A DNA stretch of 42,984 nt, taken from assembly GCA_044229845.1 (NCBI GenBank), contig JBGASG010000019.1, forward strand, positions 1-42,984, in the 5' to 3' direction. Position numbers and translations under genes: made by a program. Below the pieces are notes generated by a model, which worked only from the letters and a program-made list of their open reading frames with translations, was not told the origin of the DNA and ran no database searches. Origin of the DNA: Candidatus Obscuribacteraceae bacterium. Lineage in GTDB: Bacteria; Cyanobacteriota; Vampirovibrionia; Obscuribacterales; Obscuribacteraceae. Shown in pieces: positions 1 to 42,984 of the stretch (positions are counted from its first letter, which is position 1; every line of letters begins with the position of its first letter).

Positions 1-1389
1 GCGCCCGTCAGTCCGAATTCGGTGTTGTTGGCGAATTCGAGAGCCTGTTCCCAGCTGTCTGCGTTGGTCACCGAGAGCACCGGTCCAAAGATCTCTTCTT
101 GCGAATTGCGAGCTTTGGCGTCGACGTCGGCGATGATAGTCGGTTCGATGAAGAAACCGTTGGTTTCGGTCTTGTGGACGTTGCCGCCGGTCAGGACGCG
201 GCCTTCTTTTTTGCCGATTTCGATGTACTTGAGGATGCTCTCGTAAGCCGATTTCGAAGCAACCGGTCCGAACTGCACGGTCTTGTCTTCGGGCGCGCCG
301 ACGACCAGCTTTTTGGTGCGTTCGACGATCTTGTTGAGCACTTCGTCGTAGACATCTTTGTGCATGATTAAACGCGAGCAGGCGCTGCACTTTTGACCCT
401 GGAAGCCGAACGCCGAGGCGACGATGCCTTCTGCAGCCGACTCGAGATCGGCGTCTTTATCGACGATGATGGCGTCTTTGCCGCCCATCTCGGCGACAAC
501 ATCGCTTGATCCACAGCTGCTCTTCTGGATGTTTGGCAGCCAGTTCATTGATGCGCAGACCAACTTCCATCGATCCGGTGAATGCTATGAAGCGACGCTT
601 TAAAAAGCAGGGCATGACGAGAAAATCACCCACTTCGGCGCCGGGACCCGGTGCATGTAGTTGAAAACGTTTGGCGGCAGCCCGACCTTCTTCCAGAATC
701 TTGGCAAACTGGAAGGCGATGCCGGGGTTTCGCTGGATGGTTTGAGGGGACAATTGTGTTGCCGCTGACGATGGCAGCGGCAATTTCCCATACCGACGAG
801 GATGGCGAGTGGGAAATTCCATGGTGGAATGACAGACCGACGCCGAGAGGAATGTATTTGAGTGCGTTCTTCTCGTTGGGAATGGCTGTCAACGGGCAGG
901 GTTGTCCAGCGTAGCATCTCGCGCACACCTGCGTAGTCGATGGCCTTCAGCATGTCGCCGTCGGCTTCCGCCCAGCTCTTGCCGATCTCCAGGCTGAGCC
1001 ATGCGGAAAGTTCGAATTTGCGGTCACGCATCAACTTGGCGCCTCTTGAAAATGTATTCGGCGCGCTCTTTGGCGGGCACCTTCCAGGTCTCAAATGTTT
1101 CGGCAGCCACTTTGAGCGCCTTTTCTGCGTGCTCTTTAGTGGCTTTGGGGAATCCACAATCACTTCGCTGGGATTGGAGGGGTTTGTCGAGACGATATGG
1201 TTGGTCGTTTCGATTTTCTCTTTGCCGATGATCAAGGGGTAAGTCTTGCCGAACTCCGAGCGGACCTTGGAAAATGGCTTCTTTCATAGCCTTTTCATTA
1301 GCCGGCACCGAAAAATCCGTGAACGCCTCATTGCGGAACTCAGCATGGGCCGTCTGAGTCGCTGGTTCGTCGCGAAGTGTTGTTGTCAT
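1..1389 (-). pseudogene. pruA: L-glutamate gamma-semialdehyde (P5C) dehydrogenase, RocA/PruA type; multiply frameshifted as given; runs off the left edge
   Basis: ALDH fragments are spread over three minus frames: FRNEAFTDFS, STNPSNPSEV, IPPWNFPLAI, LKPSSETP, FTGSMEVG, AEMGGKDAIIV, FGFQGQKCSACSR (catalytic Cys), EEIFGPV, NNTEFGLTG. Indels cluster at about 500-1270 and could be sequencing error. Confidence 0.85.
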
Positions 1390-1569
1390 GTTCGCCCTCT
1401 CCAAAGTTCGTAACAGGGCTAATTATCCCTGTCTTGATGCGATAACCCGTCCAGATTTATAGTTTTTCAATAACGTTTGGATGTCTTCAAGGCGCCCAGC
1501 AGATGCCATTTCTCGCCAGCCGGACCGGCTCTTCGCCGTGTTATCCTTAGAGACGCAGGAGGGCGAAGA

Positions 1570-2385
1570 ATGAGACAGTATCTCGACTTGCTCCGGTACA
1601 TAATCGATTCCGGCGAACGCCGTGAAGATCGCACTGGTACCGGCACGATTTCGGTGTTTGGTCTGCAGGGCAAGTATGACCTGCGCGAAGGCTTTCCGCT
1701 TCTGACCACGAAGAAGGTGTTGTTTCCGGCGGTGGTTCGGGAGCTGCTCTGGTTTCTTCGCGGGTCAACTAATATTCATGACGATCTGACTGAACATACG
1801 CCTATCTGGGACGCCTGGGCTGATGAGAATGGCGAACTCGGTCCCATATATGGCTATCAGTGGCGCAACTGGCCGGCTGCGGTTGAAGACAAGTCCACCG
1901 GCGCAACGCATATCGAGCACATCGATCAGATCAAAAACGTCATCCACGATATCAAAACCAATCCCGATTCCCGCCGTCTGATTGTCAGTGCCTGGAACGT
2001 TGGCGACATCGGTAAAATGGCGCTGCCGCCTTGCCATCTGCTCTTCCAGTTTTATGTGATCAATGGCAGGTTAGATCTGCAGCTCTACCAGCGCTCCGCC
2101 GACATGGCTCTGGGCGTGCCGTTCAATATCGCCAGCTATGCACTGCTTTTGACTATGGTTGCCAACGAATGCGGCTTGACTCCGGGCATCTTCACGCACA
2201 CACTTGGTGATGCGCACATATACTTGAATCATATCGAGGGCGTGCTTACGCAATTAGGGCGCACGCCGAAACCGCTGCCGACGCTTGAAATCGCGAACAA
2301 GCCGCTTTTCGAACTGACCTTCGACGACATCAAGCTGCACAACTACGATCCGCATCCATTCATCAAGTTTGCTGTGTCTGTCTAG
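1570..2385 (+). CDS. thyA: Thymidylate synthase
   Basis: [64 protein letters not shown] at 1570. Confidence 0.98.
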
Positions 2386-2396
2386 GTCCCAGCTTG

Positions 2397-2948
2397 ATGA
2401 AGACCTTCGATATAGTTGTAGCGCTCGACAGCAAACGCGGGATCGGCAAGGACAACAGCCTGCCCTGGAAGCTTTCCGCCGACCTCAAGTACTTCAAGCG
2501 CATTACGAGCGAAGCGGCGCCAGGCAAGCGCAACGCGGTCATTATGGGGCGCAAAACCTGGGAGTCGATACCGGAAAAACGCAGGCCCCTGGCTGGACGT
2601 CAAAACATAGTACTGACGCTGCAGTCGCAGTACGAGCTGCCTGAGGGCGTGCTGAAGGCAGGCGATCTCGACGCCGCGCTGGCTCTGGCTGACGGCGACG
2701 AAACTATCGAGAAGCTGTTTGTGATTGGTGGAGCGCAGGTTTACGAACAGGCGGTAAAACATGCACGCTGCCGGTTGCTTTACGTGACTGAGATTGACGC
2801 AACGTTTGATTGCGACCGGTTTCTCGCCGAGTTTCCCGACCGCTTCTGCCTGCAATCCAGGCAGGAGGCGGAGCCCGAGAACGGCACTAATTACGCATTT
2901 GTAGTTTATGAGGCAGAGCCGATAGTGGCACCGCATCTGGTGGTCTGA
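2397..2948 (+). CDS. folA: Dihydrofolate reductase
   Basis: IGKDNSLPWKLSADLKYFK, VIMGRKTWESIP, RPLAGRQNIVL, VIGGAQVY; directly follows thyA. Confidence 0.97.
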   Translation: MKTFDIVVALDSKRGIGKDNSLPWKLSADLKYFKRITSEAAPGKRNAVIMGRKTWESIPEKRRPLAGRQNIVLTLQSQYELPEGVLKAGDLDAALALADGDETIEKLFVIGGAQVYEQAVKHARCRLLYVTEIDATFDCDRFLAEFPDRFCLQSRQEAEPENGTNYAFVVYEAEPIVAPHLVV

Positions 2949-2953
2949 TTACA

Positions 2954-3466
2954 ATGAGACGCATGAACCAGCCAGCCGCCGTTTTTCGTCACGCGACCGC
3001 TTTTTTTGCGGCGGCTCTCGCATTCACGGGTGCGGCTCTGGCCGTCGGCGCAGTGATGTCACACGTGGCACTGCTGGCCGTGGACGCGGCAAATCCGGCG
3101 GCTAAGCCGGCTAAGGCGGCGCCCACACAATCGAAGCTGCCTGCACTCGGTTCTGGAGGCAACGTGGCGAACGGGCTGAAGCTGTTTCGTCAGAACAATT
3201 GTTCGATGTGCCATCCCGGCGGCGAAAACAATTTGAATCCATTGAAACCGCTCAAAGGACCCGGCTTTCTCAAGAAGTACCCGACCGACGCACTGGTCTG
3301 CCAGCAGGTCCGCAAAGGGTCGGTGGGGACGGGCATGCCGCCTTTTCCAAAATCACAGATTACGGATGGGGAATTGCGCGATATCATCGCTTATATCCGC
3401 TCACTGACACCCTCAACTCCGGCTCCTGCCGCAGCAACAAAAAAGGCTCCGAAAAAACCAGCTTGA
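2954..3466 (+). CDS. Class I monoheme c-type cytochrome, cytochrome c6-like, exported
   Basis: Hydrophobic N-terminal signal/anchor; CSMCH heme motif; GGENNLNPLKPLK; axial Met in GMPPF; ITDGELRDIIAYI. Confidence 0.9.
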   Translation: MRRMNQPAAVFRHATAFFAAALAFTGAALAVGAVMSHVALLAVDAANPAAKPAKAAPTQSKLPALGSGGNVANGLKLFRQNNCSMCHPGGENNLNPLKPLKGPGFLKKYPTDALVCQQVRKGSVGTGMPPFPKSQITDGELRDIIAYIRSLTPSTPAPAAATKKAPKKPA

Positions 3467-4047
3467 GGCTTGCTCGTCTTACGCCAGAAATAGTGCTCAG
3501 GGGTTATGCCTCGGGCATCTTCCCTATGGGCGACGACTTCGGCAACATCAGGTGGTATTCCAGCGATCCGCGCTGCATCTTCGATTTCGACCACTTTCAC
3601 ATACCAAAGCGTCTGGCCCGGACAGTGCGGCAGCAGCCGTTCGAGATCAAGTTCAACACTGCCTGGTCGGACGTTGTCTCAAATTGCGCTCACACGCGCG
3701 AGACTACCTGGATCTCCAAAGAAATCTACGATGCCTACACCGCGCTGCACCACGCGGGATTCGCGCACACGGTCGAAGCCTGGAAAGACGGCGAGTTGGT
3801 GGGTGGACTTTATGGTGTCACCCTTGGTGGCGCGTTCTTCGGCGAATCGATGTTTCACCGCGCCACGGACGCTTCTAAAGTGTGCCTGGTGCACCTGATC
3901 CAACGCTTGCGGGAGCGGGGGTTCGTACTGCTCGACTCGCAATGGATGACGTCGCACCTGGCTACGCTGGGTGCGATCGATATCTCTCGTGAGGAATACA
4001 TGCGAAGACTGGAAAAAGCACTGCAGTTGCAGTGCTCCTTTGCGTGA
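3463..4047 (+). CDS. aat: Leucyl/phenylalanyl-tRNA--protein transferase
   Basis: GYASGIFPM, DPRCIF, TWIS, AHTVEAW, LVGGLYGV, FFGESMFH, DASKV, LLDSQ..HL..LGA; probable TTG start overlapping the upstream TGA. Confidence 0.95.
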   Translation: MRLARLTPEIVLRGYASGIFPMGDDFGNIRWYSSDPRCIFDFDHFHIPKRLARTVRQQPFEIKFNTAWSDVVSNCAHTRETTWISKEIYDAYTALHHAGFAHTVEAWKDGELVGGLYGVTLGGAFFGESMFHRATDASKVCLVHLIQRLRERGFVLLDSQWMTSHLATLGAIDISREEYMRRLEKALQLQCSFA

Positions 4048-4097
4048 TTCTAAAAACTAGCGGCTAGCATGCGGCGGGCACGTCAGTCTGGCTAGGT

Positions 4098-4418
4098 CTA
4101 TGTATTGATAGCTCCGTTTCCGAGGGCGGCGCCCACACCTTTGATTTGTTCAGTGACGGGACCGAACTTGCTGCCCATCATCGCTGCCATAACTTTTGCT
4201 TCGTTGGCTGCACCTGACCACATGCTGGTCGGGGAGTAGTCGTTGAACGCAAATACGTTGTCGCCACTACCGAATTGGGCATCAATCGAACCGGAGTTAG
4301 ATTCCACCCTTGCAGCAACATCGTTACTGCCTGGTGTCGTCAGCAGTTCGGCGCCATGTTGACTGAGTTCAGAGGGTTGCCCCTGATCGCCGCCTGGTTG
4401 ATTGACGTTGTCTGACAT
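4098..4418 (-). CDS. Hypothetical small acidic protein
   Basis: 106-aa ORF with a purine-rich stretch upstream; fills the gap between aat and the next gene; no recognisable domain. Confidence 0.6.
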   Translation of the reverse strand: MSDNVNQPGGDQGQPSELSQHGAELLTTPGSNDVAARVESNSGSIDAQFGSGDNVFAFNDYSPTSMWSGAANEAKVMAAMMGSKFGPVTEQIKGVGAALGNGAINT

Positions 4419-4511
4419 TTCGGTGGAGGTTCCTGTGTGCGCTGTGTCCTATATTCCACTTTTGCTGAGTTCTCAAGCAGCCGGGCTTGATTTGGTAGTC
4501 TGGACTACATT

Positions 4512-5099
4512 TTACTCGCCCAAATCGCTCAGTGGTGCGGTCAGTGACTCTTTCAAGATACGGTTTCGGGTTGCCTGGGACGACTTGATCAAGGTGCCAA
4601 TCGCCGGTGCGAATGCCCTGGCGCAGCCGCCATGTCCTAAAGTTTCGCAGACAATCTGCGAAACTTCATTGGTCAATTCGTTCATATTGCGGCAGTCGGC
4701 GTGCGACTCCATGATCTGCATCGCTTCCGGTGTGGCAATCAGGTAGTCGGTGGCGTGCAATGCCAGCTTCAGGTAATTCATCAGCCAGGCCGGCATCAGT
4801 TCGCCGCCCTGGTCGATGGCATCCAGGTGGATGTAGATGCAGAGCAGGCGTTTAACCGCCGGCAAAAACTCATCTTCGGTGTACTGTTTGCTCGCCACAA
4901 CGCGCATTTGCTCGGTCTGCAGTTGCGGTGCAGCATTGCGCAGAGCCAAAAGAGCCTGCTTGAGCTGATTGGAGATCGCCACTCCCATCCGCGATACGTA
5001 GTAATGGACGCGCCGATACTTCTCCGTGCGCTCCTTCGGATTGTGCTCCGGACGGGCTCGGAATGCAGTTGCTTGCGAGTCGCTTTTCACTACGGTCAT
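4512..5099 (-). CDS. Hypothetical protein (helical)
   Basis: 195-aa ORF with natural-looking composition; no motif recognised. Confidence 0.7.
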   Translation of the reverse strand: MTVVKSDSQATAFRARPEHNPKERTEKYRRVHYYVSRMGVAISNQLKQALLALRNAAPQLQTEQMRVVASKQYTEDEFLPAVKRLLCIYIHLDAIDQGGELMPAWLMNYLKLALHATDYLIATPEAMQIMESHADCRNMNELTNEVSQIVCETLGHGGCARAFAPAIGTLIKSSQATRNRILKESLTAPLSDLGE

Positions 5100-5264
5100 T
5101 TCAGTCGGTCTATTGCCCAGATATTTAGCTATATGCCCAACTCATGAGCTTTCCAAGCCATGCAGACAGAAGCCTGAAAGGCTCGACCCGGCGCCAAAAA
5201 GCGGCACTCCTGGCTGGTTTGCGGGATTCGGTCCAACAAGAAGTCTATTTTACAGGAGGGGCGT

Positions 5265-5906
5265 CTATTTTGCCGCTTTGTAGAAGGCTGTGGCGGCGAC
5301 TGTCACAAAGACGGTACTGGCCAGCTTCTGGAATACGGCTTCCGGGCGCTTAATTTTATGGTCATCCAGCTTCACCGGAAACTTCGCTTTGATTTGCAGC
5401 AGGTCGCAGCCCGGCATTTTCTGTTTGTCGGCGCACTTTTTGACATAGAAGATATCGACGGGCACCTGCTTCTTGACGGTGACGCCATGAATGGTGAACT
5501 CACCGTCGGCAGTAACCGAAAGCTTTTGCCCGGGCTTGATGACGCCGGTGCTGATTTTGCTCAATTTGAAGGTGGCGTTGGGATATTTAGCTGTCTCCAA
5601 AAAGTTGTCGCGCATGTGCTCGTTGCGCAGTGGAATGCCTGTGTCAATGGACGCCAGCGGTACCTCGAAATGAGCGGTGATCGGGGTTTTGCTCAAATCG
5701 AGCGATTCATCGACGACCACTTCTCCTTTCACATCGTTTGTGTGACCGACGATCACTTCAATCGGCGCGTCGGAATTGAAGCTTATCGAGTCTCGTTTTT
5801 CCGGGTCACCAACCGCGAAAGTGATGGGTTTGGCCGAAACGGGGACGGTGGCGGCAGCATTGGCTACCAGACAGGCTAGAGCGACGATCAGACTTTGCTT
5901 GCGCAT
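5265..5906 (-). CDS. YceI family exported lipid/polyisoprenoid-binding protein
   Basis: Signal peptide MRKQSLIVALACL..VSA; SIDTGIPLRNEHMR..FLETAKYPNATF; GEFTIHGVT; ATG 4 nt after the upstream stop. Confidence 0.92.
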   Translation of the reverse strand: MRKQSLIVALACLVANAAATVPVSAKPITFAVGDPEKRDSISFNSDAPIEVIVGHTNDVKGEVVVDESLDLSKTPITAHFEVPLASIDTGIPLRNEHMRDNFLETAKYPNATFKLSKISTGVIKPGQKLSVTADGEFTIHGVTVKKQVPVDIFYVKKCADKQKMPGCDLLQIKAKFPVKLDDHKIKRPEAVFQKLASTVFVTVAATAFYKAAK

Positions 5907-5910
5907 TTTT

Positions 5911-6768
5911 CTACTCCACAACTTTTGAACCGACGAGAACCATTTGCTCCTGCAACTCTTCGATAGAGTCCAGGAAGTCTATGACAACTTTCTGTACATT
6001 TGCCTGTTTTGAGATTGATACCACAATTGGTATCAATTCCTGATAGCTGACTGTACCCTGAGAGGCGCGCTCAATCAGGGCTGCCGAAGCCTCGCCCAGT
6101 TCCACAAAACGACAGGAATGCGTGTTTGGGTGGCGATAGATAGCTACGATTGTTTCTTCCTGAGCGATCTTGCGCGCCAGCTTGCCGCCCGCTTCCAAAA
6201 TCTCCACGATCTCAGGAATCGGGTACTGGTATCGTCTGATCGTCAAGCTGGGATTGACTATTGGTGCCAGTTTCGGAAACTGCTCGGGACTGGAAAGCGT
6301 TTGATGCTCAGCGACATTGATCAGCACATCTTCTTCCATTTTCTCCAGCTCAATCCATTCGTAGTGAGCCAGTTCGGCGATGAAGGGTAGTCTCTTCAAA
6401 TAGCGCTGCCCGCGCTCTGTTTCTTGAAAATACTGGGAAAACCGCGCACAGAGCCGATTGAAGTTGTGGTGATTGGGTGGGAAGTGTTTCAGGTAGTCAT
6501 CGACGGTTTCTTCCCACTCATCGCCGATCAATTGCTGGCAATAGGGATATATCGATGCCATCACATCGTGATGACCGAAATTCAGCAAACTACCATAGAG
6601 CCGCACTCCGTCCTTGCTGATGCTTTGCAGCAGTTCGGGAGAAATGTCTTTGAGCGACGCCGGAGCGCGGTCTGGTTTGGCTCCACTTAGAAACCAGCGG
6701 CGCGCTTCATCATCCATCCACAACGTGCTGAGGGTTCTCTCAATGTCACGCAGAGAGGGCGCGGACAT
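5911..6768 (-). CDS. DUF2063 / HvfC-BufC-type MNIO partner (peptide-recognition) protein
   Basis: GVRLY..L, YPYCQQLIG.EW, F.QY, ELAHYEWIE, YQYPI, AIYRHP; ATG at 6768 with AAGGAGG RBS; overlaps the end of the DUF692 gene. Confidence 0.85.
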   Translation of the reverse strand: MSAPSLRDIERTLSTLWMDDEARRWFLSGAKPDRAPASLKDISPELLQSISKDGVRLYGSLLNFGHHDVMASIYPYCQQLIGDEWEETVDDYLKHFPPNHHNFNRLCARFSQYFQETERGQRYLKRLPFIAELAHYEWIELEKMEEDVLINVAEHQTLSSPEQFPKLAPIVNPSLTIRRYQYPIPEIVEILEAGGKLARKIAQEETIVAIYRHPNTHSCRFVELGEASAALIERASQGTVSYQELIPIVVSISKQANVQKVVIDFLDSIEELQEQMVLVGSKVVE

Positions 6769-7708
6769 CTCGCCCTCCTTTGCCGGCTGACTGTTCTGAA
6801 TGCCGCTTCTGCTGCTCGTCTTGATCGGACTTGAGTAAGCGTGTCTTTTGCACTTGCAATTCTGGCTGGGCTGCAGCGACGATTTTTTTGATCGTGGCAA
6901 TTTCGCCGAGCAGCTCTTCGAATTCAGGAAACTGCTGATCGCGCTCCAGCAAAATGGCGTGCACTTTTGTTTTGCGCAAAACGTGTTCGAGCAGCTGGAA
7001 CACCGGTTCAATAACGGCAGCGCCATGTGTGTCGATCACGTAGTCATCGATTTTCTTGTGCCCGGCGATGTGAATCTGCACCACGCGGTCGAGAGGCAGA
7101 GCATCTATGTATTTGTAGGGGTCAAACTTGTGATTGAGCGAATTCACGTAGACGTTATTTACGTCTAAAAGCAGCCCGCAATCAGCTTCTTCAACAACCT
7201 GCGTGATAAATTCCTCTTCCGGCATTTCGCTGCCGGGCATTTGCATATAGAACGAGATATTTTCGAGAAGAAACGGTCGCTGCGTGCGGTCTTGCACTCT
7301 TTTCGCTCGTTCGGCGATGTGATGGACGGCTTCCTTCGTGAGCGGCACCGGCAGCAGATCGTGCATGTAGGTGCCACCATTCGTGGTGAAGCAGAGGTGG
7401 TCGCTCCACCAGGGAGAATCGATGCGTTCCAGCAACTCTTTGATCTCTGTCAGGTAAAGTTCGGACAGATCGTCGGTGGAGCCGATGGAGAGATTGACGC
7501 CATGAGAGACAAGGGGGAAGTTCGAGGCAGCTTCTTCAAGCCGCTCTCGAGCTCTTCCCCCGAGTCCCATGTAGTTTTCCGGAACTATTTCCAGCCAGTC
7601 TATGCGTCCGGCGTTGTCGAATGTTTCGTCAACGAGTTCTCTTCGCAAACCAAGCCCAGTGCCCAGAACGGGCAGCTGTTTCTTGATCTTGAGGAACTCA
7701 TCCGGCAT
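6746..7708 (-). CDS. DUF692 family multinuclear non-heme iron oxidase (MNIO; HvfB/BufB/MbnB-like)
   Basis: GLGLR, WLEIVPENY, HGVNLSIG, WWSDHL, HDLLP, LENIS.Y, LLLDVNNVYVN, QIHIAGH, IDTHG, LLERD. Confidence 0.96.
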   Translation of the reverse strand: MPDEFLKIKKQLPVLGTGLGLRRELVDETFDNAGRIDWLEIVPENYMGLGGRARERLEEAASNFPLVSHGVNLSIGSTDDLSELYLTEIKELLERIDSPWWSDHLCFTTNGGTYMHDLLPVPLTKEAVHHIAERAKRVQDRTQRPFLLENISFYMQMPGSEMPEEEFITQVVEEADCGLLLDVNNVYVNSLNHKFDPYKYIDALPLDRVVQIHIAGHKKIDDYVIDTHGAAVIEPVFQLLEHVLRKTKVHAILLERDQQFPEFEELLGEIATIKKIVAAAQPELQVQKTRLLKSDQDEQQKRHSEQSAGKGGRDVRALSA

Positions 7709-7744
7709 GCATTTGTTGATTTGGCTGGCTTCTACTTCGGAATC

Positions 7745-8158
7745 TTACTTGGTTTCTTTGCTCTTGCAGGAGCCTTCTTTGCCCTTGCAGGAACCTTCTT
7801 TGCCCTTTTCTTTGGACTTGCAGGAGCCTTCTTTGCCCTTGCAGGAGCCTTCTTTACCCTTGCAGGAGCCTTCTTTACCCTTGCAGGAGCCTTCTTTACC
7901 CTTGCAGGAGCCTTCTTTACCCTTGCAGGAGCCTTCTTTACCCTTGCAGGAGCCTTCTTTGCCCTTGCAGGAGCCTTCTTTGCCCTTACACGAGGCTTCT
8001 TTGCCCTTCTTCTTGGCTTCTTTCTTGGACTCTGTCTTGGTCGCTTTGTCGGACTTGGCGTCGGTAGCTTCATCGGCAGCTATGGCTGCGCCATGAAAAC
8101 CGATGCCGAGAGCGGCGACTAAGGCAGCAGCGAGTTGCGCTTTTGTAAGATTGGCCAT
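7745..8158 (-). CDS. Exported Cys-rich repeat RiPP precursor, 11 x KGKE(G/A)SC
   Basis: AGGAG RBS; signal peptide ending AIA|A; eleven Cys-terminated heptads; immediately upstream of DUF692. Confidence 0.9.
   Translation of the reverse strand: MANLTKAQLAAALVAALGIGFHGAAIAADEATDAKSDKATKTESKKEAKKKGKEASCKGKEGSCKGKEGSCKGKEGSCKGKEGSCKGKEGSCKGKEGSCKGKEGSCKGKEGSCKSKEKGKEGSCKGKEGSCKSKETK
7766..8008 (-). repeat. 21-bp coding tandem repeat (+ strand unit GCAGGAGCCTTCTTT(A/G)CCCTT)
   Basis: Near-identical units seen directly; 9 contiguous, then a 12-nt interruption, then 2 more. Confidence 0.97.
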
Positions 8159-8435
8159 CTGAAATCTCCTAAAACCTAACTACTTGGACATTTGCTCATT
8201 GCGGCCACTGACAACCGCGCTTAATGAGATGTATGCAATGTTATTCGACTACATTTAATCAGATGGACACACGAACGTTAGCTCCGTGTTAAATCCTCGT
8301 ATTCGGTCACAGTGCCTTATTTCCGGTGCTCAATAGTTCGTTACGGGAAGACAGTTGTCACCCTTCCCATCCTTATATATGAGGTGATTTTGTGTAGTCC
8401 TGCGTTGGCAAGCGGCGATTTTTGATGGGCGCGGC

Positions 8436-8810
8436 TTACTTCGCCTTGGCTTTGGTGGCATCGGCCTTCGCATCGGCTTTGGCTTTGGTGGTGTCGGCCT
8501 TTGCGTCAGCCTTAGCTTTGGTGGCGTCGGCCTTCGCATCGGCTTTGGCTTTGGTGGCATCGGCCTTGGCGTCAGCCTTCTTCTTGTCGCGATTTTTTGC
8601 CGCCTCAGCGCCTTTTTCATCGGTGCCGCAAGAGCCTTTGCCGCACGCGCTGTCTTTGCCGCCGGCGGCGGGCTTTGTCTTATCAGCCACTTTCAATGCC
8701 GGTGTTTTGGCGGTGGAGTCCGGCGCTGCCACTGCGGCAGTAGCGCTGGTGACGATACCGGCTGCTGCAATTATGGACAGCAGGTCCGACTGAGAAAGTC
8801 TAGTTTTCAT
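8436..8810 (-). CDS. Second exported candidate RiPP precursor (SACGKGSCG core) with C-terminal 11-mer Lys/Ala/Asp repeats
   Basis: AAGGAG RBS 6 nt before ATG 8810; signal peptide ..ATAAVA|A; two Cys in DSACGKGSCG; 4 x ADAKAD(A/T)TKAK. Confidence 0.8.
   Translation of the reverse strand: MKTRLSQSDLLSIIAAAGIVTSATAAVAAPDSTAKTPALKVADKTKPAAGGKDSACGKGSCGTDEKGAEAAKNRDKKKADAKADATKAKADAKADATKAKADAKADTTKAKADAKADATKAKAK
8445..8576 (-). repeat. 33-bp degenerate coding tandem repeat x4
   Basis: Encodes ADAKADATKAK x4 with synonymous variation. Confidence 0.9.
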
Positions 8811-8948
8811 GGACATCTCCTTGTGCTCTGACTAGTATCAAATACGGTGTCGCCCGTTCTACATATTATGCAAACACAGTTATCGGACATTTGTATATAC
8901 GATCGATAGCTATGTTCTTTTCTAAATCACCAATTGTCTATATGCCAG

Positions 8949-8987
8949 AAAAAATTACAAGGTCACGGACTGAGCCGTGACCTTGTA
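8949..8987 (-). terminator. Rho-independent terminator of the H1-like gene
   Basis: Perfect 13-bp stem TACAAGGTCACGG/CCGTGACCTTGTA followed on the minus strand by a U-run. Confidence 0.85.
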
Positions 8988-9017
8988 TCACTTCGTGGAT
9001 TCCTTAGGATTCCTGCT

Positions 9018-9647
9018 TTAGCCTTCGGTGCTCCCGCCGTTCATCCCGGCTGTCGCTGCGGCTGCTGCTTTTTTCGTTCCGCGTTTGGCGCCCGCTTTTT
9101 TGGTGGTGGTGCGCTTTTTGGCTCCGCCAGCTTTTTTGGTGGCCTTACGGGCTGTTCCGCTTTTCTTAGCCGTTGTTGCTTTTTTAGCAGCAGGCTTTTT
9201 GGCGGTCGACTTTTTAGCGGTCGACTTCTTAGCGGTGGTTTTGCGAGCCGCAGCTTTTTTCGCTGGAGCCTTGGCGGCTGTAGCTTTTTTAGCGGCGGGC
9301 TTGCGGGTCGTTTTCTTGGCGCCAGTGGCTTTTTTAGCGGTAGATTTGCGAGCAGTGCTCTTCTTCGCTGGTTTCGCTGCAGCAGCTTTTTTCGCGGCTG
9401 GTTTGCGAGTGGTCTTCTTGGCGGTAGTAGCCTTCTTAGCAGTAGACTTCTTAGCCGTTGCTTTCTTCGCAGCAGGCTTAGCTGCGGCGGTCGTTGTTTT
9501 CTTCTTGGTAGTACGCTTGGCTGCCGCACGTTTCGGCGACTTCTTAGCGGCTTTCGCCGGTCCGCCCATCGACTCGTTCATGACGGCCGAAGCCGTTGTC
9601 GATTTCTTTTTGGCGGCTTTCCGTTTTCTGGGCCGTTTCGCTGCCAT
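9018..9647 (-). CDS. Histone H1-like (Hc2/AlgP-type) Lys/Ala/Thr-rich DNA-binding protein
   Basis: AAGGAGG RBS before ATG 9647; dominated by KKSTA/KKATA/KPAAKK pentapeptide-like repeats; no globular domain. Confidence 0.85.
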   Translation of the reverse strand: MAAKRPRKRKAAKKKSTTASAVMNESMGGPAKAAKKSPKRAAAKRTTKKKTTTAAAKPAAKKATAKKSTAKKATTAKKTTRKPAAKKAAAAKPAKKSTARKSTAKKATGAKKTTRKPAAKKATAAKAPAKKAAARKTTAKKSTAKKSTAKKPAAKKATTAKKSGTARKATKKAGGAKKRTTTKKAGAKRGTKKAAAAATAGMNGGSTEG

Positions 9648-10127
9648 TGAATGTTCCTCCTTGATATTTGTGGCGCACAGAGTATGTCTGCAATGCATAG
9701 GCTTTGCAGGTGCATCGCCGCTAGGGCTATGTGATTTTCTGTGCCACCACTTTCAGTGAGAGTTGTTTTTACTCTCGTTGATCACACCACACATGAAATA
9801 CATTATTTTATATGCCCGGAAATTGCAAGAGCACAACTTGGTCGATCCGAGGTCTCCAGCGATTGTTTTGGCAGTCATCGGCTGTGGTGTCACGCTCTGC
9901 GATCCGCTATTCATGCGGATTCGCGCGTGCGATCTGCGCTAATCGACCGGCGAAAATGGCTCCGAAAAATTTTCATCTTTGGGCAAAAAATTTTTTCAGG
10001 GGTCTTTACGAACTTCCCCTCTGATCCGCCGGCCTGAAATGGTAGTTTTCGGGTTGTGCAGTGGTTGCGAGCAGGCACCATCAGTAGTGGCAAATCGGTC
10101 GCGCCTGATTTGCCTAAGTCTGAGTCT

Positions 10128-11117
10128 TTATAGGACTTTTGCTCCGGCATAACCAAAGGCCGATCTGAAGCTTTCCGTCTGCACTTGTTTCAGTTCTGAG
10201 AACTCGATAACGTCGTTGTCGATCAACCTTTCGTATTCGCCCGGTAGCGTACACGGTGCCGGATTACGGCCGGGGTTGTCGGTACAGATCGCGATCGCTA
10301 CCCCGTGCTCGCGGCAACGGTCGAAAACCGTGCGCAGTGCCGATAAATCCTTGAGAACACCGGTCTGCCGATAGCTGGTTGGGCAAACTTCGAGGGTGAT
10401 ATTCCGTTTGGACAATTCCTTGAGCAAGTCCGGTCTGACCAGAGGAATATGTATCCCATGGCCTATGCGATCAAGGACTGGGAAATATTGGTCATGCACG
10501 TTATCGATGCTGGTCTCTCCCAGGTGGGCGGTGGTCTTCAAACCGGCTGCCCGTGCCTGTGAGAGCAATTTGACCCACTCTTCCCATTTTTCCGGTTCGA
10601 TTTCCGGACCAGCAACATCGATGCCAACCACCGGACCCAAATTTTCTTTGGCGCATTTGAGAATGGCCTCGTTCAACTCGAGAGGCAAACGTCTGTCCAA
10701 ACAGAGAATTTGCTTTACGGTGATTGGATAGTCCGCTGGGCGCGTGTTTGCGGTGATCATCTCGACAATTAGATTCATCTGACCGATACGTTTGTCGACG
10801 GACATCTTGCGATCGGTTCTGAAGTAAGGGTTATGTCTCAGCTCAAGATACTGGACGTTTTCAAACGTATAGGCGCCGCGGCACAATCGTTTGCAGAAAT
10901 AGGGCAGGTGATCCAGGCTCTGCAGCTCTTCCACGAGGCTGTGGATCTTCACGAACTCTTCCAGCGTCCGACACGGACGTGTGAACCAGTTATAAAACCC
11001 ATCGTATTCAGGAAAGTATTGCAAGATCGGGTGGTCATTGTTTTGCAGGAACTTGTAAATGATTCTCGGGTGTAAGGCACCCCCGAGATGCCGGTGCAAG
11101 TCTGCGTAAAGAGCCAT
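10128..11117 (-). CDS. add: Adenosine/adenine deaminase family protein
   Basis: DLHRHLGG, YLELRHNP, VVGIDVAGPE, TAHLGET, RIGHG, LEVCPTS, ICTDNP. Confidence 0.92.
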   Translation of the reverse strand: MALYADLHRHLGGALHPRIIYKFLQNNDHPILQYFPEYDGFYNWFTRPCRTLEEFVKIHSLVEELQSLDHLPYFCKRLCRGAYTFENVQYLELRHNPYFRTDRKMSVDKRIGQMNLIVEMITANTRPADYPITVKQILCLDRRLPLELNEAILKCAKENLGPVVGIDVAGPEIEPEKWEEWVKLLSQARAAGLKTTAHLGETSIDNVHDQYFPVLDRIGHGIHIPLVRPDLLKELSKRNITLEVCPTSYRQTGVLKDLSALRTVFDRCREHGVAIAICTDNPGRNPAPCTLPGEYERLIDNDVIEFSELKQVQTESFRSAFGYAGAKVL

Positions 11118-11188
11118 GGGTGCCACCTTTTTGAATTGAGCTGAAACCGATTGAACCGAATGAAGACTATCTGGATGTCATTGCAATT

Positions 11189-14100
11189 TTAGAACCACTC
11201 GGACGCACTTTCACACCTGGCTACTCCGTCCGAGTCTCGACAGAGCGAGTACATTTCTTTTGCTTCCCGCCAGCGTTTGAGAAGTTCGTAATATTCTGCC
11301 GCCTTTTTCCACTGTTTGCAGCGTTTGAAACATTCTGCCGCTTCTTCGAACCTGGACGACTGCGCGTAGAGATCTCCGGCCAGCTGAAACTTTCTTGCAC
11401 GCTCAAAACATTCAGCGGCTTTTCCGAACATCATGGCTGATCTGTAGCGATCTCCGGCTTTGGACCACTCAGAGAGGTCCTCGTACACCGCTCCTGCCAG
11501 ATCTGCGCGCCGTTGTGATTCGGCCCATTCGGCAAGTTGGCGTCTGAGATCTGGAATCTGCTCTCGATTTTTGAATGCCGGTATGCCTCGGGCAACCTCG
11601 AGCGCCAGATCTCTTTGAGCACTGAGCAAATACAGGCGCGCTGCTTCCAATCGCTTGCCTAATCGCGCCAGCAGCGCTGCTGCGGCTGGCAGGTTGGCCG
11701 CCTGCAGGTACTTTTGTGCAGCTTCTTCAAATCGCTCCAGTTTTTCCAGACAGTAGGCTGCTTCGTTGTTGCACGCAGCTTGCAAGTAATACTGCAGCGC
11801 CTGCTCATAGTTGCTCAGCCGCTCATAACAATTCGCAATGCGTCGGGGCTCACCGGCTTCCAGGCGCAAGGTCAGCGCGTTTTGCCAATCGCCCCCGGTT
11901 TCGAAGCAAGCGGCCGCTCTGGACTGATCGCCGGCATTCAGGTAGGCGCCGGCTGCATTGATCCAATCTTGAGCCGACTCGTAAGTTTCTCCAGCAGCAG
12001 CAAAGTCTTCAGCATATTCTCGTGCGCGGGCTGCTTGTGAAAGTAGCCCGGCGCGCAAAAACATCTCTGCGGCTTGTTCGAAGCAGTGTGCCTTTTCAAA
12101 ACAACGTGCGGCATCGGACCACGCTGAGACGTCGACGAATAATTCTGCCGCCTGCTCGTATTGCTCTGCCTGTTCAAAACTTTGCGCAGCTTCCTTCTTT
12201 TCGTCGGCCCTGAGAAACATCTCAGCTGCCTGTTCAAATTCTTCCGCGGCACTAAGCACTGCAGCGGCGTCCGACCAGCTCTCACCGGCCTGAAAATGAT
12301 GGGCGGCATTTTGCCAGGACTGTGCGCGTGCAAAACATCGTGCTGCGTCCAGAGATTCGTTCGCTTGCGCGAAGCATTCTGCGGCCCGCAACCATTGGTG
12401 GTGCTGCTCGTAAATCTGGGCAGCTTGCAGATGCCGGCCTGCCAGTGCATAACAACGCGCGCATTCCAGTGGTGCGCCATCGGCTTCGAAAGCCTCTGCT
12501 GCGCCTATAAAATCACCTACGGCCTCCAGACATTGACCGAGCGCGTTGAAGAGGTTCGTTTGCCTTATATAAGGAATAGCGTGTTCGAAGTCTTTTATCT
12601 CTTGATAAGCCAGTCCGAGATTGCGCCAGTCGCGGCATTTTTCCCACAGGCGCAGGGCGATCTCTCGAGGACGTTTCTGTCCGGTGCGCTGAAACTGCTT
12701 CCAGGCTTCCTGGGCGCGCAGTCGCTCCAGAAAGATGACGTGATAGTTGGGCAGATATTTTTCTCGCTGATCGAAAAAATCCTGCAGCGCCCTTCTAGAG
12801 TCATCGACGATCTGAAAGAAACTGCAAAACAGTTCGAACTTATCGCCTAACAATTCTTTTGCTCGCTGCCAATCTTCTGAGGTGAGAAACACCAGGAGAC
12901 TCTGACGAGCGCGGGTGACCGCCATATACCAGAGGTCGAAAAGGCGCGCTGTGGCGGCGTTTTCGATATCGACCGGCGAACTGAAGAGCCGGTAGATGAT
13001 GACGTCTTCGAACTCCATACCTTTTGCTGCATGCAGCGACAGTAAAAATGCCGGGCCCTCACTGGCAGTGTTGTCTGCTTCTTTGATACGCCGCATGTAG
13101 TGTTCGTCTTCGCAGAGAATCACCAGGGGCGAAGTGATTGTCAAAGCGCCTTCACCCGCATCAGGAGCGAGTGTGCGCAAAAACGCCGTGAACTCTTTTT
13201 CTTCACCGATAACCAGAGTCGGTTTTCTTCCCCTGATTGCGGGCGGATCATCTGCCGCGGCCGAATCAGGCGAAAGTTGACGGAAAAATTCTCCGAGCGC
13301 AAAAATCTCACGCGTATTGCGAAAGTTTTGATGCAGTTGAATCTTCTCAAATGCGCTGGGGCGGTGGATTTTGCGCAAAATTCGTTCGACGTAGCTGTCC
13401 ACTTCTTGCCAGCGAAACCCGGAGCGCGAAATGTTCTGGTTGCGATCGCCGGACAAAAATGGATACCCAGGATTATTTGCTTGTCGGATGCAATTGTTTT
13501 CCCAGAAAAGCAAAAGCGATTTCCACTCCAGCTCCGTGAAGTCTTGCAGCTCGTCAATCACTATCCATGCCGGTTCTGTTTGATCTGAGAGTGCGGCTCG
13601 ATTTTTTAGCGAGTCATAGCAGAAGCGAATCAGGTCTGCTTCATCCTTATGGTTGAATACCGCCAACTTTTGCTCATAGGCGGCGAATATTTCGAGAATC
13701 TCTTCAAAGTTGTCAGGCGCGCTGCCGTAGCCTTTGAGAATTCGACGGAATTCCTCTGGAGAGCTCGCCAGTTGGTCGCTTCCGGGTACAAACCGACCTT
13801 TCAAAATTGAATAGAAATATCCGTAGATATCTTCGGCGTTAAAAGCGCGCGACCAGCGCGGTCGTGAGTTGAGAATCTCGTCGATGTGCCTGATGCTCAT
13901 ATCGCGATTCACCCAGCTCCATTGAGTTGGAGCATCGGCAATTTGTTTGCGCAGGTAGTGGCGGCAAAATTCCAGATAGGAGTAGACGTGCAGCCGCTTC
14001 CGCGGTCTGTCCTGATCTGTGGACTCGTCGTCGGAAGCATTAGTCAGATTGACTGCATAACAGCGACAGACGCAGGCAAGCTCTTCCTGATATGTGAAAA

Positions 14101-14761
14101 GTAGAACGTCGCCGGGCAATTGCGATTCGTAGAGGTTGAGTGCGTGAAACAGTGCCAGCGTGGTTTTGCCGGTACCGGCAGATCCCTGCACCAGAAAGGC
14201 TCGATCGCTTTTCCCGAGCAATTCCTGCTGTTGAGGAGTGAGGCGCAGATACCGATCGATGTTCGGTTCGAAAGCGTAAAACTTCTGGGGTTCGCTGAAT
14301 ATTTGCTCAGGGATTCTGAACAGAATCAAACCATCGACCAGTGCTGAGTCACTTTTTTCTTCTTCACTTAAAGTGCGCGGCTCGATCGCGGCGCCGTCCA
14401 ACTCTACCCGTTGCAGATTGGCACTGGTCTCGGGCGTGTCGAAAAAGAGTGCCGGAACGACAGACCTTTCCACTTTCTCGTATGCATCATCGTGATGATC
14501 GACATCCCAGATGACCAGCGATGTAGACTGATCGTCGGCCGACATTGAGAAGATCACTCTTATGTCTACGTTCAGGCGCGCCGAATAGACCTTCCCGCGG
14601 CTTGTGTGAAGTTTCTCCACACGCAAGCCGGGAATGTCGAACTGTCCCGATTTGAGTTTATGAAGCAGTTGCCAAAATTTACGGTTGTAATTTTGGCCCA
14701 GTAGAGTATGTAACGCGACACGCACGCGTGGGGCAATATAGACATGATCGAAACCTACCAT
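11189..14761 (-). CDS. RelE-like N-domain + UvrD/SF1 helicase + C-terminal TPR/SNAP-like helical repeats
   Basis: N-term GLRVEKL..VYSARLNVDIRVI..DVDHHDDAY; GSAGTGKT, IDELQD, GDRNQNI, QNFRN, HAAKGMEF, YMAVTRAR; about 480 aa of ~13-residue AAExF..A repeats. Confidence 0.88.
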   Translation of the reverse strand: MVGFDHVYIAPRVRVALHTLLGQNYNRKFWQLLHKLKSGQFDIPGLRVEKLHTSRGKVYSARLNVDIRVIFSMSADDQSTSLVIWDVDHHDDAYEKVERSVVPALFFDTPETSANLQRVELDGAAIEPRTLSEEEKSDSALVDGLILFRIPEQIFSEPQKFYAFEPNIDRYLRLTPQQQELLGKSDRAFLVQGSAGTGKTTLALFHALNLYESQLPGDVLLFTYQEELACVCRCYAVNLTNASDDESTDQDRPRKRLHVYSYLEFCRHYLRKQIADAPTQWSWVNRDMSIRHIDEILNSRPRWSRAFNAEDIYGYFYSILKGRFVPGSDQLASSPEEFRRILKGYGSAPDNFEEILEIFAAYEQKLAVFNHKDEADLIRFCYDSLKNRAALSDQTEPAWIVIDELQDFTELEWKSLLLFWENNCIRQANNPGYPFLSGDRNQNISRSGFRWQEVDSYVERILRKIHRPSAFEKIQLHQNFRNTREIFALGEFFRQLSPDSAAADDPPAIRGRKPTLVIGEEKEFTAFLRTLAPDAGEGALTITSPLVILCEDEHYMRRIKEADNTASEGPAFLLSLHAAKGMEFEDVIIYRLFSSPVDIENAATARLFDLWYMAVTRARQSLLVFLTSEDWQRAKELLGDKFELFCSFFQIVDDSRRALQDFFDQREKYLPNYHVIFLERLRAQEAWKQFQRTGQKRPREIALRLWEKCRDWRNLGLAYQEIKDFEHAIPYIRQTNLFNALGQCLEAVGDFIGAAEAFEADGAPLECARCYALAGRHLQAAQIYEQHHQWLRAAECFAQANESLDAARCFARAQSWQNAAHHFQAGESWSDAAAVLSAAEEFEQAAEMFLRADEKKEAAQSFEQAEQYEQAAELFVDVSAWSDAARCFEKAHCFEQAAEMFLRAGLLSQAARAREYAEDFAAAGETYESAQDWINAAGAYLNAGDQSRAAACFETGGDWQNALTLRLEAGEPRRIANCYERLSNYEQALQYYLQAACNNEAAYCLEKLERFEEAAQKYLQAANLPAAAALLARLGKRLEAARLYLLSAQRDLALEVARGIPAFKNREQIPDLRRQLAEWAESQRRADLAGAVYEDLSEWSKAGDRYRSAMMFGKAAECFERARKFQLAGDLYAQSSRFEEAAECFKRCKQWKKAAEYYELLKRWREAKEMYSLCRDSDGVARCESASEWF

Positions 14762-14932
14762 TGGTCAGCAATCTGCAGAATTAATCGAGTCAGAATCGGC
14801 GATATTGTCATTTGGGCTTCTAACTATATATGGCTTTACGGGGCTGTATATGCGACCTCTTTTCTACCGCGCAAAACCTGATAAAAAGCCCGGAGAGGGC
14901 TCGCCTTAAATGAGATCACTTAGGAGTTTGCG

Positions 14933-15142
14933 ATGAGAAAGAGTACGGCGTTGAGCCTTCTGGCCGTAATGGCACTGACGATGAGTTGTGGCGTAGCTTC
15001 TGCTGACGACAACAAGATGGTGGAAGGTGCTAAGAAAATCGGCAGAGGCATCATGTGGGGACCCAAGAAGCTGGCAGCCGGTCTGAAAAAGGGCGCCACG
15101 GCCATGGGCAATGGTGCCAAAAAGCTGGTCGGTAAAGGCTAA
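14933..15142 (+). CDS. Small exported basic protein
   Basis: GGAG RBS, signal peptide ending ASA|DD, followed by a terminator. Confidence 0.75.
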   Translation: MRKSTALSLLAVMALTMSCGVASADDNKMVEGAKKIGRGIMWGPKKLAAGLKKGATAMGNGAKKLVGKG

Positions 15143-15172
15143 AGCTCAGCAATTAGCTGAATATCAAGTTTC

Positions 15173-15205
15173 GGAAGAGCTTTCGTGAGAAAGCTCTTCC
15201 TTTTT
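15173..15205 (+). terminator. Rho-independent terminator
   Basis: GGAAGAGCTTTC-GTGA-GAAAGCTCTTCC-TTTTT. Confidence 0.9.
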
Positions 15206-15258
15206 GTTGGGCCCGATGTAGGCGACTGCCGGTGATCCGGGCGATACCGCATATGGTA

Positions 15259-16098
15259 TCACTCTCGATCGAGGGCCGTATGCGCGGCATCTACAACTGT
15301 GCCGGCATCCAGTACGGCTCCTGCATCTTTGCTTTTCACTTCTTCCGCTGCTGCCAACTTGAAGTGAGCCAGAAATTCTATGTTGCCCTTCGGTCCTTTA
15401 ACGGGCGAATAAGACAACTGCACGGCGACGAAACCGCTGGCGCGGGCACCGGCGATCACATCGGTCAATATCGACTGGTGTGCGTCGCGCCCGCGCACGA
15501 CGCCCCCTTTGCCGACTTTGTCCTTGCCGGCTTCGAACTGCGGTTTTACCAGAGCAACTATGTCCCCGTCCGGTGTCAGTAAAGTCTTCAGTGCAGGCAA
15601 AATCTTCAGCAGCGAAATAAACGACACATCGATGACTGCCAGTGAAATCTCAACATCGTCGTTGAGCAGCTCGCGAGTTATGTAGCGTGCATTCACCCGC
15701 TCCAGGACCACGACCCGGCTGTCATTGCGGAGAGCCCAGTCCAGCTGACCGTATCCGACATCGACGGCATAAACTCGTCGGGCACCATTTTGCAGCAGGC
15801 AGTCGGTGAAACCGCCAGTGGAGGCGCCGATATCCACGCAGACGCGATTGTGTGGCTCGACACTAAAGTCGCGCAGAGCCTTTTCCAGCTTTAACCCGCC
15901 GCGGCTCACATACCGCAATGGAGCAAAGCCGGGAGCAAGTTCGATGCGTGCATCCGTGCGCACGGCTGAGCCTGGCTTCGTAGCTTTTTCGCCGTCTACC
16001 AGCACTACGCCATCCATAATGGCCGTGCGCGCCGCCTCGCGCGATGCAAATAGCCCGCGCGCCAATACCAGTGCATCTAATCGGTCGGTTTTCGCCAT
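15259..16098 (-). CDS. tlyA: TlyA family rRNA 2'-O-methyltransferase
   Basis: S4 domain RLD..L..RGL..SR; YVSRGGLKL, DIGASTGGFTD, AVDVGYGQL, DVSFISL, LVKPQFEAG, GPKGNIEF. Confidence 0.97.
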   Translation of the reverse strand: MAKTDRLDALVLARGLFASREAARTAIMDGVVLVDGEKATKPGSAVRTDARIELAPGFAPLRYVSRGGLKLEKALRDFSVEPHNRVCVDIGASTGGFTDCLLQNGARRVYAVDVGYGQLDWALRNDSRVVVLERVNARYITRELLNDDVEISLAVIDVSFISLLKILPALKTLLTPDGDIVALVKPQFEAGKDKVGKGGVVRGRDAHQSILTDVIAGARASGFVAVQLSYSPVKGPKGNIEFLAHFKLAAAEEVKSKDAGAVLDAGTVVDAAHTALDRE

Positions 16099-16193
16099 CT
16101 GTTGCCACTTGTTGCCGGCGTCGGGTTGTGTTTACCATCGGCGCCGAACGGGTGCAATCGCTCCTTGCTGTCGTAGAATAGTATCTCAGCCGC

Positions 16194-16279
16194 GGAGCAG
16201 ACCTGGCTGGATGAAGAAACCGCCTTGAAAGCGGCTGCCCTGAAAGGGGTTGGGGGTTCGAGTCCCTCCTGCTCCGCCA
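16194..16279 (+). tRNA. tRNA-Ser(TGA), type II, atypical D-arm
   Basis: Acceptor GGAGCAG/CTGCTCC + G-CCA; anticodon loop CT-TGA-AA; long variable arm; GGGGG-TTCGAGT-CCCTC T-arm; TAGAAT -10 at 16174-16179. Confidence 0.85.
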
Positions 16280-16284
16280 CTTTG

Positions 16285-16318
16285 AAACGGCGCTCGGCTC
16301 GATTGCTGGGCGCCGTTT
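16285..16318 (+). terminator. Hairpin/terminator after tRNA-Ser
   Basis: AAACGGCGCTCGGC..GCTGGGCGCCGTTT inverted repeat. Confidence 0.6.
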
Positions 16319-16333
16319 GTCACCTGACAGCTA

Positions 16334-17665
16334 ATGTCCCCGGGTGGGAGTAGGATGCAGATACGAGTCGGGCTGAAAGCCGGTGATTTGGTAAGTCGTG
16401 GACATAAGCAAGTGACCGTGGGCTCAAGCTCAACGGTTGTCGAGTTGCTCTCCGACGGGGTGTCCGGTCAAAAAATTCAAGGCACCGGACCGGTAACCAT
16501 CAGTGTTACCGCTGGCGGTGCGCTGCAGGTCAGTGGTATTACAGGCGGTGCCAAACAAACAGCCCGAGTGCGCGTCAGCGACGCGCATGGCGGACGGTTG
16601 CATCTGACGTCCACCGCTAAGACCGGCAGCAAAAAAGGACCGGTGACTTACACCGGCGCGCTGGAAGCTTTCAATCATGGGTCGTCCGGGGAGTTGCGCC
16701 TGGTCCTGGTTTGTGACCTGGAAGATTATGTCAAAGGCGTGCTGCAGTCTGAGATTCCGGCATCGTACAAGCTGGCGGCTATGGAAGCGCAAGCGGTTCT
16801 GGCTCGCACGTATGGTTTGAATCCCCGCCTCAGTCATGAACAGGATCAATGCAATGTCTGCGATTCTTTCTTGTGTTGCCAGGCTTTCGTGGGGGTGGAC
16901 GCCGGGCTGACGGCCGGGCAGTTGCAGGCGATCACGCAAACACGCGGACAGATTCTCACTTACGAAGGAAAGCCGGCTCTGGCTCTGTTCAGCGCTAACG
17001 CCGGCGGACATACTGAGAGTTATGAAAACTGCTTTTCCAATCCTGTGACCCATAAGTTTCCCGACGATCCGATTCCATACTTGCATGGAGTGGCTGAGGG
17101 AAAGCTGCCGGCAGGATTCCCATCTGAAAGCGCATTGCGCGCCTTGCACGGAGCGGCCAGTGCGGCGACTGATGACAGCTGGTCAGCGAGTTTTAAATGG
17201 ACGGCGAACTTTCCGGCCGATGCCCTGGAAGCTCATATGCATCATGTAATCGCGCAAGTGTCCAAAGAAAGTCAGTTTGCCCCCTTTGTAGTTGCCCCGC
17301 CTTCGGGATCTTTCGGGCACATCGAGCGCTTCGAAGTCAGCCGGCGCGGCATCGCCGGGGTCGCCATGGAACTCAAAATACACACATCGCAGGGCGTCTG
17401 GATCGTGCGCAAAGAATTGACCATCCGCAGTGTGTTCGCCAATCCTGAGCTGGGAGTGAAACGCCTGCGCAGTGCGCGGCTGTTTTTTGACTTTGCTCGC
17501 GACCGGCTGGGATTGCTTTCCAAAGTGACGGTCAGCGGTCTGGGAACCGGGCACGGCGTGGGCTTGCAGCAAAACGGTGCGCAGGGCTTGGCCTGCCAGG
17601 GCAAAACCTATCGAGAGATTCTCGCTCACTACTATGCCGGAGCGAGCGTGCGCCCGGTGCAGTAA
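16334..17665 (+). CDS. SpoIID/LytB domain lytic transglycosylase
   Basis: LEDYVKGVLQSEI, AMEAQAVLARTY, VCDSFLCCQAF, GGHTE, GTGHGVGLQQNGA, YREILAHYY. Confidence 0.93.
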   Translation: MSPGGSRMQIRVGLKAGDLVSRGHKQVTVGSSSTVVELLSDGVSGQKIQGTGPVTISVTAGGALQVSGITGGAKQTARVRVSDAHGGRLHLTSTAKTGSKKGPVTYTGALEAFNHGSSGELRLVLVCDLEDYVKGVLQSEIPASYKLAAMEAQAVLARTYGLNPRLSHEQDQCNVCDSFLCCQAFVGVDAGLTAGQLQAITQTRGQILTYEGKPALALFSANAGGHTESYENCFSNPVTHKFPDDPIPYLHGVAEGKLPAGFPSESALRALHGAASAATDDSWSASFKWTANFPADALEAHMHHVIAQVSKESQFAPFVVAPPSGSFGHIERFEVSRRGIAGVAMELKIHTSQGVWIVRKELTIRSVFANPELGVKRLRSARLFFDFARDRLGLLSKVTVSGLGTGHGVGLQQNGAQGLACQGKTYREILAHYYAGASVRPVQ

Positions 17666-17670
17666 TCGCC

Positions 17671-20196
17671 TTAGTAGTCGTCGACCGTGATTTTGCCACC
17701 ATCTACGGTGACAACGATGTCGACGGCATGTTTCTTGGTGTGCGGCGGTTTCGGCAAGGGCTCGTTGTCCTTGACGGCCCGCTGCAACGCGTTGTTCAAA
17801 TCGTCTTTGGGTGAGGGAGCGGTAAGTTCCAGTTTCTTCATCAGACCGTCTTCATCGATAGTCAGCATCAGAGACGACTTGTACTCGGACTTTTTGAGTT
17901 TGTCTTTGGGAGCGCGGAATTTGGCTTGCACCATCTCTTGCAGCTGTTTGCGGTAGGCCGCAATTTGCTCTGGAGTGGCATCCGATTGACTAGACCTGGG
18001 ACCGCCTAAATCGTCATCGTTCTCGGTTCCTTCTGAGGTTCCTTGCGCGATCATTTGGGCGACCAGGCTGTTGGTCAGCATGTAATCGACCGAACCTTCT
18101 TTGGTAATTGGTTCAGCGATTACGAGCATTGTCGTGCCTGGTTTCTTCGGATTGTAGGCGCCTACCAAGGCAACTGTCTCGGACTTCTTGTTGGTCGGCG
18201 GATCTGAAGTATACGAACGCGCTAGCCAGACCTGCGATGTTTCTGGATCTTCGTGCGGATTGTTAAGGACCTCCAAGGAGCTGTTTGGCAGGTAGTTATA
18301 GAACGGCACCTTGCCCCGAAATGCATCGAGGTGTTTGATCGGTGTGTCATCCGGCCATGGAACGACCAGCCAAAACTGGTGAGCGCGCTCGCTGCGAACT
18401 CCAAAGGACGGACGCGGGGCAGTCAGTTTGCTTGTATCCTCGTAAGTAAATCCTTCCGGTAGCTTCATCGGAAAGCCGGTCTCGACCGCGATCTTGCGGG
18501 CTTTTTCCACATCGCCTGCCTGATCTGTGGTGGTGGTGGTGGCTGTCGCTGTCGGGACTTTGGTGTCCGGACCTTTAGCTACCGGCGTAGCCGGTCCGTG
18601 TGTGGCAGTAATGAAGCTGACGATCATGCAAGCAAAGCCGATGATGAAGGTGATTACAGATACGCTAAGAATCTGTACTTTGCTGAATTGCTGTAGGAAG
18701 GGCGGGTCTGAATCGAGGGCAATCTTCGGACGATCATCTTCATCGAACCCTGCTTCACTGCCGCGTGCTCTGGCTGACGAAACTTTTCGGGCCTGGATTT
18801 CAGCGGTGCTCGAACGTTCGAAAGCGAGTCCTTCGCTCGGTTCGACGATTTCGCCGGTGGCACCACGCAACCGTTTGATGCCCAGTTCGGAAAGGGCTCC
18901 AATCCAGGTCATCTGAGAAACGCGCACCGGAGGCGGCGTTTCGCCTGGTTTGACCGGAACGGGACCGTTGTGCACACCAACCAGCCGCCCATCTTTAATT
19001 ATGGCGGCTCCGCGAATGAAGGATGGTACCGGGGCGGTGTGCAGCAAACTGTTCTGTGACTGCAGGCGCGTCATGCCCGCGAAGGAGCCGTCCATCAGCA
19101 TGGGAGCGGCGGATATCGGGTCGATATAAAAGGCATGCACCGACTCCCACATTGCCAAGTCGGTGTCTCCGGCCGGCATCATAGGCTGTCCGAGTTGACC
19201 ACTCTGGTGGAAAGGTTCACCGGCGACCGGCTGCACCACGTTGGCATTGCGCAGGTCCCAGAGCAGTTTCAAAATTGTGTAGGAGTCGGCCGCAATGCGG
19301 TCAGATAGTTTGCCGATCGGCATATAGCCGTCAAGGCTTCCCCAGAGTCTTTCCGCCACCCACTTTTGAGCCGGGTTGACCTGTGAGAAATCGAATTCTT
19401 GTGCCAGGCGTGTAAAGCGTGCATTGGGACCACCCAGCACGTCGATGATGCGCGGCAGCTCGCTGGCCCGACGTTGGGCTTCAGCGCACAGTCCATCGGT
19501 GGGCGTGCCGATATCCGGGACGCTTCCCCAGTTGAGCGCGCTGTTTGTCTGCATGAAGAAGTTGCCGTTCGGGCGGCGCCACATGAGTTCGCAGACGGCC
19601 AGTTCGTTCTGCGTATCGCCATACACCGCTTTGACGATCCGCCCCTGACGGATCAAAAGCCGGCAGTAAGGCACGTTGCGTTCATCGCAAAATGAAAGTG
19701 TTCCGGTGCGCTGCGTCTGCAACACGTTTTGCAGAACCTGCACCGTCTCTCTTTGCTCGATGCGTCCGGAAAGGTCCTGGGGTGTTATGTCGAGCGGCAA
19801 GGCCAGGGCGCGATTCAATTCGCCGATTTTGTCGGGTGCCATCTCGATCAATTCAGCTTCGAGAGTGAGTGTCGCGATGTCGTTCTCAAAGAGAACCGCC
19901 GGCACCTCGACGTTCATGGCCAGAGATTGGTAATGATCGCGGGCTGCGCGCTTGTCGAAATCAGGATGCAGTCCTACCGCTTTCACGCAAAATTGCAAGT
20001 TGGGATATGGAAAGTCGACCATCAACGCCCAGGGCGACTCGGCGTAATTGGCAACAACACTGGCCGGAACTACAACGCGACTCTTTGAAATCAACCAGGC
20101 TTGACCAAGGGGCTTTTCATTGCCGATGGCCCGATCAACGATAATGCCGGTGGCGTCTGCTAGCGCCTGAATTACATTCCTGACCTCAGTAACCAT
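17671..20196 (-). CDS. Multidomain membrane protein: degenerate trypsin-like domain / DUF4388(PatA-N)-like / TM / TonB C-terminal-like domain
   Basis: LSGRI..VLQ....RTGTL...L.IRQGRIVKA (DUF4388-like); one TM near 18610-18672; C-term YRKQLQEMV..IDEDG..L..PS..LNNALQRAV..EPLPKPP. Confidence 0.75.
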   Translation of the reverse strand: MVTEVRNVIQALADATGIIVDRAIGNEKPLGQAWLISKSRVVVPASVVANYAESPWALMVDFPYPNLQFCVKAVGLHPDFDKRAARDHYQSLAMNVEVPAVLFENDIATLTLEAELIEMAPDKIGELNRALALPLDITPQDLSGRIEQRETVQVLQNVLQTQRTGTLSFCDERNVPYCRLLIRQGRIVKAVYGDTQNELAVCELMWRRPNGNFFMQTNSALNWGSVPDIGTPTDGLCAEAQRRASELPRIIDVLGGPNARFTRLAQEFDFSQVNPAQKWVAERLWGSLDGYMPIGKLSDRIAADSYTILKLLWDLRNANVVQPVAGEPFHQSGQLGQPMMPAGDTDLAMWESVHAFYIDPISAAPMLMDGSFAGMTRLQSQNSLLHTAPVPSFIRGAAIIKDGRLVGVHNGPVPVKPGETPPPVRVSQMTWIGALSELGIKRLRGATGEIVEPSEGLAFERSSTAEIQARKVSSARARGSEAGFDEDDRPKIALDSDPPFLQQFSKVQILSVSVITFIIGFACMIVSFITATHGPATPVAKGPDTKVPTATATTTTTDQAGDVEKARKIAVETGFPMKLPEGFTYEDTSKLTAPRPSFGVRSERAHQFWLVVPWPDDTPIKHLDAFRGKVPFYNYLPNSSLEVLNNPHEDPETSQVWLARSYTSDPPTNKKSETVALVGAYNPKKPGTTMLVIAEPITKEGSVDYMLTNSLVAQMIAQGTSEGTENDDDLGGPRSSQSDATPEQIAAYRKQLQEMVQAKFRAPKDKLKKSEYKSSLMLTIDEDGLMKKLELTAPSPKDDLNNALQRAVKDNEPLPKPPHTKKHAVDIVVTVDGGKITVDDY

Positions 20197-20333
20197 GTAT
20201 TCCTCGCCCTGTCGTGTCTGAGATGGTTATACCACTCCTTACTTCCGGGGAGCCAAGCTGGTCATATACTCCCGGGCAAAGACGCTCAAATGCACGGATG
20301 TAAAGCTTCTTCGGTCCGTATTTTATGAGCAGC

Positions 20334-20777
20334 TCAAGGGGACTTCGGGGCGGCCGCTTGATTTAAGTGACTGGACGTCTGACCTGAAACTCCGGCAGGC
20401 TGCGACGTCTGGGTTTTGGGCGCCAGAATGGTGGCGTTGACATTGGTCCACGAGGGCGGCAGGCAATAGCGGCAGGGGGCGTATTTAGCCGCGATGGCAT
20501 CTTTACGGAAGTGAAACAACTCGGTATGTCCCGTCCACATCGCCTTGGCAAAAGGACAGGAAGGTTTGTGAAACTTGAGCGAGAAGTTGTTGCCCACATA
20601 CTTGTAGGGGGTTAGTTCGTCTGCCGGCTCGACGCTTTTGGATACCTTGCCGGATTCACCAGCTGATTTGGAAACCCCATCAGCCGCCCGGGCCGGACTC
20701 ACCGCCGCCAGCATTGACCAGGTGACAGCAATGGCGAAAAGCTGCGCAGACGCAGTGAGGTTGCCGTTCATATCCAC
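20334..20777 (-). CDS. Exported protein with Ada-type metal-binding domain
   Basis: Signal peptide; YVGN..SLKFHKPSC...F..RKDAIAAKYAPCRYC.P. Confidence 0.8.
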   Translation of the reverse strand: MDMNGNLTASAQLFAIAVTWSMLAAVSPARAADGVSKSAGESGKVSKSVEPADELTPYKYVGNNFSLKFHKPSCPFAKAMWTGHTELFHFRKDAIAAKYAPCRYCLPPSWTNVNATILAPKTQTSQPAGVSGQTSSHLNQAAAPKSP

Positions 20778-20866
20778 TCTATATAAATTCGACAGCGAGG
20801 CGCTGCCAAAAATTGGCGTCCTACAATTTGTATACGCTGGGCGTGGTGAAAAAGTTCAATTCGGAT

Positions 20867-21193
20867 TTAGCGCAGCGGCAACCGAGTCAATGGTGCTGTT
20901 TCGCGTTGCATCATACGACGCTCGACGCCTTCGACCCAGTCCTTCAGTAGGCTCATGTGCTGCTGTTCGCGTTCGCTCAGTTCAGCTTGATCCTTGAGTT
21001 GATTGTAATACTTCAAAAGATTCGTGAAGAGGCGAAACACAGCTTCGGACTGCGATTTGCCGGTGCAAAGAATATCCAACTCCGGCACGCCGACCATGAC
21101 GCGTTTGCCTTTCTGCCACAGTTTCGCCGATAGCGAACCGTCGCTCCAGGGGAGTGCTACGTTCCAAACATTTTGTGCTCGTGTCTGCTTCAT
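20867..21193 (-). CDS. Hypothetical protein, HicB-like N-terminal fold
   Basis: VMVGVPELDILCTGKSQSEAV..L...L..Y resembles the HicB V.FPDL....T.G.T.EEA pattern. Confidence 0.6.
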   Translation of the reverse strand: MKQTRAQNVWNVALPWSDGSLSAKLWQKGKRVMVGVPELDILCTGKSQSEAVFRLFTNLLKYYNQLKDQAELSEREQQHMSLLKDWVEGVERRMMQRETAPLTRLPLR

Positions 21194-21527
21194 CAGCTTT
21201 TATATGGACCGGAGATTTGGCATCGAAACTGTAGCAGTGGTTTGTATGGTTCTGCGATCGGCTTTGGATGCCTGACTCTGAATACGGTTGAATCTTTCAA
21301 TAGATTCGCGGCGACACTTTGCCCTCAATTAGTATAGCTCCAAATGGACGTTTCAAAGCGAAATCAATTCCGCAAAAGTAATATTTCATCGAATCAGATT
21401 TCTGTAAGGGCGATTCTGAGTGCGTTTCACGAGTTTGCCTCGGATGCGGAAGTGTTGGCTGTGCAACAAAATCGGCGCCAAATCCGGCATGCGAAGTGAG
21501 TTTTCGAACTGCATATATAGATGCGAC

Positions 21528-22454
21528 TTATGCACCAATATGATGCAGCACGCTGGAGGCAAGGTCTGCAGGCGACTGTTCGTCCACAGCAAACCATCTA
21601 ATTAGTGAGTTGGCTCTGAACCAGATCAGTTGGCGGCGTGCCAACTGCCTGTTGTGCAGGGTGCAGAGGCTGATGGCTTCCTCGAGAGAAATTTTCCCTT
21701 CAATATGTTCGACCATTTCTTTGTAATTGACAGTGTTCATTACCGACTGATTGGCGCCGTACTGGTCGTAGAGAGACTGCACCTCTGCCGTCAGTCCGTC
21801 GGCAAGCTGCTGTTGAAAGCGTGTTTCGATCGCATCGCCCAGTTTGGCGCGGTCCGTGACGGTAAGCCCAATCCAGGTCGTGTCGTATGGAGGATCCTCC
21901 CGGCGCGTGAGGGTAGAAAATGGTGCGCCCGCAATAAGAGTGACCTCCAGCGCCCGGATGACACGAAAACGGTCGTTGATGCTCAGCCTTTCCGCCGTAA
22001 CCGGATCCAGTTCGTTTAGCCGACGATGCAGCGCATCGTTGCCCTCGGCTTCGGCAAACTGATTGAGCTGGGCGCGCAACTCGGGTTGCGGGGCAACTTG
22101 TGGGATTACCAGTCCTTCCAATAACGCTCGTGCGTAAAAGCCTGTCCCTCCGACCACCAAGGGCAATTTCCCCCTCGCCGTAATAGATTGGATTGCCTCG
22201 CCCGCCTGTGCCCGATACTGGGCGACGGTATAAACCTCATCTGGTTCGGCTACATCTAAAAGATGATGTGGGATTGCGGCTTGTTCGGTTTTGGAAGGTT
22301 TGGCGGTGCCGATATCAAATCGGCGATAAACCGTTCGCGAATCGCAAGCCACCACTTCTGCCGGCAGATGCTCGGCAATGCGCAGGCTGAGGGCTGTCTT
22401 CCCTGTGCAAGTAGGTCCGACAATAGCAATCACTCGCGGTTTCACGGCTGTCAC
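21528..22454 (-). CDS. miaA: tRNA dimethylallyltransferase
   Basis: GPTCTGKT, DSRTVY..FDIGTAKP, HHLLD, VGGTGFY, RVIRALEV, ARRQLIWF; GTG start overlapping the upstream TAG. Confidence 0.97.
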   Translation of the reverse strand: MTAVKPRVIAIVGPTCTGKTALSLRIAEHLPAEVVACDSRTVYRRFDIGTAKPSKTEQAAIPHHLLDVAEPDEVYTVAQYRAQAGEAIQSITARGKLPLVVGGTGFYARALLEGLVIPQVAPQPELRAQLNQFAEAEGNDALHRRLNELDPVTAERLSINDRFRVIRALEVTLIAGAPFSTLTRREDPPYDTTWIGLTVTDRAKLGDAIETRFQQQLADGLTAEVQSLYDQYGANQSVMNTVNYKEMVEHIEGKISLEEAISLCTLHNRQLARRQLIWFRANSLIRWFAVDEQSPADLASSVLHHIGA

Positions 22455-23074
22455 TAACGCGCGACGCTGAACATTGCGCACAGCGTTTGAAAAAATTGAG
22501 ACATCTGGGCTACGGCAATCAACAGAGGCACGACCACGGCGAGGCAAAGGGTCTGCCATAGCTTCAGGTTGAACGTTTCATGGATAGCTGCCAGTTGCAG
22601 CAGGAAAACCCAGATGGCGGGTATCAAGACAAGCAGAGCGCTGGCATGTCCAATCGCATTGTGCAGGCAGGCAATCGGACCGACAAATATCCAGGGCAAC
22701 AAACTCCAGCCCATTGTGGCGACAATAGTGCTGTATTTTTCGCGGGGCTGCCCGAACGCCAGCGCCGCCAGTCCCACTGCCCCCGAAGCAGCAAGCCAGG
22801 TAAGCAGACCGCCGATTACGGCGCCCGGAATGATAAAAGCCGCCGCATCCGGATGGCGCAGACTGACCGAACGCAACCCTTCCAGAAGAGACACCAGCGC
22901 CACAGTCACGCATGCGCCGGAAAATTGCGAACCAGCCGGCTCGCTGTCGCGGATGGCGTGCAACGTTTGCTTGGGTGCGACGAGAATCCCCAGAAACGTG
23001 TCGATCCACGGCAGTGACTTGTGCACTGCCCGTGGTGCTGATGAAGCTGGATTGAGTGAAAGCGAATCAGACAT
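22454..23074 (-). CDS. Yip1 family membrane protein
   Basis: FLGILVAPKQT start, about five hydrophobic helices, WSLLP motif. Confidence 0.75.
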   Translation of the reverse strand: MSDSLSLNPASSAPRAVHKSLPWIDTFLGILVAPKQTLHAIRDSEPAGSQFSGACVTVALVSLLEGLRSVSLRHPDAAAFIIPGAVIGGLLTWLAASGAVGLAALAFGQPREKYSTIVATMGWSLLPWIFVGPIACLHNAIGHASALLVLIPAIWVFLLQLAAIHETFNLKLWQTLCLAVVVPLLIAVAQMSQFFQTLCAMFSVAR

Positions 23075-23086
23075 ATGCGGACCTCC

Positions 23087-24076
23087 TTAATGCATGATCC
23101 ACATGGGCTGATTCTGAAACTGTGGCGAGAACGACTCGGGAAGCACGCTGCGCACAAGCGACCCGGCGCCGATATTGCTCGAGGACTTCAGGAGTGAGGA
23201 AAGAAACCCGAGCGAGGACGCCGTGTCTTCCACCTGGTAGTCGTCGCTGGCATTGAAACGTGCACGCGCGATTTTCTGCAGTGCCGCTTCCGCATCTTCA
23301 TAGCCTCCCAACTCATCCACCAGCTTGGCTGCCAGTGCCTGGCGCCCTGAGTAGATGCGGCCATCAGCCAGTTTCTTCACCTCTTCCTTGGGCATTTTGC
23401 GCCCTTCGGAAATGGCAGTGACGAACATGTCATAGCTGTCCATAATGATCGATTGCAAAAGTGCTTTTTCTTCGGGAGTCGGCGACCGATCCATGGTGCC
23501 GATGTCTTTGAAGACGCCCGATTTCACCACCATGGGCTCGACCCCGATTTTCTTTTCGATCTCGCTCAAGTTGAGCAGATGCATGATCACACCGATAGAT
23601 CCGGTGAGAGTTCCGGGTTCTGCAAAAATGCGATCGGCGGAGCAAGAGATGTAATAGCCGCCTGATGCTGCCACATCGCCCATCGAGACGACCACGGGAA
23701 TCTTCTCTTTCTGGGCGGTCTGCACTGCCGCGAGGATCTCCTGGCTCATTGCCACCGTGCCGCCGGGAGAATTGACGCGCAGCAAAATGCCTTTCACGTG
23801 TTTGTCTTTGGCCGCTTCGCGAAACTTCTTGCGTATGTAAGTCGGTGAATTGTGGTCAAAAAACGAAGAGTTGGCTTCGTCGTTGTAGATCATGCCGTCC
23901 ATGCGCAGCACCAGCAGATGATCCGTGCCCATCATTGAGAGCTTTGATTTGCTGTCGCCGTCGCGTTCTGCACGTCCTTTGTGGCGTGTGACTAAGGACA
24001 TTGGAATGGCAAGGACACAGGCAGCAAGCAGCACCCACGCCAAAATTCTCTGACGGTCAGTCAGCATAAAATACAT
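23087..24076 (-). CDS. sppA: Signal peptide peptidase SppA (S49)
   Basis: RVNSPGG, SMGDVAASGGYY, TGSIGV, KSGVFKD, DGRIYSG, LVDELG. Confidence 0.97.
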   Translation of the reverse strand: MYFMLTDRQRILAWVLLAACVLAIPMSLVTRHKGRAERDGDSKSKLSMMGTDHLLVLRMDGMIYNDEANSSFFDHNSPTYIRKKFREAAKDKHVKGILLRVNSPGGTVAMSQEILAAVQTAQKEKIPVVVSMGDVAASGGYYISCSADRIFAEPGTLTGSIGVIMHLLNLSEIEKKIGVEPMVVKSGVFKDIGTMDRSPTPEEKALLQSIIMDSYDMFVTAISEGRKMPKEEVKKLADGRIYSGRQALAAKLVDELGGYEDAEAALQKIARARFNASDDYQVEDTASSLGFLSSLLKSSSNIGAGSLVRSVLPESFSPQFQNQPMWIMH

Positions 24077-24166
24077 AACCTCACGAGCTGAAATCAGCCC
24101 GTATTATAGCCACAGCCAATGATCAGATCGCCTGTCAGCAGCTCCTGCGTTTACAAGAAACGACGG

Positions 24167-25459
24167 CTACATCGGTTTATGGATTTTTTTCTGGCTCTCT
24201 GTCTCGACGGCAGGCTTTGTGCCGATTTGAACGTTGGGAGAGGTGTTCAGCTGAGGATTGATCGAGTTCGGCGCTCCCGGATTGGTCTGATCGCCTGCCA
24301 GGCTTTTGAGCATATTGCGCTCGGCTATCAACTGCTGATCTAGTTTGCTGACTGCATCAGCTCCGGCTAAATCCACAAGACTTTGACGCTCACGGCGAAT
24401 GTTTTCGCCGAGGGCTTCGATATCGCGTTTTGCTTTACGGAGGGTGTACTCCATTTCGATCGCTTTCGCCGGGTCAACAGTTATGTTTGACTCGGCGACC
24501 ATGCGCTGCAGGTCATTGAAGTCTTGTTGGGCGGACTCAAACGCTGTCTGTTCTTTCTTGTAGTCGCGGTAGTTTTCGACCAGTTTGTCGGCGACGTCGC
24601 GGACGATCTTATATAGGATGGTGGCTTGCTCTTGCGAAATCGCGTATTTTTTCGCTTGCTTCGCTTCATGGCTGGAGAAAAGGTTAGCCAGCAAGCTGGC
24701 GCCGGCGTTGCTGCCCATGAACATAGCCGGGCTGGGAGTAGGTGCCAGCATTGGTGCGGCAGCCAGGACTCCGAACAATGCTTGTCCGAGCGCCTTCATC
24801 ATGTAGGCGGTGGCGTGCGATTGATCCGAAGTGGGTTGCAACTTATTGATGACGAATTGGATATCAGGGTTGCGCAAAATGGTGGCTTGCCACAGATCTT
24901 GCAACTGAGTTTTTTCTGCGCTCAGTTCGTTTTCGATCTTCTGATTCTCTTCGTCTTCTGATTCTCTGAGAGCGAGCGGTCCGGCGTCGACCGGTTTGTT
25001 TTTGCCGAGGTCGCTGGCTTTTTTGCTGCTCACTACGGACTGGCTGTTGCCTGAGGCGGGCGCCGTTGGATCGGTGCCCGCAGCATTGTCTTTCGCTGCG
25101 TAGGTATCTGTGTTGACGTTGCCGTGCAGAGTGCCTTCACCGGGGGTGGTGGCAGCCGTGGTCTCGCCATTGAGGGTGAGCGGGCGCAGGTCGTCGCTGC
25201 TGCTGCCCGGTGCGGCAGCTGCCGCAGCATCTGCTGCGGCTGGTGACGAACTGGTATCACCGGCGGGTTTGCTACTATCTATGGTGACATCGTTGGTGCT
25301 CGGTCCGGCGCTGTCGATCAGTTTGTCGTACGTGGGCATCTCGAATGAGAGCCGCTTCGCCTGCGCGACCGGAGCCAGAGTAATGGAGCCAGCCAGTGCG
25401 AAGACAGCCAGTGCTGCTACGCATTTTTTGCTGGTGCGCCCATTAGCCAGGTATGCCAT
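24167..25459 (-). CDS. Exported hypothetical protein with C-terminal coiled-coil
   Basis: Signal peptide ..AQA|K, low-complexity linker, helical C-terminal half. Confidence 0.8.
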   Translation of the reverse strand: MAYLANGRTSKKCVAALAVFALAGSITLAPVAQAKRLSFEMPTYDKLIDSAGPSTNDVTIDSSKPAGDTSSSPAAADAAAAAAPGSSSDDLRPLTLNGETTAATTPGEGTLHGNVNTDTYAAKDNAAGTDPTAPASGNSQSVVSSKKASDLGKNKPVDAGPLALRESEDEENQKIENELSAEKTQLQDLWQATILRNPDIQFVINKLQPTSDQSHATAYMMKALGQALFGVLAAAPMLAPTPSPAMFMGSNAGASLLANLFSSHEAKQAKKYAISQEQATILYKIVRDVADKLVENYRDYKKEQTAFESAQQDFNDLQRMVAESNITVDPAKAIEMEYTLRKAKRDIEALGENIRRERQSLVDLAGADAVSKLDQQLIAERNMLKSLAGDQTNPGAPNSINPQLNTSPNVQIGTKPAVETESQKKIHKPM

Positions 25460-25662
25460 TTTTTCTCACCTTTCTTTATGCGCATCGTATTGGAGATTGA
25501 AGACGGCGCTCTATTGGACTCATGACAAGTCCTCAATCCCAGAGGGCACGACTATAACACACTCAAAACCGGTGAATTCAAGGGGTCAAAACTAACAAAT
25601 GCCAGTAGATTCTGCCCTGGCAGATGTTGATAACTATTTGATCATTTGTATAACGATAGAAA

Positions 25663-27774
25663 TTAATTGCGCGGCATGAAGCAATAAATCAACAGCCCGA
25701 CAAGCAGGATCAGACCGGCGATCTGATCGGCAACGAAGGGCATAAACTGCCAGAACTGCGTACCCATAAAGGTAACTACCGCATATCCCTTCATTAGCAA
25801 GACGACCGCGACCACCGCTCCGAGAACGGTGCGCGCGGCACCGCTGGCAACTGGCGACTCGCCTGATGTGCCTGGCATCGGCGGTCCCGAACGCTGGTTG
25901 AAGCGATTATTGGTCGGGAATGCGTCTTCATCCGCGCCTTCCTCGGCAACGTTGCTGAGCAGGCGTGAACCCGTGCGTTTGGACGGCATGGCTTCACTCT
26001 TGCCGCCACCACGAGCGGTGTCGGCGTCATCCTTGAATCCGCCGGCGCCTGGATGAGGCAGTGGACCTGTGCCTGTGTTTGATTTGCCGGCGGGCGGCAC
26101 GGCCGTGATGCTGGCGGCTGGGGTCGGTTCGCCCGGTTGACGGCGCAGTTTAGAGTAATCTTCGACTGGATATTCAGATGATGGTGCCGGAGCCTGCGGA
26201 GCGACCGGTGCGCCCATGGCAGCCGGATTGCCCATGCCCGGACCGGACGGTGCGCCGGCATTGCCCATTGTCGAGTTCATCTGTCCCGCCCCGGGCATCA
26301 GTGAGGGACCGCCCGGCGCCGGCATGGGTGAAGGATTGCCGGGAGGCAGCGCATTGCCCTGTCCGGAGACGCTGGTGTCGGAGTTGTTCCATAGTGGTCC
26401 GCTGCCCATGGCGGCGTTGGTCGGGTAATTAGGTTGTTGTCCGGACAGTGCTTGCGGGTCACTGCTGGCGGTGCCGCCGCCTTTATCGGAATACCAGGTG
26501 CCGGTGCCCTGGAATTTGCCCGCCGGCGGCTGGTTGCCGCCCGCGTCGGTTTGCAGCGGTTCGCCACCCGGTCTGGGTGCCGGCGGTCCGCCTGCCTGTC
26601 CAGCGCCCGCCCAGCCGCCTTGAGAAGATGCGGACGGCTGCGGTGCCGGTGGTTGTGGCATGGAGGCTTGAGGCTGTGGCTGACCTGGCAACGGGGGTTG
26701 CACAGGCGCCGACATTTGCTGCGGCACAGGCGGCGCCACGGGCTGAGGCTGTGGTACCGGCTGCGGTGCCGGTGGTTGCGGCATGATCGCCTGCGGCGCC
26801 GGGGCTGGTTGTGGTGGTACCGCCGGTGATGGCGACGTGCCGTGACTGCCGGTGGAGCGCTTGGCGGCCAGCAATGGAGAGCGCAAGACGTTCGGATTGT
26901 CTTCGTCGGCATACGGGTCGTCTTCTTCGTCGTAATAGTCACCGCCGCCGCCATAATCGTCGCCGCCGCCGCCCGAGAGCATGCGGGAGCGCAGTTTGGG
27001 CTTGCCGCCGGTCTGTCCGCCGCGCGCGGGCGGGGCATCGCTTGGATAGTCATTGTAGTCTGGTTCGCCTCCACCGCCACCGAGAAGCGGTGAACGCATC
27101 TTGCCACCACGGGCGCTACCACCGCCGGCGTTCGCCTGCGGCTGGTCTGTTTCATCCTCACCGCCCAGCAAAGGTGAGCGCAGCGGTCCGGACTTTTGAC
27201 GATGCGGGAAAGACGACCCGCCTGAGTTACCTTGCGGTCCGCCGAAATTTTCCGGCTCGTCGTCGAATTCTTCTTGCGCCAAAAGCGGCGAACGCAGTTT
27301 GCGCGGTGGTGAAGAGTGCCCCTGGTCTGGCTCTGCACCGGGCATTGGTTGGTTGTCTTCGTCTTTGCTCATGCGGCGTAGCCTATCGAGTTCGGGATTT
27401 TCACTGCTCACTGGTCCTGCCGAGCCGGATGGCGGAGCCCCACCCAAGAGCGGCGAATGTAGTTTGTTGCCGGGACCTGGTGGCGGCAACGGCTGCGCCA
27501 CCGGTGGTGCTGCTTCCGGCTGTGGATGCGGCTGAGGCTGTGGCTGTGGTGCCGCAGGAAGGGGTTGCGGTTGCGGCGCCGGTCCGGGCGCTCCCTGAAC
27601 CCCGGGCGTTGGTTGCGGATTGTTGATGGCATTGAAAGCGCCGGTGAAAGTGCCCGGTGGTACCGCCGGCGGCGGCCCCGGCTGGGGAGTCGGTTGCTGC
27701 AGACGCTGCCCGCACTCGGCGCAAAAACGCGCGTCGTCATCATTCGGGACGTGGCAGATGGGGCAGTCGATCAC
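25663..27774 (-). CDS. Zinc-ribbon, Pro/Gly-rich disordered membrane-anchored protein
   Basis: CPIC...N...ARFCAECG N-terminus; long P/G/Q-rich region; two C-terminal TM helices; AAGGAG RBS, GTG start. Confidence 0.85.
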   Translation of the reverse strand: MIDCPICHVPNDDDARFCAECGQRLQQPTPQPGPPPAVPPGTFTGAFNAINNPQPTPGVQGAPGPAPQPQPLPAAPQPQPQPHPQPEAAPPVAQPLPPPGPGNKLHSPLLGGAPPSGSAGPVSSENPELDRLRRMSKDEDNQPMPGAEPDQGHSSPPRKLRSPLLAQEEFDDEPENFGGPQGNSGGSSFPHRQKSGPLRSPLLGGEDETDQPQANAGGGSARGGKMRSPLLGGGGGEPDYNDYPSDAPPARGGQTGGKPKLRSRMLSGGGGDDYGGGGDYYDEEDDPYADEDNPNVLRSPLLAAKRSTGSHGTSPSPAVPPQPAPAPQAIMPQPPAPQPVPQPQPVAPPVPQQMSAPVQPPLPGQPQPQASMPQPPAPQPSASSQGGWAGAGQAGGPPAPRPGGEPLQTDAGGNQPPAGKFQGTGTWYSDKGGGTASSDPQALSGQQPNYPTNAAMGSGPLWNNSDTSVSGQGNALPPGNPSPMPAPGGPSLMPGAGQMNSTMGNAGAPSGPGMGNPAAMGAPVAPQAPAPSSEYPVEDYSKLRRQPGEPTPAASITAVPPAGKSNTGTGPLPHPGAGGFKDDADTARGGGKSEAMPSKRTGSRLLSNVAEEGADEDAFPTNNRFNQRSGPPMPGTSGESPVASGAARTVLGAVVAVVLLMKGYAVVTFMGTQFWQFMPFVADQIAGLILLVGLLIYCFMPRN

Positions 27775-27985
27775 TTTGGGTTCTCCTTCCAGCTTTCTGT
27801 AAAGCTAGATTCTTCTTGCTTTCTGAATAGATTATTCCCTAAGTACGTTGCACTTTTTATGCAATATCAAACCTGCCTAATTTAGTTTGCCAAGTGTGCT
27901 GCTATGCTGGCCAGTCCTTCCACAGCTCAGATTGTGAGCTCAAATCAGGCGCCGGGGCGGCGTTTCCGGCATAAAGGAGATTCTA

Positions 27986-29059
27986 ATGGCTCGACTAGCC
28001 CTTCCTATTCTCTGCAGCCTCATGGTTATCGGTCAGTCTGTCGTGCCGGCCATGGCAGCCAGTTCGTCGCAGCCAGAATTGAAGTTCAAGATTTACTCAC
28101 CATCCGGCAGCGGTTCCGCCGCAAGCCAGGAAGCAGCACCAGCGCCAGCCAGCGAAGATAAAGGCGATGGCGGATTCTGGACAGATGCTCCGCCCTCGGC
28201 TTCAGATAAGGTTTCAGAGACCGAAGCGACTCCAGCTGCCAGCACGACAGCTGAAGAAACGGCTGCGCCGGCCACACCGGCGACCGCCGAGTCGACACCC
28301 AAAGCTGAAGCGGCTGTCACCGCCACCGAGGCTGCTCCGGCTGCTGACAACTCCGCCAAGCAATTGACGACGGAAACCGCAGCCGAAGATACCCAACCGG
28401 CAGCCGATACCAGCGCCGCCTCTACAGAATCGACGACCACTACCGCATCGGCCGACAGAAAAGTATTGCAAGGCTATATACGCGTCGTCCCCACCGGAAC
28501 GAAAATTCCCATCATTATGGATACGGCAGTCGACAGCGACACCAGCCAGGAAGGCGATGAGTTTTCCGCACGCACCAGCGAAGACTTGAACATCGATGGT
28601 GCAACGGTGGTGCCGGCGGGCTCCGTCATAAAAGGTCGGATTGCTGCACTCAATGCTCCGCGGGCGCTTATGCGCGGCGGTTCGGTAGCGCTCAAGTTCG
28701 ATACCGTCACCACACCAGATAATCGCCAGATTCCTCTGGTCGCCACCATCGTCGCTCGTGGGGGCGTCGTTCACGCCCGCCGCGGCATGAAGGACATCGC
28801 CATCGACACCAGCACCGTCGCCTTGCCGACACTTCTGGGTCTGGGCATTGGCGCTATCGCCGGAAACGCCTCGTCAAACAACAGCGACGGCAGCTCCAAG
28901 TCTGGAATCGGGCTGGCGGGCGGCGCATTGATCGGCGCTGGCGTCGGCATTGCCATCGGTGCCATCATCCTGTGCGCTAAGAAAGGCAAGAAAGTTGATG
29001 TGCGTCCCGGCGACGAACTCAAGATCGAGTTGGCTGAAGACCTGCGCATGCCTATGTAG
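27986..29059 (+). CDS. Exported protein with TrbI/VirB10-like beta domain and glycine-zipper
   Basis: AAGGAG RBS; signal peptide; VPTGTKI..GDEF...VVPAGSVIKGRI..LKFD; GAIAG..GGALIGAGVG; VRPGDELKIEL. Confidence 0.75.
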   Translation: MARLALPILCSLMVIGQSVVPAMAASSSQPELKFKIYSPSGSGSAASQEAAPAPASEDKGDGGFWTDAPPSASDKVSETEATPAASTTAEETAAPATPATAESTPKAEAAVTATEAAPAADNSAKQLTTETAAEDTQPAADTSAASTESTTTTASADRKVLQGYIRVVPTGTKIPIIMDTAVDSDTSQEGDEFSARTSEDLNIDGATVVPAGSVIKGRIAALNAPRALMRGGSVALKFDTVTTPDNRQIPLVATIVARGGVVHARRGMKDIAIDTSTVALPTLLGLGIGAIAGNASSNNSDGSSKSGIGLAGGALIGAGVGIAIGAIILCAKKGKKVDVRPGDELKIELAEDLRMPM

Positions 29060-29636
29060 TGCGGCGCACTGTAGGTTCAGCCCAGAAAATCGCATTCGCT
29101 AAATTACGCGTTTTATCAGCCGCACTTCGCAAGCGCTGGGAATAACTGCTCGCTCAAAATTAGCCAGCGGGAAAACCCTGAATGTTTCTCAGTGCAAGGC
29201 GCGGGTGGCTTTCATTCTAAACAGTCTCACTTGGGACGCCGAAACGTTGCAGAATTGCGCTTGGAGCCAAACAAGCCGGAAGTTGCCCGGCTGAGTGACC
29301 GCTCCAGTGCGACTGTTCACGCTCAGCCTTTTTCTGTTATTCGACTATCTCAGCCCCCAGGGGCTGGGCGCGAGCGGACATCAAAATCCTGTAATATTGA
29401 TTCCTGGGAGGGATTGCTGGTTTTCTCAAATGCAAACCCAGCCTTAGCGAGTAGGGTTTAAGTCTTGCGAGGTATAAGAGTTTAAGTTAGGATTAATCAT
29501 CCTGATTTCGCTCAATTCGGTACCCAGCGCTTACTAGACCATCCGCTTGACGCTGAGACTAGCTTGGGGAGACTTATGTTCGCTTCTCGCGCAAAATCGG
29601 CTCGCACATTGGCATAACACGCAGGCAGACACATTC

Positions 29637-31352
29637 ATGACGACAACAATGAAACCAGGCGGCTTCTCGGGCGCACAACGCGACCCGATGACGGCTGCGA
29701 TGCTGTCCTTGATTCCAGGACTCGGACAGCTCTACAACGGTGAGACACGCAAAGGATTTCTCTTCCTGGGCGTTGCCGCACTCAACTTCATAGCCTTCTT
29801 GGGCATGCTGTTTACTCAGCAAATCCTCGATGCGCTGTGGAACTTCGGACTGTCGTTCCATATGAAGCCCAACCGCATTCTGGTGACGACCCTGATGGAA
29901 GGGCGCCTGGGCAGTGCGGTGTCGTTCATTCTGCTCGGTTTCTTTCTGTCGTTCGTGGCATATGCAGCGCGTGATGCATACGACCACGCCGCCCTGAAGC
30001 GCCGCAAACTCTATCCCGATTTTGTTATTCAATTGCCGGAAGCGACCAGCGGTTCTTATATAGTGCACTTTTCGATCATGGTGGCACTGGGCTTCCTCTG
30101 CTTCTTCTTCATTTTGCCGCCGCCTCCCAAGTCGCACATCACAGATATCGAATTTATAGTCAATCAACCACCGACTCAAAAACGTGTCACCGCTCGCAAA
30201 CGCGCGGAGAAAGCCTCTGAGTCGCATGGCAAGCGCGATCCGAAAAAACCGGTGGTGGCACCGAACCCGGCTCCAAAAGCCCCCAGCCACAACACTGCTC
30301 CTTCCAAGCCGACTCCGCAAAAGTCGGAATCAAAACCGTCGGAGCAACCGACGCCGCAACCGAAGCCGGCGCCGATCCCGATGCCCAGCTTGCCTAACTT
30401 CTTTGCTGCTCCGCAGCCCAAGGTTTCACCGGCGCCGACACCGCAGCCGACTGCCATGCCGCGCGTCACCCCGTCGCCGATGGCGACACCAAGCCCGGTG
30501 CCGATGCCGCATGCGTCCGCACCGAAAGCTCCGGCGATGCCCAGTCTGGCGCCCAGCGCCATGCCGCGCGCCGGCGTCGGCGGACCAGCACCGACACCGG
30601 TGGCACGTCCATCGGGCGGCGCTCAGGGACTGCCCTCGATCGCGCCTTCGGCAGTGCCGTTTGCCGGTTCCGGCGGCGGTGCACCCGGTTTCGCACCGGC
30701 TCCTAGAATAGCCTCAGCGCCTGGCGGCGGCTTGTTCAGCCCGCCGGCACCGATTGCCTCCCCCGGTGGTGGCGGCGGTGGTGGCGCAGCCGGCGCACCA
30801 AGTCCGGTACCAGTGCCGTCCTCGGGCGGTGGTGGCGGCAAGGGTGGCGCAGGCAACCCGGCCGGCGGCGGCGCTCCAGCTCCGACCCGCGCCGGTAGAA
30901 GTGGTGGCGGTGGTGGTGGTGGTGCGCCCGGAATCGCCGTGGCTCCTTCCGTACCGCGTGCCGGTGGCGGTGGTGGCTCCGGTGAAAAAGGCAATCCGGA
31001 TGGTAATGACAACGGCCGCCCATCAGTGGCAGCCCAGGCCGATGTCGATTTCGGACCATACATGGCGGACCTTCAACGTCGCATCAAGCGCGCCTGGTTC
31101 CCGCCCAAGGGCAACGAGTCCAAGCGTGTTGTCGTCGTATTCAAAATCCACAAAATGGGTGAACTGTCCCACTTGAGAATCGACCATTCCTCAGGTGTGG
31201 CGGTAGCGGACCAGGCTGCACTGAAGGCTGTTGAAAACGCAGCGCCGTTCCGTCCACTCCCCAACGGAGCACCTGATGATGTGGACATTCAGTTTACGTT
31301 CGATTACAACGTATTCGGTGGTGGTGGTCGCGGAGTATTCCGTCAGTTCTAA
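29637..31352 (+). CDS. tonB: TonB/TolA family energy transducer with extra N-terminal TM helices
   Basis: SxxxH TM (SYIVH), Pro-rich linker, C-term FGPYMADLQRRIKRAW.PP...SSG...DQAALKAV..AAPF.PLP; upstream of exbBD. Confidence 0.85.
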   Translation: MTTTMKPGGFSGAQRDPMTAAMLSLIPGLGQLYNGETRKGFLFLGVAALNFIAFLGMLFTQQILDALWNFGLSFHMKPNRILVTTLMEGRLGSAVSFILLGFFLSFVAYAARDAYDHAALKRRKLYPDFVIQLPEATSGSYIVHFSIMVALGFLCFFFILPPPPKSHITDIEFIVNQPPTQKRVTARKRAEKASESHGKRDPKKPVVAPNPAPKAPSHNTAPSKPTPQKSESKPSEQPTPQPKPAPIPMPSLPNFFAAPQPKVSPAPTPQPTAMPRVTPSPMATPSPVPMPHASAPKAPAMPSLAPSAMPRAGVGGPAPTPVARPSGGAQGLPSIAPSAVPFAGSGGGAPGFAPAPRIASAPGGGLFSPPAPIASPGGGGGGGAAGAPSPVPVPSSGGGGGKGGAGNPAGGGAPAPTRAGRSGGGGGGGAPGIAVAPSVPRAGGGGGSGEKGNPDGNDNGRPSVAAQADVDFGPYMADLQRRIKRAWFPPKGNESKRVVVVFKIHKMGELSHLRIDHSSGVAVADQAALKAVENAAPFRPLPNGAPDDVDIQFTFDYNVFGGGGRGVFRQF

Positions 31353-31495
31353 GAGTAGTGAGAAGGGCCCAACGCGCCTTTTCAAAGAACCGGATAGAAT
31401 GCGCGGAGACCAGTTCGAAGTTCAGTTCAGTTGCGGCACAGATATCGATCTAGAGATGCGCTTACCGCAAACAGCAGGGAAAACTAGGAGAGACA

Positions 31496-32134
31496 ATGGA
31501 GAGTAAATTTTTCACGTTCTTCATGGAGTTCATGATCAAGGACTGGTTTGCGTCCATTCCGATCACCATTTGCTCCATCCTGACCGTGGCGGTAGTTATC
31601 GAGCGATATCTTTACTACCAAAAGAATCGCCGCGACGTGTCCGCTTTTATTCATGCGCTTCAGCGTGACCTTGAACGTGGTCAATTGCAATCGGCGCAAG
31701 CAAACTGCAGCCGCCTGGGCGGAGTCATCGGCGAAGTAGCCGAAGAAGGCGTCCGTCTGATGGCTGAACAGAAAGAAGACTTCTCGAAAGCTTTTGACAT
31801 CACTGTCGGTCTTGTCACCAGAAAGCTGGAGAAGAACCTGCCTATCCTCGGCACCATCGGCGCCACTGCTCCATTTATTGGATTGTTCGGAACAGTGGTC
31901 GGCGTCGTCTTCACCCTCGACCAACTTGGTGTCGGTGGTGGTGGCACACCGGTCGTGGTCGTAGGCGTTGCGAAGGCTCTGATCGCCACCGGTTACGGTC
32001 TGATCGTCGCCATTCTGGCAGTTATCTTCAACAACACGTACACCAACACCGTGAAGCGCTTCAACGACGACTTCCTGCTCCTCAAGCTGCTATTCCTCAG
32101 CTTCGTGGGCTCGGAAACCGCCAACGCTCACTGA
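31496..32134 (+). CDS. exbB: MotA/TolQ/ExbB proton channel protein
   Basis: LGTIGATAPFIGLFGTV.G, GVAKALIATGYGL.VAI.A; AGGAG RBS. Confidence 0.93.
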   Translation: MESKFFTFFMEFMIKDWFASIPITICSILTVAVVIERYLYYQKNRRDVSAFIHALQRDLERGQLQSAQANCSRLGGVIGEVAEEGVRLMAEQKEDFSKAFDITVGLVTRKLEKNLPILGTIGATAPFIGLFGTVVGVVFTLDQLGVGGGGTPVVVVGVAKALIATGYGLIVAILAVIFNNTYTNTVKRFNDDFLLLKLLFLSFVGSETANAH

Positions 32135-32144
32135 GGTAATCTAC

Positions 32145-32579
32145 ATGGCTATCGGTGGCAGCGACCAGGGCACGACATTCGAAGAAATCAACGTCACACC
32201 GTTGACCGACGTGTTTCTGGTGTTGCTGGTCATCATGATCTTGATTGCTCCCCTGATCGATAAATCCGATTTGAAGATCAAACCGCCCAATACTCGCAAC
32301 GCCAAAAAAGACGATGAGAGTAAGGCTGTCTTTATCGACATCGACAAAGACGGACACATCGCCATCAATAGTAAACAGATGGAAGAGAAAGGTCCGGAAG
32401 CGATCCAAGAGAAAATCAAAGAACTGCAAAAACGCGCCGGCCGCGATGATATCCCGGTGACGGTCAATGCAGACGGCGATTCCAGACAGCGTGATGTGGT
32501 GGCGGTGATGGCGGCGGCAGCGGCGTGCGGCATCAAACGCATGCGAGTTGCCACCATCCAGCAAGGCGCCACTGAGTAA
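32145..32579 (+). CDS. exbD: ExbD/TolR protein
   Basis: EINVTPLTDVFLVLLVIMI; V.VNAD. Confidence 0.93.
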   Translation: MAIGGSDQGTTFEEINVTPLTDVFLVLLVIMILIAPLIDKSDLKIKPPNTRNAKKDDESKAVFIDIDKDGHIAINSKQMEEKGPEAIQEKIKELQKRAGRDDIPVTVNADGDSRQRDVVAVMAAAAACGIKRMRVATIQQGATE

Positions 32580-32588
32580 CTTTCGACA

Positions 32589-33449
32589 ATGACCATCAAA
32601 CTGGGACTGATCGGACACCCGGTTTCGCACTCCATCTCTCCAGTTCTGCATAGCGCCGCTCTTCGCCATTGTGGGTTGAGCGGCGACTATCTTTTGCTCG
32701 ATACCCCTGCCGACGCGGTGGCAGACAGGCTGCTCCGACTGCCTCAAGAAGGCTTTACGGGAGTCAACGTCACTGTCCCACACAAGCAAGTCGTGATACC
32801 GCATATGGCATCATTGACCAACGCCGCACAGCGTTGCGGTGCCGTGAATACGATCAAGTTTGATGCCGCCGGAGCTCATGGTCACAACACCGACATGGCA
32901 GGCTTTTTGCATGCCCTGGACTATCATGGTATGGCAGGCAATGCGCGCGGGATGAACGTCTGCGTGGCAGGAGCTGGCGGCGCTGCACGGGCGGCCTTGT
33001 GGGCGCTCAATCAACTTGAGCCGCGCCAGATAACTCTGGTGGCGCGCCGTGCTGATGCCGCGCGCCAGTTGCTCGCTGAAGTGCGGGGAAGAAACGACGA
33101 CTGGCGAACCGAAATCGCCTGCATCGACGCCAGTGACGTTGGTGCGCTCCATCTTTTGCGCGAGCACATAGATTTGCTGGTCAACTGCACATCTATTGGT
33201 GTTACCGAGAAGCATGATCAGGTCCTGCCTGAATGGGCCTGTTCGCTGGTCGAGCACGGCTTGCGTCCGGACGCGGCGATCTTCGATATGGTCTACAAAA
33301 AATCGCTTTTTGCTGAGGTTGCTGCACGCCACAACCATCGGTTCGCTGACGGATTGGAGATGTTGCTTGGACAGGCGGTGCTGGCATTCGAGTATTGGAC
33401 GCAGCAATCGGTGCCGATTGAGGTCATGCGCGCTGCTCTCGATCGGTGA
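32589..33449 (+). CDS. aroE: Shikimate dehydrogenase
   Basis: GHPVSHSISP.LH, GVNVTVPHK, GAVNT, NTD, GAGGAARA, NCTSIG, DMVY, GLEMLLGQA. Confidence 0.97.
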   Translation: MTIKLGLIGHPVSHSISPVLHSAALRHCGLSGDYLLLDTPADAVADRLLRLPQEGFTGVNVTVPHKQVVIPHMASLTNAAQRCGAVNTIKFDAAGAHGHNTDMAGFLHALDYHGMAGNARGMNVCVAGAGGAARAALWALNQLEPRQITLVARRADAARQLLAEVRGRNDDWRTEIACIDASDVGALHLLREHIDLLVNCTSIGVTEKHDQVLPEWACSLVEHGLRPDAAIFDMVYKKSLFAEVAARHNHRFADGLEMLLGQAVLAFEYWTQQSVPIEVMRAALDR

Positions 33450-33483
33450 GAGGAAGGCAGGAGTGCCAAATCGCTCTTAGAGC

Positions 33484-33585
33484 AAATCAACAAAAGTGTT
33501 GATCTCAAGAGCGGCGGCCTTGCGAACTTGCGCAGCGCTGCGCGACCGACCCTGCGTCGCCGAAAATCAACAGAAGTGTTGATTT
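33484..33585. repeat. Two direct copies of a palindrome ATCAACA-N4-TGTTGAT, 80 bp apart
   Basis: AAATCAACAAAAGTGTTGATCT (33484-33505) and AAATCAACAGAAGTGTTGATTT (33564-33585). Confidence 0.85.
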
Positions 33586-33629
33586 CCCCTAAGAAGGTAA
33601 AGAGACCCCAGCCGCGGGGCACCAGTGAT

Positions 33630-33968
33630 TTAGACGAACGGTGCCTGACCTTCGAAGAAGATGGGCACCAGTTGCATAGCCAGACCGAGTTCACCATCGA
33701 TGGCGAGCATGCCGGAGAGCGCCGCTGTCATAGCGGAAAGTTTGCCGGACATGATCAGTTCGAGATCTTCGGAGCTGACAGAAATCGAGCAGTCCGGGCT
33801 GGGCGATTTGCCTTCTTCCACCGGCACCACTGTCAGATCGCCGTTGTTGATCTGAGCCAGCCAGGCGCCGCCACCATTGCCGGTGATGCGGAAGAGGTAG
33901 GTAGCAGTCACATTTTTAGCTGCTTGCTTGTTGAAACGTTTCTCTAGTTCTTCAATCGGGTTAGTCAC
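33630..33968 (-). CDS. SCP2 sterol/lipid-binding domain protein
   Basis: F..QAAKNVTATYLF.ITG.GGG.W, PDCSI, SGKLSAM.A..SG.L.IDG.L.LAM; start uncertain (33968 GTG or up to 34049). Confidence 0.88.
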   Translation of the reverse strand: MTNPIEELEKRFNKQAAKNVTATYLFRITGNGGGAWLAQINNGDLTVVPVEEGKSPSPDCSISVSSEDLELIMSGKLSAMTAALSGMLAIDGELGLAMQLVPIFFEGQAPFV

Positions 33969-34134
33969 GAGCACTGATACTTCCTCGCTGAGCACTCCAT
34001 GCTCTGCTTGCCAATGTTGCGGAACTGGCTCCAGCAGCCGGTCCATCAAGTGCTCGATTATAACTCACGGCTTGTAGCAAAGGGGAAGATGAGGAAATTT
34101 TCGTTGATCAGCCAGGGCACTCTGAACTAGCCTT

Positions 34135-34902
34135 TTGTTTGTGACTAGCGACGATTCGGACAAACCTGCATTCAATGGCGCGGCACCGGCTCCCGCCCGG
34201 CGCAAATCCGGGCGTGCCGGCAAATCGGTTTACGAAAAGACACGCTCCGGCAGTCAGCTTGCCAGTATCAACACAGTTCTAAACAAAGTGGTGTCAGGAC
34301 TCGGTCTTGATCGACGCTTGCGAGAAAACGCGTTGATCAGCCTCTGGCCGCAAGTTGTGGGCGACGGACTGGCGGCGAAGAGCCGCCCACTCTTCGTCGA
34401 CATTGAACGAAATCTGGTGGTTGCAGCCGCCAATGGCAGTGTGGCTCAGGAGCTGAGCCTGATGAAGCCGCAATTGATGCAGAAGCTGACCAAGCTGGCG
34501 GCTTCATTGCAAGTGGAAGTCAAAGGCATGCGGTTTGATCTGAAACATTTCCATCGCAATGAACAGGATGTTATTGCCGAGCCCGCTCCCGTTCCGCCCG
34601 CCATTCCTCAAAATGAAGAGTTGGAGGCGATTAACCTCAGTGCTGCCGATCTTGCGACCTTGCAGCAACTGGCCGGCGATTTGGACAGTCAGTCTGAACC
34701 CGAGGCGGTTCGCAGTCGCATCCTCAAGCTCTGTGAGCGCGAGTTGCGCATCCGAGCCTGGAGGCGGGCGCAAAACTATCCTGTCTGCCAGATTTGCGGC
34801 GATCCTGTGCCGCGGCTGCATGACACGCGCGCTGACAGTCCTGCTGACAACCGGCGCGTTTGCCCCTCCTGCCTATACAGCGGCTATGCTTCAGGCTCTT
34901 AG
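34135..34902 (+). CDS. DUF721/DciA family protein with C-terminal Zn-binding Cys pairs
   Basis: WPQVVG..LAAKSRP....L.V......AQEL..MK..L; CQIC and CPSC. Confidence 0.85.
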   Translation: MFVTSDDSDKPAFNGAAPAPARRKSGRAGKSVYEKTRSGSQLASINTVLNKVVSGLGLDRRLRENALISLWPQVVGDGLAAKSRPLFVDIERNLVVAAANGSVAQELSLMKPQLMQKLTKLAASLQVEVKGMRFDLKHFHRNEQDVIAEPAPVPPAIPQNEELEAINLSAADLATLQQLAGDLDSQSEPEAVRSRILKLCERELRIRAWRRAQNYPVCQICGDPVPRLHDTRADSPADNRRVCPSCLYSGYASGS

Positions 34903-35093
34903 TAGTTTGTAATCGGACGAAGACTGGTGGACAGAATCCGCGCAAAGGTCTGAGAATGCCAGCCGGACTGCATCGGCCGCCGTGCAACTGTGAAGTGTTT
35001 CCCAGATACGCCCGTTGACTACTGTGTTATGATTCGTCGGCTTCTAGTGGCGATTGTTGGTCGCCCTTGCGTGTAGTCGGGTGTGTTAAGTGC

Positions 35094-35816
35094 ATGCCCG
35101 CGCAGCCGACGGAGCAAGGTAACTTGATTCGACTTCAAAGTGTTCACAAGGAATACGCCGGACGGCCGGCTCTGATCAACGTTGATCTGCATATCCGGTT
35201 GGGCGAGTTCGCCTTTCTTGTCGGTCCATCGGGTGCCGGCAAGTCGACGCTGATGCGGCTGTTGTACCGCGAAGAGTTGCCCACTCAAGGCAATGTTCTG
35301 ATTGGCGGCGTCAATTTGACTCGTCTGGCACCGCGGCAGGTTCCACTTTTGCGCCGGCGATTGGGCATTGTTTTTCAAGATTACAAACTCTTGCCGCGCC
35401 AAACTGTTTTCGACAACGTTGCGTACATCTTGCGCGCACTGGGCGTCGACGAAGGCGATGTGAAGCGCCGTGTGGCCAGCGCGCTGGCCGTGGTCAATCT
35501 GGAAGACAAAGAAGACGCGATGCCAGACGAACTATCGGGCGGCGAACAGCAGCGCGTCGGCATTGCACGCGCTATCGTCAACGGTCCGCCCGTTCTGCTC
35601 GCAGATGAACCGACGGGCAACCTCGATCCGCAGACATCGCTGGAGATCGTGCAGCTGCTGGAGCGCATCAGTGAACGCGGCACCACAGTTTTGATTTCCA
35701 CCCACGATCATTTTATCGTCAACTCGCTGCGCCGCCGCGTCATCAGCTTGAAGAACGGACAGGTGGTTGCCGACGTCGACAGCGGCGTCTACGAAATCGA
35801 ACTGGAGGCTAAGTAA
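35094..35816 (+). CDS. ftsE: Cell division ATP-binding protein FtsE
   Basis: GPSGAGKST, LRRRLGIVFQDYKLL, LSGGEQQRV.IARA, LADEPTGNLDP; precedes ftsX. Confidence 0.96.
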   Translation: MPAQPTEQGNLIRLQSVHKEYAGRPALINVDLHIRLGEFAFLVGPSGAGKSTLMRLLYREELPTQGNVLIGGVNLTRLAPRQVPLLRRRLGIVFQDYKLLPRQTVFDNVAYILRALGVDEGDVKRRVASALAVVNLEDKEDAMPDELSGGEQQRVGIARAIVNGPPVLLADEPTGNLDPQTSLEIVQLLERISERGTTVLISTHDHFIVNSLRRRVISLKNGQVVADVDSGVYEIELEAK

Positions 35817-35818
35817 TC

Positions 35819-36688
35819 GTGCGCCAGATTCGCATTTTGGGCAGAGTCCTGGTTGAGACCGTTCTCGGTCTCAAGCGCAGCGGCTGGTCCAACTGGTTGG
35901 TAATCAGCATTCTCACCATTGCGCTCACCATATTTGGTGGCGTCCTGCAGACCACCATGGTTCTGAAAAACGTCATTCAAGCCTGGGGTTCGCAACTGGA
36001 AGTTTCGGCATACCTGAAAGACGGTTTCGATCCCAACGTGGTGGCCAAGAAAGCCAGCCAGATAGCCGATGTGCAGGTGGTCGAGATTGTGCCCAAGGAA
36101 GTCGCCTGGGCTGAGATGCAGCAGGCATTGAAGGTGGCGGCGGTCAACAATCCGTTGCCCAACACATTGCACGTCAAGATCTCTTCTCCTGAAGCTGTCG
36201 AGCGCACCGCAGAAAAATTGCGCAAGATGGAAGGAGTCGAGCATATTCGCTTTCCGTTGAAAGTGGCGAGAAACCTCAACAAGTTCCGTCAGTTCATCGA
36301 AATTGCCGGAGTCGTACTGACGGCGGCGTTATCGGCTGCGACCCTGACGCTGATTGGAAATACCATTCACCTGGTCATTCAAGCTCGCCATCGTGAAATC
36401 GAGATTCTCAGTTTGATGGGTGTCAGTCCCTGGTACATCAAAGGTCCGCTGATTCTGCAGGGAGCCGCTTATGGTGCCGGTGCGGCACTGGGTGCTGCGG
36501 CCCTTCTGTTCGGCGCGCATCTTTACATCGATCCGTATATCAACGACCAGCTGCTCAGTTTCTTGCCGATCTTGCCGCAATCTATGGATGCCGGCATGTT
36601 ACCCACCTTCTGCGTCATGTTGATGTTGGGAGTCGCAGTGGGCGCCGGCGGATCGGCCTGGACATCCGGACGTTACATCCGTATCTAA
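35819..36688 (+). CDS. ftsX: Cell division permease FtsX
   Basis: NPLPNT, IGNTIHL.IQARHREIEI..LMG....YIKGP. Confidence 0.95.
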   Translation: MRQIRILGRVLVETVLGLKRSGWSNWLVISILTIALTIFGGVLQTTMVLKNVIQAWGSQLEVSAYLKDGFDPNVVAKKASQIADVQVVEIVPKEVAWAEMQQALKVAAVNNPLPNTLHVKISSPEAVERTAEKLRKMEGVEHIRFPLKVARNLNKFRQFIEIAGVVLTAALSAATLTLIGNTIHLVIQARHREIEILSLMGVSPWYIKGPLILQGAAYGAGAALGAAALLFGAHLYIDPYINDQLLSFLPILPQSMDAGMLPTFCVMLMLGVAVGAGGSAWTSGRYIRI

Positions 36689-36715
36689 CGCCTGCTCGGC
36701 AAAAACGCGCATGTA

Positions 36716-36750
36716 AAAACTGCGACACCGTCCGTGGTATCGCAGTTCTT
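36716..36750. terminator. Probable bidirectional terminator between ftsX and the cyclophilin gene
   Basis: AACTGCGA..TCGCAGTT stem flanked by A and T runs in a convergent gap. Confidence 0.55.
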
Positions 36751-36770
36751 GATTGTCGTTTTGTCGACGC

Positions 36771-37388
36771 TTACTTGACGGTAGCGCCTTGCTGAATTTC
36801 GGCTTTGACGATCTTGTCGCCTTTGCGCAGGGTCTTCACGACCGGCAGTCCATCGACAACCTTGCCGAATACCGCGTATTTCATATCGAGGAACGACGCC
36901 GGGGCGAGGGTGATGTAGAACTGGCAACTGGCCGAATTAGGATCGGAGCTGCGAGCCATGGCTACCATGCCGGCTTGATCGTGCTTCAAACCTGGTTTTA
37001 CTTCCAACTGAATGCGACGTTCTGATTGGGTAGCAGGGTCGATATAACCGCCCGTGCCATCACCTTTGGGGTCGCCGCCTTGAATGACGAAATCAGGCTC
37101 GTAGCGGTGGAAAGTCAGTCCGTTGTAGAAACCCTTACCGACGAGGTCCAGGAAGTTTTGTGAGGTGATGGGAGCATCCTTCGCAAAGATTTGCATCTTG
37201 ATTGTGCCTTTGGAAGTCTCCATCACAACGATTTGATCTTGATTCATATTTGCCTTCTTTTTCGAGGATGCGCTGCTCGTGGGCAACGCCCATGCGGAGT
37301 CGCTGGTGACATTTGTGAAAAGTCCACTGGCGAACGCCGCTGTCAACGCCAACGCGACGAAACCGGTGTTGAACATGGTTTTGGACAT
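36771..37388 (-). CDS. Exported cyclophilin-type peptidyl-prolyl isomerase
   Basis: [43 protein letters not shown]. Confidence 0.95.
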
Positions 37389-37468
37389 GCTTCTACCTTT
37401 GTATCCCTTTGCAACCGTAACAATCAGCAGATATTCTAGCAACAGGCGCTGCGGCGCCCATGAAAATG

Positions 37469-38563
37469 CTACTGCAACGTGACGCTGCCGGAGACGTCCA
37501 CTGATATCCGTCCGGACTCGACATCAGAAGGATAATTGCGCAGCGGTATCGAGACGTTTCCTTGCGCTGCCACGGACTGATCGAAGAAGACAAGTCCCTT
37601 GCTCTCTTCGCCCGGCAGTACAAGGCGTTTGCCGAAGCGCAAATCTTCGACGCGCCGCATGGTTTCGTAGACACCATAGCGAGCTGAGGGTGATGTTTTG
37701 TTGGTCATGCGCTCACCGGCGATTACGGTGGCCAGTCCCAGTGTTGCCACTGTGATGGCCGCCAGTTCGACCTTTTGGCCGCCTGTGAAAAACGGATGGG
37801 TGCGTTGCACCACGACGTTTTCCGGCAGCGCCTGAATCGGTGTGTTGCCGCTGTAGATAATTGCTGAATTGGCGTCGACTGTCATCGGGGCGGTGGTGTT
37901 GTTCTTCACTTTCAGTACGATCACCGTCACGTTCAGTTTCCTGCCGGACGGCATGGGTCCGACCAGTTGCCCGGCTGTAGCGGTCAGTCCCTCTTTGACG
38001 ATGCTGCCTTTCAAGGGCTCGGTGGGCTGCAGTCGCGGACCAAGAATTTGCGTCACTCCCGGCTGCTGTTTCAAAGGACTGTTTTGTTTGCCTTCTTCGT
38101 AATAGGAAGGTGGCAGTGTTTTAGGCGGCACGGCTGGTGGAGAGAGCAAATCCATTTTGGGAATGTACGGATAGGCCGGATTGGTGCCGTCGTAGACCGG
38201 AATGGCCTCCGCCGCGTTGCCGCTGCCGGTGCCCGTGGGAGCGGCGCCGCCGGCATTTTTAGCCGGTACGCGGGCGCTGCCGCCAGGACCGCTGCCTGGC
38301 ACGCTGATGTGAGATGTGCCGCCGCCGCCGGGCGGAGAGGTGCCGCCGGTGCCTCCTGCATCAGAAGATCCCTGTCCCGGCGCCGGAGTAGAGATTGGCG
38401 GCTTTAACTGCGGCTCGCCGGGGTCGCCTGTGGTTTGTGCCGGTGCCGGTGCGCAAACTATGTTTGCCACCAGTCCCGCGATCAGCAACCGGGCGGTGAA
38501 AAGTCTGGCTCCGACTGGATTCGAACCAGTAGCCTGGCGATTATGAGTCGCTTGCTCCACCAT
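37469..38563 (-). CDS. Exported Pro/Gly-rich hypothetical protein; start uncertain, overlaps or abuts tRNA-Ile2
   Basis: Long open frame with signal-like [23 protein letters not shown] and a globular C-terminal half. Confidence 0.7.
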
Positions 38564-38577
38564 TGAGCTACGGAGCC
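38506..38577 (-). tRNA. tRNA-Ile2(CAT), lysidine type; CCA not encoded
   Basis: GGCTCCG TAGCTCAATGGTGGAGC A AGCGA CTCATAA TCGCC AGGCT ACTGG TTCGAAT CCAGT CGGAGCC A; anticodon arm GCGA-CTCATAA-TCGC matches Ile2 rather than fMet; TACAAT -10 at 38594-38599. Confidence 0.88.
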
Positions 38578-38642
38578 GAGTTGGTGAATTTCTATTGTAA
38601 CCGTACATCGGGGATACCTTCAGCGAACAAGTAGAGTCGGAT

Positions 38643-39995
38643 CTACTTAGGAGCCATAGCGGTCATGTGCTTTTCGATAAAGTCTGTCGTCACGTCGCCT
38701 TTCTGGAAATGAGGATTGTCCAGAACGCGCAGGTGGAACGGTATCGTCGTCTGAATGCCGGTGATGGCGTATTCATCTAAAGCGCGGTGCATCCGTTCGA
38801 TAGCTTCTTCGCGGGTTTGTCCCCAGACGATCAGTTTGCCGACCAGCGAGTCGTAGAAAGGCGGTATCGAATAGCCCGGATAGCAGTGGCTGTCGACACG
38901 CACGCCCGGTCCACCCGGTGCGATGTAGGCATCGACTCGACCCGGGCACGGCAAGAAATTGCGTTCGGGATCTTCGGCGTTGATGCGGCATTCGATTGCG
39001 TGTCCGCGGAATTTCACGTCTTCTTGTTTGATCGATAGTTTTTCGCCGGCGGCGACGCGAATTTGTTCTTTGATCAGGTCGTAGCCGGTGATCATTTCGG
39101 TGACCGGGTGCTCTACCTGAATGCGGGTGTTCATTTCCATGAAATAGAAGCGGTCGTCCGCGAAAATAAACTCCACCGTACCGGCGCCTTCGTAGCCGAT
39201 GTTCTTGGCGGCCAGCACGGCGGACGCGCCCATTTTCTCACGCATCTCCGGTGTCAGAGCCGGACTGGGCGCTTCTTCGATCAGCTTCTGGTGGCGCCGC
39301 TGCACGGAGCAATCGCGCTCACCGAGGTGAATAGTGTTGCCGAAACTGTCGGCCATCACCTGAATCTCGACGTGGCGAATTGGTTTCAAGTATTTTTCGA
39401 TATAGACACCGGCGTCGCCGAAAGCCGCTGCCGCTTCGCTGCGCGCTGTGGCGATGGCTCTGCCGAGCTGCACCGTGTCGTTGGCGATGCGCATGCCTTT
39501 GCCGCCACCACCAGCGGTGGCTTTGATAATCACCGGATAGCCGATCTCTTCGGCCAGCTCGAACGCCTCTTCTTCGTCTTCGACCAATCCGTCGCTGCCC
39601 GGTACACAGGGCACGCCGGCTTTCTTCATGGTTTCGCGAGCATTGGCTTTGTCGCCCATGCCGTTAATGGCTTCGATGCTCGGACCGATGAACTTGATGC
39701 GATGGTCGGCGCAGATTTCCGCGAAATTGGCGTTCTCCGCCAGAAAACCGTAGCCGGGATGGATAGCCTCGGCGCCGGTGACGACGGCGGTGCTGATTAG
39801 CGCCGGAATATGCAGGTAACTGCGCGTCGCGCTCGCCGGTCCGATGCAAAATGCCTCGTCGGCCAGTTTGACGTGCAGCGATTCGGAGTCGGCTTGCGAA
39901 TAGACGGCGACCGTTCGGATGCCCAGTTCGCGGCAAGCGCGAATCACACGTAGAGCAATCTCGCCTCGGTTGGCAATCAGGACTTTCTGGAACAT
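38643..39995 (-). CDS. accC: Acetyl-CoA carboxylase biotin carboxylase
   Basis: [51 protein letters not shown]. Confidence 0.98.
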
Positions 39996-40022
39996 CGAAT
40001 GTTCAGCCTTTGAAAAAGAGTT

Positions 40023-40520
40023 TTAGCCCTTAGGATCGACCATGAACAGCGCTTGACCGTACTCGACGGTGGTGCCGTTGTCGACGCAGCATTTGATGAT
40101 TTTGCCGCCGATTTCAGCGGGCAGATCGTTCATCAGTTTCATCGCTTCGATGATGCAGATGGTTTGTCCGGGCGCGATGCGATCGCCGATTTCTACGAAC
40201 GAAGCAGCGGTAGGTGTGGGAGCTCTGTAGAACGTGCCGACCATGGGAGAGGTGATCGCCACCAGTCCGTTGCTCTCGCCGGCGTCGTCTTTCTTGGCGG
40301 GCGGAGCAGCATCGAGTTCGGGATGCGGCAGCGTTCTAGAATGCACCGGCGGTGGTGCTATGTTGGCTGTCTGGGGCACTTCGATAAGACTGGGAACGTA
40401 TTGAGCGTGAGCTTTTTTGATGGTTATTTTCTGGTCGCCGGACTCAATGGTCAGTTCGGTGATGTCAGTCTTGCTTACCACTCCAAGCAAATCGCGGATT
40501 TGTTCTAGATCGATTTTCAC
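40023..40520 (-). CDS. accB: Acetyl-CoA carboxylase biotin carboxyl carrier protein
   Basis: IDLEQIRDLL, SPMVGTFY, EAMKLMN biotinylation motif; GTG start at 40520 (alternative 40562). Confidence 0.96.
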   Translation of the reverse strand: MKIDLEQIRDLLGVVSKTDITELTIESGDQKITIKKAHAQYVPSLIEVPQTANIAPPPVHSRTLPHPELDAAPPAKKDDAGESNGLVAITSPMVGTFYRAPTPTAASFVEIGDRIAPGQTICIIEAMKLMNDLPAEIGGKIIKCCVDNGTTVEYGQALFMVDPKG

Positions 40521-40566
40521 GGTATCTCTCGTAGTGCTGGATTTCTTCGTTTCAACGGACACAAGC

Positions 40567-41127
40567 TTATACCCGTGTGATGTACTTTCTGGTGCGGGTG
40601 TCAACGCGTATCTTTTCACCCTGCTTGAGGTGGAACGGCACTTGAATCTGGGCGCCGGTTTCCAATGTCGCCGGCTTGCCGCCGCCTGAAGATGTATCGC
40701 CGCGCTCATCGGGAACCGTTTCCGTGACGATCAATTCCACCGTGTTCGGCAGATCGACGCCAATCACGCGCCCTTCGTAGCGCATGACCTGAATGCCTTC
40801 CAGTCCTTCCTTGAGAAATTCGACGCCGTCGCCGATCTGAGCCGGTGACAGTTCGAACTGTTCGAAGTTGGTGGAATCCATGAACGTGTAATCATCGCCG
40901 GTCTTATAGAGATACTGCATCTCGGACTTTTCGACGATCGCTTGCGGCAGTTTTTCGCCCGCTCTGAAAGTCACTTCCAAGACGCTGCCGGTCTCCACGT
41001 TCTTTAGTTTTGTGCGCACGAAGGCGGAGCCCTTGCCGGGCTTGACGTGCATAGCTTCTGCCACAGCCCAGACGCCGTTGTTATAGACAATGGTCACGCC
41101 CGGCCTGAAATCGTTGCTCGAAATCAT
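40567..41127 (-). CDS. efp: Translation elongation factor P
   Basis: MISSNDFRPG, HVKPGKGSAFVR, GDT..GG.KPATLETG. Confidence 0.98.
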   Translation of the reverse strand: MISSNDFRPGVTIVYNNGVWAVAEAMHVKPGKGSAFVRTKLKNVETGSVLEVTFRAGEKLPQAIVEKSEMQYLYKTGDDYTFMDSTNFEQFELSPAQIGDGVEFLKEGLEGIQVMRYEGRVIGVDLPNTVELIVTETVPDERGDTSSGGGKPATLETGAQIQVPFHLKQGEKIRVDTRTRKYITRV

Positions 41128-41337
41128 AGTCCTATCCTAAACACCCTTAAATTCACGCGACGTCAAGTGACTGCAGTCGCAAAGCACCGCAGATTCTAAC
41201 ATCTTTAATTGTATTGATTAGCCGGGTCGTCAGCCTTGGACCGGTTTCATTACAAAGCGAGCCATCTTTACGCAACATAAATGGCGAAATGGCTCATTGG
41301 TTCGGGGTTTCGACTACATGCGTTATAATCGCGCCCT

Positions 41338-42984
41338 ATGACTCAAGCACCGCAATCTACCGTGAATACCGCTTACAATCCCAAAGACGTCGAGGACAAG
41401 TGGACCGACTACTGGGTTAAGCATGAGGTCTTCGACCTCGACATCATCCCGGACCGGCCGGCATTTTCCATTGCCATCCCGCCGCCGAACATCACAGGCG
41501 CCCTGCACATGGGGCACGCCTTGAACGGGACGCTCCAGGACATCCTGGTGCGCTGGAAACGCATGCAGGGTTACAACGTGCTCTGGCAACCGGGCACCGA
41601 CCATGCAGGCATCTCCACGCAGATGGTTGTCGAAAGGCAGCTCAAGAAAAACGGGCAAAACCGCCACGATCTCGGGCGCGAGAAGTTCATCGAACAGTGC
41701 TGGGTCTGGCGTCGTCAGTATGGCGACAATATTTATGAGCAGTATCGGCGTCTGGGTGTCAGCTTCGCCTGGAATCGCCCCGCTTTTACGCTCGACGATG
41801 ATTATGTAAAAGCAATCTATCGCGTTTTCGTTACGCTCTTTCAGGAAGGCAAAATCTATCGCGGCACCCGCGTCAACAACTGGTGCCCGCGTTGTCAGAC
41901 GAGTCTTTCCGACCTGGAAGTCGAGCACAACGAGACCAAGGGACACCTGTTCCACATTCGTTATCTGGTCGCCGGAGCCGATGGCAAGCCCGTGGGCGCT
42001 GCCGCCGGCGCTGATGCGAAATCGGGAACAGCCATCATAGTTGCCACCACTCGTCCGGAGTCGATGTTCGGAGACGTGGCGGTGGCGGTCAATCCCAAAG
42101 ACGAACGGTACAGGGCGCTGATCGGGAAAACCGTGATTCTGCCGCTTTCCAACCGGCCGATTCCGGTCATCGGCGATGAATACGTCGATATGGAATTCGG
42201 AACGGGCGCGCTGAAAATCACACCCGCCCACGACCCTAACGACTGGGAGATCGGACAGCGTCACAAACTGGAAGAACCGGTGGTCATCGATAAGCACGGC
42301 AACATGATTGCCTGCGATTTCGTGCCGCAAGAGTTTCAGGGTCTGGAGCGCTTCAAAGCGCGGGCTGCGGTTGTCGAGGCGCTGGAAACAGCAGAACTGC
42401 TGGCTCAAAAACAAGATTATGTGCACGGGGTCGGGCACTGCGAGCGGTGTCACACCGTGCTGGAGCCGTCGCTCACCGAGCAGTGGTATCTGGCCATGAA
42501 AGAGCTGGCGGAACCGGCCATCACGGCGGTCGAAGAAGAGCGCGTGGTCTTCATTCCCAACCGCTATGCATCGACCTATCTTGACTGGATGCGCAACATT
42601 CGCGACTGGAACATCAGTCGGCAACTCTGGTGGGGACATCGCATTCCTGTCTGGACCTGCAGCAACGGACACGTTGATGCTTATGAGGAAACTCCGGAAC
42701 AATGCCGCCAGTGCCAGTCGAGAGAACTGACGCAAGATCAGGACGTGCTCGATACATGGTTCAGTTCTGCTCTCTGGCCGTTCGCTACGCTTGGCTGGCC
42801 TGAGCAAACTGAGGAGATGCATCTCTTTTATCCGACGACGGTCTTGTCGACTGCGCGCGAGATCATCAACCTCTGGGTTGCGCGCATGATTTTCATGGGC
42901 ATCAAATTTGCCGGCACCATTCCGTTCAAACATGTTTTGATCCACCCGGTCATCCAGACGCCTGATGGCAAGCGCATGTCCAAG
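41338..42984 (+). CDS. valS: Valine--tRNA ligase (partial, runs off the right edge)
   Basis: Read directly from the sequence: MTQAPQ.., PPPNITGALHMGH, GTDHAGI, TTRPES, FGTGALKITPAHD, DWNISRQLWWGH, DVLDTWFSS, ends KRMSK. Confidence 0.98.
   Translation, partial: MTQAPQSTVNTAYNPKDVEDKWTDYWVKHEVFDLDIIPDRPAFSIAIPPPNITGALHMGHALNGTLQDILVRWKRMQGYNVLWQPGTDHAGISTQMVVERQLKKNGQNRHDLGREKFIEQCWVWRRQYGDNIYEQYRRLGVSFAWNRPAFTLDDDYVKAIYRVFVTLFQEGKIYRGTRVNNWCPRCQTSLSDLEVEHNETKGHLFHIRYLVAGADGKPVGAAAGADAKSGTAIIVATTRPESMFGDVAVAVNPKDERYRALIGKTVILPLSNRPIPVIGDEYVDMEFGTGALKITPAHDPNDWEIGQRHKLEEPVVIDKHGNMIACDFVPQEFQGLERFKARAAVVEALETAELLAQKQDYVHGVGHCERCHTVLEPSLTEQWYLAMKELAEPAITAVEEERVVFIPNRYASTYLDWMRNIRDWNISRQLWWGHRIPVWTCSNGHVDAYEETPEQCRQCQSRELTQDQDVLDTWFSSALWPFATLGWPEQTEEMHLFYPTTVLSTAREIINLWVARMIFMGIKFAGTIPFKHVLIHPVIQTPDGKRMSK

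Follow-up and report, generated by a model that had tools for sequence, protein, structure and literature searches.

The window analysed here is a stretch of 42,984 nt from a Candidatus Obscuribacteraceae bacterium (contig JBGASG010000019.1), related to cyanobacteria but non-photosynthetic, in which two exported Cys-containing precursors precede an MNIO (DUF692) maturase, a DUF2063/PME1 partner and a YceI-fold protein. The locus raises the question of whether one enzyme pair serves two unlike peptides, what the products are for, and what a YceI barrel contributes. Judged on gene content, motifs, conservation and co-inheritance, it is reasonably probable that the locus encodes a RiPP system of the captophorin (oxazolin/bufferin) type, with two substrates and a role in periplasmic copper/oxidant buffering.

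Gene arrangement and transcription

All five genes were found on the minus strand in the order given in the preliminary description: precursor B (8436..8816, ORF of 126 aa), precursor A (7745..8158, ORF of 137 aa), the MNIO maturase (6746..7708, 320 aa), the DUF2063/PME1 partner (5911..6768, 285 aa) and the YceI-fold exported beta-barrel (5265..5906, 213 aa). The close packing noted for the last three genes was measured as a 23-nt overlap between the MNIO and DUF2063 genes and a 4-nt gap before the YceI gene; 36 nt separate the end of precursor A from the MNIO start, and 277 nt lie between B and A. The profile searches suggested there returned PF05114 (348 bits) for the MNIO, PF09836 (33.3 bits, above cut-off) for the partner and PF04264 (80 bits) for the YceI protein. 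The partner also scored just below the cut-off of PF22106 (25.6 bits) and reached 88 bits with the HvfC model (cut-off 142). Domain annotation of the window yielded no copper-resistance gene.

The histone-like gene upstream has an intrinsic terminator (8956..8987, minus strand; a 13-pair stem and a T run), which forms the border on that side, and precursor B therefore needs its own promoter. Since a separate box is conserved upstream of precursor A, the locus is probably organised in two transcription units. RNA contigs from four libraries of four studies covered parts of 5100-7745, some of them spanning gene junctions; strand and level cannot be read from such contigs, and they were not taken as evidence of expression.

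The box (8275..8296, minus strand), a putative activator site, was located with a PWM seeded from 20-21 genus representatives. Its consensus is GATTTTACA-N6-TAAC-like, an imperfect direct repeat with an 11-bp period. Scores of at least 12 bits were obtained for 73 of 79 regions upstream of A (53/59 among regions outside the seed set), compared with 0 of 33 regions upstream of B and 1 of 79 shuffles. The site before precursor A was the best-scoring one of the entire own genome; the seven other sites of at least 14 bits had no -10 element and gave no clue to a regulon. The box was absent before the precursors of other orders and of paralogous operons, and three matches lay elsewhere in loci L287 and L295. 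A putative -10 hexamer of precursor A (8238..8243, minus strand) was assigned by alignment of upstream regions; in most relatives it reads TA(G/C)(G/C)AT and stands downstream of the box, and a sigma-70 scan gave no call there. For B, no upstream motif was detected among nine genus representatives.

The two precursors

Precursor A consists of a conserved signal peptide, a Lys/Glu spacer and 11 Ser-Cys-Lys units, mostly within a Gly-Lys-Glu-Gly-Ser-Cys-Lys heptad. Nine of its 11 Cys are spaced exactly 7 residues apart (57-113) and are encoded by a 21-nt tandem repeat. The signal peptides of A and B were judged by eye from a basic start, a hydrophobic stretch and an AxA site. In the AlphaFold model of A (pLDDT 47.5) the signal helix was the only ordered part, and no fold was predicted. 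The family was present in 84 of 401 genomes of the class, all within Ca. Obscuribacterales, with 2-11 Cys per protein (79 homologues) and Lys after 138 of 142 Cys (25 genus representatives). Precursor A is a new repeat family beyond the described systems. A TigB model match (20 bits, cut-off 70) was rejected as compositional, and a tblastn match on contig C13 of the own genome was not a Ser-Cys-Lys gene. A search of the ESM Atlas with A returned low-complexity clusters (best score 0.87), which serve as a lead only.

Precursor B carries, after its signal peptide, a single Cys-Gly-x-Gly-x-Cys-Gly pair (Cys58, Cys63), a conserved Asp-x-Lys-Gly-Ala-x-Ala-Ala tail and a Cys-free 11-residue Lys/Ala/Asp repeat. 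The core was invariant in 17/17 and 20/20 aligned homologues, and Gly followed each of 20 Cys in nine genus representatives; the NCBIfam precursor models gave no match for B. The two precursors are structurally different, as had been proposed. A leader motif common to both was discarded, since among 720 signal-like starts the B leaders ranked between the 39th and the 96th percentile (B of the window at the 39th), and a candidate B in L140 was dropped as spurious. Natural fusions joining a B core and 3-4 Cys-Lys units on one chain occurred in 4 of 109 A-family matches. The sole precursor in each of two paralogous MNIO-DUF2063-YceI operons (L163, L164) also combined both motifs, as did, loosely, the precursor of a high-GC metagenome locus (L229).

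The YceI protein and its inheritance with precursor B

The YceI protein belongs to a distinct subfamily, in which two Cys (158, 167) and the stretch Arg-Asn-Glu-His-Met-Arg did not vary among 20 aligned orthologues. Its model (pLDDT 80) matched E. coli YceI and kin in Foldseek at E 1e-11. With the YceI/BcnA lipocalins (E. coli YceI, TT1927b, BcnA) it shares PF04264, an eight-stranded barrel and export, but identity is 17-21%, the invariant Cys pair is a point of difference, and the N-terminal His-Ser/Lys-His-Met motif of canonical YceI (L187/L190) is replaced. Moreover, the window locus has no cytochrome b561 partner gene, and the subfamily is linked or fused to Cys-rich peptides.

A total of 101 loci was examined, of which 26 were left out as paralogues without A, because A was missed by the pattern (L140), or because a contig end cut the flank. 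At the 75 loci readable on both sides, B and YceI, located at opposite operon ends, were both present in 33 cases and both absent in 42, with no discordant case; at these 42 loci, A was the sole precursor and the MNIO and its partner were intact. Genome-wide, 36 of 107 genomes had both, 68 neither and three only one, all three at contig breaks. Presence differed even within a genus, and two pairs of loci (L064/L065 and L141/L128) differed by a clean double indel, with unchanged neighbours on either side. On the MNIO tree the pattern amounted to seven changes; counting well-supported branches, only two pairs were independent (p 0.5 in a sign test). The preliminary description had placed YceI in the position of a DoxX-type gene. 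The lack of DoxX was borne out, as two DoxX queries found no such protein in the own genome or at the 101 + 23 loci searched; a simple substitution was not, because 42 of 75 loci have neither YceI nor DoxX, and YceI tracks B and not the enzymes.

In other orders, a Cys-Gly precursor preceded the YceI orthologue in 20 of 22 readable cases, and two were orphans behind ileS (L292, L294). The arrangement precursor-MNIO-(partner)-YceI was found at 17 of 23 YceI loci, and three had precursor-YceI without MNIO (pairs away from MNIO: L274, L275, L295). Cys-Gly precursors with MNIO and without YceI were present in family f4 (YceI in 0/30 genomes; L176, L179) and at L177. The ancestral class-wide operon may have been Cys-Gly precursor-MNIO-DUF2063-YceI, to which Obscuribacterales would have added A, with B and YceI later lost repeatedly as a pair.

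The joint gain and loss of B and YceI hints at a partnership not described before; whether it reflects functional coupling is roughly an even call. Mature B would provide a single two-ring site, and its conserved tail might be handled by the co-exported barrel, which would act as its binding partner or, carrying a quinone or lipid, as a redox helper for keeping the thiols or bound Cu reduced. The predicted complex of YceI (26-213) and the B core (48-82) scored 0.00, which gives no verdict either way.

An alternative that we consider possible, if doubtful, retains the captophorin core and regards YceI as a co-regulated envelope-stress lipocalin handling lipid peroxyl radicals or quinones, as BcnA does. 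B and YceI would then be ancestral remnants without joint action, dispensable once A was present and lost in parallel in streamlined lineages. It agrees with the protection from lipid peroxidation described for BcnA-type YceI proteins in PMC9113575, with the report in PMC11626156 that bufferins function without DoxX, which is usually the fourth gene, with the YceI genes found as orphans and the Cys-Gly clusters lacking YceI, and with the small number of independent B-YceI events. Most of the more distant YceI relatives likewise have unrelated neighbours (e.g. pdxJ-like, DUF899, dnaA), with an MNIO at one of 80 metagenome loci, many of them short. Against it stand the absence of any locus keeping just one of the two genes in spite of their distant positions, the persistence of precursor-YceI pairs apart from MNIO, and fusions of YceI to Cys-rich repeat tails. 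Such tails were counted by script in 10 of the best 150 YceI relatives, including Asn-Pro-Cys and Cys-Gly tails in Poribacteria and others; YHS and CxxC genes adjoin one fusion (L193), and no MNIO lay beside the fusions at the four loci retrieved (L193-L195, L204; short contigs).

If B and YceI do cooperate, the subfamily might serve Cys-derived metal-binding peptides, separate from the barrel or fused to it, as their dedicated receptor or redox chaperone in the periplasm, and so link the copper they hold to the quinone pool of the membrane. One MNIO would then mature two peptides with divided labour, A as the regulated bulk sponge and B as a two-ring shuttle that can be recycled. This proposal is tentative and rather unlikely; if true, it would provide captophorin action with its missing downstream step and a YceI barrel with its first peptide-related function. 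The locus offers a natural comparison (B and YceI present or both absent) on the fate of captophorin metal in the periplasm and on the role of the fourth gene, with a small gene set that can be expressed in E. coli.

The maturase and its likely chemistry

Of the NCBIfam models, HvfB (315.5, cut-off 360) and BufB (309.6, cut-off 310) were nearest to the MNIO, followed by ApyH (127), ChrH (69, cut-off 600) and MbnB (48); the grouping with an unrelated clade that had been named as a possible refutation was not observed. The MNIOs of two relatives scored 306 and 316 with the BufB model, one above its cut-off. The closest solved structure was 3BWW (E 3e-56), with matching active-site motifs. The iron-site motifs are intact, Arg-Arg occurs at 22-23, and the catalytic Asp257 is followed by Gln258. 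Of 107 genomes in the order, 91 encode an orthologue at E<=1e-95 (36/39 of high quality), and A lies directly upstream in most of them, so that the locus is not a chance association and the co-occurrence anticipated earlier was confirmed. In the MNIO tree, the window enzyme grouped with Cys-Gly-type MNIOs, apart from the bufferin-2-type branch; the tree was built without characterised enzymes, and the placement relative to these rests on profile scores.

As in captophorin clusters, an MNIO of the HvfB/BufB cluster is directly followed by PME1/DUF2063 and preceded by Cys precursors with signal peptides (by eye). The claim of a related metallophore system with a different core motif was supported; the system is a variant within the captophorin class and not a separate one, and the B core is close to the EGKCG double repeat. 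With oxazolin, fontiphorin and gonophorin (HvfABC, FonABC; PMC13097082, PMC12452194) it shares the precursor-MNIO-PME1 order, the signal peptide, low-complexity Cys repeats, and Arg-Arg plus the catalytic Asp of the enzyme. B further resembles them in its C-x4-C double unit, where Gly follows both Cys, and its homologue in L184 passes the NCBIfam KCGExKCG_twice model. Differences are the Lys after Cys and the 7-residue repeat of A, Gln where Phe sits at the specificity site, and YceI without DoxX. The HvfA models (EGKCG repeats) gave no match for A or B at E<=1, and the HvfB and HvfC scores below cut-off together with Gln258 place the system outside the oxazolin / Buf_EGKCG family. Bufferin 2 of Caulobacter vibrioides (BufA2B2C2), as presented in PMC11626156, is alike in its Cys-Lys dyads, Sec export, MNIO plus DUF2063 and lack of DoxX. 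It is, however, a folded 6/12-Cys peptide, whereas A is a predicted disordered heptad repeat with a variable Cys number; Asp follows the catalytic Asp there, and local bufferin-2-like MNIOs form a separate branch. Neither precursor matched a bufferin precursor (DUF2282 or 6/12-Cys) in Pfam or NCBIfam. No characterised melainabacterial example had been known to the preliminary description; the relatives are indeed Ca. Obscuribacterales, but MelA1/MelH, an MNIO-modified peptide system from the same class, has been studied (PMC13056109). As reported there, MelH is of the ChrH subfamily and MelA1 has a C-terminal CPACGMG motif, which is absent here.

The published specificity position is Phe in FonB (Lys-Cys group) and Asp in Cys-Lys enzymes, and FonBC does not modify Cys before a charged residue, leaving Cys-Lys motifs unmodified; modification of precursor A would therefore need altered specificity. 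All A-associated enzymes examined that had a readable motif carry Gln after the catalytic Asp; in other orders, the enzymes that accompany Cys-Gly precursors show Leu, Thr, Ser, Gly or Phe there. One enzyme with a third residue at this site seems to serve both published substrate classes, Ser-Cys-Lys (A) and Cys-Gly (B). The characterised MNIO-PME1 clusters in PMC13097082 and PMC11626156 all install 5-thiooxazole and generally bind Cu, and by this analogy 5-thiooxazole formation and copper buffering are likely for the enzyme pair. In the cytoplasm, the MNIO-DUF2063 complex would oxidise Cys residues to 5-thiooxazoles, with a loss of 4 Da per residue, at up to 11 sites in A and two in B. Both peptides would then be exported by Sec and cleaved. 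Mature A would be a disordered, high-capacity metal sponge of variable length, produced with the enzymes from a dedicated regulated promoter. Taken jointly, modification of A and B, Sec export with cleavage, and A as a metal sponge are quite likely. A would then be a stress peptide close to core status, with a regulatory box of its own, in an uncultured order that is common in sludge, water and soil.

It is improbable that the enzyme makes another Cys product on the heptad, or that the peptides serve Ag, Au, Zn, Hg, Ni or reactive chlorine/oxygen and not copper. The new flanking residues, Gln at the specificity site, scores below both equivalog cut-offs (HvfB, BufB), the Msr context of some A copies and the absence of copper genes nearby would fit this, but the uniform product of the characterised systems in PMC13097082 and the agreement with the 3BWW active site argue for 5-thiooxazole. 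Still less probable is B as the sole true substrate, with A left unmodified as a Cys-rich peptide, a thiol/oxidant sink or akin to metallothionein, now in the promoter-proximal position: the behaviour of FonBC, the stand-alone A copies and the place of the enzyme in the tree accord with it, but 42 of 75 loci retain an intact enzyme pair with A as the only precursor, the Phe position is altered to Gln, and genomes with stand-alone A also encode an MNIO elsewhere, so that modification in trans is possible.

Of the seven stand-alone A copies fetched from other genomes, five lay in a stress setting that accords with the buffering role, back to back with an operon for MsrBA, an ECF sigma factor and an anti-sigma factor; others occurred with fasciclin fusions, away from any MNIO. 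Upstream of the paralogous operon L164, genes for MsrA and an ECF sigma factor were found.

Operon layout and precursor A

All five open reading frames of the preliminary description were found to be real, co-oriented on the minus strand and in the order proposed: precursor B (8436-8816), precursor A (7745-8158), the MNIO (DUF692) enzyme (6746-7708, PF05114), the DUF2063 partner (5911-6768) and YceI (5265-5906), the latter two with Pfam matches. The locus belongs, as a new variant, to the captophorins, the MNIO-PME1 5-thiooxazole metallophores. The surrounding genes have housekeeping functions (thyA, folA, aat, a deaminase), and no copper-resistance gene was found in the neighbourhood within the window.

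A terminator (8956-8987) closes the upstream gene for a histone H1-like protein (9018-9698; Lys/Ala-rich, weak HC2 match), a neighbour conserved in relatives. A co-oriented downstream gene (4512-5099) encodes a 195-aa protein without Pfam or NCBIfam match; it recurs at several loci of relatives, whether or not YceI is there. Another gene (11189-14761) encodes a 1190-aa protein with UvrD helicase domains, a long TPR/clathrin-type repeat tail and an N-terminal segment judged RelE-like by eye.

A contains 11 Cys, each within Ser-Cys-Lys and nine at exact 7-residue spacing, and was predicted to be disordered (AlphaFold). Its profile matched 84 of 401 genomes of the class, every one within Ca. Obscuribacterales; named matches among the 109 matching proteins were Obscuribacterales or uncultured Cyanobacteriota. 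Family members differ in Cys number (2-11), and Lys comes next after 138 of 142 Cys. None of the bufferin and oxazolin precursor models of Pfam and NCBIfam recognised A. The six residues that precede the Lys in the unit of A occur 68 times in the supplement of Gadgil et al., with Gly next in the row shown; extended by Lys-Gly they occur only once, in an unrelated bufferin-2 peptide. The exact core of B is absent from that table, whose silence on these genomes is weak because it is RefSeq-based. On sequence grounds, A is a new family of predicted precursors.

A conserved box lies upstream of A (8275-8296), with a -10-like hexamer at a fixed distance after it. The box precedes 73 of 79 A genes, counting 53 of the 59 outside the training set, and none of 33 B genes; it appeared in 1 of 79 shuffled sequences. 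By its 11-bp direct-repeat look, the box presumably resembles OmpR/PhoB-type sites. Since A carries its own box and hexamer and B genes are without the box, A-MNIO-partner-YceI is probably a single regulated unit, with B in a unit of its own.

Seven stand-alone A copies were fetched from other genomes. Five (L296:3406-3804, L297:3491-3970, L298, L301:3610-4008, L303:3398-3769) are divergent from an operon of MsrBA lipoprotein, ECF sigma and zf-HC2 anti-sigma genes, followed in two cases by DUF1223; of the other two, one carries a fused fasciclin domain and the second lies behind a TetR gene. Fusions of an A-type signal peptide and Cys-Lys repeats to a fasciclin domain were located at L300:3271-3996 and in P0275, P0277 and P0279. 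The predicted context of the stand-alone copies is one of oxidative/envelope stress.

The MNIO enzyme and its two predicted substrate classes

The HMM search proposed earlier placed the window enzyme in PF05114 (348 bits), nearest to the HvfB (315.5 bits, cut-off 360) and BufB (309.6 bits, cut-off 310) models; ApyH, ChrH and MbnB scored 127, 69 and 48. Among solved structures 3BWW matches best (E 3e-56), and the iron-site motifs align. In a quick tree of 78 sequences, none a characterised enzyme, it grouped with Cys-Gly-type enzymes, apart from the outgroup of four local bufferin-2-like enzymes. An orthologue was found in 91 of the order's 107 genomes and, among the 39 of high quality, in 36. 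The published specificity position after the catalytic Asp is Gln258, and Gln recurs in every A-associated enzyme with a readable motif. This residue is Leu, Thr, Ser, Gly or Phe in those enzymes of other orders of the class that have Cys-Gly precursors only, and Asp in two paralogous MNIOs with fused precursors (L163, L164).

The predicted substrates differ as first described, both being present as ORFs: B holds a single Cys-Gly-x-Gly-x-Cys-Gly pair in place of heptads, and Gly follows 20 of 20 Cys in nine genus representatives. FonBC leaves Cys unprocessed when the next residue is charged; therefore, handling of both A and B by one enzyme is not trivial. MNIO and partner are kept with A as sole precursor at 42 loci and, in other orders, with Cys-Gly precursors alone. 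The B core and Cys-Lys units share one chain in 4 of the 109 A-family proteins, and such a fusion is the single precursor of each paralogous operon at L163 and L164. One MNIO seems, from these gene patterns, to serve both substrate classes. Tandem precursor genes are known for bufferins too (PMC12452194).

Additional MNIO genes were observed. A second MNIO-DUF2063 pair of the genome that holds the window (G000:C1:906100-914100, locus L143), 57% identical, lies downstream of a 478-aa ORF without Pfam match and a small exported peptide whose Cys-x-Tyr-Pro-Cys-Gly-Cys-His motif is also present in L153. On another contig (G000:C14 near 67900-69650), a distant MNIO adjoins a membrane protein that has a C-terminal tail rich in Gly and Cys and resembles the TIGR04222 type. 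Paralogues in L148, L153, L154, L155, L139 and L174 are open frames of ~590-840 aa, probably MNIO-partner fusions. In family f8 (L172:4456-4635, L173), a ~600-aa gene lies ahead of MNIO, with no more than a tiny overlapping ORF of Lys-Cys-Gly type; the full precursor is found with YceI ~25 kb from MNIO (genome G051).

Co-inheritance of B and YceI

Of 101 loci examined, the 75 with A and both flanks readable were counted. The precursors do co-occur with DUF692 in relatives, the point of the synteny check proposed earlier. B and YceI were both present at 33 of the 75 loci and both missing from 42, and neither occurred alone. With profiles built from loci carrying both genes, YceI was found in 38 and B in 37 of 107 genomes, one further B match covering 13 residues (E 0.0098). 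Both were present in 36 genomes and neither in 68; the three discordant genomes each have a contig break inside the operon. Matches and non-matches were far apart in score: for YceI, 1e-67 or better against no match at 1e-25. A single deletion cannot remove both genes because they lie at opposite operon ends. L064 and L065 (same genus) share their flanking genes on both sides, as do L141 and L128. B and YceI each changed seven times on the MNIO tree, with only two independent change pairs on well-supported branches (p 0.5).

In other orders, 17 of 23 YceI orthologue loci, mostly of one family and not independent, read Cys-Gly precursor-MNIO-(partner)-YceI. Three have a precursor directly before YceI and no MNIO within 4 kb, two are orphans behind ileS, and one is cut. 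In family f4, which has Cys-Gly precursors and MNIO, a YceI match was found in 0 of 30 genomes. YceI does not simply stand in for DoxX, as had been suggested: two DoxX queries detected no DoxX-like protein at the examined YceI/MNIO loci, but 42 of the 75 loci are without YceI, which tracks B.

Proposed mechanism and the wider YceI subfamily

We infer a scheme in which the MNIO-partner complex would most likely convert Cys of A and B to 5-thiooxazoles before Sec export, as PMC11626156 describes for bufferins. A would act as a disordered Cu sink, inducible and of high capacity; B would offer one two-ring site, which the YceI barrel may serve by binding or by carrying a quinone-like redox lipid. 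Hydrophobic ligands are bound by known YceI proteins, and lipid peroxidation is limited by BcnA (PMC9113575); these properties also favour the alternative, regarded as rather unlikely, of mere co-regulation of YceI with the captophorin genes and no B partnership. Gene content and the co-inheritance of B and YceI are observed, whereas the chemistry, the metal and the partnership belong to the proposed scheme, the partnership being about as likely as not.

The literature search, with subscription papers and bioRxiv supplements outside its view, returned nothing on the window cluster and no paper joining YceI with DUF692 or MNIO. In the supplements searched for two landscape papers, none of the terms YceI, Melainabacteria and Obscuribacter appears. 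The preliminary description knew of no characterised example in a melainabacterial lineage; a ChrH-type MNIO system from Ca. Melainabacteria is described in PMC13056109.

Among the best 150 representatives of the window YceI's subfamily, 10 carry Cys-rich repeat tails (P0017, P0023, P0027, P0031, P0033, P0087, P0038, P0041, P0044, P0054; also P0020) of Asn-Pro-Cys or Cys-Gly type with up to 31 Cys, two clusters being labelled Poribacteria. The fusion gene L193:3265-4107 comes after YHS and CxxC genes. Such fusions possibly constitute an undescribed metal-binding YceI class. MNIO was found at only 1 of 80 metagenome loci of YceI relatives, many others having unrelated neighbours; at this locus (L229), a precursor with B-like and A-like units is followed by MNIO, DUF2063, YceI, ECF sigma and anti-sigma genes.
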